This document shows positions 1-64,000 of a stretch of 64,000 nucleotides of DNA, piece after piece. The position numbers and the translations under genes were made by a program. The notes beneath the pieces are model-generated. The model saw nothing but the letters and a program-made list of their open reading frames with translations, was not told the origin of the DNA and made no database searches. The stretch covers positions 62,717 to 126,716 of the forward strand of contig CAXBBG010000005.1 of the NCBI GenBank assembly GCA_963974105.1, read 5' to 3'. The stretch's first letter is position 1; each line of letters starts with the position of its first letter. This DNA is from an uncultured Magnetococcales bacterium. GTDB lineage: Bacteria > Pseudomonadota > Alphaproteobacteria > UBA2136.

Positions 1-325
1 TGTTTTTTTTCATTAAAAAGCCAACGCCCTTGCTTAAACCACCAGCCACATCACGGCTACGTTCAATCAATTTTTTAACGTCAATTGTTGCGCCATTTGT
101 TTTAATACCGAATTCTGCGGCTTTTTCGATTGTGTGATAAATTTCTGAAGCTTTAAGGAGTGCTTTTGTTGGAATACAGCCCCAATTTAAGCAAATACCA
201 CCTAAGTTTTCTCTTTCAATAACAGCCACATTCAAACCAAGCTGAGAGGCACGGATAGCAGCCACATAACCACCAGGTCCACCACCAATTACCACAACAT
301 CAAATTCGTTTGATACTTTTGACAT
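1..325 (-). CDS. lpdA: dihydrolipoyl dehydrogenase (E3), N-terminal part; runs off the window start
   Basis: Translated by hand from ATG at 325: [30 protein letters not shown]...[16 protein letters not shown] (GxGxxG FAD motif and CxxxxC redox disulfide); last gene of the pdh operon. Confidence 0.96.
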
Positions 326-328
326 GAT

Positions 329-1303
329 CTATTCTCCTAAAGTTTCTTTATACTTATTGTAAATGATTATGAATGAATTTGTGAATATAAATGGCATTTT
401 TTCAATCATCATATCTATATCTTCCATGCATAACCATGTAATGTTTTCAATTTCATCTTTTTCAAATGTAATGTCGCCATCGTATGTTACCGCAAATGCT
501 TGGCAAAACTTATGTGTGTGCGACAATTTTTCATACAAAAACGGTTCGACATTCGTAAGGTCAACATCAAAGCCTAACTCTTCTTTGGCTTCACGCATGG
601 CCGCTATTTTATAGCTTTCACCCACATCTACATGCCCAGAAGCCGCACTGTCTAAACGTAATTTAGCAGCCGCCACATTTAAACTACGGTGCTGAAGTAA
701 AAATTCACCCTTTGAATTACGCACTAACACATGCACAACGCGTACCAACAGCTTATTTTTACGCATATCATCATATTTACAGCCACCAATTTCAATATCT
801 GCGTCATTCACCAAGGAAAGTGGCTTATAAATGGCTTCTTCATAGCGTGCAAAACTGTCGTAAAAACCATCACTTAAAACAAATGGATAACGTCGATGCA
901 GTTCAACCACTTCATGAAATGGGAATTTACCCACATTTTTAACCTCAACTTCGCAAGGGGAAAGTACGCCCGTGTAAATGCCTTTAAACACTTTGCACAA
1001 ACCGTATTCACCCCATGAGTCGCAAACAAATTCAAGTTCTGTTTCTATGCCAAGCTCTTCTTTAAGTTCACGGTGTGCGGCAGTTTCATAACCTTCGCCC
1101 GCATCAACATGACCGCCAGCAGAAGCACATAATAGGTTTGGACGCATACGCCCTTCCCCACGCTGTTGTAAAACAAGGTTATTTTTATCGTCAAAAATAT
1201 AAACATGTACAAAACGTATCAACTCACCCGGCTGCACGTCTGCTCTTGGTTTTGTGCCAATAACATTGTCATTTTTATCTATAATGTCTTGCATGTTAGG
1301 CAT
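329..1303 (-). CDS. tandem two-domain Nudix hydrolase (IDI type 1/YfcD-like)
   Basis: Two Nudix boxes, GGHVDAGEGYETAAHRELKEELG and SGHVDVGESYKIAAMREAKEELG, each preceded by an IDI-like D..D..IG start and an LQ.R motif. Confidence 0.85.
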   Translation of the reverse strand: MPNMQDIIDKNDNVIGTKPRADVQPGELIRFVHVYIFDDKNNLVLQQRGEGRMRPNLLCASAGGHVDAGEGYETAAHRELKEELGIETELEFVCDSWGEYGLCKVFKGIYTGVLSPCEVEVKNVGKFPFHEVVELHRRYPFVLSDGFYDSFARYEEAIYKPLSLVNDADIEIGGCKYDDMRKNKLLVRVVHVLVRNSKGEFLLQHRSLNVAAAKLRLDSAASGHVDVGESYKIAAMREAKEELGFDVDLTNVEPFLYEKLSHTHKFCQAFAVTYDGDITFEKDEIENITWLCMEDIDMMIEKMPFIFTNSFIIIYNKYKETLGE

Positions 1304-1805
1304 TTAAACGCTCCCATAGTTTTAAACACTGTAGGAGTTTTGGAGATATTTTATCAGGACTTTTCTGCACGAGTTCTAAAATTTCATCTGCTTTAAATAA
1401 TTTAATTTCGGTAAGCTCTTCTTCTTCAATTGTGTAAGGACCGTCATGCACAGCGACATAGGCTTTACCGATCATATTTTCGATATGTGAGCGTGACATG
1501 TCTTCTATACGCCCTAACAAAGTAAATGCTTCAGGTTCAACATACACGCCCATCTCTTCTTGCAATTCACGCACAGCACCCTCTAAATAGTCCTCACCAG
1601 ACTGAACATGCCCACCTGGAGCGTCAATTTTACCCGCATCAGGGATGCCTGCCGCGCGCACCTGCAAAACAAAGTCACCTCTTGAATTTTGCAACAACAC
1701 ACGCGTAAAACGGTGCAATGCGCCTGCTTCATGTGCTTTTTTAAAAGGCATTTGCCCTATCACGTTATCATCAGCGTCTACAATATCTAACAGCTCTTGA
1801 GGCAT
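1296..1805 (-). CDS. Nudix hydrolase (IDI type 1/YfcD-like)
   Basis: ELLDIVDADDNVIG...HEAGALHR...LQVR...GGHVQSGEDYLEGAVRELQEEMG. Confidence 0.85.
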   Translation of the reverse strand: MPQELLDIVDADDNVIGQMPFKKAHEAGALHRFTRVLLQNSRGDFVLQVRAAGIPDAGKIDAPGGHVQSGEDYLEGAVRELQEEMGVYVEPEAFTLLGRIEDMSRSHIENMIGKAYVAVHDGPYTIEEEELTEIKLFKADEILELVQKSPDKISPKLLQCLKLWERLNA

Positions 1806-1808
1806 AAG

Positions 1809-3059
1809 TTACATAACCAACACAATTGGGTTTTCAAGATTTTCTTTGATAGATTTAAGTAATAATGCACCAACAGCACCATCAATAGCGCGGTGGTCAA
1901 CACTCAAAGAAACGTCCATCACAGAAGCGACTTCAATTTGTCCATCTTTCACAATCACACGCTCTTCGGCACCACCTACAGCCAAAATAGCCGCTTGTGG
2001 TGGGTTAATAATCGCCTTAAATTCTTTAACGCCGTACATACCCAAGTTTGAAAGCGAGAAGTTACCACCTTGATACTGTTCTGGCTTAAGTGTACCTGCA
2101 CGCGCTTGTGCGGCTAGAGACTTCATTTCATTTGAAAGTTTAACCATGCTTTTTTGGTCAGCATTTTCAATAATCGGTGTAATAAGACCACCTTCAATCG
2201 CCACTGCAATGCTCATATCTACGTTACCATATTGGATTAAAGCGTCGTCATACCAAGAAACATTTGCATCGGGGTTATCACGTAGCGCTAAAGCGCACGC
2301 TTTAATAATAAAGTCGTTTACAGTCAATTTATATTGCCCGTTCGCACGTTCATTCAATTGCTGACGCGCATCCAAAAGCGCATTCATGTTCACACTTGCT
2401 GTTAAGTAAAAGTGCGGTGTGTCTTGTTTTGATTCCGTTAAACGGTTGGCAATGGCTTTACGCATTGGCGCATGTGTTTGCCTTGTGTCTGATGCGCGCA
2501 TCACCTTGGCACCGCTGCCTAAAAGTGCTTGTTCAACATCTTCTTTAACGATACGTCCTTTTGGACCCGTCCCTTGAAGACGTGATAAGTCGATATTATT
2601 CTGCTGTGCCAAACGCTTGGCAACTGGGCTTATTTTTATATCACCCTTACCGTCTTTAAGCTCTGGCACTTGTGGCGCAAGCTTGGCGTTTTTAACCACT
2701 GTTTTTGTGCTGGCCGATGCAGCCTTTGGTGCCGCTGTGGTCTCTGTTTCCTCTTCAGCATCGTCACCTTCGACTTCCATCGTCATAGGTGTTGGTTTGT
2801 AGCCCTTTTCAACCGTTTCATCTTCTTCACGCAAAACAGCAATTGGCATACCAACTTGAATATCAGTCCCTGCTTTACCAAGAATTTGATGCACCACACC
2901 ATCTTCTGAAGCTTCAACTTCCATTGTCGCTTTGTCCGTTTCTACTTCTGCTAAAATATCTCCAGAAGAAACAACATCCCCTTCTTTCACACGCCAATTT
3001 GAAAGACGTCCTTCAGACATTGTTGGAGAAAGTTGTGGCATTAAAATATCGATTGGCAT
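1809..3059 (-). CDS. pdhC: pyruvate dehydrogenase E2, dihydrolipoamide acetyltransferase
   Basis: Lipoyl domain ETDKAT, E3-binding domain SPVAKRLA...GTGPKGRI, catalytic DHRAIDG. Confidence 0.96.
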   Translation of the reverse strand: MPIDILMPQLSPTMSEGRLSNWRVKEGDVVSSGDILAEVETDKATMEVEASEDGVVHQILGKAGTDIQVGMPIAVLREEDETVEKGYKPTPMTMEVEGDDAEEETETTAAPKAASASTKTVVKNAKLAPQVPELKDGKGDIKISPVAKRLAQQNNIDLSRLQGTGPKGRIVKEDVEQALLGSGAKVMRASDTRQTHAPMRKAIANRLTESKQDTPHFYLTASVNMNALLDARQQLNERANGQYKLTVNDFIIKACALALRDNPDANVSWYDDALIQYGNVDMSIAVAIEGGLITPIIENADQKSMVKLSNEMKSLAAQARAGTLKPEQYQGGNFSLSNLGMYGVKEFKAIINPPQAAILAVGGAEERVIVKDGQIEVASVMDVSLSVDHRAIDGAVGALLLKSIKENLENPIVLVM

Positions 3060-3082
3060 TGTTTTAACCTTTTATTTATCTG

Positions 3083-4366
3083 TTACCCGTTAAACGGCTT
3101 ACTACTTAGACGGTAGTATATTAATGTTAATTTCGCTATAGCATGGTGTGCAATCTTAGGCAAATTCACAGGCCTAATACGCGCATATATGTCAAAAATT
3201 TTATCTTCGCCAAGGACGGCGTCCACAAGCACGTGCCCCCCAAAGCAAGAAACAGATACGCCATGCCCATTAAAGCCATGCGCAATATAGTGATTGGTAT
3301 ATTTTTTAGAAAATATCGGTACATAATTCATCGGCACGCCCACAGGACCTGTCCATAAATAATCAGCTTCTATGTGTCCCTTTAATTCGGGGAGAAGCTT
3401 CATCAATTTTTTCAACTTCACCTCGGCATATTTTTCTTTATCTTTTAGAGATAAATAGTCAGGCCCACCAAAAATAATGCGATTATCTTCAGTAAACTGA
3501 ATATATGAGCCTAAAGTACCACGCCCTATAACCGTTTCACGGCTTGGTGATACAGCATCTAAAATACCCGCATCAATAGGTTTGGTAACAATTTGGAAAT
3601 AATCCGTGCTTACAGTGCGTGTTTTTTCAGGTGAATGCTCTTCCCCCATGTAAGCGTTACCGCAAACAATCAAACTTTTACACTTTACCGTACCATTTTC
3701 TGTACGCACAATAATTTCATCACCTTCTGAAATAGAAACAACAGGAGAATCTTCATATATACGGGCATTATTTTCAACCGCCGCTTTCGCTGCGCCAAAC
3801 AAATACGAAAGCGGATTAAATGAACCAGCATTCGCATAACGTAAACCAAACTTAGCGGAAGGCATATTAAAGACTGACTTTACAGCATCGGCCGTTAAAA
3901 AGTCGATATATTCATTTTCAAAATGGTTGGTGAAGTAAGTCGCATTGCTCGCAGATTCAACCGCTTTAAAATCATTACGGCTTATTTTTGTAAGCCCTTT
4001 TGAATAACCACAGTCAATTTTGTATTTTTCAATGGTGCTCACAATACTGTCACGGGCATCAATGGTTGAATTCCAAAAGTCATGCGCTGTCATACGCCCT
4101 AAAAAGTCTGAGAGGTCATCAAGCGTTGTGTTTAAACCGCTTTCAATCAGACCGCCCCCGCGCCCTGTGCAACCATAACCTATTTTTGAGGCTTCAATAA
4201 GAACAACATCTTGTTTTTTTTCGGCACCATATAATGCGGCAGAAATACCTGTAAAAGCACCACCCACAATACAAATATCACAGGTAATATCTTCTTTTAA
4301 GCTGTCAAAAACAGGGCGCTTTGTCGCTGTTTTTTCAAACCATGTCACATATGGTGAATATTCCAT
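3083..4366 (-). CDS. FAD-dependent oxidoreductase, DAO family (PuuB/OrdL-like)
   Basis: DICIVGGAFTGISAAL Rossmann motif, GYGCTGRGGG, YLWTG, HGFNGHGV; start placed at the MEYSPY Met because the upstream TTG overlaps pdhB. Confidence 0.82.
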   Translation of the reverse strand: MEYSPYVTWFEKTATKRPVFDSLKEDITCDICIVGGAFTGISAALYGAEKKQDVVLIEASKIGYGCTGRGGGLIESGLNTTLDDLSDFLGRMTAHDFWNSTIDARDSIVSTIEKYKIDCGYSKGLTKISRNDFKAVESASNATYFTNHFENEYIDFLTADAVKSVFNMPSAKFGLRYANAGSFNPLSYLFGAAKAAVENNARIYEDSPVVSISEGDEIIVRTENGTVKCKSLIVCGNAYMGEEHSPEKTRTVSTDYFQIVTKPIDAGILDAVSPSRETVIGRGTLGSYIQFTEDNRIIFGGPDYLSLKDKEKYAEVKLKKLMKLLPELKGHIEADYLWTGPVGVPMNYVPIFSKKYTNHYIAHGFNGHGVSVSCFGGHVLVDAVLGEDKIFDIYARIRPVNLPKIAHHAIAKLTLIYYRLSSKPFNG

Positions 4367-4389
4367 AAAGATTTTAAACCCCTGTTTTT

Positions 4390-5376
4390 TTATTTTAAGC
4401 AAATTTCTTTTGCGGCACGTACAATATCATCTGCTTTTGCAATAGAAGCTTGCTCTAAATTATCAGCATAAGGAATTGGTATATCGGCCAATGACAAACG
4501 CTTTACAGGTGCATCTAAATCATCAAATGATTCTTCAGAAATAACCGCCATAATTTCAGAAGCAATGCCCGCAAAACTGTAACCTTCCTCTACCACAATG
4601 GCACGGTTTGTTTTTTTAATAGACTTGGCAATAGCCGCTTTATCAAGCGGGCGGATAGAGCGCAGGTCAATAACCTCCGCTTGAATACCTTCTTTTTCAA
4701 GAATTTCGGCCGCTTTTTCACACTCAGGCACAGACATCGAATAACCGATCAATGTAATATCGCCACCTTCTTTAACAAGGCGTGCCTTACCAATTTCAAC
4801 CAAAACATCGTCACCTTCTGGCACATCACCTTCTGTACCGTACAGACGTTCATTTTCCATAATAAGTACTGGCGCATTGTCACGCACAGCGGCTTTAATT
4901 AAGCCTTTTGCATCGGCTGGTGTAACAGGGCAAACCACTTTTAAACCAGGGCAGTTGGCGTACATGTTTGTGTAGTCATGGCTATGCTGAGCCGCAACCA
5001 TTTTACCCAAGCCATTGATACCACGAAAAACGATAGGACAAGCCACTTTACCGCCGCTCATATAATAAGTTTTAGCCGCGCTATTCATAATTTGGTCAGA
5101 AGAAAGAAGGGCAAAACTCCAAGACATGTATTCCACAATTGGACGCATGCCCATAAAAGCAGAACCCACAGCCATACCTGTAAAACCTAGTTCTGTAATC
5201 GGTGAGTCAATCACACGCTTTGCGCCAAATTCTTGTAACATACCCGCAGAACATTTATAAGCGCCTTGATATTGCGCAACCTCTTCACCTATCAGGTAAA
5301 CTTCTTCATTACGGCGCATTTCTTCGCTCATACCATCACGTAGAGCATCACGATACGTTTGTCTAATCATTTTCAT
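4390..5376 (-). CDS. pdhB: pyruvate dehydrogenase E1 beta subunit (no N-terminal lipoyl domain)
   Basis: GEEVAQYQGAYK, DSPITELGF, AAQHS, EVIDLRSIRPLD. Confidence 0.96.
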   Translation of the reverse strand: MKMIRQTYRDALRDGMSEEMRRNEEVYLIGEEVAQYQGAYKCSAGMLQEFGAKRVIDSPITELGFTGMAVGSAFMGMRPIVEYMSWSFALLSSDQIMNSAAKTYYMSGGKVACPIVFRGINGLGKMVAAQHSHDYTNMYANCPGLKVVCPVTPADAKGLIKAAVRDNAPVLIMENERLYGTEGDVPEGDDVLVEIGKARLVKEGGDITLIGYSMSVPECEKAAEILEKEGIQAEVIDLRSIRPLDKAAIAKSIKKTNRAIVVEEGYSFAGIASEIMAVISEESFDDLDAPVKRLSLADIPIPYADNLEQASIAKADDIVRAAKEICLK

Positions 5377-5381
5377 ATCCG

Positions 5382-6410
5382 TTACCCCTCATCATTTTCT
5401 TGGCAAACGTCTGTGTAAAGCTCGCTCATATCAGCAGCAGGCGCCTTCATTGCAATTTCTACAGCTTGTGCTACTTTTTCTTTCGCTTTTTTATCAAGCG
5501 CTTTAAGCTCTTCATCTTTAACCTTATAGTCCTTTGTTAAAGTTTTACCAAGCTGCATAATTGGGTCACGTTCGTCTTTAACACAGTCCACCTCTTCACG
5601 GGTGCGGTATTTACCAGGGTCTGACAAAGAATGCCCTTTGTAACGATAGGTATCCATTTCCAATAACATTGGCCCTTTACCGCTACGGATATGTTCGCAA
5701 GCTTCGCTCACCGCTTCATACACAGCAAAGAAGTCCATGCCATCAACCTTTTTGCCTGGAATGCCAAATGGCTCACCACGCTTGTACAGGTCGCCCGCAG
5801 CATGGCGGTCTTTCGCTGTACCCATGGAATAATGATTATTTTCGATAACATAAAGAACTGGTAGTTTCCAGAGCGCTGCCATGTTGAATGACTCAAACAT
5901 AGCACCAGAGTCAGACGCACCGTCACCAAAGAAAGCCATCGTCACACGGTCTTCACCGCGGTATTTAGCCGCAAACGCCATACCTGTTGCCAAAGGCACG
6001 TTACCACCCACAATACCATGGCCACCCCAGAAATGTTTTTCGGGGTCAAACATGTGCATAGAACCACCTTTACCCTTAGAAATTCCTGTACTACGCCCCA
6101 TAAGTTCCGCAATAATTTCTTCCATAGGAATGCCGCAAATAGCCGCATGTGCATGACAGCGATAAGTTGTGATAAAGTCGTCACCTTCTTTAGACGCAGC
6201 CTTTGCACCTGTAACAACAGCCTCTTGACCAATATATAAATGACAAAAACCACCCATCAAACCTTGCTGGTACATACCGCCCACCTTTTCTTGAAAACGG
6301 CGCAATGTTATCATTGTTTCGTATTTCTCTAGAAGGTCTTCTTTGGTGAATTTATTATGAAGAGATTTAACCAAGTTAAACTTCTTTTTCGTGGCAGGTT
6401 TGACAGCCAT
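5382..6410 (-). CDS. pdhA: pyruvate dehydrogenase E1 alpha subunit
   Basis: GFCHLYIGQEA, GKGGSMH, ThDP-binding GDGA...ENN, TYRYKGHS; start placed at MAVKP. Confidence 0.96.
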   Translation of the reverse strand: MAVKPATKKKFNLVKSLHNKFTKEDLLEKYETMITLRRFQEKVGGMYQQGLMGGFCHLYIGQEAVVTGAKAASKEGDDFITTYRCHAHAAICGIPMEEIIAELMGRSTGISKGKGGSMHMFDPEKHFWGGHGIVGGNVPLATGMAFAAKYRGEDRVTMAFFGDGASDSGAMFESFNMAALWKLPVLYVIENNHYSMGTAKDRHAAGDLYKRGEPFGIPGKKVDGMDFFAVYEAVSEACEHIRSGKGPMLLEMDTYRYKGHSLSDPGKYRTREEVDCVKDERDPIMQLGKTLTKDYKVKDEELKALDKKAKEKVAQAVEIAMKAPAADMSELYTDVCQENDEG

Positions 6411-6668
6411 ATTACGTCCTCTTGTTATTTGACCTTTGAATTTACCCCAAAACAACCCTATCCGCAAGAAAAACTCACCTATTTCACATCATAACGGCCT
6501 CCAGTTTATGCTGTTTAAACACACTCTCAATATATTAGGGGGCAAACTTACTTAGATTTGCATGCATTTAACTTATCTTTCATGGCAAAAAAACTTACAA
6601 AAGGGTATACTTTTTGAATCAGGTAAAACACCATAAAAAACTCATAAATATAAGGTTAAACCCATACT

Positions 6669-7100
6669 ATGATTCCTAAAATAGCACTCCTTTCCCTTTG
6701 TCTGTGCACACTTACAGGCTGTTATGGCCGTGCCCCTTTAAACCTAAGTGTAGAAACAGCATGCCCTTCTTCACCCAACTGCGTTTCAACCCTAACAACT
6801 CAAGCTAACAAGCAAGTTATCCCCTACACTTTAATCGACGATAAAACAGGGTGGAATAAACTTATAGAAACTATCCAAAGCCTTCCCCGTACGCATATTG
6901 TTAAAAGCGATGCAAATAACCTCCACGCTGAGTTTACAAGTAAAATATTTCGTTTTACCGACGATGTGGTTATGAGAAAAACGGGCGGGACTATCGACAT
7001 ACGCTCATCATCTCGCATTGGATATTCTGACCTAGGCGCCAACCATACACGCATAGAATATCTACGTAACAAACTTAAAGAACTTAACATTATAAAATAA
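6669..7100 (+). CDS. DUF1499 family lipoprotein
   Basis: Lipobox LTGC, CPSSPNCVS, FRFTDD, RSSSRIGYSDLGANHTRI. Confidence 0.85.
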   Translation: MIPKIALLSLCLCTLTGCYGRAPLNLSVETACPSSPNCVSTLTTQANKQVIPYTLIDDKTGWNKLIETIQSLPRTHIVKSDANNLHAEFTSKIFRFTDDVVMRKTGGTIDIRSSSRIGYSDLGANHTRIEYLRNKLKELNIIK

Positions 7101-7187
7101 GTACACCATTGTCAGTTTTAGAAATAATGCGCTCCTTTATAAGTAATTAGAAACTATTTTTCTTACCTTTTTCCAAGGAGACATACC

Positions 7188-7427
7188 ATGTCTTTATTAT
7201 ACCCTATTGCTATAACTGTTATTGTTGTTGTGTTTGCTTTATACTCACTCTTTACATTTTTTAGCACAAAAAGTGCCCTATTCGCTATGGCCAAGCTATT
7301 CACTACATTTCTACTTATTTCTGTTTTGATGTTAACTTGTATTCCAGCGTTTAGCGCAATTGCTGTTACAGTTATTTCTGTTACAGTGATCATTGCTTCG
7401 GTTTTACCAAAGCGTGCTTACTCATAA
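7188..7427 (+). CDS. small hydrophobic membrane protein, unknown function
   Basis: AAGGAG SD before ATG, about three hydrophobic segments, followed by a terminator. Confidence 0.6.
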   Translation: MSLLYPIAITVIVVVFALYSLFTFFSTKSALFAMAKLFTTFLLISVLMLTCIPAFSAIAVTVISVTVIIASVLPKRAYS

Positions 7428-7432
7428 CGAAC

Positions 7433-7463
7433 AAAAAAGAGGTGTTTCAAACACCTCTTTTTT
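7433..7463 (+). terminator. intrinsic terminator
   Basis: AAAAAAGAGGTGTTT-C-AAACACCTCTTTTTT hairpin with A/T tracts. Confidence 0.8.
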
Positions 7464-7646
7464 ATATTCAAGTCACAAGTTCCTTAGGTAATACATGTAT
7501 AACATCATATTTTCTTGCCCAATCCAAATAACAACTCCATACAAAGCAAACACTTAACAACACCAAAACCTTTCTTAATTTTACAAAAATAGTACAAAAT
7601 GACACCATAAATGCAGGTAAAAACATAATGGATATAGAATAAACAA

Positions 7647-8219
7647 ATGCTTAGTTGGCGTATATCAAAGCTTATACCAAACACAAGAATGCTTCTAATA
7701 TTGGCACTTGTTTCATTTTTTATTGCATCACCCAAAGCAGCCTTATCAGAAGATAACACAGAGCAAGTCAAAGCTATTTTTTTATACAATCTTTTAAACT
7801 ATATTTCTTGGCCAAAAAGTAAAATTTCGGCAGTGAAAAATCTATGCATACTAGGCTCGAACACATTTGGAGACGCTTTTGAATATATTAAATTAAAATC
7901 AAAAAACCGAGATCTGGAAATATCCGTATCATTTATTACGCCCAGTGATAACCTCGATATTGAGACTATAAAGATGTGTCACATGCTATATATAGCTATA
8001 CCAGCAAATGCTAAAAATATTATAAAAACTCATAAAAAACACCTCATAAAAAATCATATACTCACAGTAAGCGATACCAAGGGTTTTAGCCAAATAGGTT
8101 GCGTTGAACTTCAACACCAAGAAGATAAAATATCTATTATTATAAACAGAAATAAATTAAAAAAATATAAACTTAAAGCCAACTCTAGACTTTTACGTGT
8201 TGCGAAAGTGGTAGAATGA
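7647..8219 (+). CDS. YfiR/HmsC (DUF4154) family periplasmic protein
   Basis: Signal peptide, EQVKAIFLYNLLNYISWP, LCILG, CHMLYI, ILTVSD, C-terminal SRLLRVA. Confidence 0.85.
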   Translation: MLSWRISKLIPNTRMLLILALVSFFIASPKAALSEDNTEQVKAIFLYNLLNYISWPKSKISAVKNLCILGSNTFGDAFEYIKLKSKNRDLEISVSFITPSDNLDIETIKMCHMLYIAIPANAKNIIKTHKKHLIKNHILTVSDTKGFSQIGCVELQHQEDKISIIINRNKLKKYKLKANSRLLRVAKVVE

Positions 8220-10489
8220 ACAATAAAAAAATTATATCTATTAAAAAAAGACTTATTATTATCATTCTGAGCATTAGCGCCTTCACACTTATATTAGCAA
8301 GTTTTTTTCAGATTTTAGGCTCGGTTTATTTTAATCAGGACAAGCTTAAACACGACCTTTCTGTCACTGCCAAAAGCGTTGCTTTTCAGCAAGCTTCGTC
8401 TTTAGAATTCTTAGACAACATAACTTCAAACGAAATATTTTTAGCGTTCACGCTCAACGCCACAATTTTATCGTCCTGCCTTTATGACGACAAAAACCAT
8501 TTATTTTCCTCATACCAAAAGAATGATGTAAATAAATGCATGCCTTCTTTTGAAAGCAAACAAATTACCCAGTCATTATTAGAAACGACCGTGGTCGAAC
8601 CCGTCTTATCATTTGGGGAACACATTGGCATTTTAACCCTAACGGCATCCCTGAATGATATTTATGTATATCTAGGGAAAATTAGTTTTGTCAGCGCATT
8701 TATTTTTATACTCGCTATGAGCATCGCCTATCACCTTGCCTCAAATTTACAAAGAACCATTACAACCCCCATTCGGTCCCTTGCAAAACTCGTACGCAAT
8801 GTTTCATTAACAGGCGCCTATAATTTACGTGCAGAAAAAAGTAATTTAGATGCAGAAGATGAAACGACTATTTTAATCGACGGCTTTAATGACATGCTTT
8901 CAATTATTGAAGAGCGCAATGAAAACCTTGTTCAAGCAAGATATATAGCAGAGCATGCCAACGAAGTAAAAACAGATTTCCTTGCGAATATGAGTCATGA
9001 AATCCGAACACCTTTAAATGGTGTTATTGGCACTTCAGAGCTTTTACTTTCTATGAACTTAGCACCACAACAAAAAGAGCTGGCCAATATTATAGAAAGG
9101 TCGTCTAAAAGTTTACTGGCCATTATAAATGACGTTCTTGACATTGCTAAAATAGAGGCTGATGAGCTTGTTTTAGAGCCTTCTCAAATAAATATCGAGG
9201 ACCTTATTATTGATATTATTCATACCTTCAACGGTATTGCGCTTAAAAAGGGCGTTATGCTTAATATTAGCCTTGAGCCTAGCATTCCACGCATTGTAAC
9301 ATGTGACCCTGTGCGCTTGCGTCAAATACTTGTAAACCTCATTAGCAACGCGATAAAATTCACGTCTAAGGGATATGTGCTTATTGAAGTTAAGTTTAAC
9401 CGTGGCGTTTACAAATTTAGCATTATAGATACGGGGATAGGTATACCCCCTAAGCAGCAAGAATATATATTCCAAAGATTTTCTCAAGCTGACAGCACAA
9501 CAACCAAAAACTATGGTGGCACAGGCCTCGGCTTAGCCATTTGCGCAGAACTTTGTAAACTGATGGCTGGCACACTTACCGTAAAAAGCACTGTAGGCGA
9601 AGGCTCTGAATTTAGCCTAAGTTTATCTCTGGAATATGAAGAAACTGAAACAAATTACGGCGTATCTAAAGTGCTTGAATACAAAAAAGTTTTTATTATT
9701 AACAAGGACCTTATAAGCGCAGATATTTTACGCGATCAACTTATATTCCTTAAAATAAACGCAACCGTTTTCAAGTCAACGCTAGATGCCTTGGCAAATA
9801 TTCAAAACAACAAAGAACCTAACTTTATATTTATTGAGTCTCGAGAAATGGAAAATGATACACCGTCTTTAAAAAAACTATATGAGACCACAAAGGCATC
9901 TATCATCTTAACATCGCCCTACCACACAACGGTAAACACCCAAAAATTAAACAAATTGAATATTAAGGCTTATATAAATCGTCCGTTTTATTTTGATGCT
10001 TTGAAAGAGCTTTTAGAAAGACTACTCTTAACGGATAAAACCCTTTTATCGAAAGATATTATCACCACAGAAACTCAGGTGCATCGCCTCACACATTTAC
10101 ATAAAGTAAGTAATTCTGAAAAATTGGAAATTTTAATTGCGGAAGATGACATCGTAAATCAGATGCTCATGGAGAAAATATTGAAAAAAATGGGGCATGA
10201 TACTGTCATTGTTGAAAACGGCGCCATTGCCTTTGACACTTTTAAACAACATAAATTTGACCTTGTGCTTATGGACATGCAAATGCCTATTCTAGACGGC
10301 GTAGATACCACCAAGAAAATTCGCCACTACGAATTAGAAAACAACCTAAAGAAAACAAAAATCATCGCCCTGACAGCCAACGCTCTAAAAGAACACCAAA
10401 AACTATGTGCAGAAGCAGGCATGGACGATTATTTCACAAAGCCCATCACATTAGAGAAGATAAAAGAAATGATTCATGGTGCAGCATAA
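8216..10489 (+). CDS. hybrid sensor histidine kinase (2 TM, HAMP, HisKA, HATPase, degenerate REC, REC)
   Basis: FLANMSHEIRTPLNG, NLISNAIKFT, DTGIG, GGTGLGL, C-terminal LMDMQMP; ATGA overlap with the yfiR-like gene. Confidence 0.93.
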   Translation: MNNKKIISIKKRLIIIILSISAFTLILASFFQILGSVYFNQDKLKHDLSVTAKSVAFQQASSLEFLDNITSNEIFLAFTLNATILSSCLYDDKNHLFSSYQKNDVNKCMPSFESKQITQSLLETTVVEPVLSFGEHIGILTLTASLNDIYVYLGKISFVSAFIFILAMSIAYHLASNLQRTITTPIRSLAKLVRNVSLTGAYNLRAEKSNLDAEDETTILIDGFNDMLSIIEERNENLVQARYIAEHANEVKTDFLANMSHEIRTPLNGVIGTSELLLSMNLAPQQKELANIIERSSKSLLAIINDVLDIAKIEADELVLEPSQINIEDLIIDIIHTFNGIALKKGVMLNISLEPSIPRIVTCDPVRLRQILVNLISNAIKFTSKGYVLIEVKFNRGVYKFSIIDTGIGIPPKQQEYIFQRFSQADSTTTKNYGGTGLGLAICAELCKLMAGTLTVKSTVGEGSEFSLSLSLEYEETETNYGVSKVLEYKKVFIINKDLISADILRDQLIFLKINATVFKSTLDALANIQNNKEPNFIFIESREMENDTPSLKKLYETTKASIILTSPYHTTVNTQKLNKLNIKAYINRPFYFDALKELLERLLLTDKTLLSKDIITTETQVHRLTHLHKVSNSEKLEILIAEDDIVNQMLMEKILKKMGHDTVIVENGAIAFDTFKQHKFDLVLMDMQMPILDGVDTTKKIRHYELENNLKKTKIIALTANALKEHQKLCAEAGMDDYFTKPITLEKIKEMIHGAA

Positions 10490-10503
10490 TTGGAATATGG
10501 CGT

Positions 10504-10540
10504 AAAAAAAAGCTCCTTACTTTTACGCAAAGAGCTTTTT
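10504..10540. terminator. bidirectional terminator between convergent genes
   Basis: AAAAAAAAGCTC...GAGCTTTTT inverted repeat. Confidence 0.6.
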
Positions 10541-10555
10541 ATAAAAACTATGCAA

Positions 10556-11959
10556 CTATGCGTTTAATAGTTTTACTTTTTTATTTTTAGGCTTCATGTT
10601 ACCGAAATTCTTTTCAATAGCATCTATCATTAAAGAAGCCACATCTTTACCAGAGGCACGTTCAATACCCTCTAGGCCTGGAGATGAGTTCACCTCCAAA
10701 ATACGTGGCCCAGAATTTGACCTTAGAATATCAACACCTGCAACACTTAAACCTAAAATTTTAGTCGCAGCGATAGCCATTTTCTTTTCTTCTTTAGTTA
10801 GCTTGGTCTCAAGGGCTAAGCCACCAAGGTGAATGTTAGCTCTAAAGTCACCATCGACAGAACGGCGCTCCATAGCGGCTACCACCCGACCATCAATAAC
10901 AAAACAACGCAAATCAACCCCTGCCGATTCTTTGATAAATTCTTGTACCAAGAAGTTGGCGTTTAAGCTCTTAAAACCGTTGATAAGGTTTTCAGCTGCT
11001 TTTGCCGTTTCCGCCAAAATAACACCGCGACCTTGCGTACCCTCAAGTAATTTAATCACCAAAGGTGCACCACCTACTAATTTAATAAGGTCTTTTGTGT
11101 TTTGAGGCGAATTTGCAAACCCTGTAGAAGGCATATCAATGCCTTTACTTGAAAGGATTTGAAGCGCTTTTAATTTATCTCGAGAACAAGTAATAGCTTC
11201 CGCTGTGTTTAAACACAATACGCCCGAAGCTTCATATTGCCTTGTGACAGCACACCCATAAAAAGTGACTGAAGGTTTAAGCCTTGGGATAATAGCATCT
11301 ACATCTGTAAGATCCATACCATCTAGGTAATGGATAGCAGGTCTGCGTGCATTGATGTGCATATAGGTATGGCGCACATTCACAAAAGTCATTTCATGGC
11401 CACGTGCTTCTCCAGCTTCCATAATACGCTTATTTGAGTAGAGGTCTGGGTTACTTGCTAAAAGTACAATTTTAAGACCAGACTTCTCAATAGTGTGATC
11501 TTTATAAAGTGTTAATAGCTCTTTAGTTGTATATTTTTTAAGAAGGCATTTACCTTCAGGGTCAACAATAATACGCCCTTCCATAGCTTGACGCCCTAAA
11601 AGCATACGAAAACCCATAGAGTCGCGGTTCGTGAGTGTTAGTTCGATATCCCATGACTCAGAACCAATACCCAAGGTCGTTTGCACCACATATCTAAGAT
11701 CCTTGTGGCCATTAGAACTTTTAACCATACGCTGCTCTAGTAAAAGAGCCTTGCAACGTCTGTGTATACTACGGTTATTAACAATAGGGTGAACGTCAAA
11801 ATAAACATAGTCCTTACCATCTTCCCTAACAACCTCTTGATTATATGCATGCAAACTAGATGTTGCGGCACCACTGTCAATTCGAGCCTTTACTGCTTCT
11901 AAACCTAAATCAGGCAACGAGCACCACTCTTCCGAACCGAGTACAATCTTATCAGGCAT
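10556..11959 (-). CDS. rimK: RimK-family ATP-grasp alpha-L-glutamate ligase fused to an N-terminal retropepsin-like (putative ATP-dependent Zn protease) domain
   Basis: N-terminal LGSEEW...ARIDSGAATSSLHA...LTNRDSMGFRMLLGR; C-terminal KLLEGTQGRGV, FRANIHLGG, EVNSSPGLEGIE. Confidence 0.9.
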   Translation of the reverse strand: MPDKIVLGSEEWCSLPDLGLEAVKARIDSGAATSSLHAYNQEVVREDGKDYVYFDVHPIVNNRSIHRRCKALLLEQRMVKSSNGHKDLRYVVQTTLGIGSESWDIELTLTNRDSMGFRMLLGRQAMEGRIIVDPEGKCLLKKYTTKELLTLYKDHTIEKSGLKIVLLASNPDLYSNKRIMEAGEARGHEMTFVNVRHTYMHINARRPAIHYLDGMDLTDVDAIIPRLKPSVTFYGCAVTRQYEASGVLCLNTAEAITCSRDKLKALQILSSKGIDMPSTGFANSPQNTKDLIKLVGGAPLVIKLLEGTQGRGVILAETAKAAENLINGFKSLNANFLVQEFIKESAGVDLRCFVIDGRVVAAMERRSVDGDFRANIHLGGLALETKLTKEEKKMAIAATKILGLSVAGVDILRSNSGPRILEVNSSPGLEGIERASGKDVASLMIDAIEKNFGNMKPKNKKVKLLNA

Positions 11960-12094
11960 TTAAAAAATCCTATCTTCTTTAATTAGTAACCACATAATTG
12001 CAGATTTATAATTTAAAAGCCAACCATAAAATGAAGTATCCCCCTTCAAAGTGGCACAAGCTTTTGTAAATATTAAAATTCAATGGCAATAAAT

Positions 12095-14977
12095 TTACAA
12101 TGAGGTCGAAATAAATGTCCGTATTTCTGACTTTGTTGCATTTAAAGACTCCTCCAAAGACTCAAACTCTTGCATTAAACTTTCTACCGTATCTTTAGGA
12201 TTATCTGTTGATTTAAATGCTTTTTCAAGCCTTTCCATTTGTGCGCCTAAATATAGCAATCCCAACTGCTGACTAGAGGATTTAAGTTTATGTGCACAAC
12301 TTATAATACCGCCTTTGTCGTTCACACCCCTGCATTGCAATATCTTTTCAATACATTCATCTGCATCTAAAATATAATGTTCAACAATCGAATCAAAATC
12401 GTCGCCCATAATATCCTTCACACCAGAAAAAATGTTTTTATCTAAAATAAAGCCTCCACCTATATTCACTTTTGGCTCTGCAACTGAACTCCCATCGTTT
12501 TTTGAGAGTTCAGAAGGTTCTACAAAACTCTCTAAATTGTCTTTCGACGCCCACTTTAAAATAATATCTTTAAGGTGTACTTGCCTTATGGGTTTTGAAA
12601 TATAATCGTCCATACCAGCGTCAAAGCAAACCTGGTCATCGCCTTTCATAGCATTAGCCGTTAACGCAATAATAGGAATTTCAGGTAATTCACCATTTCT
12701 CTTCATTTTACAAATTTGCGCAGTTGCCTCAAATCCATCCATGCGCGGCATATGACAATCCATAAATATCAGATCAAAATCTTTTTGTTTTTTCAATACT
12801 TTTAAGGCGTCTACACCGTCCACAGCTGAAACACTTTCTACGTTTAACTTATTAAGCATTTCCACTGCAATATTTCTGTTTACCTTATTATCCTCAACCA
12901 CCAAAATTTTTATACCAGAAATGAGTTGTTCCATATTTTTATTATGCACAATCGTTTCTTGATGGTTAGAAACTTTTATAATCTTTTTTATAATCTTTTC
13001 TAAATCTTTTTTATACAAAGGCTTATTTAACCATGCATCCACTCCTGAATCTTCTATAGATTCAATTGCTGAGTTACCGTCCGACGACGTTAAAATCATG
13101 AAGGGGGTATCTCTAAGATTTGGGTCAGACTTTACGGCACTACAAAAATCTGCACCATTCATAAAAGGCATATTAAAGTCAGAAATAATCAAATCAACCT
13201 TATCTGTATTCTTATCATCTTTTAATACAGACAAAGCTTCGACAGCACTTGAAAACGATGATGAACGAAGGCCCATAGAAGAAAGTTGCTCTCTAATTAT
13301 ATGCCTATTCACTTCAATATCATCCACAATAAATGCATGCATATTTTCAGGGATTTTGTAACCATCTATCTCATGAGATTGTGCATTTTTTGTTTCATCT
13401 ATTGGTAACACACAAGTAAACCAGAATGTTGAACCGCGTCCAGGTGAACTTTCAACACCAATGCGTCCACGCATAAATGAAACAAGTCTTTGGCATATGC
13501 TTAAACCAAGCCCAGTACCGCCATATTTACGCGTGGTGGAATTATCTGCTTGATTAAACCTATCAAATATTTTTTCTTGCGCTTCTTTAGCAACGCCAAC
13601 CCCAGTATCTTTAATTTCAATCCTTAGAGCTTCATATCCTGGCAAAGCCATCACGCTTTCATCACGCATGATATCTATTAATACATAACCAGAATCTGTA
13701 AATTTAATCGCATTATTGGCTAGATTTGCAACAATTTGAGCAAAGCGAACAGGGTCACCTAAATAATAGCTATTTAGGCTTTTATTTATACGTAACATAA
13801 AGTCTATGTTTTTACTGCGCGCATAAGGTGAAACCATATCACTTACACCTTCAACCACATCCACAATATCCAATGAAACTTCTTCTAAATTAAGATGCCC
13901 CGATTCAATTTTAGAAAAGTCTAAAATTTCGTTAATTAGGCGTAGTAAGTTTTCTGAAGATTTTAAAATAACTTTAAGTTGTCTGTCTTCTTTTTCACCG
14001 TGTTTATTAGAAAGTAAAAGTTCCGCAGTACCTATAATACCGTTCATGGGCGTTCTTATTTCATGGCTCATTGTCGCCAGGAAATCGTCTTTTAGTTGAT
14101 TTGCACTGTTGGCCTTTTTTACCTCAACCTCTAACAAGCTTTGCTTTTCTTTAAGCTCTTCAATATATAGTTCAATTTCAATTTTCTTTTTTTCTAATTC
14201 TTTAGTGTTATTTAAGAAAATTTCAATAGAAGACGCCATTTCTCCTAATTCATCCCCTTTTGCTGTAAATGGAATTTCAACATTAAGGCTACCATTAGAT
14301 ATTGCAGACATAACTTTGTTTATGGCAAGCAGTGGGTTTAACAATTTATAATAGCTAAAATATATAAATAAGAAGGCCATTAAAATCATCAACGAAATTA
14401 TAAATATGGATAAATAATGAAACATTTCTCGTAATTCGGTAATTTCCGCATCTATGATTGAGCGCGCCTCTCCTCTTTTGTTCTGAATGTATTTTTTTAA
14501 AGTATTCAATGAAGACAAAGCAGGTTGATCATCCACCTTTACAAAAGGGTCAATTTCTTCGGCAGTATAACCCTCATATACTAAGTTTTCTAAAATAGGC
14601 ATTTTAGAACGATACTCTAACATTATACTTTCAATTTCTTGTAAAGCACTACTTTCTAAATAATCCACACCCAAGGCTCTATACTTGGCAATATTAACAC
14701 CTAAAAGTCGATTAAATGTATAAGCACCCAAAAGTAAATTTCTATCTTTACGCAGCAGATAGTTTTTAAATCTATGGATCATGCCACCATAACCAATATT
14801 ATCTTTTATTTCGTTAATAAGTGTAATTTTAGACAAAGTACTGCTATCAAAGCTTTTCCACTCTTGATGCAAGTACTCCGTACGAGAATTTATATAAAAA
14901 ATAGACACGCAGAGTATAAACATAACAAACAGTATAATGGCTGTAATAACATGGCTAAATGACTTAAGATTTAACAT
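12095..14977 (-). CDS. hybrid sensor histidine kinase (periplasmic GYGGxIHxFKNY domain, HAMP, HisKA, HATPase, two REC, Hpt)
   Basis: FLATMSHEIRTPMNG, NNAIKFT, GGTGLGL, SDFNMP and MDCHMP receivers, AHKLKSSS Hpt. Confidence 0.93.
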   Translation of the reverse strand: MLNLKSFSHVITAIILFVMFILCVSIFYINSRTEYLHQEWKSFDSSTLSKITLINEIKDNIGYGGMIHRFKNYLLRKDRNLLLGAYTFNRLLGVNIAKYRALGVDYLESSALQEIESIMLEYRSKMPILENLVYEGYTAEEIDPFVKVDDQPALSSLNTLKKYIQNKRGEARSIIDAEITELREMFHYLSIFIISLMILMAFLFIYFSYYKLLNPLLAINKVMSAISNGSLNVEIPFTAKGDELGEMASSIEIFLNNTKELEKKKIEIELYIEELKEKQSLLEVEVKKANSANQLKDDFLATMSHEIRTPMNGIIGTAELLLSNKHGEKEDRQLKVILKSSENLLRLINEILDFSKIESGHLNLEEVSLDIVDVVEGVSDMVSPYARSKNIDFMLRINKSLNSYYLGDPVRFAQIVANLANNAIKFTDSGYVLIDIMRDESVMALPGYEALRIEIKDTGVGVAKEAQEKIFDRFNQADNSTTRKYGGTGLGLSICQRLVSFMRGRIGVESSPGRGSTFWFTCVLPIDETKNAQSHEIDGYKIPENMHAFIVDDIEVNRHIIREQLSSMGLRSSSFSSAVEALSVLKDDKNTDKVDLIISDFNMPFMNGADFCSAVKSDPNLRDTPFMILTSSDGNSAIESIEDSGVDAWLNKPLYKKDLEKIIKKIIKVSNHQETIVHNKNMEQLISGIKILVVEDNKVNRNIAVEMLNKLNVESVSAVDGVDALKVLKKQKDFDLIFMDCHMPRMDGFEATAQICKMKRNGELPEIPIIALTANAMKGDDQVCFDAGMDDYISKPIRQVHLKDIILKWASKDNLESFVEPSELSKNDGSSVAEPKVNIGGGFILDKNIFSGVKDIMGDDFDSIVEHYILDADECIEKILQCRGVNDKGGIISCAHKLKSSSQQLGLLYLGAQMERLEKAFKSTDNPKDTVESLMQEFESLEESLNATKSEIRTFISTSL

Positions 14978-15526
14978 TTAAGGTACTTTCGTTATAAGGG
15001 CAGACTGTAATAAAAGGTTCATTCTATTTTTAGCAAGTTCAGTTAAACCGTAAACATCACTAGGCGCTTTATTCATGACATGAATAATTTTATAAAATTC
15101 TTGCACCTTATATTTATTTTCTATATCTAATAAAGCCTTCACAGCCTTGTCTAAAACTTCTCCAGAGTAGATATAAACCTCACTTGGCGTAATTTCAGCT
15201 CTATTAAGCATGTCAAAATCATATAAGTTTATAGAGGGCATGTTATGCTCAAATAAAAACGTGTTAAATATTTTTACAAAGTTATTTGCATTCATAAGCA
15301 CATCAGAAGGGCTTTTACCAGCATACATTTCAACTTCTATTTTACTAAATTCAGTTTGTACTTCAGGGGGGTATAAAAGAGCTATCTTCTCAATAACGAT
15401 ATTTATGTTATTCCATAAAGGATATAAATTATTTGGCGTGAATCCATATTTAGGTACATCTGCCCACGCATGGCCCATGCAGGTACACATTAAAAACAGC
15501 GCAGTAATTCTTATAATTTTTTTCAT
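14978..15526 (-). CDS. secreted hypothetical protein with four xP(S/N)(D/E/N)(V/L) motifs
   Basis: Signal peptide ending HAWA; motifs TPNNLY, SPSDVL, TPSEVY, APSDVY; stop codon abuts the kinase start. Confidence 0.75.
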   Translation of the reverse strand: MKKIIRITALFLMCTCMGHAWADVPKYGFTPNNLYPLWNNINIVIEKIALLYPPEVQTEFSKIEVEMYAGKSPSDVLMNANNFVKIFNTFLFEHNMPSINLYDFDMLNRAEITPSEVYIYSGEVLDKAVKALLDIENKYKVQEFYKIIHVMNKAPSDVYGLTELAKNRMNLLLQSALITKVP

Positions 15527-15797
15527 ACACTTATTATCTAAATGTTTGACGATATTTTCAATTAAACATGCTTTAAAGGTATATAAAACAGCGTAAATAC
15601 ATAAATTTTAATCAAAAAGCATACATTATACCTTGCACTATATTAGCCTTATATGACGCCTATAGGTCGGCAATAAACACGGTTTTATTAAAGGTTTCCA
15701 TTCAGCTTCAACCACTTTTTAATGTTTTAATTTTAAACTTAACCAAGCCGTTTTATTTACGACAAAGTCAATCTTACAACCATCAATTTATTTCCAC

Positions 15798-15830
15798 AAA
15801 AAAAAGCACCCCAATAAAGGGGTGCTTTTT
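15798..15830 (-). terminator. intrinsic terminator of katG
   Basis: AAAAAAAAGCACCCC-AATAAA-GGGGTGCTTTTT. Confidence 0.85.
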
Positions 15831-15845
15831 CTCTTGAACCATCGT

Positions 15846-18017
<2,172 letters not shown>

Positions 18018-18407
18018 CTAACTCCTTAGTTGTTGTTATTTTATTATTTACCCTGCACGGTTATAAGTAAAATATAACTAATTTATACAAACGATAACAT
18101 TTATTTATGCACAGGCAACAAGCCTTATTCACAAGCTTACACATGAAGAAATGGGTTTGTCAAAACCATTCAATATAGCGCTATAATAATGGCGGTATCT
18201 AAAGAAGTTAGAACTTTTTGTCGTACAAAAATTAAATACAAACATCCTACATCATATACAATAGTACCGATTGAGAGTGACATATAAGACTTGAAGGAAT
18301 CTCCCTATCAATCTTTTGCCAATTTATTAAAATAATAATACCATAAATTTAACACAAACAATAAAGCCTTTACCGTCAGAGGTTTTAAAAATATACGGTG
18401 TTAAGGA

Positions 18408-19460
18408 TTAGTTAGGATTTACCATGCAAATAAGAGAGTTACTATTCGTACAGGTAGCAGTTATCCCACCCCATCTTCTCCTATCTGTGCGACTTGAAGC
18501 TGGAAAACCTACATATCCACTACCGGATGTAGAGGCCCAGTTGCCGCAAGTGTATCCAGACGCGCCTGTTGTATTCCAACGGTCATGGGCACCAACCGCC
18601 CCCTTTCCTGTCCAATACACAATTGGATTGCTAAAATGGTCTCCATCACTCCAATCGTCATAGTTACCAGGCCCCGTACCGTTTACATCTGTCGTAAATG
18701 TGGCACCACCAATAGTTGTAGAAAATGCTTTTGCGAATGTGTATTCAGTATTTGCTTCTAAATTGTTACATGTCGTATTGTCACACAGCCATGCCTTAGT
18801 AGTATACCCTGTAGGGTATCCAGCAGGTTTGCCTTTCCAATCCCTGGACGTTAACTCAGTTTCACACTTAGTATTAGCACCTGATAAACCACCTAGAGCA
18901 CTACCTTGGAAGGTAGCCGAAGTAGCCACAAAATAGTTTAGCTTAGCATTTAAGGCATCTATCCAAGTATCGCCATTACAAAATTGCATAATATCTAAAG
19001 TGGTATTATATTCTATGGTAGATTCTACATGAGCAGGAGTAGAGCATCCTCCACTGCCTGCTGCAACATAAGTGTTGCCGCTTACATTTTCCCAATTATC
19101 ACCATTGCAAAATTGATAAGTATTCGTTGTGACATTATATTCTAAGGAGCCTTCTGGGGACGCTGGAGATGTACATGCTGTACCTGTTGCAAGGGGCGCA
19201 CTGTTACCCATATCAATCCAATTTGCACCATCACAAAACTGTAAAACATTATCGGTATAGCTGTATTGAATAGAGCCATTAATACCCGCAGGTCCAGTGC
19301 ATGCACCATAGGCACTATTTACTACAAATACAAACATGAAAAGCCATGAAAATTTCAAAACAAAACGTGTTAAAACTTGACGACAACTATAAAAACCAAA
19401 GCCATTTTCTACATATTCACCTAAACCCAAACCTAAAATCCTGCCCATTTTATTTACCAT
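18408..19460 (-). CDS. secreted protein with three CxxP..G..Y..QFCxGxxW repeats and a DUF1554/endostatin-like C-terminal domain
   Basis: Three repeats of about 42 aa; C-terminal GGLSGANTKC...KAWL...YWTG...TCGNW...C...LICM pattern; true start may be a downstream Met. Confidence 0.75.
   Translation of the reverse strand: MVNKMGRILGLGLGEYVENGFGFYSCRQVLTRFVLKFSWLFMFVFVVNSAYGACTGPAGINGSIQYSYTDNVLQFCDGANWIDMGNSAPLATGTACTSPASPEGSLEYNVTTNTYQFCNGDNWENVSGNTYVAAGSGGCSTPAHVESTIEYNTTLDIMQFCNGDTWIDALNAKLNYFVATSATFQGSALGGLSGANTKCETELTSRDWKGKPAGYPTGYTTKAWLCDNTTCNNLEANTEYTFAKAFSTTIGGATFTTDVNGTGPGNYDDWSDGDHFSNPIVYWTGKGAVGAHDRWNTTGASGYTCGNWASTSGSGYVGFPASSRTDRRRWGGITATCTNSNSLICMVNPN
19133..19181. repeat. 49-bp perfect inverted repeat, arm 1 (partner at 21552-21600)
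   Basis: Its reverse complement ACAGCATGTACATCTCCAGCGTCCCCAGAAGGCTCCTTAGAATATAATG is identical to 21552-21600. Confidence 0.92.
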
Positions 19461-19649
19461 GCCCTTTTACATTCAATACAACATATATATCAGATACATA
19501 TAATTATTAAACTTACTTTATATAATATACTATCTATTACAAAAATTTAACAAAAAAAATAGTAACGCATTGAAAAGTATAAAATAGCTTAAAATTAACC
19601 ATGTATTTACAATGTACGTTTAATTGATGGGGGGTGCCAGTGGGTGCCG

Positions 19650-19701
19650 CGCGGGACAGTATAGCGGTAATAATAAACACCAAACTTGCTTCTGTGTAAG
19701 T
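19650..19701 (+). repeat. intergenic direct repeat A, copy 1 (52-bp core)
   Basis: CGCGGGACAGTATAGCGGTAATAATAAACACCAAACTTGCTTCTGTGTAAGT; 49/52 identical to copy 2; weaker similarity extends into both flanks. Confidence 0.92.
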
Positions 19702-19744
19702 ACATAAAAAGCAAGTTTAGTGTCAGTTGATGGGCGTGTAGAAG

Positions 19745-20950
19745 TTATTTATTTTCTAGTTTTTGCAATGAAGAAATAACATCAAAGGACGCTTCTTCTA
19801 ACGAATTTACTAAGTCAGAGATATCTGCATTAGGGTTATCTTTTCTCCGTTTGATCGCATCACTTGCCGAATTATGTACAAGTTTATGCGGGTGCTCCAT
19901 TTCGTTAAAATCGTTATTTTTGTCAAACATCTTTTTACCATCCTCATAGTACCATTTACCTAGACGGCAAGTTGTATGATCGCCAATGGTGGCAAGGTCC
20001 AAATCAATACGCCCCATTTCATAATCTACAATTTTCTTTTTCCATAGGGCGTGGTCAGCCTGCGCCAAAATAACAACTTTATTTTCTATATCTTGCTCAG
20101 CTAGTAATGCACGCTGTCCTTCAATAACAGATGTTAAATTATCAAGTAAGTTCATAATATCATCTGTTTGTTTGTCATTTTTATCAGCTTCTTGGGAAAC
20201 TTCAAATATGCTCTCTGATATTTGCTGTGAAGCTTCTGACTGCTCTTGTGTTGAATGTGCAATATTGTCCATTAAAACTTGAATTTCATTTGCAGAAGCT
20301 GAAAGCATATTTACTTTTTCAGTGCCATCAATAACACTTTGTTGTGATTCATTAACAGCCGTAAACACCTTTTCAACTTCATTGTGAATTTCGTTAATTG
20401 TTATAGCAATTTCAGCTGTTGCGCTTTGTGATTGTGTTGCTAGCTTTCGTACTTCATCTGCAACTACAGCAAAACCTTTACCTGCTTCACCAGCTCTGGC
20501 TGCCTCAATCGAGGCATTTAAAGCTAGTAAGTTAGTTTGGTCACTAATACCATCAATAGTTTTAACAACTTGTTGTATTTTGCCTGAAGCTTTTTGTAGT
20601 AGCCCCATACATTCAGCCGTATTGGTCATTTTAGTATTAATTGACTGCATTACATCAATAGCTTCTTGTACTTCATTGTTTACACGTACTGCTGTTGTAG
20701 AAGCGTCAGAAGCATGCGCTGCAATTCCATGTACTGTTGAAGCCATTTCTTCGCTTGCACTTGCTGTTGTGTTGACAAGGTCATGTATATTCACGGAAGC
20801 TTTGCGAATTTTGCTTGTTTGCATTGCAACATCAACTACAGACATCGAAGCATCGACAATCCCTTTTAGAAGTTGGGGTAAAATATTATTTTTCTGCTGG
20901 CGCTTAAAAGTAAACATGTTTTTTTTATCTTTATTTCTTGTTGATGTCAA
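19745..20950 (-). CDS. soluble methyl-accepting chemotaxis protein with C-terminal CZB zinc-binding domain
   Basis: [34 protein letters not shown] hairpin; CZB DHALWK...[11 protein letters not shown]...HKLVH; no TM segment; start may be the Met at 20917. Confidence 0.9.
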
Positions 20951-21108
20951 TCTTGGTTTTTGTCAAGCTCAGCCCTAACTTTACACAGCTTTACATTTCG
21001 ATATAATTTGTCATACTTGACGTTAATTTGCAAAGACTTTATCTTTACAGCGCGGTTTCATTATGTGTAAGGCTTAAAGGTGCCAGTAGGTGCTGTTCAC
21101 GTATGTAT

Positions 21109-21160
21109 CGCGGGACAGTATAACGGTAATAGTAAACACCAAACTTGCTTCTGTATAAGT
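21109..21160 (+). repeat. intergenic direct repeat A, copy 2
   Basis: CGCGGGACAGTATAACGGTAATAGTAAACACCAAACTTGCTTCTGTATAAGT, preceded by GGTGCCAGTAGGTGC as copy 1 is by GGTGCCAGTGGGTGC. Confidence 0.92.
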
Positions 21161-21359
21161 GTTACAAGCATAAAAACAGCCCCTCTCATCTTCAAAAAAC
21201 CTAAATCCTGTTCCGAAAATATTTTTTGCTAATAAACAGGATGTCTGCCCCCATTTATATATCGCCAAACAATTGATATTATTTAATATATCTTGATTTA
21301 AAACATTAAAGAATATAAGTTAAAAACATATTTAATACTTTTTAAAAGGTTCCTGAAAA

Positions 21360-22511
21360 TTGATGAGACTCAAACGATGTAAAACACTCTTATGTTTATC
21401 GCTTTTGATAACAAGCAACGCGTACGCTGCATGCACATCTCCATCTGCTGCGGCTGGTTCAATGCATTATAACTATACCAACAATGTTTTACAGTTTTGT
21501 GATGGTGCCGACTGGACAGATATGGGGGACAGCTCTCCCTCGGCAGCAGGAACAGCATGTACATCTCCAGCGTCCCCAGAAGGCTCCTTAGAATATAATG
21601 AAACCAATAATGCTTATCAATTTTGCAATGGTGACACTTGGAAAACCGTAAGCGGCCAAAGTTATGCTGCAGCTGGCAGTAGCGGTTGCCTGGCCCCTTC
21701 CTTTGGGGAGAAGACAATAGAATATAATACATCGTCAAATAAAATGCAGTTTTGCAATGGTGACACTTGGATAAATACAACCAAGTCAACTATTGCGAGC
21801 ACTATACCATTTACAGAAAACCTTGTTCTTTGGCTTGATTCAGAAGATATTGACGGTGACGGGGCCATTGAAGGCGTTTCTGAAACCGGGATAACTGCAG
21901 GTAAAGTAACGCTTTGGGTTGATAAGTCATCTCAAGGAAACAATGCTATTTCAGAAGGGGATGACCCAACATTTGCAGAATCTGTTGATGGACGCAACAT
22001 GATTGAATTTAACCTCAACCGATTGATCATCGGCCAACCCGCAAGCTTAGCATACACACCTCAAAGCACTTCTATGACTATATTTATTGCCGTTAATAAT
22101 GACAATGGCACACAAGGTGCTTATATATCTAAAGCTGGTTCAACCGGAAATCTTCGAGGCCCGTACATATTCGGACAAAGTAATCAGGTTGATGTATTCT
22201 CTGGTGGTGTGCAACACCCTGATCTAGACAATTACAACATTGGTAATGAGTATTATTCATACATTTTAGAAGCAAATTCAAGTGGTGCCTATTTTTACAC
22301 CGGAGGCATTGTTAATTTAACAGCAGGATCTATCGGTACTGGCTCAAATACGTCTGACTGGATACTGGGAGCGAGACGCACTAGCGATACCAACACCGGT
22401 GCAGGGTTCGAAATGGATGGTGGTCATATTGGTGAAGTTATTATATTCGACCTGGCACTTTCAGACGCGTCGCGTACAACTATTGAAGACTACCTTGCTT
22501 CTAAATGGTAG
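21360..22511 (+). CDS. secreted protein with three CxxP..G..Y..QFCxGxxW repeats and a LamG/concanavalin-like jelly-roll C-terminal domain
   Basis: Signal peptide ending AYA; N-terminal repeats paralogous to 18408-19460; C-terminal LVLWLDSED...WVDKSSQGNNA...GHIGEVIIFDLALS...IEDYLASKW. Confidence 0.78.
   Translation: MMRLKRCKTLLCLSLLITSNAYAACTSPSAAAGSMHYNYTNNVLQFCDGADWTDMGDSSPSAAGTACTSPASPEGSLEYNETNNAYQFCNGDTWKTVSGQSYAAAGSSGCLAPSFGEKTIEYNTSSNKMQFCNGDTWINTTKSTIASTIPFTENLVLWLDSEDIDGDGAIEGVSETGITAGKVTLWVDKSSQGNNAISEGDDPTFAESVDGRNMIEFNLNRLIIGQPASLAYTPQSTSMTIFIAVNNDNGTQGAYISKAGSTGNLRGPYIFGQSNQVDVFSGGVQHPDLDNYNIGNEYYSYILEANSSGAYFYTGGIVNLTAGSIGTGSNTSDWILGARRTSDTNTGAGFEMDGGHIGEVIIFDLALSDASRTTIEDYLASKW
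21552..21600. repeat. 49-bp perfect inverted repeat, arm 2
   Basis: Identical to the reverse complement of 19133-19181. Confidence 0.92.
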
Positions 22512-22623
22512 AGATACCAATATGCCATTTGCTCACCAAACAAACAGCTTCGCTTCGCACATGTGTTTTAAGTGTACATGTATAATGCAAGTTGGCAATG
22601 ATGGATGTTGTTCACGGACATTC

Positions 22624-22675
22624 CGTGGCAGAGTATAACGGTAATAGCAAACACCAAACTTGCTTCTGTATAAGT
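22624..22675 (+). repeat. intergenic direct repeat A, copy 3
   Basis: CGTGGCAGAGTATAACGGTAATAGCAAACACCAAACTTGCTTCTGTATAAGT; 48/52 identical to copy 2; downstream flank resembles that of copy 1 (ACAT...TTAGTGTC..TTGA). Confidence 0.92.
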
Positions 22676-22720
22676 ACATGAATGGCTAGCTTAGTGTCGA
22701 TTGAACGAGAGGTAAAGTAT

Positions 22721-22753
22721 AAAAAAAAAAGCCACCCATACAAGTGACTTTTT
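22721..22753 (-). terminator. probable intrinsic terminator of the Nudix gene
   Basis: A10-GCCAC-loop-GTGAC-T5 imperfect hairpin. Confidence 0.55.
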
Positions 22754-22765
22754 ATTCGCTAACAG

Positions 22766-23461
22766 TTAACTAGTAATACCAAAAGTACCAGCAATAGTAC
22801 CACCGAATTCAAAGACAAGAGCACTAAGTGCTACAGGTTTTGAAGAACCATGAGTTACTACAGCAGGAGCATCTTTAACTCGTACCGCACTCCATGTATT
22901 CCAATCAATAGAATTTATAAACTCTTCAGCATTGTTAGGATTAACCCAAATCAACGCTTCAGTATCAGTATTCGTTGCATTGTTACACAACGAAACAGAA
23001 GTACAGTCACCAACCCATGTTTTAGAGCCAGCAGGAATTTTTACACCACCAACTTCTTCCATGAGTTCACGACGAGCCGTTTCGCTAATATCACTATCAG
23101 CTAACTCTTTATGACCACCAGGAACAGAAACAGCTTGTAAATAACCAGCCTTATCCTGAACACGTACTAGAAGATAGTTTTCACCATCTTTAGCAAATAC
23201 GACACCAATGTTAGCTGTATTAGCCAATAATAGTATTGTAAAATTTCTCGTGTTATCTGAATTCCCATGAGGATGAACAGATACAGAAAGGCTTGGCGCC
23301 ATTTGGTTGGTACGATCAATAGAAGATTTAATCACAGTATAACCAGCATCAAAGGCCAAGCTATTGTAGTTTGCTAGTATCTCATCATCAGATAAGTCTT
23401 TGTGCAAACTGTTTACTGCATTGTAAATCACACTAGTTTTTGGAGCATTTAATATATTCAT
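22766..23461 (-). CDS. divergent Nudix-domain protein with an N-terminal extension
   Basis: SVPGGHKELADSDISETARRELMEEVG Nudix box; start placed at MNILNAP. Confidence 0.72.
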   Translation of the reverse strand: MNILNAPKTSVIYNAVNSLHKDLSDDEILANYNSLAFDAGYTVIKSSIDRTNQMAPSLSVSVHPHGNSDNTRNFTILLLANTANIGVVFAKDGENYLLVRVQDKAGYLQAVSVPGGHKELADSDISETARRELMEEVGGVKIPAGSKTWVGDCTSVSLCNNATNTDTEALIWVNPNNAEEFINSIDWNTWSAVRVKDAPAVVTHGSSKPVALSALVFEFGGTIAGTFGITS

Positions 23462-23582
23462 AATAATTTTCCATAGGATATCAACCAAAATCAGAATGAT
23501 TTCAGTTAGAAAAACGTTAATCAAGATCAATAGTCTTAGTTACATATGGTGTTTAGTATTAATTTTACAAGTAATATTACTG

Positions 23583-23688
23583 ACTTCGTACAACCTCTTC
23601 GCACCCTCTCCAACCACCATAAATCTCACACACACCCTCACATCAACCCACCACCTAAAACACACGTTTGTACCACCAGTTTATACCT
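23583..23688 (+). repeat. direct repeat B, copy 1 (106 bp, C/A-rich)
   Basis: 99/106 identical to 26398-26503; ends in TTTGTACCACCAGTTTATACCT. Confidence 0.93.
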
Positions 23689-23741
23689 TGTGTGTGCAAA
23701 TACATGTAACAATTTGAAATGTATAGTGAATTTTAAAATGA

Positions 23742-23915
23742 TGGGTCGGGGGGGGGGAGTCGAACCCCCGTCCGCAATTAAGTCTTGTAACAGGCTACTA
23801 CATGTTTAGTTTCTAATTTATTTCTCCTAAACGCTGTCGGAAAACATACCACGCACAAGCCGCCCGCTAAAGTTTTAACCTTCGGGTCACGGCATCCCCT
23901 CTAGCGAGTACATCT
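23742..23915 (-). pseudogene. ssrA: decayed 3' half of a one-piece (E. coli-like) tmRNA gene
   Basis: Minus strand reads GAAGGTTAAAACTT...GTGGTATGTTTTCCGACAGC...ACTAAACATGTAGTA...CGGACGGGGGTTCGACTCCCCC..., matching my recollection of the E. coli ssrA pk3/pk4/T-arm; the acceptor end CCCCCGACCCA is non-canonical; no 5' half found; upstream boundary approximate. Confidence 0.7.
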
Positions 23916-23993
23916 AAATATAAACCAAATACAAACCTCAATGTACGAAAGTCGCGACTAAGTAATGAAATAAGGAAGGTTAAATATAGATAT

Positions 23994-24024
23994 AAAAAAA
24001 GCACCCCCATAAAGGAGTGCTTTT
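23994..24024 (-). terminator. intrinsic terminator of the FG-GAP gene
   Basis: AAAAAAAGCACCCCC-ATAAA-GGAGTGCTTTT. Confidence 0.75.
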
Positions 24025-24046
24025 ACATCGTTAAGTAGGTTAAACG

Positions 24047-25804
24047 TTATTCAAAAAAACGAATATGAATACCTATAGTGTTGTGGTTAATAAGAGCGTC
24101 TAAATCTCCGTCACCATCCATATCAGCTAAAGTTGCACCCACTGAGTTAGTAAGAGCGCCCCCCATGTTATTGTATTGGTTGGTCATGTAATCATCAGCA
24201 TGCACAATTTCTTGTTGGCTTAATACTGCATAGTCACCACTTGCATTTTCATGTAAAAGAACCAGCTCTAGGCTTGAATTAAACACATTACCACCTAATG
24301 AAGAGTAAGCTGCGATTAAAACATCACCGATACCATTTCCGTCAACATCTCCAGCAGGTATCATATATCCTAGTCGTCCATTCCCAAATGGCGTACCATT
24401 CTTAGTAACAGTAAATGTTTTAACCGCTTTAATAGTAAAATCACTATTCATGAGGGCAATTTCATATCCACCATCCACAGGTGAGCTATGCATTAAATCA
24501 ACCACACCGTCCCCATCAACATCACCAGCAACACGGTATACACCTGTAGTAACTGAATCTTGGAAGTGTTTAAGCTCTTTTACCGTACCGTCAATATTCA
24601 TTAAAACAAGAACAGTAACATCTCGCACTAATGTATAGCCCAATTGCTCACGTGCATAAACGTATTGCTTATTTGCACTACCGCGAATAACAGTAATAAA
24701 ATCCATCACACCATTCGCATCAACATCGGCATAAGCTTCCGTTTGAGATTCATTAAAAAGAAGCCCTCCTGGCATACTTTCAGGTAAATTACCAACAGCA
24801 TTGGAAACTTTAACTGTGCCTATCACACTGTAGCCATCTGCTTCATTATCGTCTAATAACAATATATGAAAACTTTGACCAACAAGTAAAACGTCCGTTG
24901 TGCCATTGCCGTCAAAATCACCCACGGGTTTTAAATAACTATAACTATAATTACCTGAATCAATTTCAAAACCAGTGTTTTTAACAGCTTTGTAACCAAT
25001 AGGTTGGTATGACTTAACAGTTCCGTCTGAATTTGTAGAAACAATAAACATTCTTGTACCATATTCATCTAATAGCAAAGGAGAAGAGCTAGACCTCCCT
25101 ATCGATCCTTGAGTTATGAACTCTTTAATGCCATTGCCATCTTTATCATCCAGCATAACAACATCTCTTCCAAAGTTTACTTTATCGGCAGCGCTTTGAA
25201 TCACAATAGGCAGCTCTGTAATGCTAGCATCACCAACAAAAGTTGTACCCATAGGACCAGAAGGAATAAAGTTCCCCTTGCTTTCATAAACAGGGCCAGG
25301 TGAGCTTGGATAACCAATATCACGCACTAATGCGTAGTCAAAAACAACATGACGATCATCGGACGTGGCGTTTGATATTTCAATACCTTCAAGGCCTTCA
25401 ATACCGCCTAGCGACACGACATATACCTCATATATGCCACCTACTTGACTATAACTCCCTTCAGTCACGCCATTTGCTGTGTAAATCAAGACTTTTACAT
25501 CGACTGATCTCCAGTCGGCTGTGTGTCTTAAAGTGCCTATTTCAATCCAATATGACTTTTCAGGTACTGCGTCGGATAAGTCTATATAAATTGAACCCGG
25601 CTCAGCAGGATCTACCGCGCTTGCCTTGCCTGCGACATACTGACCATCGTGTGCATTAGCATGAGTTTTATGAACCCAATTACCTGTGTAGGTAATACGA
25701 GCATCATCTTCTTCAATAATAGTTTCTACAGCTAGTTCTGCCTGAGCAGAAAACGCCAAGAATGCCGAAAGCGCCACAGCGCAAAGTATAGATTTTATCT
25801 TCAT
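24047..25804 (-). CDS. secreted FG-GAP/integrin-like beta-propeller protein with an N-terminal carbohydrate-binding-like domain
   Basis: Signal peptide ending AQA; repeated DxDGNGxxD/GDVDGDG calcium motifs; N-terminal DDARITYTGNW...VVFDYALV jelly-roll-like module. Confidence 0.8.
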   Translation of the reverse strand: MKIKSILCAVALSAFLAFSAQAELAVETIIEEDDARITYTGNWVHKTHANAHDGQYVAGKASAVDPAEPGSIYIDLSDAVPEKSYWIEIGTLRHTADWRSVDVKVLIYTANGVTEGSYSQVGGIYEVYVVSLGGIEGLEGIEISNATSDDRHVVFDYALVRDIGYPSSPGPVYESKGNFIPSGPMGTTFVGDASITELPIVIQSAADKVNFGRDVVMLDDKDGNGIKEFITQGSIGRSSSSPLLLDEYGTRMFIVSTNSDGTVKSYQPIGYKAVKNTGFEIDSGNYSYSYLKPVGDFDGNGTTDVLLVGQSFHILLLDDNEADGYSVIGTVKVSNAVGNLPESMPGGLLFNESQTEAYADVDANGVMDFITVIRGSANKQYVYAREQLGYTLVRDVTVLVLMNIDGTVKELKHFQDSVTTGVYRVAGDVDGDGVVDLMHSSPVDGGYEIALMNSDFTIKAVKTFTVTKNGTPFGNGRLGYMIPAGDVDGNGIGDVLIAAYSSLGGNVFNSSLELVLLHENASGDYAVLSQQEIVHADDYMTNQYNNMGGALTNSVGATLADMDGDGDLDALINHNTIGIHIRFFE

Positions 25805-26053
25805 GAGCGGTTTCCTCAAACGAGAGTAAAGAATAAAGCGAAGATTTTCGCCATTGATTCAAAGTTATTCAAAAACATCTAACGTTACCGTAAGTGCATT
25901 GTTTTAAAGGTATAATAGATGTTCCGTCTAATTTTGAAACGTGGTTGTAACATGCGTTAATTGCAACGTCAAACTTATTATGCAATTATGTAGTGTATGT
26001 ATATTTAAAAATATAACCTTTGTAACAAAACATTATATTCTCGCTCAAAGTAG

Positions 26054-26392
26054 CTGCTACACTCACTTCAAATTCATTCAAATGAAGGCTACTATGCAGT
26101 TCAAAACCATCTATCAAGTGATTGCCCTGAATTCCACTGTATTTTAACGAACTTAAAATTACTGTCTCAGCAAATTAGCTTTACCTTACACAAATACGAT
26201 ATGGTAGATGAACAGCTTTTCGACTTCTTTAAGAATTTAGAATGCCTATTGTTACAGTTACAAGACACAAAAGCAGGCTATGATGACTCTAAGCAATTGC
26301 TAAGGTTTTTGTACGGCACATTTGCTGGCTTCTGTTTTATTAAAGGTGATATTGGCTATGATATTGTAGAAAAAATGGTAGAAGACTTATAA
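26054..26392 (+). pseudogene. decayed hypothetical gene
   Basis: The frame of the 26201 ORF stays open for 49 more codons upstream to a TAG at 26051, with no ATG, GTG or TTG. Confidence 0.4.
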
Positions 26393-26397
26393 GTCCA

Positions 26398-26503
26398 ACT
26401 TCGTACAACCTCTTCGCACCCTCTCCAACCACCATAAATTCCACACACACCCTCACATCAACACACCACTCAAAACACACGTTTGTACCACCACTTTGTA
26501 CCT
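26398..26503 (+). repeat. direct repeat B, copy 2
   Basis: 99/106 identical to 23583-23688; ends in TTTGTACCACCACTTTGTACCT. Confidence 0.93.
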
Positions 26504-26669
26504 GTGGCATACAGTAGCTTATAACTACATGTCAAATTAGATTGAAATTTTCAATAAAAGAATAGATTTTGCACTGCGTGAAGACCTTATGGGTAAAGTG
26601 TATTTAACATACATGAGCCCATAAGCAGCTGAGCAAAGTGTGAAAGATAGCTTTTAGGGGATTTTTCAA

Positions 26670-26754
26670 TGGTGCCGACGATAGGACTCGAACCTACACA
26701 CCTTACGGCACAAGCACCTCATGCTTGCGTGTCTACCAATTTCACCACGTCGGC
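26670..26754 (-). tRNA. tRNA-Leu(GAG)
   Basis: GCCGACGTGGTGAAATTGGTAGACACGCAAGCATGAGGTGCTTGTGCCGTAAGGTGTGTAGGTTCGAGTCCTATCGTCGGCACCA: 7-bp acceptor stem, CAAGC/GCTTG anticodon stem, long variable arm, encoded CCA. Confidence 0.96.
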
Positions 26755-26795
26755 GCACCTTGAATAAAATAGTATTTAGCAGTATATTAGTAATC

Positions 26796-27437
26796 ATGCA
26801 AGCACCAAGTTTAAAAATTATATATAAAACACCTGAAACACCGTACGAAGCCGTAACGGAACTTCAGGAAACTATTGTCGCCAAAGTGGTGGCATTAGAA
26901 GAATGCGATACACTCATATTTTGTGAACATGCCCCCATTTATACATGCGGTACCAGCACCCAGTTAAAAAAGGATTATATCGGCGGAAATAATGTGCCTG
27001 TTATTAAAACTGGCCGCGGTGGACGCATTACATACCATGGCCCTGGTCAACGTGTCATTTATCCTGTTATCGACCTACGCAACCGCAATAAAGACCTGCG
27101 TCAATATATCTGTGACCTTCAACAGTGGCTCATTCTAAGTCTAGCAGATATTGGTGTCGAAGCTTATTGTACAGACGATGTAGGCGTTTGGGTAAAAACC
27201 CCTTCAGGTGAAAAGAAAATTGCGGCTATTGGCGTTCGGGTACGTAAATGGGTCGCTTTTCATGGTATTGCTTTAAATGTATCGCCTGATATGAATCATT
27301 TTACAGGCATTGTTCCCTGCGGTATAAAAAGTAAGGGTGTCACCTCGTTAAAAGAGCTTGGTATCAACATAACCATGCAAGAAATGGACGAAATACTCCT
27401 ACGTCATTTCAAACTTAAATTCCATCAACACAACTAA
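26796..27437 (+). CDS. lipB: lipoyl(octanoyl) transferase
   Basis: EHAPIYTCG, RGGRITYHGPGQ, KIAAIG, HGIALN, IVPCG; start moved to 26796 because the longer ORF overlaps the tRNA. Confidence 0.95.
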   Translation: MQAPSLKIIYKTPETPYEAVTELQETIVAKVVALEECDTLIFCEHAPIYTCGTSTQLKKDYIGGNNVPVIKTGRGGRITYHGPGQRVIYPVIDLRNRNKDLRQYICDLQQWLILSLADIGVEAYCTDDVGVWVKTPSGEKKIAAIGVRVRKWVAFHGIALNVSPDMNHFTGIVPCGIKSKGVTSLKELGINITMQEMDEILLRHFKLKFHQHN

Positions 27438-27461
27438 ATTGATATATTTTTTTTGATTTAA

Positions 27462-27884
27462 CAGATTACAAATTCACTACAAGAACGCTACAACAACAAA
27501 CTTGTCAACACCGATGGCTTACGCATATTTTCTGGTGTTAACCCAAACACGAATGAACTTTTTAACAACGCAGATCAAATGGTAAAGTTTTACAACAACG
27601 GTGACTTATTACTGGATGTAGACACGCGTTTTTGGGGGCTCAACACAACAGGTATCAACAACGTTTGGTATATTAGCCAAATTCGCCTGATTGATGCGTA
27701 CACGAAAAAGGATCTAGCTGCTGATACATGCACATACAAATCTTCTGATATAGAACCTGGAAGCACGCCAACTTACGGCGAATTGGTTGACAACAATGAA
27801 GCTGCGCTTTTAAAACAATATCTAAGCAATGCGGCCCATTACTGTGCTTCTACATTTTTAACAAAAAACTTAAACTTCCAGTAA
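27462..27884 (+). pseudogene. 5'-truncated hypothetical gene remnant
   Basis: The frame of the 27579 ORF is open back to a TAA at 27459 with no ATG, GTG or TTG; ends at a clear terminator. Confidence 0.5.
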
Positions 27885-27897
27885 AGTTATCTTACTT

Positions 27898-27925
27898 AAA
27901 AGCCTCCATAAACGGAGGCTTTTTT
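27898..27925 (+). terminator. intrinsic terminator
   Basis: AAAAGCCTCC-ATAAAC-GGAGGCTTTTTT. Confidence 0.85.
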
Positions 27926-28041
27926 ATTTTTATAATAACCCTTGAAATTCACAACAAATACACTATATTTTTTTCATACGCCTATTTAGGTCGCAACATT
28001 TTTATCTTTTACACATTACGCTTCTAACAGGAGGTTACACC

Positions 28042-28251
28042 ATGCGTGCCGCCGATATAGTTTTAAAAGGTATACCCGATGAGTTAGCCTTAGACGCTAC
28101 TAAAAAAGCGTTAAATGCACGTCAGAAAGGCAATCCATCTGCCTTGCACCCTATCATTTTAAACTCAGGTGAAACCGTTTCATTACTTATACAGTACATA
28201 GAAACACATCAACAATATTATGTGCGTATTCCAGCTTTAGAGCGTGCATAA
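28042..28251 (+). CDS. small hypothetical protein
   Basis: AGGAGGT SD, upstream TTGAAA...TATATT promoter-like sequence, downstream terminator. Confidence 0.65.
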   Translation: MRAADIVLKGIPDELALDATKKALNARQKGNPSALHPIILNSGETVSLLIQYIETHQQYYVRIPALERA

Positions 28252-28256
28252 CATCG

Positions 28257-28288
28257 AAAAAAAAACAGCTCTTTTGAGCTGTTTTTTT
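28257..28288. terminator. bidirectional terminator
   Basis: A9-CAGCTC-TTTT-GAGCTG-T7. Confidence 0.85.
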
Positions 28289-28295
28289 ATTTTCA

Positions 28296-28883
28296 TTAAA
28301 TACTTGGTATATGAATATCTAAAGATTCTAAAAGATGGTAATAAGCCAGCACAATAAGTACAAAAAAAGCAACCATTGCAATAAGGCGATAAACAAAACC
28401 ATGGCTATGGAATTTTGTGCATTCTTTATGTTTAAAAACATCCATCATTTCATCACCAAAATAAATAGATAGAAACGTACCGATACCGCACAAAAGAATA
28501 ATGCCCCAATAAGGTATTGGTGTCATAATAATTTTATATAACAGCGTGGTTAAAAATGTGGTTTCATAAATTTCAGGGCTGTAAAAAACTGCATATACAT
28601 TTAAAACTATAGCAATAGCCCATACAACAATTTCCATAATAATCATGCGAACACCTGTTAATATGCGCACAGGAAAATCAAGCAGGAACCCAGCGTCTGC
28701 AATAGGTGTGCAAAGTACAAAAAAGCTCCATGTTAGCCCGCCTACCAAGCCACCTGTAGCAAGGCCATATTCATAAGTCAAATAACCGCAGTAAGCCATA
28801 AAAACAGCCAACAGCAATATAAAACGAATCAATGTTTCGAAGTGAGTTTTGTGCTTTATTTGCAGTAAACCATCTTTGTTCAT
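28296..28883 (-). CDS. conserved hypothetical integral membrane protein
   Basis: About five TM segments; motifs LTWSFFVLCTPIADAGFLLDFPVR and GTFLSIYFGDE. Confidence 0.8.
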   Translation of the reverse strand: MNKDGLLQIKHKTHFETLIRFILLLAVFMAYCGYLTYEYGLATGGLVGGLTWSFFVLCTPIADAGFLLDFPVRILTGVRMIIMEIVVWAIAIVLNVYAVFYSPEIYETTFLTTLLYKIIMTPIPYWGIILLCGIGTFLSIYFGDEMMDVFKHKECTKFHSHGFVYRLIAMVAFFVLIVLAYYHLLESLDIHIPSI

Positions 28884-28914
28884 TCGCTATAATATCCTAA
28901 ATTTAAATTTTTAA

Positions 28915-30351
28915 TTATAATAAAAACAATGCAGCTAAGCCTAAGAAACTAAAGAAACCACCCACATCTGTGACCGTGGTTAAAAGCACGCCTGCTGAAA
29001 CCGCTGGATCTCTTCCCATTTTGTCAACGATAACAGGAATGACAATACCTGCTGTAGCCGCCAATAAATGGTTTATAATTGTTGCGGCACCAATCACATA
29101 CCCTAAAGCTGGGTTATCATACCAAAGAATTGTACCAGCGCTTAAAGCCAGCGCCAACAGCAAACCATTAAAACCACCCACACGAATTTCTTTCCAAAGT
29201 AGGTGTTTAGCGTTTTGCCATGTTAGCTGCTTGGTCGACAAACCACGCACGGCGATCGTCATACTCTGTGTGCCGGCGTTACCGCCCATTGAAGCCACAA
29301 TTGGCATCAACACAGCCAATGCCACTAATTCATTGATCTGTGCTTCGAAATTAGAAATAACGTACGATGCCAAAATAGCTGTTAACAAGTTAATAAGAAG
29401 CCATGGAAATCTTTTTTTAGAAGTCATCATCACAGGTGCAAATAAGTCTTGCCCTTCATCCAAACCAGCCGCACGCATAATATTGGCACCTTGCCCATCA
29501 ATCACGACATCCAAAATATCATCAATAGTAATAATACCTAGCAAGCGGTTGCCTTCACCAATCACAGCACAAGAATACATGTCATATTTTTCAAACAAGT
29601 GGGCAACTTCTTCTTTTCGCATTTCGTGTGGTACGCTCACATTATCACCACGCATCACATCGGACATTTCAGCGTCTAAATTTTTGCGTACTAAGCGAGA
29701 AAGTGAAATACTCCCCATCAAGCGGTTTTGATATTCAACCACATAAACGCGGTCAATGCGCTGCGGCAGTTTTTCACGGTTTTCACGCATGTAAGTTAAA
29801 ACATCACTCACCTTCCAGTCGCCAGAAACAGCCAAAACCTCAGTTTGCATAATACCGCCAGCGGTATTTTCGTCATAAGTTAAAAGCCCTTGGTCTTCTT
29901 GCGTTATAATACCATCAACATCTTCAGCGGCGCGGTCTTCATCGAGTGAGCGTACAAGATTCACACGGTCATCAGACTCCATATTTTCCACAGCTTCTAC
30001 AAGGTCTTCAATAGAAACAACATTTAAAGCCGCTTCTTGAGCTTCATAATGCAGCTGCGAAATTGTTTCACCTAAAAATTCTTGTGGGATATGCTCTAAG
30101 ATTTTCTCGCGTTTTTTCATCGGTAAACGCTCAATTAGGTCGGCAATATCGGCAGGGTGAAGGCTTTTTAAAATGGGGTCTAAGTCCATTAATCCCGCTT
30201 GGGTTTCTGCAGCTAAAATATCAAGACATTGTCCATACACCTCATCCGTCAAACCAGTCCCAATAGAGAACTGTTTTTGCACGTCTTCGTCATCTTCATA
30301 AATAAGATGGTCACGCATTTTTTGACTTTTTGTCTTTTTATTTTTTGCCAA
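28915..30351 (-). CDS. mgtE: magnesium transporter MgtE
   Basis: LHPADIADLIE, CBS pair, SMGGNAGTQS, DPAVSAGVLLTTVTDVGGF; TTG start. Confidence 0.95.
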   Translation of the reverse strand: MAKNKKTKSQKMRDHLIYEDDEDVQKQFSIGTGLTDEVYGQCLDILAAETQAGLMDLDPILKSLHPADIADLIERLPMKKREKILEHIPQEFLGETISQLHYEAQEAALNVVSIEDLVEAVENMESDDRVNLVRSLDEDRAAEDVDGIITQEDQGLLTYDENTAGGIMQTEVLAVSGDWKVSDVLTYMRENREKLPQRIDRVYVVEYQNRLMGSISLSRLVRKNLDAEMSDVMRGDNVSVPHEMRKEEVAHLFEKYDMYSCAVIGEGNRLLGIITIDDILDVVIDGQGANIMRAAGLDEGQDLFAPVMMTSKKRFPWLLINLLTAILASYVISNFEAQINELVALAVLMPIVASMGGNAGTQSMTIAVRGLSTKQLTWQNAKHLLWKEIRVGGFNGLLLALALSAGTILWYDNPALGYVIGAATIINHLLAATAGIVIPVIVDKMGRDPAVSAGVLLTTVTDVGGFFSFLGLAALFLL

Positions 30352-30397
30352 AGTACAAGTACCCTTAAGTATTAATTTTAATTGAGAATCAATTTAT

Positions 30398-32671
30398 TTA
30401 AACATCATTCTGCGCTTCAACCACGCTAAGCGCTGTCATATTCACAATTTGCCTTACAGAAGCCGACGTCGATAAAATATGTATAGGCTTACTCATACCC
30501 AACATAATAGGGCCCAATGTTTCTGCCGATTTTAGCGTATGCTTTAATAAGTTAAACGCAATGCTTGCCGTGTCAACATTTGGCATAATGAGAACATTTG
30601 CAGGTTCTGTTAGTTTAGCATCTGGGAATGTGCGGCGCATAATTGTCATATCTAGCGCACAGTCGGCTTGCATTTCCCCTTCTATGCTAATCTCTGGATG
30701 ATTTTTCATAACGATACGGTGCGCTTCCTGCATTTTAACGGAAGACGCATCGTGATGAGAACCAAAGCTAGAATGTGAAAGCAGTGCTACGCTTGGATTC
30801 ACACCAAAGTGTTTCACTTCTTCACAAGCCAGCGCACATTGCTCTGCAATTTGCTCGGCTGTTGGGTCGGTATTAACGTTGGTATCACCAATAAAGAAGA
30901 CACGCCCTTTATGCATAATCATCTGCAGAGCCGATATACTCTTCACACCAGGTTTTGGCGGGATAATATCTTTTGTGGCACGTAAGAATTTGTCAAATTT
31001 ACCAGTCACCCCTGCCACCATGGCATCGGCATCGCCCACACGCACCATCATAGAAGCGAGTGAAGCCCAGCGTGAACGCATGATAATTTCGGCTTCACTT
31101 TGTGAAATACCGTCGCGCATACGCAATTTATAAAACAAGTCGCTATATTCGGCATGTTTTTCATAGTTATTCGGGTCTACAAAGGTAAAGTCCACACCTT
31201 TCTTCATGGTCAGCCCCATATTTTGGATAGTGTTCATTACTTTTTCGGGGCGACCAATTAAAATTGGGTGGCAAATACCTTCGCTCACTAAAGTTTGTAC
31301 CGCACGTAAAATACGACCATCTTCTGCTTCTGGATAAACCACACGTTTCGGTTCTTTTTTTGCTGATGTGAAGATTTGACGCATCAATGAGAATGATTGA
31401 TCGACATTGCCTTTCAACATGGCAGCATAAGCCTCTAAGTCAGAAATAGGACGCTTAGATACACCGCTATCCATTGCCGCTTTTGCAACAGCAGGTGCAA
31501 CAATTGAAACCAATCGGCTGTCAAATGGTTTAGGAATAACATATTCATGGCCAAATTTAAGCGTTTGACCTTTATAAGCAACATCTAATGAAGCGTCTGC
31601 TTCGCAACGTGCTAGCGCGGCAATACCTTCAGCTGCTGCCACCTTCATTTCTGTGTTAACAGTTGTTGCACCGCAATCAAGCGCACCGCGGAACACATAA
31701 GGGAAAACCAAAACATTGTTCACTTGGTTTGGAAAGTCACTGCGTCCTGTACCAATAATGGCGTCGTCACGCACTTCTAAAACTTCATGTGGCATAATTT
31801 CAGGTGTCGGGTTCGCCATTGCAAAAATAACAGGCTTCTTCGCCATTTTTTTCACCATGTCTTTTTTCAAAACACCACCTGCACTTAAACCGTAAAAGAC
31901 ATCAGCACCTTCCATCACATCGCCAAGTGTGCGTGCATTTGTTTTTTGTGCAAACTCCACAAGGTGCTCTTGCAGGTCTGGACGACCTTCATAAACAACA
32001 CCATCAATGTCTACCAACGTAATATTTTTTTGCGGCACACCATAACCAATCAACATACGTACACAAGCAAGCCCTGCTGCCCCTGCACCACTAAAAACAA
32101 TTTTCACTTTTTCTTTTTTCTTACCTGTAAGGTGCAAACTGTTAATAAATGCGGCTAAGGCAATAATACCTGTGCCGTGCTGATCGTCATGAAAAACTGG
32201 TATATCAAGACGTTTTTGCAATTCACGTTCCACATAAAAACATTCAGGAGCTTTAATATCTTCTAAGTTAATACCACCACATGTTGGTGCGATCGCCGCA
32301 ATAATATCGACTAATTTTTTCGGGTCTTTTTCGTTTATTTCAATGTCAAAAACATCAATATCTGCAAACTTTTTAAAAAGAACAGCCTTGCCTTCCATTA
32401 CAGGCTTTGAAGCATCAGGGCCAATATCACCTAAACCTAAAACGGCTGTACCGTTGGTAACAACCATCACCAAGTTCCCTTTTGATGTAAGGTTATATGC
32501 TTGTGATACATCATTTTCTATAGCTGTACAAACAGCTGCAACGCCTGGCGTGTAAGCCAAAGAAAGGTCTTCTTGCGTCATAAGCGGTTTAGTGGCGACA
32601 ACTTCTAATTTACCTGGACGTGGCAATGAGTGATAAAGGATAGAGTCTGCGGCGTTTTTATTTTCTGGCAT
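30398..32671 (-). CDS. maeB: NADP-dependent malic enzyme with phosphotransacetylase-like C-terminal domain
   Basis: [45 protein letters not shown] domain EGEMQAD; start placed at MPENK. Confidence 0.96.
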
Positions 32672-32833
32672 TTTAAGATACTTCTTATAAAATTGAACTG
32701 TTCTTGCCATACTAAAATATACACCTCTAAATGTCACGGTTTCTAGTAAAAACATGTATTTTCTCGCTTCTATCGTGCCATGCTAGGAGGTAATTATGCA
32801 TCATTGACCGACATCGTTCGTTTAACATACACA

Positions 32834-32862
32834 TTGACAAAATTAGCGTACTTATATATACA
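32834..32862 (+). promoter_or_regulatory. putative sigma70 promoter for the ASCH gene
   Basis: TTGACA-17 nt-TATACA. Confidence 0.45.
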
Positions 32863-32938
32863 CAAAGCCGTAAGTTCTATTTTAACCTTTATTTTTCCCT
32901 AAGCTTTACCTTCACTAAATAAATAATGAGGTAGCGAC

Positions 32939-33301
32939 ATGAAAAACAACCTACTTTTAGATGACTCACTTTTTAACGGCGTTATAAACGGAAAAGTGAC
33001 CAACACTATCCGCAACGGCCACCGTGATATTAGCACCGGGCAAGATCTTGTAACAGCCAGCCATGGCACAAGATCACCACTCTGCCTAGACATACACACT
33101 GTAAAAACAACCACTTTCAAAGAAATCACTCTTGAGGATCTACAACATCAAGGCATAAAAGTGACGCCGCAAACCTTTGCCGTTGAACTATCCAAATTTT
33201 TAGAAGATATGCAACAATTTTACCCGCATATAACCACAGATGCAGAAGTGACAATCATACAATTCAAATACCTAAGCGGTGGCCAACCCCTCACCCCTTA
33301 A
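32939..33301 (+). CDS. ASCH/PUA-like domain protein
   Basis: GKVTNTIRNGHR motif, FKEIT.ED.QHQG, FYP.I...VTIIQF. Confidence 0.75.
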   Translation: MKNNLLLDDSLFNGVINGKVTNTIRNGHRDISTGQDLVTASHGTRSPLCLDIHTVKTTTFKEITLEDLQHQGIKVTPQTFAVELSKFLEDMQQFYPHITTDAEVTIIQFKYLSGGQPLTP

Positions 33302-33318
33302 CCATACAGACTATCGTT

Positions 33319-33352
33319 AAAAAAAAAGCCTCCACTTGCGGAGGCTTTTTTT
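33319..33352. terminator. bidirectional terminator
   Basis: A9-GCCTCC-ACTTGC-GGAGGC-T7. Confidence 0.85.
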
Positions 33353-33999
33353 TATTTAGTCAAATAGCTTTGTAGGCTTTGTCTTATGTCATCAGCCGTG
33401 TCTTTATGGCTAAAATGTTTAACATATCGACCATCTGGACCAATAAGGTAAATGTAACCCGAATGGTCAACCGTATAATTACCATCTTTATCTGCTGGAT
33501 GTTTTGCAAAATAAACCAAATACGCCTTAGCCATTTCTTTCATTTGAGCCTCTGTGCCTGTTAGCCCAATAAAACTTTCGTGAAAAGCGGGGACATATTC
33601 ACCCATAGTTTCAACGGTATCGCGCAATGGGTCAACCGAAGCCATAATCACCTGTAAATTAGACTGGTGCTTAGGACTTAAGCCCGTATAAACATCACTT
33701 AAAACGCTCAAAGCTGTTGGGCAAATATCAGGACAATGTGTAAAACCAAAGAAAACAAGGGAATATTTACCCTGCAAGTTATCTTCTGTAAAAGGCTGCC
33801 CTTTGTGATTCACAGCAGAAAACTCACCGCCAATATCAGGCGTACCCTCTCCCGCCACAACGGCAGCACCCGTACGCACAATACTGCTCGGATCGTAATA
33901 CGACTGTGCAATGAAATACATACCCAAAATAACAATAACCGAAACAAACGTATAACGATTCTTGTAAAACATGCCATCTCTATCTAACTTGCGTGCCAT
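33352..33999 (-). CDS. SCO1/SenC copper chaperone
   Basis: FFGFTHCPDICPT (CxxxC), VDPLRDT, YTVDHSG. Confidence 0.93.
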   Translation of the reverse strand: MARKLDRDGMFYKNRYTFVSVIVILGMYFIAQSYYDPSSIVRTGAAVVAGEGTPDIGGEFSAVNHKGQPFTEDNLQGKYSLVFFGFTHCPDICPTALSVLSDVYTGLSPKHQSNLQVIMASVDPLRDTVETMGEYVPAFHESFIGLTGTEAQMKEMAKAYLVYFAKHPADKDGNYTVDHSGYIYLIGPDGRYVKHFSHKDTADDIRQSLQSYLTK

Positions 34000-34260
34000 A
34001 ATAGTCCCCTTTAATTCTTATATAGATTTCCCAAACAACATAACACATTTCAAGCAATTATAAACCCTAAGAATATCTGAAATATCGTTTTTTTATGCTA
34101 AAAACTGGACAGATATAAAAATAAATTATAATATAAAAATTGTTAAAAAAATAACTTCAACGTTTTTTAGGCACCATGCCTATACTTCAAAGCCCTTCAA
34201 GGCATACACATTTTCCATACATTGATAGCTATATCGCTTTAACACCCGCGAGGTGAAATT

Positions 34261-34866
34261 ATGAAAAAACGTAGCATTGCAATAGCAACAATAGCTCTAG
34301 GCCTTCTGGCTCTTTCGGGCTGTAGCTCAACAAAAATGGACTCAGACACATCTAAAGCCGTCAGTTCATTTAAAAGCCACACACAAATGAAAGAAGCCTT
34401 TACCGCTCTTGAAAAACAGATAGACAGCGGTAAAAAAGTTAACCGTCAAGCGGTTCATGCCAAAGGCTTTAATCCGACGAAGACAGCAGTTAGCGTTATT
34501 AACTATATTGATATTATCGATAAGTTTACAGCCAACGGTAACGAAGTTGCCGCCGATCTTGGTGCAAAACCGCCCAAGGCTATTTTAAACTGCATTTTAA
34601 AAGGCAAAGTTTGCACAGCGTATCACGTTAATGTTACAAACACCGCCAGCATAGAAAAACCGCATGGTAGTTACGGCGCTTTGAAGTCAACATTAGACTT
34701 AGAGGAAATTCGTCACATCACTATTTGGAAGTTTTCTGTCATCATTATATTTGACGGCGAACAAGCCGTTTATGCCCAAGTCGAGGAAAGCATTGAACCC
34801 AACACAACCATCACCATTGAGAAAAACTCAGCGCTCAAGAAAATTGTGCGCGGCATCTCTAAGTAA
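34261..34866 (+). CDS. hypothetical lipoprotein
   Basis: Lipobox LSGC, GAGGTG SD, terminator at about 34877-34910. Confidence 0.75.
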   Translation: MKKRSIAIATIALGLLALSGCSSTKMDSDTSKAVSSFKSHTQMKEAFTALEKQIDSGKKVNRQAVHAKGFNPTKTAVSVINYIDIIDKFTANGNEVAADLGAKPPKAILNCILKGKVCTAYHVNVTNTASIEKPHGSYGALKSTLDLEEIRHITIWKFSVIIIFDGEQAVYAQVEESIEPNTTITIEKNSALKKIVRGISK

Positions 34867-34946
34867 TAGCGTTTATTAAAAGACCACCCACATTGGATGG
34901 TCTTTTTTTTATGGACAAACCGTGACATAAACTTTAAAAATGGCAC

Positions 34947-35645
34947 ATGACTCAATTTGCAAAAACTTCTCGGAACGCACAAGGCAACCTTATTGCCAAT
35001 GACTTTGAAGACGTGTACTTTTCACCCAAAAATGGCCTCGAAGAAACAAGGCATGTCTTTTTAAAGGGCAACCACTTACCAAGCGCGTGGGCAAATAAAG
35101 AAGAATTCACCATCATAGAAACAGGCTTTGGGACAGGGCTTAATTTTTTTGCCACCATAGACCTTTGGGAAAAGACCTCTAAAAATCACGAAAAGCAGCA
35201 ACTGCATTTTATATCCACTGAAATGTTCCCGCTAAAATTAGAAACATTTAAGGAAGCGCTCAACAATTATCCAGAGCTTAAAAAATGGCGTGATATCGTT
35301 GCTGCACACTATCCAACCCTTATTCAAAATCAAATAAACAGCGTTCAATTAAGCAAAAACATAAAACTTACACTCATGATAGGTGATGTTATGACCACGT
35401 TACCACTATGCAAAAACATTGCAGATGCTTGGTATTTAGACGGATTTGCACCCAGCCGCAACCCTCAAATGTGGAACTTAGAACTGTATAAACAAATTTT
35501 CAAACTTTCCCACAAAGGCACAACACTCGCCACATTTACAGCCGCCGCCCATGTAAGGCGCGGCCTAGCAGAGGCAGGTTTTTACATAGAGCGCATTAAA
35601 GGTTATGCCTACAAAAAGCATATGACATCAGGAAAAATCTTATAA
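34947..35645 (+). CDS. mnmD: stand-alone MnmC methyltransferase domain (tRNA mnm5s2U34 methyltransferase)
   Basis: FEDVYFS..NGLEET.HVF, ETGFGTGLNF, DAWYLDGFAPSRNPQMW, VRRGL..AGF. Confidence 0.9.
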   Translation: MTQFAKTSRNAQGNLIANDFEDVYFSPKNGLEETRHVFLKGNHLPSAWANKEEFTIIETGFGTGLNFFATIDLWEKTSKNHEKQQLHFISTEMFPLKLETFKEALNNYPELKKWRDIVAAHYPTLIQNQINSVQLSKNIKLTLMIGDVMTTLPLCKNIADAWYLDGFAPSRNPQMWNLELYKQIFKLSHKGTTLATFTAAAHVRRGLAEAGFYIERIKGYAYKKHMTSGKIL

Positions 35646-35741
35646 ACACTACATTTCCCCTTGTATTTAGCAAAAAAACACATACAATCCAAATTGAACA
35701 CAAAAACATCTTTCTTTTCTTTTTCATACAGGAGGCCGCAA

Positions 35742-36299
35742 ATGCGCGCTTTGCAAAACTTTAATAAAACCCTTTCAATAATTGTAATTTCTGCAGTTAT
35801 TACTTTAACACTTAGCATGCTAACCTACTTTATAGGGCCCAACGTCGTTACATTAACCTGTACTGGCTTTTTTGCTGTATTAGGCTTTGCCCAGCTCAGC
35901 ATCTTTTTGGAATATCAAAATGCCGGCGTTGAGTTGGTTGAAGCCCAGCTCACACAACAAGCAATTGAACAAGAGAAGGCTATTCTAAACTGGGAAGAAA
36001 CATCTGCCCAACAGATACAGACAATGTTCTATCTTAGCGCTATATCAGCCTTTTCAATTCTAGCCAGTGTCATTTTTAGTGCTGCCTATTCAGTTACACA
36101 TTTTGTTGAATCCACCCCCGTGGGGGAAACAGCGCTTTTAAGCTTTGCAAACACCTTGCCCATCTTCGCGGCTATTTGCATATTAGCCTTTATAGGTGTC
36201 ATTATCGCTTTGACAGGCAAACGCATTGCTAAAATTAAAATTAAAACGCTCACAGCTGAAACGCAAGCAGCACAATACAACAATCCCGATTTATTTTAA
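35742..36299 (+). CDS. hypothetical membrane protein (about 4 TM)
   Basis: AGGAGG SD before the ATG at 35742; hydrophobic segments; terminator at about 36322-36351. Confidence 0.72.
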   Translation: MRALQNFNKTLSIIVISAVITLTLSMLTYFIGPNVVTLTCTGFFAVLGFAQLSIFLEYQNAGVELVEAQLTQQAIEQEKAILNWEETSAQQIQTMFYLSAISAFSILASVIFSAAYSVTHFVESTPVGETALLSFANTLPIFAAICILAFIGVIIALTGKRIAKIKIKTLTAETQAAQYNNPDLF

Positions 36300-36397
36300 A
36301 ATACACTTTTAATATATAAATAAAAATGCCCTCACCCGAGGGCTTTTTTTTATTTTGTAATTTCAGGGATATTTATATTTCTTACAACTTAAAATGT

Positions 36398-36475
36398 TGA
36401 GATGTGACGCCGCATGGTAGCGCAATATGCCGAGGGTGGAGGAGGCGCAAGTTCAAATTCTATCACTGGTGACCA
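36398..36475 (+). pseudogene. degenerate tRNA (tRNA-Pro-like)
   Basis: TGAGATG TG ACGC CGCATGGTA GCGC A ... GCAAG TTCAAAT TCTAT CACTGGTGACCA keeps the D-arm TGGTAGCGCA, the T-loop TTCAAAT and a GACCA end typical of tRNA-Pro; acceptor and anticodon stems no longer pair. Confidence 0.6.
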
Positions 36476-36538
36476 TTCATTCACCACCTAAAAAAAAGGG
36501 CGCTCAACGCCCCCTTTTAATCTATATTGACACAACTA

Positions 36539-38932
36539 TTATGAAGCGTCACCATCATCATCCCCATTTAAATCACCAAAGAAATCTAGTTCTTCCGCGT
36601 CTTCAGGGATAGGCTTTGTCGCCAATTTAATCAAACGATCAATGTCACTGATAGCACCCACCTCAGACTTACTTAAATTTTCACCAGGCACTTCAGGTTT
36701 TTCATCCAATTTACTTTCGGGCACTTCAGGCGCAAAAAGTTCAATTTCTTTTGTAAAACCATGCGGTGGCAATTTACCAACTTGTGCACGGTGACCAAAC
36801 CAACGATCAATATCTTCAACCACACGGTCTTTAGCACCGCCCGTTAAACCAAGCCCTGCACGGTTATCAAAAACAACAAGGCTATCAAGCGTTTCGTTAC
36901 GCAGTTTCATTAAACGTACGCCTTTACCGCGGTTCATTTCAGAAACTTCGTCCACAGGGAAAACAAGCAAACGCTTGCTACTGCTTACAGTCGCCACCAA
37001 ATTACCTTCTACAGGCACACAATAAGCCGCCGTATCAGCCTTGGCTGATAGGTTTAAAATTTGCTTACCTGACTTCGTTTGAGACTTCAAGCCCTCAGCT
37101 TTAATTACAAAACCGTAACCACTCTTACCAGAAACAAGATAACGTTCTGCTGTTGGTGCAAACATCGCCACAATTTTATCGTCTGGCTGCAAATCAATCA
37201 TCAATTGAAGAGGCTCACCAAAACCACGCCCTGCTGGCAACTTATTCACACCTAATGTAAATATTTTACCGCTAGAGCTCATCACACAAAGACTATCAAT
37301 ACTTGTACATTTCACACGGAACGACTCAACATCACCGTCTTTATATTTAACCTCTTGTTCATCGCCAAGGTAACCCTTCATAGCACGAATCCAACCCTTG
37401 TCACTCAGAACAACGGTCATAGGTTCTTTTTCAACCATGGCTTCAAGTGGAATAATTTCAGCCGTAGGTGCCAAAGCTATTTGTGTACGGCGTTCATCTG
37501 CAAACTCTTTCTTAATGGCTTTTACTTCGTCCACCAAAACTTCCGTTTGTCGTTCTTCACTTGCTAAAATTGCTGCCAATTCACCAAGCTCTGCGCTCAA
37601 CTCGTCGTGCTCACGCTGAATTTCCATCTCTTCTAGCTTACGCAAACGACGCAAACGCATGTCCAAAATAGCATTAGCTTGAATTTCATCAATGTTAAAG
37701 CGTTCCATCATCACAGGTGCTGGCTGGTCATGGGTTTTAATAATTTCCACAACTTCATCAATGTTTAAATAAACAACGCGGTAGGCTTGCAGTAAGTGCA
37801 ATCGCGCGCGGATTTTTTCGCTGCGCCAATGGCTTTTACGTAAAAGCACTTCGCGGCGGTGCGCTAAAAACTCTAACAAACTTTCTTTAAGTGACAAGCA
37901 ACGCGGCTGCCCTGCCCCTGTTATCACATTCATGTTGAGTGAAAAACGTGTTTCTAGATCAGTGAGTTTAAACAGGTGCTCCATCAACTGCGCCGCATCA
38001 ACATTTCTGTTTTTAGGTTCAAGTACAATACGGATATTTTCGTCCGACTCGTCACGTACATCCACCAGCCAAGCCACTTTTTTCAAGTGAATTAAATCGG
38101 CTAGCTTTTCAATTAAACGTGATTTTTGAACTTGATATGGAATCTCTGTAATAACGATTTGATACTGCCCGCGATCAAATTCTTCTTTTTCCCACTTAGA
38201 ACGTAAGCGGAAACCACCCTTACCCGTTAAGTAGGCGTCTGCCATACTTTCAGGACTTTCAATCAAAATACCACCTAAAGGAAAATCAGGTCCTTTAATA
38301 TAGTTTAAGAGTGTGGCATCACGTGTTTCTGGGTTTTTAAGCAAAGCCGACATAGCCCCGCAAAGTTCGCCCACGTTATGTGGCGGAATACTTGTAGACA
38401 TACCCACCGCAATACCCGTACCACCGTTGGCAAGCAAGTTTGGGAAGCAAGACGGCATCACAACAGGTTCACTATCAGATTCGTCATAGTTATCTTGAAA
38501 ATCGACCGTGCCGTTTTCAAGATCTTTCATAATCCATGCAGCAACTTTTGTAAGCTTAGCTTCGGTATAACGCATGGCAGCCGCGCTGTCACCGTCAATA
38601 GAACCAAAGTTCCCTTGTCCGTCAACCAAAGGATAACGCAAAGAAAACTCTTGGCTTAAACGCACCATCGCATCATAAACAGACTGGTCACCATGTGGGT
38701 GATACTTACCAATCACGTCACCCACAACACGGGCTGACTTTTTATAACCTTTTTCAGGGTCTAGTTTCATCATACGCATCGCATATAAAACACGGCGGTG
38801 CACAGGTTTTAAACCATCGCGCACGTCGGGCAAGGCACGCGACATAATGGTGCTCATCGCATAAGTTAAATAACGACTACTTAGCTCATTATTAAACTCA
38901 CCCTTAAGAATTATCCCTGCTTTTGCGCTCAT
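36539..38932 (-). CDS. parC: DNA topoisomerase IV subunit A
   Basis: [41 protein letters not shown]; IPYQVQK and lack of a GyrA box favour ParC; follows recO. Confidence 0.93.
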
Positions 38933-39639
38933 ATTTCGCTAAACCCCGTTTGCTTTGCATTTTGAATTAAATCTATACGCGCCTGAAGGGGACGCCCTTC
39001 AAGTGCTACCTCTAAAAAATGCCCTGTTAATTGAAAAACGTCAAGTAAATCCTTTGATTTACCGCCAAAAATAGCGGGTAACCTTAAAATTTTATCTTTA
39101 TAGGGTGTACCAGCCATTTTTGAAACCGCCCTACCCGACTTTGGCGACACATAATAAAGCGGCGATGTATCGTTATCATGACGCACCGCTTGCGACTCGC
39201 AAAGTGACAACCCATAACCAATTGAGCTTAAAAATTGCAGCTCGTAATTACCTAAACGTTCCCACAAACCATCAAGATGGATTTCTTTTAAAAAAGTTTT
39301 TGTCGCAGCATAAAGCATTGGGTGCGATTCTTCTTCCCTTAAAGAAACTAAAAGGACTTCACATAAATATTGCAAGGCTTGCATGCGGAAAACATTGGTA
39401 AAAGCCAAAGCACTTGGGGTGTACAAAACGTCGAGCGTTAACGCGCCAAGCTGGCTTTCTAGTCTGCGCGTATGTTCAAATTCAACCACGTTGCCCAATT
39501 GTATGGCGCTTAAAATTTTATGTCCACCGCGTAAAAGACCTGAAACTTTTCCATATTCTTCGGTAAATAGGCACACCAAAAAAGTACCGCGACCTTGCGG
39601 CTTAACTTTTAAAACAACACCTTCCCCCGACATATACAT
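38929..39639 (-). CDS. recO: DNA repair protein RecO
   Basis: OB-fold N-terminus, [19 protein letters not shown]...G.PY.DK.L.LP, LTGHFL. Confidence 0.9.
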
Positions 39640-39713
39640 AAAATGACTATAGCATTATTATAATCTGTAAACAAAAAGAAACCCCACAAAAGTGAGGTTT
39701 CTTTCGATAAAAT

Positions 39714-40058
39714 TTAAGTATCATCTGACACATAATTTTTATAGATCCGCAATTTTGGAATAATAGCTTTCAACTCCTGTTGCAAACCATCTAAGGCCAC
39801 ATTACAAGTTTGCTGCATATACTCTTCGTCTGCAAATCTTTCTACCTTTTGAGATAATTCCAAAAAGTCTATCTCGACCATGTTTAAGTGCATCTCAAAC
39901 AAATTAAAAGTCGTCAATTCATCTATTGAAAAACGATCTTGATGCCCTTTCATAAATGCTATAACTTCATTTTTAAGAGTTATAATCTCTTTAACCTGCG
40001 CTCTCACGGCACTTACAAGCATACCGTTACGCATATACAATACGTCTACGTTATCCAT
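39714..40058 (-). CDS. hypothetical helical protein (paralog of 40058-40402)
   Basis: 114 aa; N-terminus MDNVDVLYMRNGML resembles MESIDMLYIHNNLL. Confidence 0.7.
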   Translation of the reverse strand: MDNVDVLYMRNGMLVSAVRAQVKEIITLKNEVIAFMKGHQDRFSIDELTTFNLFEMHLNMVEIDFLELSQKVERFADEEYMQQTCNVALDGLQQELKAIIPKLRIYKNYVSDDT

Positions 40059-40402
40059 TATTCTACCTCGGGTATGTATTGTGAATAGAAATTATCAAGT
40101 TTAAGTGTGATTTTATTAAGAGAATCAATAATGATGAGCAAATCTTCATAAAGATGCGTTTGAGCCTCTAAAACATCATGCATATTCAGCTCATCTTCAA
40201 GCTTAAATAACACCTTATGCAATATTTCTAAATATGCCCAAAAACGGTTTGCATCTTCTTCAATTACGTCGGTTAACAGTTCGGGGTTTTTATCTAAATA
40301 ACGGAAACAAAACCTTGTGCGTTCTTCATAAACATTTGCTTTAGAGATAAACTCTTGAGCGAGCAAATTGTTATGTATATATAACATATCTATAGATTCC
40401 AT
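40058..40402 (-). CDS. hypothetical helical protein (paralog of 39714-40058)
   Basis: 114 aa; TAATG overlap with the next gene. Confidence 0.7.
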   Translation of the reverse strand: MESIDMLYIHNNLLAQEFISKANVYEERTRFCFRYLDKNPELLTDVIEEDANRFWAYLEILHKVLFKLEDELNMHDVLEAQTHLYEDLLIIIDSLNKITLKLDNFYSQYIPEVE

Positions 40403-40539
40403 AATTGAGAACCTCTTGGATGAAAGTGTTATAGAAAAAGTAATAATAAAGATTAAATATTTGTACTAGATATTAACACAACCGCACAATAAAGCAATGC
40501 AATTGCATATTTTGCTGATAAAATCTAAAACTCAATGTT

Positions 40540-41727
40540 TTAATTAAGCCTATGTTTCTTTATGTAGTTATGGACACCTTTTGCAATAGAGCTTGCAATA
40601 CGTTGCTGGTGGTCACGCTGTTTTAAGCGCTTTTCTTCTTTGATGTTTGAGATATAGGTTACTTCAACCAAAACAGAAGGAATTTCAGGTGCTTTTAAAA
40701 CTCTAAATCCAGCAAAAGCAACCTTGTCCTTACGTACAGAAACTTTATCACGCATCACATTTAAAATATCCGCAGCTAAAATAGCCGATTTATTCATTGT
40801 TTCGCGCTGGGTTAAATCAATAAGAATATTTGTCACGTCTTTGCTTTCATCACGCATATCTATACCCGCAATCAAATCACCTTTGTTGGCATTGCGTGCA
40901 AGCCTGCTGGCTTCCCTGTCAGACGCGCTATCACTTAAAGCATAAACAGAGCCACCTTTAATATTTCTGTTTGAATGCGCGTCGGCATGAATACTGACAA
41001 AAAGATCTGCATTTTTACGCTGCGCAAAGGCAACACGTTCTTTAAGTGGCACAAAGATATCTTTTGAGCGTGTCAAATAAACTTTCACACCGCCTACTTT
41101 TTCAAGTTCTAGTTTTAATTTTTTAGCAATATCTAAAACCACATGTTTTTCATATGTACGCTTACGTCCCACAGCTCCAGGGTCTACGCCACCGTGACCT
41201 GGATCAAGCACAACAATCACTTCATTCGATTTTTTAACCACCCGTTCAAATATCTCAGCAGCACGAGGGATCCTGCTTTCTCTATCTTCTTTGGCACGCT
41301 GACTCGCAATTTGGCTGGCAATTTGAGCTTGCGTTGCAGGTTTTAGATCCATCACAAGACGATGCCCCTTGCCTTTTGAAGCTGGGATATTAAAAATACT
41401 AGCCGTCACAGCTTTATTCAAGTCAACCACCATACGGGTAACACCAGGCTTAAACAGCCCTTGCCTTACGCCATTAACAATACCATTTTTAGGGAGTTCA
41501 ACATGATGCACGTCCATTTTAAAATGGCTTTTAGGAAAATCGATCACAAATCTTGGCGGATTTTGCAAAAGTAAGTGTTCAGGTTTAATTGCCTTATTCG
41601 ACTCAAGCACCACCCTTGTCATATCACCATGCTGACCAATTCTAATTTTATCAACGGTCACAGAAAATGCGCTCACAGAAAAGCACATGAAGATTAAAAA
41701 TAAAGCTCCGAAGACACGTTGATACAT
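40540..41727 (-). CDS. amiC: N-acetylmuramoyl-L-alanine amidase (AMIN + Amidase_3)
   Basis: AMIN domain TRVVLE...NPPRFVID; VVLDPGHGGVDPGA, FVSIHAD, PSVLVE. Confidence 0.93.
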   Translation of the reverse strand: MYQRVFGALFLIFMCFSVSAFSVTVDKIRIGQHGDMTRVVLESNKAIKPEHLLLQNPPRFVIDFPKSHFKMDVHHVELPKNGIVNGVRQGLFKPGVTRMVVDLNKAVTASIFNIPASKGKGHRLVMDLKPATQAQIASQIASQRAKEDRESRIPRAAEIFERVVKKSNEVIVVLDPGHGGVDPGAVGRKRTYEKHVVLDIAKKLKLELEKVGGVKVYLTRSKDIFVPLKERVAFAQRKNADLFVSIHADAHSNRNIKGGSVYALSDSASDREASRLARNANKGDLIAGIDMRDESKDVTNILIDLTQRETMNKSAILAADILNVMRDKVSVRKDKVAFAGFRVLKAPEIPSVLVEVTYISNIKEEKRLKQRDHQQRIASSIAKGVHNYIKKHRLN

Positions 41728-41768
41728 AAATAATTTTCTATTTGGTTACTAAAAGCTAAAAACTTAAA

Positions 41769-42563
41769 TCAGCACTTAACATCCAGTCTATCGCGTATTT
41801 TGTCACCTGCAAGGTTTAAAGAGAAAACAAGAAGCATGAGTGTGACACCGGGAACAACAACCAAGTGCGGCGCCATCAACATATAACGCGCTCCTTCACG
41901 CAGCATCGCCCCTAAACTGGCATCTGGCGGTTGAATACCTATCCCTAAAAACGAAAGCCCAGCTTCGCTTAACATAGCCCCTGCAATCGTAAAAATAGAT
42001 TCAACAATCAAAGGTGCTGCAATATTTGGCAGTACATAATGTGAAAGCATCCTAACCGTTCCCACACCACCCAAGTGCGCTGCTTGCATATACTCTAAAT
42101 TTTTAATAGAAAGCGTTTGAACGCGCGCCAAACGTGCAAAACTCACCCAACCCATAAGCCCTAGAGCAAATATAACGTTTTTCACATCAGGCTCTGTAAG
42201 TGCCGCAAAGCATATGGCAATTAACACACCTGGAAACGACAAGAAAACATCTGTAATACGCATTAAGACAGTGTCAACAATGCCGCCATACCAGCCACTT
42301 ACAACACCAATAACAACACCAATCGTTCCCGCTAAAAGCAAAACAGAAACCCCTACGGTTAATGACACCTTCACACCGTCAATCAAACGTGGTAAAACGT
42401 CACGCCCCAATTCATCCGTACCCAACCAATAGGCACTAGATGGTGCATTTAAAATACTTTCTAAATGAATTGTAAACGGGTCGGCATTTAAAAATTGAAA
42501 GACCAAAACAAGCCCAAATATAAACACGGCTGGTATTAAAAACTGAGAAAGCTTACTAAGCAT
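41769..42563 (-). CDS. dppC: peptide ABC transporter permease (DppC/OppC)
   Basis: LGTDELGRDV, EYMQAAHLGG EAA loop, LSFLGIG. Confidence 0.88.
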   Translation of the reverse strand: MLSKLSQFLIPAVFIFGLVLVFQFLNADPFTIHLESILNAPSSAYWLGTDELGRDVLPRLIDGVKVSLTVGVSVLLLAGTIGVVIGVVSGWYGGIVDTVLMRITDVFLSFPGVLIAICFAALTEPDVKNVIFALGLMGWVSFARLARVQTLSIKNLEYMQAAHLGGVGTVRMLSHYVLPNIAAPLIVESIFTIAGAMLSEAGLSFLGIGIQPPDASLGAMLREGARYMLMAPHLVVVPGVTLMLLVFSLNLAGDKIRDRLDVKC

Positions 42564-42569
42564 TATCTA

Positions 42570-43511
42570 TTATTTCCCCTTCGAAAATCTAATACGTGGG
42601 TCAATCATGGCGCATACAACATCACTAATCAGTGTCATAAACATATACACAAACGCTATAAATAGTACGCAACCTTGTATGGTTGGGTAGTCCCTTTTTC
42701 CCAAAGCGTCAACAATTAAAGAACCCAGCCCTGGCCAAGAAAAAACAGCTTCAGTCAAAATAGCCCCTGTCAATAAGGCACCTGCTTGTAAAAAAACAAT
42801 TGTCACCACAGGCAACAGCGCATTTTTCAAAGCATGTTTTCTCATAATATTTTTCAGGCTCACACCCTTTGCTTTGGCGGTTTTAATATAATCACTCGCC
42901 AAACTTTCAAGCAAAGAAGCCCTTAAAAGCCTTGCTGTCATGGCCGACATAGCCACACCCAAGGTAATGGCCGGCAAAATAATAGAAGAAGCGCTTTCAT
43001 TACCAGAAACAGGCAAAAGCCCTAAGTGCAAAGAAAAGATAATCATCAACAAAGGTCCAAGCCAAAATGAAGGCATTGAAAAGGCAAGCATTGAAAACGT
43101 CAAAGCAAGTCTGTCTTGCCATTTATCTTTATGCAAAGCTGACCACAAACCAAGGGGTACAGCACAACTCAATGCGAATAAAATAGCAGCTAAAGCTAAC
43201 TGAACCGTTGCCCCTAAACGCTCTGCTATCATTGAGGTTACGTCTTTTCCGCTATAAAATGATGTACCAAGGTCAAATTGAATCACCCCCAACACAAAAA
43301 CTTTAAATTGTTCTAGCAATGGCAAGTGTAAGCCCAAACTTTCTTGCAGCGCTTGCCTGTCCGCTGGCAGGGCATGCTCCCCCAACAGCACTTCAACAGG
43401 GTCGCCAGGCACAAGGTGAATTAAAAAAAACGTCAACGTTACAACCCCAAAAGCGGTTGGAATAATTAAAAAAAGTCTTTTAATGAAGAAGGTTAAAAAT
43501 GCTAGCATCAC
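42570..43511 (-). CDS. dppB: peptide ABC transporter permease (DppB/OppB)
   Basis: PGDPV, DLGTS, YIKTAKAKG, EAVFSWPGLG, DPRIR. Confidence 0.88.
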   Translation of the reverse strand: MMLAFLTFFIKRLFLIIPTAFGVVTLTFFLIHLVPGDPVEVLLGEHALPADRQALQESLGLHLPLLEQFKVFVLGVIQFDLGTSFYSGKDVTSMIAERLGATVQLALAAILFALSCAVPLGLWSALHKDKWQDRLALTFSMLAFSMPSFWLGPLLMIIFSLHLGLLPVSGNESASSIILPAITLGVAMSAMTARLLRASLLESLASDYIKTAKAKGVSLKNIMRKHALKNALLPVVTIVFLQAGALLTGAILTEAVFSWPGLGSLIVDALGKRDYPTIQGCVLFIAFVYMFMTLISDVVCAMIDPRIRFSKGK

Positions 43512-43572
43512 AATTATTCTTTTGTCGTTTGCGGCATCATAGCACGCAATGCATAAATTAGTAAACTTTTGG

Positions 43573-43980
43573 TTGCAACTTTCAAATACAAGAGTTATTA
43601 TAAGGGTTGTATAGTTTTTTACAAATTTTACGTCACGTTGTCATAAAACTGACAACAACGCTTTGAGAGGCGAAAAAGTGAAGTTTTAACTTAGTCGATA
43701 AAGCTCTAAGACTAAGTACATAAAAAAGAGCATTGAAAATATTAACAAACCAAGCAAATATGCAAGGTTAGGGTTATAAAAAGTTTTTCGCACAGCTGAA
43801 ATAGCATAAAAATATGCAAACCTGTGCTTGATTAAAAGGACCATATAGCATCATAGTGCCCATTGAACGGGCTTTATGCGTGGAACCAGAAATACGGGTT
43901 TGGTCTAATTACTTTGTGGTGAACAGGTTAAATTCACTATATCCCCTAGCTTTCCTTTGCTGTAAAAGGATTTATAAAAC
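43573..43980 (+). promoter_or_regulatory. putative rne promoter and long (about 370 nt) 5' leader
   Basis: TTGCAA-17 nt-TATTAT at 43573-43601; non-coding leader with short hairpins. Confidence 0.5.
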
Positions 43981-46851
43981 ATGACTAAACGCATGCTCAT
44001 CGATGCCGCACATTCAGAAGAAGTGCGCGTCGTTGTTATTAACGATGATCGTATCGAAGATTTTGAAGTTGAAACTTCAGATAAAGAACAAATCAAAGGC
44101 AACATCTACGTTGCAGAAGTTACAAGGGTTGAACCCTCACTCCAAGCAGCATTTGTAAACTATGGTGGTAACCGTAATGGTTTCCTTGCGTTTAGCGAAA
44201 TTCACCCACAATATTTCGACCTTCCAGCCGAAGAAAAGGAAGCTCTACTGCAAGAACTTACCGACATTGCTGCCAAGCGCAAAGGCCGTGACACAGAAGC
44301 AGAAGAACGCCTTGAAGCTGAAGTTGCTGCCAAAGAAGAAGCGCGTGCAGCCAAAGCAGATGCCAAAGAAGCCGCTAACCAAGACAATGCAGACGCCGTA
44401 AACGCCGAAGATTCAACAACCAATTTAGAGAGCGCTTCTGACACAACAGAAGAAGCACCTAAAGAAGTTAAAAAAACACGTGGACGCAAGTCAAAAGCCG
44501 CAAAAGAAGCGGAAGCCAAAGCTGAAGCCGAAGCAAAAGAATTAGCAAAAGCAGAAGAGGCTAAAAAAGCCATTGCTGAAGAAACACCTGAAAGCCTTGA
44601 TGGTTTAACACCAGAAGAGATGGAAGAAGATGCACGTGCCCTTGCCCTTGCCTCTAGCATTATTATTGACGATCAACTCGCACCAGTAGAAGACGAGCCA
44701 CGCAAACGCCGTGGACGCCCAACGCGTAAGCCAAAACGTCACAGCAAATACAACGCTTCAGATGACGTGGATGCAACGTCACCAGCCATGGCTGAAAAAG
44801 TAACATCTCAGCCATCTAAAGCAAACGACGATGCTGACGATACAGTAGACGATATTATTGAAAATGAAGTAAACGAACGTCGCCAACCTATCCACCGCCG
44901 TTACAACATTAAAGATGTCCTTAAAGAAGGCTCTAAAATTCTTATTCAAATCAACAAAGAAGAACGTGGTAACAAGGGTGCTGCTGTAAGTACTTACATT
45001 TCTCTACCAGGTCGTTACTCTGTGCTGATGCCAAACACACCTTACGCTGGCGGTATTTCACGTAAAATCACAGACTTTTCTGTACGTCGTAAAATTAAAT
45101 CTATCGTGAACGGCCTTAACATTCCTGACAGCATGGGCGTTATCATTCGCACAGCAGGTGTTGGACAAGAGCCTGAAAATATCGAAAAAGACGTAACAAA
45201 CATGCTGACACTTTGGACAAAAATTGAAGAGCAGTTCAAAAGTAACGTCAAAGCGCCACAAGTTGTGCACGAGGACGGCAACCTTTCTATTCGTGCTATC
45301 CGTGACATGTTTAAAGCCGATGTCGACGAAGTGAACATCGCAGGTTACAAAACATACCGCACAACAAAAGAATATATCAAAAACCTAATGCCTGAATTTG
45401 CATCTAAAGTTAAAGAACATAAGCTACAAACGCCTTTGTTCTCTCACTACGGTGTCGAAGAAAAGCTAAACCGCTTACACACAACACGTGTGAACCTTCC
45501 TTCTGGTGGTTACCTTATTATCAACCCAACAGAGGCTTTGGTTTCTGTGGATGTAAACTCTGGTAAAGCCACACAAGAAAAAAACATTGAAGAAACAGCT
45601 CTAAAAACAAACCTTGAAGCCGCAGAAGAAATGGCACGCCAATTACGCCTGCGTGATTTAGCTGGTTTAATCGTTATTGACTTCATTGACATGGAAGATA
45701 ACAAAAACGAAAAAGCTGTTGAACGTATGATGCGCAAGTGTATCCGCAAGGACCGCGCCCGCATTCAAATTGCACCAATTTCAACCTTTGGCCTTTTAGA
45801 AATGTCACGCCAACGCTTACGCCCTTCTTTAGGTGAGTCAACGACCCATGCTTGCAAACACTGTAATGGTACAGGTGTTGTCGCTTCACTTGCTTCGGCT
45901 GCTTTAACGCTGTTGCGCTCTTTAGAAGACGAGAATGTTCGCACGAAGGCTGACAAGGTTATCATCACAACATCCGACGACCTTGCGCTTTACATTTTAA
46001 ACGAAAAGCGTGAACTCGTTAAAGACATTGAAAATCGTTACAAATTTACAGTTTACATACGTGGGGACGCTAAATATGATGCGCCAGACCACAGCATAGA
46101 AGTAACAAGTAAAGACGCACGCGGTATTGAAAAACACCATATTACAGAGGTTATCCTACGTGAACCACTTGACGATGGTGAATATGTTAAACCAACACGC
46201 AGACGCGGACGTAAAAACAAAAACGAAGCGCAAAAAGGCAATGAAAAGCACGCTGATAAACATGCTAAAAATGCCAAGCACAGCAATACAGAAGAGAAAG
46301 GCAAGGATAAATCTGCGTCTGAAAAATCTGAAACACCGAATACTCAAAACGAAAATGGTGATAAAGCTGAAAAAGGCGATAAAAAACAGCGTCGCAGCGG
46401 CGGTCGCGTTAGACACTTACGCCGTGGCACACGCCGTGATGAAAATCGCAGCGAAGAAGCTGATGACAAGTCTAAAGCTGATAACAACGCACCTGAAAAA
46501 GCAGCTGAACAACAAAAAAATGACAACAAGTCACCTGAAAATAAGGCTGAAGAAAAGAAACCTACGCGTCGCGGCAGAACACGTAAGCCAAGAAACGATT
46601 CAAATAAAGATGAACGTCAAGCTGCAGCACCTACACCTCAAAAGGAAAGCAACGACACGCCTAAAGAACCTTCAAAGATCAAGGAAAAGCAGCCACCGCG
46701 CAACAAACCCAAAGCAGATGCAAAACCAACACCTTCTAAGGGTATTATAGTTGAACACATTAACGATAACGGCAAAAGCTCTGTAAGCAACACGCAAGAT
46801 GCTTCTGTCGGTGGTAAATTCCAACGTTGGTGGAATAAAACAACAAGCTAA
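43981..46851 (+). CDS. rne: ribonuclease E (alphaproteobacterial type with S1 insertion)
   Basis: KRMLIDA, KGNIY...VEPSLQAAFV, KEERGNKGA, DVNSG, IDFIDM, CxxCxG, disordered C-terminus ending RWW. Confidence 0.96.
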   Translation: MTKRMLIDAAHSEEVRVVVINDDRIEDFEVETSDKEQIKGNIYVAEVTRVEPSLQAAFVNYGGNRNGFLAFSEIHPQYFDLPAEEKEALLQELTDIAAKRKGRDTEAEERLEAEVAAKEEARAAKADAKEAANQDNADAVNAEDSTTNLESASDTTEEAPKEVKKTRGRKSKAAKEAEAKAEAEAKELAKAEEAKKAIAEETPESLDGLTPEEMEEDARALALASSIIIDDQLAPVEDEPRKRRGRPTRKPKRHSKYNASDDVDATSPAMAEKVTSQPSKANDDADDTVDDIIENEVNERRQPIHRRYNIKDVLKEGSKILIQINKEERGNKGAAVSTYISLPGRYSVLMPNTPYAGGISRKITDFSVRRKIKSIVNGLNIPDSMGVIIRTAGVGQEPENIEKDVTNMLTLWTKIEEQFKSNVKAPQVVHEDGNLSIRAIRDMFKADVDEVNIAGYKTYRTTKEYIKNLMPEFASKVKEHKLQTPLFSHYGVEEKLNRLHTTRVNLPSGGYLIINPTEALVSVDVNSGKATQEKNIEETALKTNLEAAEEMARQLRLRDLAGLIVIDFIDMEDNKNEKAVERMMRKCIRKDRARIQIAPISTFGLLEMSRQRLRPSLGESTTHACKHCNGTGVVASLASAALTLLRSLEDENVRTKADKVIITTSDDLALYILNEKRELVKDIENRYKFTVYIRGDAKYDAPDHSIEVTSKDARGIEKHHITEVILREPLDDGEYVKPTRRRGRKNKNEAQKGNEKHADKHAKNAKHSNTEEKGKDKSASEKSETPNTQNENGDKAEKGDKKQRRSGGRVRHLRRGTRRDENRSEEADDKSKADNNAPEKAAEQQKNDNKSPENKAEEKKPTRRGRTRKPRNDSNKDERQAAAPTPQKESNDTPKEPSKIKEKQPPRNKPKADAKPTPSKGIIVEHINDNGKSSVSNTQDASVGGKFQRWWNKTTS

Positions 46852-46874
46852 TTTTAAAACTTTAACCACTATCT

Positions 46875-46904
46875 AAAAGGGCTTTCACATAGAAAGCCCT
46901 TTTT
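46875..46904 (+). terminator. intrinsic terminator of rne
   Basis: AAAAGGGCTTTC-ACATA-GAAAGCCCTTTT. Confidence 0.85.
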
Positions 46905-46936
46905 ATTTTTGTCATTAAACAGTACAATATAGGCAC

Positions 46937-48259
46937 ATGAAAAAAATAATCTTAGCCCTTGTTCTTTTGTGCGCCCTTAACCCTCTTTCAAGCTTTGCAA
47001 AACAAAGTGAGACAGTACTTATCGACGCAGAAACCATAGCATGGCTACGGGAAATGGCAGATCCTCTGCTTAAAACTGCCGATATTGACCCTAAAACTGT
47101 TAATATTTATGTGGTTAAGTCTAATGAAATCAATGCCTTTGTCACCCCAGATCGTGACATCTTTTTCTACTCAGGCCTTATCCTTAAAGCCACGAGCGCT
47201 GAAGAAATTCAAGGTGTGCTTGCCCATGAAATCGGTCACATTAAAGGGCAACACTATATCAAAACGCTCGCCAACAGCGATAAAGGTAAAATACCTGTTG
47301 TTCTTGGCACCATACTTGGGGCTGGCGTAGCCATTTTAGGTGGTGGTGGCGAAGCAGCGACAGCGCTTATTTCAGGTGGTATTGCCGTCTCGCAAGACCA
47401 ATATTTACGTAACAGCCGCAGCCATGAACGTCAAGCCGACACCATCGCCGCCGAATTATTAAATAAAAATAACCGTAGCACGCAAGGGCTCATTTCATTT
47501 TTTGACAAATTACGGACATCAAACCTTCTCTATTCAAAGACACCTCCAGCATGGCTTGTTACCCACCCTCTCCCACGGGAACGTATTTCATCCATGCAAG
47601 GCTTACTAAAAAATGAAAAAATAGCCCCTCTTCCACCATTAAGCAACATGCGCTTCAAACGCGTTCAAGCCAAACTGAATGCCTTTACCATGCCAGGCGG
47701 TTATAACCTTAGAAAATACGCTTACCAAAAAACAGAAGATGCACTTTATGCACAAGCCTTATCTCTGGCTTTAAAAGGGCGTATAGATACTGCAATGGCT
47801 CTTGTTCAAACCATGAACCCCGAGCGTTCATCTATGCCATTTCACCACGAATTACTGGGCCAGCTTTACCAAGACAAATCAGAATATTTAAAAGCCGAAC
47901 AAGAATTTAAAAGCGCCTTAGAAATAAATCCGGACTTAGAGTTCATTCGCCTGCAACTTGCCCAAAATTGTATTATCCGCGAAGAGTATGATGAAGCTAT
48001 CAAGCATTTACACATTGTATCAAGCATTCACCCAACTTGGAGCGCGATTGTGCGAAGCCTAGGCATTGCTTATGGCAAAAAAGGCAACCTTTTTGAAAGC
48101 CATATATATTTAGCAAAAGCCGCAGTACTTGCCGAAAAAACGCAAGACATTGAAATACACTTACAACTTGCCGAAAAAAATATGGATAAAACCAATAAAA
48201 AACAGCAGGAACGCTTAGATAATATCAAAGAAATTTTAAGCCATGTAAAAAAGAGTTAA
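46937..48259 (+). CDS. M48 family metalloprotease with TPR repeats (BepA-like)
   Basis: Signal peptide, INAF, AHEIGH, ERQAD, THP, TPR C-terminus. Confidence 0.9.
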   Translation: MKKIILALVLLCALNPLSSFAKQSETVLIDAETIAWLREMADPLLKTADIDPKTVNIYVVKSNEINAFVTPDRDIFFYSGLILKATSAEEIQGVLAHEIGHIKGQHYIKTLANSDKGKIPVVLGTILGAGVAILGGGGEAATALISGGIAVSQDQYLRNSRSHERQADTIAAELLNKNNRSTQGLISFFDKLRTSNLLYSKTPPAWLVTHPLPRERISSMQGLLKNEKIAPLPPLSNMRFKRVQAKLNAFTMPGGYNLRKYAYQKTEDALYAQALSLALKGRIDTAMALVQTMNPERSSMPFHHELLGQLYQDKSEYLKAEQEFKSALEINPDLEFIRLQLAQNCIIREEYDEAIKHLHIVSSIHPTWSAIVRSLGIAYGKKGNLFESHIYLAKAAVLAEKTQDIEIHLQLAEKNMDKTNKKQQERLDNIKEILSHVKKS

Positions 48260-48324
48260 AAAACGCATAAAAATATGGTAAAACCTGTAAGTTATATAAA
48301 CAAATTATAAAAATTGATTTTAAA

Positions 48325-48531
48325 ATGAAGATAGATGCACGATACCCAAATTTAAGTGAAGCCATTGAGCTTTTAAAACACAGGCTTGAAAGTGTGAGCG
48401 AAGAACACGAACCTTTGCTTACAAAGTGGTTGGCTGATCTTGAAAAAATCAATAAACAAATGCGCCACCTTGAGCGTATTGAAAGCTTTTCTAGCGCCCT
48501 AACTGAGAAGGAAAATAGCCATGACAGCTAA
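48325..48531 (+). CDS. small hypothetical coiled-coil protein
   Basis: 68-aa ORF overlapping the accB start; helical composition. Confidence 0.55.
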
Positions 48532-48967
48532 ATCACCAAAATTTGACCTAGACTACCTACGCACTTTGGTAGACTTTATGAAAGAAACAGACCTTGATGA
48601 GGTTGAAGTTTCAGAAACAGACAGCACAATCCGCTTGCGCCGTAACATGGCTCCAGTAGCCGCAGCACCAATCGCTGTGCAAACTGTCGCAGAAGTACAA
48701 GCACCTGCGGCACCTGCAGAACCTGTTTTTAATGGTCACGTTCTAAAATCACCAATGGTTGGTACATTTTACCGTGCAACTTCTCCAGAAGCTGACCCAT
48801 TTGTAAGCGTTGGCGACAAAGTTAAAAAAGGTCAGACGATTTGCATTATTGAAGCAATGAAAACAATGAACCAGGTAGAAGCGGATAAAGATGGCGTTAT
48901 TGGCGACATTTTAATTGAAAATGCTCAACCTGTTGAGTTTGGTCACCCACTATTTGTTATTAACTAG
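48521..48967 (+). CDS. accB: acetyl-CoA carboxylase biotin carboxyl carrier protein
   Basis: [15 protein letters not shown] biotinylation motif. Confidence 0.96.
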
Positions 48968-48981
48968 GAAGATAATCTCCC

Positions 48982-50328
48982 GTGTTTAAAAAAATTCTTA
49001 TTGCTAACCGTGGTGAAATTGCGATACGCATTCACCGTGCCTGCCGTGAAATGGGCATTCAAACAGTTGCTGTGCATTCAGAAGCTGATGAAAACTCCTT
49101 GCATGTCAAAATGGCAAATGAGTCTGTTTGCATTGGCCCAGCCGCTGCAGACAAATCATACCTTAACATTCCAAGTATTCTAGCAGCAGCTGAACTAACC
49201 GACGCTGAAGCTATTCACCCTGGCTACGGCTTTTTAAGCGAGAACGCTAAATTTGCTGATATTGTACAAGAACTTGGATTCACCTTTATTGGCCCATCTG
49301 CTGAACATATCAGCATTATGGGGGACAAAGTCAAAGCGCTTGATTACGTGCGTAAACTTGGCATCCCTACAATCCCAGGCTCAGATGGCGTTGTGGAAAA
49401 TGAAGAGCAAGGCCTAAAAATTGGCGCAAAAATTGGCTACCCAGTTATTGTTAAAGCTGCATCAGGCGGCGGTGGCCGCGGTATGAAAGTGGCGCACAGC
49501 GAAAGCGCTTTACGAACAGCCATTTCTGTTGCACAAAGTGAAGCACACGCCGCTTTTGGCGATGGGCGTGTCTTTATTGAAAAATTCCTACAACAACCAC
49601 GCCACATTGAAATACAAGTTCTATGTGACAGCCATGGTAACGTTGTAACCCTTGGTGAACGTGACTGTTCAATGCAGCGTCGTCACCAAAAGCTGGTTGA
49701 AGAAACACCTTCCCCTGCCATTTCAGAAGAACAGCGTACAAAACTTTCTAAGATCGTGCACGATGCTTGTAAAAACATGGGCTACCTCGGTGCTGGTACA
49801 TTTGAATTTCTTTACGAAAACGGTGAATTCTACTTCATTGAAATGAACACGCGCTTGCAAGTTGAGCACCCAGTAACTGAAATGGTTACTGGTGTAGACA
49901 TTGTACGTGAACAAATTCGTATTGCGGCAGGTGAAAAACTTTCTTGCACTAAAAACGACATGAAACTACGTGGCCATTCTATCGAATGTCGCATCACCGC
50001 AGAAGATAGTGAGACATTCTTGCCATCACCTGGACGTGTAACTGACTACCATATACCAAGTGGACCAGGAGTACGTGTTGATTCATGCCTTTATACAGAC
50101 TATGATGTAAGTCCGTACTACGATCCAATGATTGCAAAATTAATCGTACATGGCGCCACAAGGGAAGAAGCAATTGCACGTATGCAACGCTCACTAGAAG
50201 AACTTGTTATTGGCGGTATTAAAACGACAACGCCTTTACAGCGTCGTCTTATTGCTACCAATGCTTTTAAATCTGGCGAATACAACATACACACACTAGA
50301 GAAATTTTTAGAAGAAGGACGTCTATAA
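48982..50328 (+). CDS. accC: acetyl-CoA carboxylase biotin carboxylase
   Basis: KILIANRGEIA, HPGYGFLSEN, GGGGRGM, EMNTRLQVEHPVTE; GTG start. Confidence 0.96.
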   Translation: MFKKILIANRGEIAIRIHRACREMGIQTVAVHSEADENSLHVKMANESVCIGPAAADKSYLNIPSILAAAELTDAEAIHPGYGFLSENAKFADIVQELGFTFIGPSAEHISIMGDKVKALDYVRKLGIPTIPGSDGVVENEEQGLKIGAKIGYPVIVKAASGGGGRGMKVAHSESALRTAISVAQSEAHAAFGDGRVFIEKFLQQPRHIEIQVLCDSHGNVVTLGERDCSMQRRHQKLVEETPSPAISEEQRTKLSKIVHDACKNMGYLGAGTFEFLYENGEFYFIEMNTRLQVEHPVTEMVTGVDIVREQIRIAAGEKLSCTKNDMKLRGHSIECRITAEDSETFLPSPGRVTDYHIPSGPGVRVDSCLYTDYDVSPYYDPMIAKLIVHGATREEAIARMQRSLEELVIGGIKTTTPLQRRLIATNAFKSGEYNIHTLEKFLEEGRL

Positions 50329-50329
50329 C

Positions 50330-50857
50330 ATGTTATCACCAGTGTACAGTGCCGGCGCTATTAAAGAACGCGTAGAAGAAATTGCCCTTGCGATTAACAA
50401 ATCGTATAGTGGCGAAAACCTTATCCATGTTATCATAACATTAAACGGTTCGTTTATGTTTGCAGCCGACCTGATACGCTTAATTAAGATTCCAATGGAA
50501 GTTCATTTTGCAGGTACAGCGTCTTATTCAGGTGCAGAAACACAAGACTTGCGTATTAACCCTGAAGCTTTCCCTAAAACATTTGGTAACAATGCTGTTC
50601 TTATTATTGAAGACATCGTTGATTCAGGTGTGACCATCGCAGCCCTGCGTGAACTTATTGCAGCACGCTTTGCCAGTAATATCCAAGTTGCCACGCTTCT
50701 ACGCCGCCAAGAAGGTGCCGCAAAAGCGGAATATTTTGGATTTACCATTCCAAAAGGCCTATTTGTTGTTGGTTATGGTATGGACATGAACGGTCAATAC
50801 CGTGAATTACCAGAACTTAAAGCCATAAACGTTGGTGTTTCTAAAGGCGTTTGCTAA
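50330..50857 (+). CDS. hpt: hypoxanthine phosphoribosyltransferase-like protein
   Basis: LNGSFMFAADL, VLIIEDIVDSGVT PRPP loop, FVVGYGMD...YRELP. Confidence 0.85.
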   Translation: MLSPVYSAGAIKERVEEIALAINKSYSGENLIHVIITLNGSFMFAADLIRLIKIPMEVHFAGTASYSGAETQDLRINPEAFPKTFGNNAVLIIEDIVDSGVTIAALRELIAARFASNIQVATLLRRQEGAAKAEYFGFTIPKGLFVVGYGMDMNGQYRELPELKAINVGVSKGVC

Positions 50858-50934
50858 CACAATATCTTACATAGATACATAAAAAAACCCATCACTTGAT
50901 GGGCTTTTTTATGACGTATAAACAATGACACGCC

Positions 50935-51462
50935 CTACTGGCAGGAAACCAATGCCATAGAGTAAATAGGGTTTTCAAACACATGCACCGAAGGGCGCTT
51001 TTTATAGATCCAACCTGTAAACAACAAGTTATTTTCCGCATCATGTATATCTAAAAAGGCAGCATCATTACCAAACGCACCTTCATAATCTCTTAAACAC
51101 TGAGACATATTCACCGTTAAGCCGTGATATACTTTTTCTGATGATAAGGAGTTTAATAACAAAACATCCTTGGTATTTGTGCGGCGGTTTACAAAAGAAA
51201 CCTTTCCTGCAAAATTTTTCTCTGGCAATAAAGGCCTATCAATCATAAGAGCTTCTACCTCAGTTGCAGATGCGTCTAAAGGCATGCTTTCATCCATCAA
51301 AGGCACTTCACCATAAGGCGTAAAGTCTATTGGATTATTTTGAGCGTCCACATTTTCATATGTTTTAATATTAAACATATCTGGCGGACCTGCTAGATCC
51401 TCTGCCTGTGCACTTATCACAGGAAGAAATAATGATAACAATAATAATTTTTTTGTACACAT
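50935..51462 (-). CDS. DUF2155-like secreted protein
   Basis: Signal peptide; C...AAFLDI...LFTGW....PS...FENPIY.....C pattern. Confidence 0.7.
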   Translation of the reverse strand: MCTKKLLLLSLFLPVISAQAEDLAGPPDMFNIKTYENVDAQNNPIDFTPYGEVPLMDESMPLDASATEVEALMIDRPLLPEKNFAGKVSFVNRRTNTKDVLLLNSLSSEKVYHGLTVNMSQCLRDYEGAFGNDAAFLDIHDAENNLLFTGWIYKKRPSVHVFENPIYSMALVSCQ

Positions 51463-51875
51463 TAGTCTAATAAACCTCTAATCGTTTTAAGCTCTGTAAT
51501 AAATGCTGTTAAATTTGGTGCACTTGAAGATGAACTTTGCTCTTGATGCACATCAATTGACTCAACGTCCCCACCTTCAAGCAAGGATTGCACACCACGT
51601 ATGGTATACCCCTTATCGTGGAGCAACGTTTGGATCTGCTCAATTATTTTAATGTCTTCAGGGCGATAATAACGACGGCCACCTGCACGTTTAACAGGCT
51701 GAATTTGAGGGAATTTCGTTTCCCAAAAACGTAAAACATGCGTTGCAACGCCTAAACTTTCGGCCGCTTCACTAATCGTGCGGTAGGCTGTGTCAGACTT
51801 CGTGCGTTTTTTAGAGCTCTTATTTTTCTTTTTAGGCGTTACAGTTTCGCCAAACAAGTTCAAACTTTCATCCAT
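51462..51875 (-). CDS. MerR family transcriptional regulator
   Basis: [25 protein letters not shown]...[13 protein letters not shown]; usual position after ihfA. Confidence 0.92.
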
Positions 51876-52051
51876 AACAATAACCCCACAACATGCTTCT
51901 TTAGAATATATATTTTAGATAACAATTATTGCTATCTGTTATTTTTGAAAGTTTAACATATGCGTCCGCACGGGTACAATTATTTCAGGCTGTTAGTTAC
52001 ACTTTAAGCATAAAAAAAACCTCCCTATAGGGAGGCTTTTTTTATAAAAAC

Positions 52052-52351
52052 TTATCGTGCGCCGTTTATACGATCTTTTAAAACGTGAGAAGCTTTGAAT
52101 ACCAACACACGGCGTGGTGTGATAGGCACTTCTTCACCAGTTTTAGGGTTACGGCCAATACGTTCACTTTTACTGCGAACAGAGAAATTACCGAAAGCAG
52201 AAAGCTTAACAGCATTTCCTTTTTCTAGTGTTGAAACAACTTCTTCTAATACTTGCTCTACAAGTTCAGATGAATTTTTGCGTGACAGTCCAACTTCGCT
52301 GTAAACAGCCTCCATTAGGTCCGCTCTCGTTAAGGTAGTGTGGTTAGGCAT
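52052..52351 (-). CDS. ihfA: integration host factor alpha
   Basis: [35 protein letters not shown]. Confidence 0.96.
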
Positions 52352-52442
52352 ATTGGTTAACCTTTCAGTTTTTTTAATTTATGTAATATATATCACTTTA
52401 GTGTAGTTTTCAAGTGCATACGCTTTGTATTTCAAACTTTTT

Positions 52443-53423
52443 TTAAAATCTAATTAGAGCTGCACCCCATGTAAACCCTGCTCCAAAAGCTTCAAGGAAA
52501 AGAAGGTCACCTTTTTTCACCCTGCCATCTCTTACAGCAACATTTAAAGCCAGTGGAATAGAGGCTGCTGAAGTATTTGCATGCTCACCAACAGTTAACA
52601 CTACTTTACTACTTTCCATTCCCAGATGCTTTGCAGTGGCATCTATAATTCTTTTGTTTGCTTGGTGTGGAATCAACCAATCAATATCGTCCTTATCAAC
52701 ATTATATTTATCTAGCATATAGGTGACAAGAGAACTTAATGTTTTCGTTGCATGTTTAAACACTTCACGTCCGTTCATAATAACAGAACCAGCAGTACCT
52801 GTAGATGCAACGCCACCGCTAGAATACAAGTCTTTTATGTATTCACCATTGCTGAAAATTTCAATAGCTTGAATGCCTGAAGTGGTGTCCGATTCATCAT
52901 TTGTTTTTTCAATGACAACCGCACCTGCCCCGTCTCCAAACAGCACATAAGTTGTACGATCTTCTGGCGTGATAAGGTCTGAAAATGTTTCAGCGCCAAT
53001 AACCAAAGCGCGCTTTGCCTTACCTGTTTGAATTTGGCTTTCAGCCATTGACAAAGCATAAATAAAACCACTACAAGCGGCGGCTAGGTCAAAGGCTGCA
53101 CCGTGTTTCATACCCAAGTTTGCCTGCACTTGGCAAGCAACCGATGGAAATGTCAAATCAGGCGTTGCGGTGCCTACGATAATAAGATCAATGTCATCAA
53201 CCGTTAAATTTGCAGATTCTAGTGCCTGCTGAGCTGCCTTTGTTGCCAAAGATGATGTCGACTCATCGCCAGATTTAAAGTGTCTTTGTTGAATACCAGT
53301 ACGTGACTGAATCCATTCATCCGACGTTTCTACAATCGAAGATAGGTCGTCATTGGTAACGATATTTGCGGGCAATGCGCCCCCGGTGCCAGTTATCACG
53401 ATAGACATATAATTATCTAACAA
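52443..53423 (-). CDS. fabH: 3-oxoacyl-ACP synthase III
   Basis: TSDEWI..RTGI, AACSGF, FGDGAGA, PHQAN, NTSAASIP, GAGFTWG. Confidence 0.96.
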   Translation of the reverse strand: MLDNYMSIVITGTGGALPANIVTNDDLSSIVETSDEWIQSRTGIQQRHFKSGDESTSSLATKAAQQALESANLTVDDIDLIIVGTATPDLTFPSVACQVQANLGMKHGAAFDLAAACSGFIYALSMAESQIQTGKAKRALVIGAETFSDLITPEDRTTYVLFGDGAGAVVIEKTNDESDTTSGIQAIEIFSNGEYIKDLYSSGGVASTGTAGSVIMNGREVFKHATKTLSSLVTYMLDKYNVDKDDIDWLIPHQANKRIIDATAKHLGMESSKVVLTVGEHANTSAASIPLALNVAVRDGRVKKGDLLFLEAFGAGFTWGAALIRF

Positions 53424-53494
53424 TCTATAGTTGTGTTTTTATATCAAATATAAAAAGGGAGGCTAACGCCCCCCTTTTTAATAAGCCATTTCAC

Positions 53495-53692
53495 TTATGA
53501 CGCAGATGTGTCAGAAGTTGATTGTGCTACAATTTCACGATCAGCGTAAAACCCGCATGAAGGACATACGTGGTGTGGTTGCTTCAATTCGCCACAGTTA
53601 GGGCACTCTTGGTGCGCTGCTGCACTGATTGCGTCATGAGAACGACGTTGGCCACGACGTGATTTAGAAATCTTAGTTTTTGGTACTGCCAT
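53495..53692 (-). CDS. rpmF: 50S ribosomal protein L32 (zinc-ribbon type)
   Basis: [24 protein letters not shown]...HHVCPSCG. Confidence 0.96.
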
Positions 53693-53804
53693 TTTTCTCT
53701 CTTTCGTATTTTGTATATTCACCGTTTATGCTGCGAAGCAAAGAAACGGTTTAATTACCATCAATCTGTTCTACAAAACAAAACTCAAGCTAACTTCTAT
53801 ATGA

Positions 53805-54362
53805 TTATGAGTCAGATTTCAAGCCTTTCAATACAGAAAATGGATTTTTTTCTTCTTTTTCTTTAATTAAGGCCTTTTCTTGCCCATCATTCAGCTGAAA
53901 TTCGCCTTTTTTGTCAGAATGCGTTTTAGGATGAATCGGGTAAGCATTCATATGTAAAATAATTTGCTGGATCAAATATTCCTTAATATCTAAAATAGGC
54001 CCATCTAAAACTTCGGTCATATCATCTTCATTTGATTCACCAATAAACACCTGTTCGTGGAACTTTAAAATCTCATCTTCATCAAATTCTTCTAAAATGC
54101 GCACACAAGTACGGCGCATGGTGGTTTTAATTTCACCCAACAACTTTAATACATTACCGCGTTTTTCAATCACGCAACGTGCTGCACATTTACCAGCGTC
54201 TGGCACATCAATTTGCTGACACGCCGCTGTCCAGTTTTCGGGTGAAACAACGCCTTCAACTAAATAGGAGCCATTTTTCATCGTCTCAACATTAAAAGTA
54301 ATGCTAAATGGGTCTTTTTTATAAACTGCTACATAGTCAGCTTCATTATTTTGTGCGTTCAT
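53805..54362 (-). CDS. DUF177/YceD family protein
   Basis: CVRILE, LDI..YL...I.L.M..YP, NPFSVLKGLK; upstream of rpmF. Confidence 0.85.
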   Translation of the reverse strand: MNAQNNEADYVAVYKKDPFSITFNVETMKNGSYLVEGVVSPENWTAACQQIDVPDAGKCAARCVIEKRGNVLKLLGEIKTTMRRTCVRILEEFDEDEILKFHEQVFIGESNEDDMTEVLDGPILDIKEYLIQQIILHMNAYPIHPKTHSDKKGEFQLNDGQEKALIKEKEEKNPFSVLKGLKSDS

Positions 54363-54934
54363 GAAACGTCTCCTGAATTTTCCATCACAATCTCTCTTGG
54401 CTCAAAAGTGCCTTTTTTTAAATTATCAAGGCTTTCGATCCAATTTTCAAGCTTTTGCGCCTGCATTTTACGGGCTTCTGAAATCAAAACAATGCTTATG
54501 CTCATGGCTTTCGCTTTATCGCACACACTGTTTCTTACAAAACTTTCTGAAAGTAAGGCTGTGTTCCCCATTTCAAAGGCTTCTCCATAAGAAACCAAAC
54601 GTCCATGAAAGGCAGCAGCTAACTTTTTAACTTCAGGCCCAATACGTACATCACTTACACCTTGTTCACGCAAAGCCACTTCAAAAGTGTCAAACATATG
54701 GTCATAAGCAGCTTGAGACAGCCCACGTGCGCGCTTTGACCCCTCGCCTTTTAAATACCATGCATATAACGCCATAAAAATAGCTATCGCTTCAAATTTC
54801 TCACGACGCTCTTCAACAGAAGACGTTTCGTTTTTAAAACGCTGTGGAAAGGTATTTTTAGCCTGTGCCAACGCACTTTCAAACACTTTTGTTGTATTTC
54901 GGTCTATATGTCGGTTAAATATGTTAAAAATCAT
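54359..54934 (-). CDS. ubiquinol-cytochrome c chaperone (Cbp3-like) family protein
   Basis: LSQ...D.MF......LREQGVSD..I...VKKLAAAFHGRL..Y; usual position between bamE and yceD. Confidence 0.85.
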   Translation of the reverse strand: MIFNIFNRHIDRNTTKVFESALAQAKNTFPQRFKNETSSVEERREKFEAIAIFMALYAWYLKGEGSKRARGLSQAAYDHMFDTFEVALREQGVSDVRIGPEVKKLAAAFHGRLVSYGEAFEMGNTALLSESFVRNSVCDKAKAMSISIVLISEARKMQAQKLENWIESLDNLKKGTFEPREIVMENSGDVS

Positions 54935-55033
54935 TGCGTAAGTTGTCCTTTTTTCATAAAGTCACATAGGTAAACTATGTAAAATTAAATTAACATGAAA
55001 TAAAGTGTTTATCTATTGAAAAAGGGAAGACCT

Positions 55034-55468
55034 ATGTGGCGAAAAATTATACTAACGCTTTCTGTTATAACGGCTGTGGCTTTTGCAACAACAGCTTGCA
55101 CAAAACGTATGGAAACACACGGAAGTATCGTAAAACAAGACAGAATTGACCGTGTAAAAGTTGGTATGCATACACGTAATGATGTTGCTGAGCTCTTAGG
55201 GTCTCCATCTGCCGTTGGCACATTTAACGACAAACGCTGGTATTACTACACTGAAAAAGCATCCATCAAACCTCTTGGCAGTAAAAATATTGTAGAGCGT
55301 GAAATTGTCATTATCGACTTTGACCCACAAGGTAAAGTTTCAGCAATGTCTTACAAAACAAAAGATGACGCACAAAACCTAAGCCCAAGCAAAAAAACAA
55401 CTGCAACACATGGCCAAACACTTGGCATTATTGATCAATTCCTCGATAACGTAGGCAAAGGGTTGTAA
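55034..55468 (+). CDS. bamE: outer membrane protein assembly factor BamE
   Basis: Lipobox TAC, VG...R.DV..LLGSPS, WYY, FD..G.V. Confidence 0.9.
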   Translation: MWRKIILTLSVITAVAFATTACTKRMETHGSIVKQDRIDRVKVGMHTRNDVAELLGSPSAVGTFNDKRWYYYTEKASIKPLGSKNIVEREIVIIDFDPQGKVSAMSYKTKDDAQNLSPSKKTTATHGQTLGIIDQFLDNVGKGL

Positions 55469-55470
55469 CC

Positions 55471-56067
55471 ATTTTAAAAGCACTCCGCAGACAAAGTGGC
55501 GCTATTTTTGGTATGGATGCCAGGATATCCATCGCCATATTCGCTGCCTTGTCTGTGACAGCTGGTTATTACGCCCTTGGGAAAATTGAAGACATTCGCA
55601 ATAGTTCAATTATACAAGAGCTACAATCCATTGACACCGCCCTCAAAGAATTCCAAACCGATATGGGTGTTTTTTACAAGCAAGCCATTGCTAATGTTGA
55701 CTCACTCGATGACTTTAAAGCTCTATATAATGCTGACTATGTAAACCTTGATTATAAAAGACTGTGGAACGGCCCTTATATTAACGAAGAAACAACCAAT
55801 CACAACTTACTGGGTTCATACTACCTTGCCTACTACCGAGATGATATGTCCCCTTGCCAAAGTAAGGGTGATTGCCATGTCTTTATCGCCATCACAGAAA
55901 CACCAGACGAAGTTTGGCATTATATTAATGACTATATTGACGGCGCAGGTGGCTCACATTTAGAAAACGAAGAAAAAGCCTACATTACAGGTAAAGTGCG
56001 TGCCACAACTCCAAAAGGCACCAGAACCTTACTTTATAAATCTGTAAGTAAAAAAATAAGAAGGTAA
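55471..56067 (+). CDS. GspG-like pilin/pseudopilin with atypical N-terminus (probable ATT start)
   Basis: In-frame upstream extension ILKALRRQSG-AIFGMDARISIAIFAAL matches the paralog; FQTDMG..Y and WNGPYI resemble GspG. Confidence 0.7.
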   Translation: MLKALRRQSGAIFGMDARISIAIFAALSVTAGYYALGKIEDIRNSSIIQELQSIDTALKEFQTDMGVFYKQAIANVDSLDDFKALYNADYVNLDYKRLWNGPYINEETTNHNLLGSYYLAYYRDDMSPCQSKGDCHVFIAITETPDEVWHYINDYIDGAGGSHLENEEKAYITGKVRATTPKGTRTLLYKSVSKKIRR

Positions 56068-56075
56068 CCCCTTTC

Positions 56076-56672
56076 ATGAAAAAAATAACGTGCTTGAACA
56101 ATGCTAAAGGCGCCATTTTTGGATTAGATGCCCGTATCACCCTCGCTATATTTAGTGGGCTGAGTATTATTGCGGGTTACACTATCACGTCAAATATTGA
56201 CTATATAACGGGCGGCGCACTCAGTGACGAACTTAAAAACTACGCCTCTGCAATTGACGGCTTTCACCACGATATGAAACAAGACATCTTTAAAACACTC
56301 GATACACCAACCGCAGAAAATGCCGTAGGTGCTTTGTATGACCGTGAATTTTTAAGCCCTGGAAGGTACCGTTCTAGATGGCTAGGTCCGTACATGGAAT
56401 ACCGCAGCAATACACACCCTAAATATGGTCAAATGCTTTTAGAGCACCGCAAGGAAAGTTTTAAGGATAAATGTCAAGGCGTCAGCAATGTTTGCTATAT
56501 TTGGGCAACTTTTAATGCTGTTCCCATCGGCACAATAGAAAAAGTCAACGAAGACTTTGATGGACGTGAAGTTGCACCTGAACTTGAAGGACGTATTCAA
56601 TGGGATATGCGCCAAAAGACAGGCGAAGAGCATTATAAACTTTGGTTTAGGGTATCTCGCTCTATTCTTTAA
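56076..56672 (+). CDS. GspG-like pilin/pseudopilin with atypical N-terminus
   Basis: MKK...AKG-AIFGLDARITLAIFSGLSIIAGY hydrophobic helix; FHHDM and WLGPYM. Confidence 0.72.
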   Translation: MKKITCLNNAKGAIFGLDARITLAIFSGLSIIAGYTITSNIDYITGGALSDELKNYASAIDGFHHDMKQDIFKTLDTPTAENAVGALYDREFLSPGRYRSRWLGPYMEYRSNTHPKYGQMLLEHRKESFKDKCQGVSNVCYIWATFNAVPIGTIEKVNEDFDGREVAPELEGRIQWDMRQKTGEEHYKLWFRVSRSIL

Positions 56673-56701
56673 AATACATCAAAACATAAAGGATTTTTTT
56701 A

Positions 56702-57259
56702 ATGCACGAATTTGAGGCTAAATTTACAGGCTATACAATGCAAAGCGCCCGCGATTTACTTCAAAATAAGGGCTACAATCTTAAGCATCCACAACGGCTC
56801 ATGACACGTAAAGCTTACCACATAAAAGGCAATAAAAACAAATGGGGTCGCGTGCGCGATGAAGGTGATAAAATCACTTTAACCATTAAGGAATTAACGG
56901 AAAACAGCCTAAATGGTGTCAAAGAAGCAGAAATTATTATCAACAACTTCAACGATGGTGCAGCAGTTTTAGAAATGTGTGGTTTTTACGAAGTAGCATT
57001 TCAAGAAACAAAGCGAGAACTTTGGTTTAAAGGCAATATTGAAGTTATGATAGATACATGGCCTGGCCTGGCCCCTTTCCTTGAAGTAGAAGGCCCCAAC
57101 AGCACCAGCGTTATAGATGCCTGCACCGAACTTGGTCTGAACATGGACGAAGCCCTGTATGGCGGCGTAGATGTTGTTTACCAAAAGGAGCTCGGCATAA
57201 GTGCTGATACCATCAACAACACACCTACCCTTACATTTAACCAACCTCCAAAGGCTTAA
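56702..57259 (+). CDS. CYTH (class IV adenylate cyclase-like/triphosphate tunnel) domain protein
   Basis: HEFEAKF (ExExK), RVRD, LTIK, QETKRE.W, IDTWPGL..FLEVEG. Confidence 0.88.
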   Translation: MHEFEAKFTGYTMQSARDLLQNKGYNLKHPQRLMTRKAYHIKGNKNKWGRVRDEGDKITLTIKELTENSLNGVKEAEIIINNFNDGAAVLEMCGFYEVAFQETKRELWFKGNIEVMIDTWPGLAPFLEVEGPNSTSVIDACTELGLNMDEALYGGVDVVYQKELGISADTINNTPTLTFNQPPKA

Positions 57260-57488
57260 GCTCTAATTCCCCCATTACCCACTAGCTGGCTCAGCCTTGA
57301 GTCAGCTTAGAGCAACCACAGCCTTTGCATAGCACTTTCACAACCAACACCACTATCAAGCTTAGCTCTACGTCAATTTGGCCCTCATTTTAGCACTTCT
57401 GAACCCGTCAATGGGCACCATCTAGCCCACAGCACCCACACACTACGCAATATTTACCCAACTTTGTCCTTATCCCCCACACAGCCGT

Positions 57489-57517
57489 AAAAAAAAGCAC
57501 CCCGAAGGGTGCTTTTT
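57489..57517. terminator. bidirectional terminator ending the ribosomal operon
   Basis: A8-GCACCC-CGAA-GGGTGC-T5. Confidence 0.9.
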
Positions 57518-57530
57518 AAGAGATAGAGAC

Positions 57531-58052
57531 TTACTTGCCTTTAGGAGCTACTTTTTGAGCAGGAGCTTTTGGAGCTGCACTTTTTGGTGCTGCTTTTTTA
57601 GCTTCTTTAGCTGGGGCTGGAGCCTTCGCTGTTTTAGCTTCTTTTGCAGGTGTTGCTTCTTTAGTTGGTTTAGCAACTTTTTCAGCTTTAACTGCAGGCA
57701 ATTCTGTAAGTTGAATAATCGCCATGTCAGCAGCGTCACCTTTACGGAAGCCAGCACGCAATACACGTGTGTAACCACCTTGGCGTTTAGCAAATGCTGG
57801 TGCGATTTCATCAAAAAGTTTAGCCACGATGTCGTTGCTACGAATTGTTTTCATAACTTCACGACGCGCTGCAAGGTCACCCTTTTTAGCTTTTGTGATT
57901 AAAGGTTCTACCACGCGACGAAGATCTTTCGCTTTGTGTACAGTTGTTTTAATCTGACCGTGCTCTAGTAAGCTTGTTGCCATGTTAGCAAACATTGCTT
58001 TACGGTGTGAGCTTGTGCGGCTGAATTTACGTCCTGCGATACCGTGTTTCAT
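57531..58052 (-). CDS. rplQ: 50S ribosomal protein L17 with Ala/Lys/Pro-rich C-terminal tail
   Basis: RTSSHRKAMFANM, IKTT..KAK, GGYTR. Confidence 0.97.
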   Translation of the reverse strand: MKHGIAGRKFSRTSSHRKAMFANMATSLLEHGQIKTTVHKAKDLRRVVEPLITKAKKGDLAARREVMKTIRSNDIVAKLFDEIAPAFAKRQGGYTRVLRAGFRKGDAADMAIIQLTELPAVKAEKVAKPTKEATPAKEAKTAKAPAPAKEAKKAAPKSAAPKAPAQKVAPKGK

Positions 58053-58110
58053 AATATTATCTCTCTTTTCTCTTTTAGTTAGTTAAAGCTTTAAAACTAT
58101 TACATTCAAA

Positions 58111-59127
58111 TTAGAAATCTGATTCTAGTTTCTTAGCAAGTTCTTCAATGTTTTCAGGTGGCCAGCTGTCTAAGTGCATGCCAAGTCCAAGACCCATAGT
58201 TCCAAGTACTTCTTTAATTTCATTAAGAGACTTGCGACCAAAGTTTGGTGTCTTAAGCATTGCAGACTCAGAGTTTTGAACCAAGTCACCAATGTAAACA
58301 ATGTTATCATTTTTCAAGCAGTTTGCACTACGTACAGAAAGCTCAAGCTCGTCAACCTTCATCAACAGGTTAGGGTTGATATCTGGTGTGTTGTCTTTAA
58401 CTTCTTTTTCTTCGATGATTTCATCAAAGTTAATAAACAACTGCAACTGATCTTGTAGAATACGCGCAGCGTAAGCTAAAGTATCTTCAGGTGATGCAAA
58501 ACCGTTTGTTTCAATATCAAGTGAAAGCTTGTCGTAGTCAGTATCTTGACCAACACGAGCATCTGTCACTTTGAAAGATACACGACGAACCGGAGAGTAG
58601 ATCGCGTCTACAGGGATAAGACCAACAACAGCTTCTTCTGGGCGGTGGTTTGCAGCTGGGCTGTAACCTTTACCAGAATCAACAGTAAGTTCGATGTTTA
58701 ATTCAGCACCGTCACTTAGCGTTGCAATGTAGTGCTCAGTATCAATTATTTCAACTTCGCTACCACATGTAATGTCACCAGCTGTTACAGTACAAGGACC
58801 TTTAACCTTCAACTGTACAGTTTTAGCTTCATCAGCGTGCAAGCGCACTGCCATTGCTTTAATGTTTAGAATAATCTCTGCAACATCTTCCATAACACCA
58901 GGAATAGAAGAAAATTCGTGCAAAACACCATCAATTTTAATTTGTGTTACAGCAGAACCTTGCAAGCTTGAAAGTAAGATACGACGTAGCGCATTACCCA
59001 TAGTGTGACCAAAGCCACGCTCTAGCGGTTCAATTGTAAATGTAGCATTTTTGCGACCATCACGACCAGGTGTGATGTCAATACTGCTTGGCTTAATAAG
59101 CTCTTTCCAGTTTTTTTGAATTTGCAT
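58111..59127 (-). CDS. rpoA: RNA polymerase alpha subunit
   Basis: [33 protein letters not shown]. Confidence 0.98.
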
Positions 59128-59235
59128 TCTAATATTCCTTTGTCTTAAATGTATTGCCTCTTAAGAGGTTCAACGGTTTATTATCTAAGCTCGACAGGTT
59201 ACGAATTCAACCCCTGCCTGCACCTTTATTAGTTA

Positions 59236-59628
59236 TTACACACGACGCGCTTTAGGCGGACGACAACCATTGTGAGGAACCGCAGTTACATCACGAATTG
59301 TTGTAATTTCGAAACCAATCGCCTGTAGGGCACGTAGAGCAGATTCACGACCTGAACCAGCACCTTTAACGTTTACTTCCAAAATTTTCATACCGTGCTC
59401 TTGTGCTTTCGCACCAGCAGCTTCACCCGCAAGCTGAGCTGCGTATGGAGTTGATTTACGAGACCCTTTAAAGCCTTGTTCACCAGCGGTAGCCCAAGAA
59501 ATAGCGTTTCCTTGAACGTCTGTAATTGTTACAATAGTGTTGTTAAACGTAGAGTATACGTGCGCAATACCATTAGTGATATTCTTGCGAACTTTACGTT
59601 TTGTACGACTTGTTTTTTGAGTAGCCAT
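59236..59628 (-). CDS. rpsK: 30S ribosomal protein S11
   Basis: [29 protein letters not shown]. Confidence 0.98.
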
Positions 59629-59645
59629 TATTTACTTCTCTTCCT

Positions 59646-60008
59646 TTATCTTTTCACAACAGACTTACGAGGACCCTTACGAGTACGCGCGTTTGTCTTT
59701 GTGCTTTGTCCACGAACTGGCAATCCACGACGGTGACGCAAACCACGGTAGCAAGCTAAATCCATCAAACGTTTGATGTCTAAAGCAACTTGGCGACGAC
59801 GGTCACCTTCTACAATGTAGTCTGTTTCAATAATTGTGCGGATTTTCGCAACTTGCTCTTCTGATAGGTCTTGAACGCGTGATTCAGGCTTAACCTTAGC
59901 ACCTTCAAGAATGTCAAAAGCAGTTTTGCGGCCAATACCGTAAATGTAGGTTAGGGAAGCCCAAACCTGTTTATCTGTTGGTATGTTTACACCGGCAATA
60001 CGAGCCAC
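59646..60008 (-). CDS. rpsM: 30S ribosomal protein S13
   Basis: [24 protein letters not shown]; GTG start. Confidence 0.98.
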
Positions 60009-60105
60009 GATATCTCTCCTTTTAATAAAATTGTATTCGTTTTTTCCACGAATATCGCTGAAAATACCATCTTCTTAACAAATGTCAAGAAAATAGACAA
60101 TTATT

Positions 60106-60243
60106 TTAGCGACGGCCAATGCCTTGACGGCAATTGTTACGTGGGTTCATCTTGTCAATCACGTATAGACGGCCACGACGTTTAACAACGATACATGTAC
60201 GAGAACGTGTTTTCTTACTGCGAATAGATGATACTATCTTCAT
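60106..60243 (-). CDS. rpmJ: 50S ribosomal protein L36, type B (zinc-free, YkgO-like); absent from the ORF track
   Basis: Translated by hand: [45 protein letters not shown]; AGGAG SD. Confidence 0.9.
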
Positions 60244-60276
60244 TTTTTCTCTCCTGTTTTAGTCATTGAAGCAGAA

Positions 60277-60495
60277 TTATTTCTGCCTGTAAGTAATGCG
60301 ACCTTTTGTTAAGTCGTAAGGTGTCATTTCAACTGTTACGCTGTCCCCTGCGAGGATACGAATGTTAAACTGACGCATTTTACCTGAAATGTGTGCCAAT
60401 ATCTCATGGTTATTTTCCAGACGTACTCGAAACGTTGTATTCGGCAAAATTTCAACCACCTTACCTTCTAGTTCAATTACATCGTTTTTAGCCAA
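60277..60495 (-). CDS. infA: translation initiation factor IF-1
   Basis: [32 protein letters not shown]; TTG start. Confidence 0.97.
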
Positions 60496-60515
60496 AGTAC
60501 CTTACTCCTTTATAA

Positions 60516-61184
60516 TTAAGCCGCTGCTGAAGCATCAATAGCTGCTACCAGCGCATTAAAGACGGTGTTCATATTTTGCCCACCGTCAAATTCTTGCACC
60601 ATACCCTGCTTTGCATAGTATGTTGTTACCGGAGCTGTTTGCTCACGGTAAACGTTCAAACGATAACGAAGCACTTCTTCATTGTCGTCATCACGCTTTA
60701 CAAGCTCTTCACCTGTCACATCACACTTACCAGCAACTTTAGGCGGGTTATTACGCGCGTGATAGACACGTCCACTCTTTGGCGCAAATAAGCGCCCAGC
60801 CTGTCTGTCTACCACAACGTCGTCATCAACGTTGAGACAAAAAACATGACTCAGCTCGAGTTTATTCTTTTCAAACATTTTGTCTAACCCTTGAGCTTGT
60901 ACAACTGTTCGAGGAAAACCGTCAAGTATAAAACCATTTTCACAGTCAGATTTTTTAATTCGGTCTTCAATAATCTTTAATACAACATCGTCAGAAACAA
61001 GATCACCGCGGTTCATCAAAATCTCCGCCTGCTTACCAATTTCTGTACCTTGAGCAATAGCCTCGCGCAACATGTTACCTGTAGAAAGCTGCGGTATCCC
61101 GTACTTTTCTACCAACATCTGCGCTTGCGTGCCCTTACCAGCACCTGGTGCGCCCAAAAATATAATGTGCATAGGTTTTTTCAT
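60516..61184 (-). CDS. adk: adenylate kinase
   Basis: GAPGAGKGTQ P-loop, ILDGFPRT, LID domain. Confidence 0.97.
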   Translation of the reverse strand: MKKPMHIIFLGAPGAGKGTQAQMLVEKYGIPQLSTGNMLREAIAQGTEIGKQAEILMNRGDLVSDDVVLKIIEDRIKKSDCENGFILDGFPRTVVQAQGLDKMFEKNKLELSHVFCLNVDDDVVVDRQAGRLFAPKSGRVYHARNNPPKVAGKCDVTGEELVKRDDDNEEVLRYRLNVYREQTAPVTTYYAKQGMVQEFDGGQNMNTVFNALVAAIDASAAA

Positions 61185-61186
61185 TA

Positions 61187-62548
61187 TTAACGCGCGCCTT
61201 TTGCAGAACGTTTAAATTTAGATTTTTTCAACAAGCTATCGTAGCGTTGTGCAATCAGGTGAGATTGAATACGTTCAACCAAGTCAATTGTTACACTTAC
61301 AATAATCAACAAACTTGTACCACCCATCAAGTAAGCAGCATTTGCTGGAATGTTAAATTCACCCATAATAACTTGAGGCAAGTTACAAATAACGATCAAG
61401 TAAAGTGCACCCACAAATGTAATACGCTTTAAAATATAATCAAAGTAGTCAGCTGTAGCCTTACCTGGACGAATACCTGGAACAAAACCGTTTTGTTTTT
61501 TCAAGTTATCCGCTGCATCTTTAGAGTTGAATGAAACAGTCAACCACCAGAAACACATTGCCCCAAGGAACAGTGAAAAGATAACCATGTAAATTGGCTG
61601 ACCTGGAGTTACCCATACAGCCATCCATTGTGCCCAGTCAGCATTTGGATACATGTTCACCACACTTAACAGTGCCATCAAAATGGAGCTTGCAAAAATA
61701 GCAGGCATCACACCACCCATGTTTACCTTCAAAGGCATATGAGAAGCTTCAGAGCTACCCATCATGTTACGTTTTGGATATTGTACAAGAACGCGGCGAC
61801 GCGCAGTTTCCATAAATACCACAGCAAAAATTGTAATAAGCGCCACTGCAAATACAGCAATACCAATGTACCCCGCCACAGCACCAACGCGCATTTGTTC
61901 GATTGTTTGGTAAATAGCAGCTGGAAGTTCAGCAACGATACCAGCAAAAATCAACACCGAAATACCTTGGCCAATGCCACGGCTTGTAATTTGTTCACCA
62001 AGCCACATCAAAAACATTGTTCCTGTCATCAATGTGAAAGCCGCTTGCAATTTAAACATCATACCAGCAGTCACAATAAGACTTACTGTTTCGTTACCAA
62101 ACGTTGCTGTCTGGTGTTCCCAACCTGTTGCATATCCAAAACCTTGGCCAAATGCAATCAGCAGAGTTAAATATCGTGTGTACTGCGTAATTTTACGCTG
62201 TCCCATTTCACCTTCTTTTTTCATATCAGCAAGTGCTGGATATGCGTAAGAAAGAAGTTGCATAATAATAGAGGCACTAATGTAGGGCATAACACCCAAT
62301 GAGAAAATAGCCATACGGCTCATCGCCCCACCTGTAAACATGTTCAACATGTCCATAATACCGCCAGTAGAAGGTGTATTCACCTGTGAAAGTGTCAACG
62401 CATCAACGCCAGGAATTGGGATATGTGTCCCTAAACGAAAAACGATCAAAGCACCCAAAACAAAAAGAATACGCTTTTGAAGTTCACCAGACTTCGCTAG
62501 TAAACCTGCCATTTCTGCTTTATTACCCATAGATGATGTTGTTGCCAT
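61187..62548 (-). CDS. secY: preprotein translocase SecY
   Basis: LGVMPYISASII, WLGEQIT..GIG.G.S, PGIRPG, GGTSLLI.V. Confidence 0.98.
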   Translation of the reverse strand: MATTSSMGNKAEMAGLLAKSGELQKRILFVLGALIVFRLGTHIPIPGVDALTLSQVNTPSTGGIMDMLNMFTGGAMSRMAIFSLGVMPYISASIIMQLLSYAYPALADMKKEGEMGQRKITQYTRYLTLLIAFGQGFGYATGWEHQTATFGNETVSLIVTAGMMFKLQAAFTLMTGTMFLMWLGEQITSRGIGQGISVLIFAGIVAELPAAIYQTIEQMRVGAVAGYIGIAVFAVALITIFAVVFMETARRRVLVQYPKRNMMGSSEASHMPLKVNMGGVMPAIFASSILMALLSVVNMYPNADWAQWMAVWVTPGQPIYMVIFSLFLGAMCFWWLTVSFNSKDAADNLKKQNGFVPGIRPGKATADYFDYILKRITFVGALYLIVICNLPQVIMGEFNIPANAAYLMGGTSLLIIVSVTIDLVERIQSHLIAQRYDSLLKKSKFKRSAKGAR

Positions 62549-62633
62549 TTATTTTTTCCTACTCGGTATTTTATTCATTCTTTAAAGTAACGCACCCCCT
62601 CCACGCAAGCGCAGAGGGTCTACGTTATATTGA

Positions 62634-63143
62634 TTAGCGATCAGCTTTTTTCTTAAGCTTCACACCGCTCATGTCTGGTTTTGGAGCTGCAATGTTCAAC
62701 TTACCACCAGCTTTTTCGATCTTCTCGATAGCTGATTTAGTTGCATGCTTCGCTTCAACTGTAAATTTAACAGTAACATCACCGTTACCTAAAACTTTTA
62801 GACCATCATGTGCTTTTTTAGTGTAACCACAAGCTTGTAGAGCTTCAATCGTTACAGGCTTAGACGCGTCCAAACGACCACTTTGAGCTAAAAACTCAAG
62901 ATCACCAACATTAATTGTTGTGTAAACTGTACGGAAGTTGAAGTTGTTAAAACCACGCATTGGTAAACGACGGTATAGAGGGTTTTGTCCACCTTCAAAA
63001 CCAATAAAGATTTTACCACCACTACGAGATCCTAGACCTTTTTGTCCACGTCCAGAAGTCTTACCTTTTGAACCTTCACCGCGACCTACGCGTTCGTTTG
63101 GTTTTCTTGCGCCTTTGTTATCAGCTAATTCATTTAATTTCAT
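62634..63143 (-). CDS. rplO: 50S ribosomal protein L15
   Basis: RVGRG.GS..GKTSGRG.KG..SR, FEGGQNPLYRRLP. Confidence 0.97.
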   Translation of the reverse strand: MKLNELADNKGARKPNERVGRGEGSKGKTSGRGQKGLGSRSGGKIFIGFEGGQNPLYRRLPMRGFNNFNFRTVYTTINVGDLEFLAQSGRLDASKPVTIEALQACGYTKKAHDGLKVLGNGDVTVKFTVEAKHATKSAIEKIEKAGGKLNIAAPKPDMSGVKLKKKADR

Positions 63144-63217
63144 GACTCGGTTTCCCTTTTGCCAGTTATTTATTTAATTGATTTGCAGGGCGCCCGTAGG
63201 CGCCACACAAACGATAC

Positions 63218-63409
63218 TTACTTAGTTTCGATAATTTCTACAAGGTGAGAAACTTTGTTGATCATTCCACGTACTGATGGAGTATCTTCTAAAGTGCGCT
63301 CACGGTGCATTTTATTCAAACCTAAACCTTTAAGTGTTGCAGCTTGGTCTTTTTTGCGTCCAATTGAACTACCAATTTGCTTCACAGTGATTGTTTTCTT
63401 AGCAACCAT
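63218..63409 (-). CDS. rpmD: 50S ribosomal protein L30
   Basis: [26 protein letters not shown]. Confidence 0.96.
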
Positions 63410-64000
63410 TATTTAGTCCCCTCTGCTTTCTTAGCATCCTTTTTAGGTGCTGCTTTTTTAGCAGGCGCCTTTTTAGCAGGAGCTTCTTTTGTTTCAACTG
63501 CAGCAGTTGTTTCAGCAGGAGCTGCAACTTTTTGTGCTTCAGTTTGCTCACGGAAACGTGTAAAGTCAGAAACTTTTTTACCGCGCTTAGATGCGATACC
63601 ACGTGGAGTTTGTAGCTTTTCAAACGCAGCAAAAGTTGCTTGAATCATGTTGTAAGGGTTGTTAGAACCAAGTGACTTTGTCACAACGTCTTTAATACCA
63701 ACCGCTTCAAACACAGCACGCATTGGACCACCAGCAATAATACCGCGACCAGGCTGAGCTGAACGCATCATTACGTTTGATGCACCAAATTGACCCTTGA
63801 TGTCATGGTGAATTGTACGACCGTCACGCATAGGTACACGGATCATCTTCTTCTTCGCAACGTCTGTAGCCTTACGGATAGCTTCAGGAACTTCCTTAGC
63901 TTTACCAGAACCCCAGCCCACGCGACCGTTTTCATCACCTACTACAACGATAGCAGAGAAAGAGAAACGACGACCACCTTTTACAACTTTAGCAACACGG
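63409..64000 (-). CDS. rpsE: 30S ribosomal protein S5 (5' end outside the window) with Ala/Lys/Pro-rich tail
   Basis: [22 protein letters not shown] read at the window end; [18 protein letters not shown]. Confidence 0.97.

Follow-up and report, generated by a model that had tools for sequence, protein, structure and literature searches.

Direct repeats in a species-variable island of a Magnetococcales bacterium are 5′ stubs of decayed tyrosine integrase genes

A 52-nt direct repeat (repeat A) occurs three times in the window, a 64,000-nt stretch of an uncultured Magnetococcales genome (contig CAXBBG010000005.1, positions 62,717 to 126,716). Sequence comparison shows each copy to be a minus-strand relic of a tyrosine integrase gene, made up of its upstream region and its first 25-53 codons. 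The copies are very probably fossils of tRNA- and tmRNA-targeting islets, which integrated serially and then decayed in a species-specific island. A sequence-only reading had described the repeat as non-coding and as the best candidate for an undescribed system, either a recombination site of cassette capture or a repeated small RNA. Both descriptions give way to the integrase stub.

Repeat A as the start of an integrase gene

Three co-oriented copies (A1, A2 and A3) lie in the window and start at positions 19650, 21109 and 22624 of the plus strand, spaced by 1459 and 1515 bp. Over 52 nt, 49 positions are identical between A1 and A2, 48 between A2 and A3 and 45 between A1 and A3; the positions, spacing and first two identities reproduce those reported from sequence alone. 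The 21-mer core was found 3 times in the window compared with 0.01 expected, and at least 3 occurrences were seen in 0 of 100 shuffles. Homology into the flanks was confirmed by nhmmer, which extended the copies to about 113 nt (19631-19743, 21089-21206 and 22605-22717). It detected a fourth copy on another contig (C2; G000:C2:132814-132926) and no further significant match in the 1.70-Mb genome to which the window belongs (G000). Core searches with up to 4 mismatches returned known copies only, with no hidden diverged copy or secondary site. As described before, one long ORF lies between successive copies, first the CZB-MCP gene (-) and then the gene of a 383-aa repeat protein (+), while a Nudix gene follows the third copy; the intervening genes face both ways. 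The LamG domain previously assigned to the 383-aa protein had no Pfam counterpart.

Translation of the minus strand of repeat A yields MYL(H/Y)RSKFGVYYYRYT..., the N-terminus of an integrase. A metagenome contig bearing repeat A (L040) contains a 230-aa ORF (L040:418-1110), which begins inside a repeat A copy on the opposite strand. Its product matched Pfam DUF6538 with E 3e-5 and 24 bits, slightly below the 27-bit cut-off. A word-indexed protein search gave only two relatives, and an exhaustive one led to P0004, a full-length integrase relative of 421 aa that is 73% identical to the L040 protein. P0004 matched DUF6538 with 26.8 bits, just below a cut-off passed by its more distant relatives, and Phage_integrase with 63.8 bits (cut-off 27.1). 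In the protein search, all four G000 copies and two copies of a sister species (G003) aligned in minus-strand translation with the L040 protein, from residue 1 to residues 26-48. Local tblastn with P0004 gave E values from 4e-13 to 4e-16 for A1-A3; A2 also retains integrase residues 132-160 in frame (second piece: local E 8e-6, genome-wide E 0.72). The literature searched contained no mention of DUF6538, and the viral contigs searched contained no relative of P0004.

The substitutions are of a coding type. In codons 3-19 of seven repeat A copies, variable columns numbered 4/3/9 at codon positions 1/2/3, and differing codon pairs, which are not independent of each other, were synonymous in 91 cases and non-synonymous in 48. 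For A1-A3 only, pairwise differences amounted to 4/2/11 and variable columns to 2/1/5, small numbers with a p of about 0.09 for the columns. As differences are commonest at third codon positions, the copies probably diverged as working genes. The two GT(A/G)TA(A/G) motifs pointed out earlier do exist, merely as codons of the integrase frame.

The stubs are truncated at positions varying from codon 2 to codon 53, one (A2) having an extra internal piece, and no tRNA homology was seen in them. The upstream region is kept in 9 of 10 truncated copies. That all stubs are so short is not obviously predicted by purely random deletion. G000 contains no intact cognate integrase, its four PF00589 matches all being located on contigs other than the window's; Phage_integrase had no match on the window's contig and none in the 16 ORFs examined from 7.6 to 32.7 kb. 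Serine recombinases were found neither in G000 nor in G001 or G003.

We surveyed 11 repeat A copies from four genomes of the genus (G000 and G001-G003) and one metagenome contig. Repeat A is present in three of the four genomes and absent from G002 (85% complete); none of the 25 further genomes from the order had it. Pattern scans returned one metagenome contig and otherwise just the two contigs of G003 itself.

Table 1. Features of the repeat A locus, in window coordinates
Feature	Position	Strand	Description and basis
350-aa repeat protein	18408..19460	-	Far side of A1; last island gene before katG
Repeat A1	19610..19743	-	Integrase residues 1-36 (19705-19610) and ~38 nt of upstream region (19706-19743); 4-5-codon in-frame gap, early stop; adjoins MCP gene stop codon; tblastn vs P0004, 69% over 36 aa, local E 4.5e-13
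MCP with CZB zinc-binding domain	19745..20950	-	Pfam MCPsignal 6e-41, CZB 9e-15; co-directional with stub A1
Repeat A2	20985..21161	-	Residues 2-32 (21161-21069) fused in frame to 132-160 (21071-20985, stops); ATG and upstream region replaced by unrelated sequence, break after TAAGT (alignment); tblastn local E 4e-15 (first piece), 8e-6 (second piece)
383-aa repeat protein	21360..22511	+	Between A2 and A3; no Pfam family at E<=0.01
Repeat A3	22519..22717	-	Residues 1-32 (22679-22584), frameshift to about residue 53 (22519), ~38 nt of upstream region; distal end adjoins stop codon of 383-aa gene; tblastn local E 4e-16 and 3e-7
Terminator-like site	22753-22726		By Nudix gene and A3
Nudix-domain gene	22766..23530	-	Between B1 and A3; Pfam NUDIX 3.9e-7
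Repeat B1 and spacer	23583..23740	.	Element-end arm, GTACAA / TTGTAC motif; directly adjoins tmRNA 3′ fragment
tmRNA (ssrA) 3′ fragment	23741..23952	-	Rfam 42.8 bits (gathering 47), E 1.1e-15; 5′-truncated
FG-GAP repeat protein	24047..25819	-	Between B1 and B2; Pfam FG-GAP_3 8.5e-9
Repeat B2 and spacer	26398..26560	.	Paired TTTGTACC repeats; downstream of tRNA-Leu(GAG)
tRNA-Leu(GAG)	26670..26754	-	ARAGORN, Rfam; right border of species-variable island, putative integration target

Association with tRNA-Leu, ssrA and arm B

For six of the 11 copies, a tRNA-Leu gene or fragment in the same orientation lies 0.4-1.6 kb away on the integrase-start side. The anticodons are GAG, TAG and CAA, and the stubs are on the tRNA 3′ side. 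A3 shows the same orientation and side relative to the tmRNA fragment; neither A1 nor A2 has a tRNA or tmRNA neighbour, and the remaining two copies are at contig ends with no tRNA visible. A second repeat, arm B, adjoins tRNA-Leu(GAG), tRNA-Leu(TAG) and genuine ssrA as well as fragments of these genes, always in the same arrangement (8-copy alignment). B is a putative integrase arm-binding region, and the tRNA a putative attB. B1 and B2 of the window form a direct repeat (D2; 93% over 106 nt), and the distance between the B2 arm and the tRNA is about 110 nt longer than in the sister species. Other units carry small genes at the position of the Nudix gene.

Over 170 nt, the tmRNA fragment is 90.6% identical to the 3′ end of true ssrA together with the adjoining downstream flank. 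Genuine ssrA is located at G000:C1:167446-167893, and ARAGORN called a single tmRNA gene, on C1. The presence of a tmRNA rather than a tRNA-Leu fragment beside A3 calls for a further rearrangement or for an integrase with two targets.

The tRNA-Leu(GAG) locus of G003 displays a clean two-unit stack in the order tRNA, B, small gene, stub, partial tRNA, B, gene, stub. At this syntenic locus a 234-nt tandem repeat (89%) comprises arm B and tRNA-Leu positions ~8-85, and an A stub follows each unit. A 15-nt repeat of the tRNA-Leu 3′ end was seen in G001. Moreover, of 12 loci that encode distant relatives of P0004 in the class, 10 contain a tRNA gene, and in 9 it was just upstream of and co-oriented with the integrase gene. 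No intact element of this integrase family with both ends was recovered.

The region from 18.1 to 26.4 kb of the window has no DNA counterpart in G001-G003 except for the MCP gene and the repeats, while both flanks have counterparts. The lipB-MgtE side of the island is conserved in G003 and G001, where synteny begins at tRNA-Leu(GAG); katG and RimK are conserved in relatives, but located elsewhere. G002 encodes a 57%-identical MCP protein in surroundings that are unrelated and include neither repeat A nor a tRNA. The 383-aa and 350-aa genes are paralogous via a 322-nt inverted repeat (I1, 78%), and G001-G003 contain no DNA match to the latter. With a GC content of 0.35-0.44 the island resembles its flanks and is not atypical. 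Junctions orthologous to those of the repeat A copies at acs and recQ are not conserved in the sister genomes, so these copies provide no pair of filled and empty sites. The suggestion that the locus is a scar of cargo stacked next to tRNA-Leu holds in so far as integrative-element remains, an island ending at tRNA-Leu(GAG) and a tandem tRNA in the sister species are concerned; the repeat itself is not a recombination site.

The inverted repeat at the start codon

Repeat A had been called not palindromic. Its core in fact constitutes one arm of a long imperfect inverted repeat, which spans the integrase start codon and has its second arm immediately 3′ of the core in copies 1, 3 and 4. Predicted folds of the integrase-sense strand reached -23.6 kcal/mol (z -6.2) for A1, -17.7 (z -3.4) for A3 and -19.8 (z -6.0) for L040, compared with weaker values of -19.0, -8.6 (z +0.7) and -13.3 for the opposite strand. 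Since the minus strand folds better in 3/3 copies, a plus-strand RNA, first suggested by G-U pairs, was dropped. RNAalifold returned a hairpin for six copies with an almost absent covariation term (-0.03), and only 2 of 23 predicted pairs displayed a compensatory change. Rfam searches of repeat A at gathering thresholds and at E<=10 were empty. The best overlap of a known Rfam 15 family with the region of the repeats (19560-22800) was sraA with 20.1 bits versus 56 (E 8.7), and a tRNA was the sole gathering-level match in the whole window. A repeated small RNA or a cis-regulatory RNA was rejected on the empty Rfam result, the near-nil covariation and a promoter and terminator scan that made no plus-strand call at repeat A.

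A stub might have been kept for function, its predicted sense-strand hairpin and U-rich run terminating or attenuating the upstream co-directional gene, or serving as an operator. Such a role would account for survival of the upstream region and first codons, the former retained almost throughout, and fits a start-codon hairpin that folds well on one strand and less well on the other. The hairpin is followed by a TTTATTATT-type sequence and lies about 20 nt past the MCP stop. On the other hand, one arm of the inverted repeat is missing from four partial copies, the neighbour of A3 possesses its own terminator-like site, the hairpin of repeat A was not among the terminator calls and compensatory changes are scarce; we regard a retained function as unlikely. 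A bolder version is very unlikely, in which the upstream region and first ~15 codons would fold into a conserved sense-strand hairpin with a U-rich tail and act on the upstream gene as a portable terminator or attenuator, and the co-oriented stubs would be RecA homology anchors stacking one-gene units without an integrase. If true, a streamlined marine alphaproteobacterium would be accreting cassettes independently of any integrase.

Three partial copies (A2 and two of G003) break off inside a stretch of about 12 nt in the middle of the inverted repeat, and two others do so at its edge. Together with direct repeats, one gene between them and a nearby tRNA, this clustering would suit an integron-like or otherwise new system of cassette capture with repeat A as its non-coding recombination site, or a small RNA gene family. 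That interpretation is already largely refuted and seems extremely improbable in view of the integrase N-terminus frame with its coding-type substitutions, the failed Rfam, promoter and terminator searches, only four copies in the genome, intervening genes facing both ways and the lack of Phage_integrase on the contig and of serine recombinase or Y1 transposase in G000. An attC site is an imperfect palindrome (R''-L''...L'-R') with the ends RYYYAAC / GTTRRRY, and an IntI-type integrase and attI accompany the array. The arms of repeat A end in ACCAAAC / GTTTAGT and do not fit, the boxes have no unpaired spacer between them, the conserved flanks are asymmetric and coding, and no IntI-type integrase stands beside the array; an integron or attC cluster was rejected. 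The locus resembles integron arrays and CALIN in its row of single genes, a conserved repeat of ~100 nt with an imperfect inverted repeat, and no integrase nearby. Unlike those, repeat A consists of integrase coding sequence and upstream region, the genes have their own upstream regions and there are four copies.

REP/BIME, MITEs and Rickettsia palindromic elements are dispersed intergenic repeats with tens to hundreds of copies. Repeat A shares with them a short intergenic hairpin and restriction to one genus; in contrast to them it is of coding origin, is limited to four copies and lacks a Y1 (RAYT-type) transposase. A MITE- or REP-type repeat was rejected on this copy number and on the lack of shared ends beyond the integrase frame; neither terminal inverted repeats nor a target duplication were seen at repeat A. 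An IS200/IS605, PATE or REP origin was discarded as well, given that 4/4 genomes have no Y1 transposase, that no PF07282 match was of TnpB size and that G000, G001 and G003 have no serine recombinase. The PF07282 matches were frames of 76-89 aa only, and the sole one in G000, with 76 aa, is too short for TnpB. The copies are neither scattered over the genome nor an IS end, and the proposed recombination site fails nonetheless.

Proposed serial integration and decay

We propose that one family of small integrative elements inserted successively at tRNA-Leu genes, and at ssrA, in the genus. From the tRNA 3′ end a unit would comprise the tRNA core, arm B, sometimes one gene, the integrase gene and further cargo, and each new insertion would push the older unit outward. 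Later deletions may have removed integrase bodies, most attachment sites and dispensable cargo. What persisted would be the first part of the integrase gene, on the protected edge nearest the tRNA, together with a few genes (MCP, repeat protein, Nudix) that remain in use. The order of these events is our inference. If the three copies in the window are three fossils, the single-gene cassettes are survivors of decay and not captured cassettes, and directional integration at one tRNA gene would explain the constant orientation of repeat A. The window contains no B repeat and no tRNA-Leu fragment between A1, A2 and A3, presumably owing to deletion; serial integration at this spot is thus deduced from the sister-species locus and not seen here.

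The missing B and tRNA fragments would also be expected if one stub had been multiplied by local duplication or homologous recombination, for instance by circles of stub plus gene entering a resident stub, instead of three independent integrations. A distinctive left flank, GGTGCCAGTRGGTGC, is common to A1 and A2 and absent from the other copies, and the direct orientation and spacing of ~1.5 kb fit recombination between repeats. But the lesions differ, A1 having an in-frame gap, A2 lacking residues 33-131 and the ATG, and A3 carrying a frameshift. The third-position bias among A1-A3, within its small numbers, also suggests divergence while coding. We consider this course of events rather unlikely and favour serial integration followed by decay.

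An N-terminal fragment beside a tRNA is also left by archaeal integrase genes of the SSV1 type, which are split on integration; the break occurs at a fixed attP inside the integrase gene, in sequence common to gene and tRNA. Here too, N-terminal integrase fragments persist by tRNA genes and mark past integrations and trapped genes. Unlike in SSV1, the break points differ and the stub has no tRNA homology. Closest to the locus among known systems are tandem tRNA/tmRNA-targeting genomic islands and the decayed derivatives of such islands, with accretion and cis-mobilizable elements. Asn-tDNA islands of K. pneumoniae are reportedly cases of this kind. The ssrA islands of Dehalococcoides arose by serial integration at one small-RNA gene by a serine recombinase, with direct repeats of the gene 3′ end (PMC3146451). 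Those islands likewise have units stacked outward, integration genes at the gene-proximal edge, content variable among relatives and some units without recombinase that are probably fixed (PMC3146451). They differ from the present case by the serine recombinase in place of a tyrosine integrase with a DUF6538 N-terminus (PMC3146451). Compared with those islands, our units have shrunk to 1-3 kb, with the integrase start alone left and most tRNA repeats of the window gone.

The locus is an ordinary, well-explained genome scar, and the false lead of a cassette-capture repeat is removed. As the case illustrates, an intergenic repeat deserves translation of both strands before it is labelled non-coding. 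Fossil stacks in related metagenome-assembled genomes can be sought with two markers, the stub and arm B (paired TTTGTACC repeats). The island also documents, neatly and on a small scale, the stacking and erosion of tRNA-targeting islets in a 1.7-Mb genome, which has kept an MCP, repeat proteins of surface type and a Nudix gene as lasting gains.

Repeat A and the integrase gene start

A repeat search located repeat A on the plus strand where the sequence-only reading had placed it, with starts at 19650, 21109 and 22624 and spacings of 1459 and 1515 bp. Pairwise identities among these copies (A1, A2 and A3 from left to right) were 49/52, 48/52 and 45/52 over 52 nt, and a 21-nt core occurred three times versus 0.01 expected by chance. 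The repeat is correctly observed and non-random. A profile built from the copies delimited elements of about 113 nt; searching the 1.70-Mb, 7-contig genome of the window (G000) with it revealed a fourth copy on contig C2 and no further significant ones. The complete alignment comprised 11 copies, four from G000, five from its sister species (G003), one from another genome of the genus (G001) and one from the metagenome contig L040. Membership tests rejected A as an integron or CALIN, as a MITE or REP element and as a known RNA family. One long ORF per interval between copies was confirmed, coding for a methyl-accepting chemotaxis protein (MCP) with CZB domain and a 383-aa repeat protein, and the Nudix gene is next after A3. 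The label LamG attached to the 383-aa protein lacked Pfam support.

A pattern scan of metagenome contigs returned a single 1485-bp contig, L040, in which A forms the start of an opposite-strand ORF of 230 aa (protein MYLHRSKFGVYFYRYTLPRHV...). This protein matched DUF6538 (E 3e-5; 24 bits, just below the 27-bit Pfam cut-off) and, weakly, an integrase SAM-like domain. Frames past the stop at residue 230 (L040 1110-1485) still displayed integrase-like catalytic-domain sequence; this copy is therefore frameshifted or contains a sequencing error. An exhaustive protein search provided a full-length relative of 421 aa, P0004, with 73% identity across residues 1-225, in which DUF6538 (26.8 bits) is accompanied by an unambiguous catalytic domain of the Phage_integrase family (63.8 bits). 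In more remote relatives, DUF6538 scores clear the cut-off by a good margin. In the four genomes of the genus, the L040 protein matched all four G000 copies of A and two in G003, each time on the minus strand of A and with residues 1 to 26-48. The repeat, earlier taken for a recombination site or scar, or a small RNA, hence consists of integrase pseudogene stubs, i.e. leftover 5' ends of the gene, and only the phrase "scar next to tRNA-Leu" loosely holds.

Past the frameshift of A3, homology to P0004 continues to about residue 53 (22519). On the plus strand, the 383-aa protein ends with the six residues YLASKW, which resemble YLVSKW, integrase residues 46-51 encoded just beyond on the minus strand; together these segments (22491-22545) make up a short inverted repeat that surrounds the stop codon, perhaps by chance (E 0.16). 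The upstream region of the integrase gene covers about 38-55 nt across the ATG from the stub and holds a TTTACC-N17-TAAACT arrangement, which might serve as a promoter; the promoter scan made no call there.

Features of the island and related copies (window positions, or G000 contig first; E values from local tblastn unless indicated)
Feature	Position	Strand	Remarks
Island	about 18.1-26.4 kb		repeat protein, MCP, second repeat protein, Nudix, tmRNA fragment, FG-GAP protein
A elements	19631-19743; 21089-21206; 22605-22717		A1; A2; A3
Fourth A copy	C2:132814-132926		
A1 stub	19705-19610	-	P0004 residues 1-36, E 4.5e-13; short in-frame gap and stop
A2 stub, first piece	21161-21069	-	P0004 residues 2-32, E 4e-15
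A2 second piece	21071-20985	-	P0004 residues 132-160, E 8e-6 local, 0.72 genome-wide; same frame as first; stops
A3 stub	22679-22584	-	P0004 residues 1-32, E 4e-16; then frameshift
B1	23583-23688 (with spacer to 23740)		then 5'-truncated tmRNA gene
tmRNA fragment, 5'-truncated	23741-23952	-	Rfam 42.8 bits, E 1.1e-15
B2	26398-26503		precedes tRNA-Leu(GAG)
Other B copies	C2 near 133230-133330; C1:167894-168060		

Inverted repeat and divergence of the copies

The 52-nt core of A represents one arm of an imperfect inverted repeat. Its second arm lies in the upstream region, which places the start codon mid-way. Calculated folds of the integrase-sense strand reached -23.6 kcal/mol for A1 (z -6.2), -17.7 for A3 (z -3.4) and -19.8 for L040 (z -6.0), whereas the opposite strand folded more weakly (-19.0, -8.6 with z +0.7, and -13.3 kcal/mol, respectively). 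A T-rich run follows. The inverted repeat may act as an operator, as an attenuator of integrase expression or as a terminator for an upstream co-directional gene. Alignment of the copies displayed clustered break points: three partial copies end at the centre of the inverted repeat, inside a span of about 12 nt, and two more end at its edge. Palindrome-stimulated deletion or recombination at this site could underlie the clustering.

Of the variable columns in codons 3-19 of seven copies, 4 fell on first, 3 on second and 9 on third codon positions (binomial test, one-sided, p about 0.05), and the peak followed the frame when the frame was shifted. Differing codon pairs, which are not independent, were synonymous in 91 and non-synonymous in 48 cases. 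The three window copies alone gave 2/1/5 (p about 0.09). Third-position bias and synonymous excess suggest that the copies probably diverged while still functional genes, and would thus stem from related but distinct elements.

Association with tRNA-Leu, ssrA and repeat B

Six of the 11 A copies point the same way as a tRNA-Leu gene, or a fragment of one, located 0.4-1.6 kb off on the integrase-start side: tRNA-Leu(TAG) on G000:C2, tRNA-Leu(GAG) twice on G003:C21, tRNA-Leu(CAA) on G003:C4, a tRNA-Leu 3' fragment on G003:C20 and tRNA-Leu(GAG) on G001:C2. A3 bears the same relation to a tmRNA 3' fragment; neither A1 nor A2 has a neighbour of this kind, and no tRNA is visible at two copies situated at contig ends. 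Repeat B always lies between tRNA and stub. An 8-copy alignment revealed a single layout: TTCGTACAACC is followed by a CA-rich stretch and a pair of TTTGTACC repeats spaced 13 nt, at a fixed distance of about 70 nt from the CCA end. This layout appears to resemble the arm region of an attachment site. It occurs downstream of tRNA-Leu(GAG), tRNA-Leu(TAG), the true ssrA (G000:C1) and fragments of these, so that the tRNA-Leu(TAG) and ssrA loci probably carry element remnants as well. About 110 nt between B2 and the tRNA-Leu(GAG) 3' end (26560-26668) are missing at the same junction in G003, indicating a small insertion in the window.

The tmRNA fragment, 2.9 kb from tRNA-Leu(GAG), is 90.6% identical over 170 nt to the end and flank of the true ssrA (G000:C1:167446-167893) and retains the 72-nt flank found downstream of it. 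This implies that an ssrA-type unit moved here or that the integrase used both targets. ARAGORN called the true gene as a one-piece tmRNA of 448 nt whose tag peptide, GLAEEDTLVYRGSCLVHIWIN, is odd; this tag reading may be wrong.

Synteny between the window and the sister-species contig G003:C21 extends from tRNA-Leu(GAG) through lipB and MgtE. Outward from the tRNA, this contig comprises the full tRNA-Leu, B, a 77-aa ORF, an integrase stub (31-aa frame MYLYRSKLGVYYYRYTLPRYIREQHPS...), 88 nt, a tRNA-Leu copy without its first ~7 nt, B again, a 109-aa ORF, a stub of 5 codons and unrelated chromosome; B and tRNA together form a block of 234 nt that is repeated in tandem at 89% identity. In G001, 15 nt of the tRNA-Leu 3' end are repeated, and after them come an arm resembling B, a small ORF and a stub. 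Both layouts are the signature that repeated site-specific integration into one tRNA gene would leave, the older unit being displaced each time. At this G001 locus (L018, G001:C2 6270-6474), the 15-nt direct repeats enclose about 190 bp, perhaps a very small insert or what is left of a further element. Distant relatives of P0004 turned up in 28 genomes among 401 sampled from the class. Of 12 loci fetched for these relatives, 10 hold a tRNA gene, which at nine of them lies immediately upstream of the integrase and in its orientation; the one locus among the 12 that comes from G001 has no tRNA gene.

A decayed island

Island DNA has no counterpart in G001-G003 except the repeats and an MCP relative located elsewhere in G002, and its flanks are conserved, with katG and RimK at one end and lipB and MgtE at the other. 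Two island proteins, of 350 and 383 aa, are paralogues that have tandem repeats of ~42 aa in common; neither belongs to a Pfam family. A 322-nt inverted repeat (78%) connects 18957-19278 with 21455-21776. Outside the island, at 53525-53611 (G000:C5:116241-116327), a 76-aa frame matches zinc-ribbon domain PF07282 with 26.1 bits. This frame, too short for TnpB, shows conservation across all four genomes of the genus.

Small elements of one family would have integrated in turn at tRNA-Leu or ssrA, and later deletion would have stripped attachment sites, cargo not in use and the bodies of the integrase genes. The start of the integrase gene would have persisted because of its position at the tRNA-proximal, gene-bounded edge, and directional integration would account for the constant orientation of A. 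This history does not account for the absence of B and of tRNA fragments between A1, A2 and A3, for the tmRNA fragment that adjoins the A3 unit in place of a tRNA-Leu one, or for the clustered break points. Among described situations, genomic islands stacked at tRNA/tmRNA genes with later loss of recombinases come closest, for instance in Dehalococcoides, whose tandem ssrA islands are presented with the concept of accretion and cis-mobilizable elements in PMC3146451.

The proposal of an undescribed system was not borne out, as the locus is an ordinary one, three integrase pseudogene stubs in a decayed island. All four Phage_integrase matches in G000 lie on contigs other than that of the window and share only 22-25% identity with P0004. 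The stack is probably no longer mobile, since the four genomes of the genus yielded no close intact integrase.
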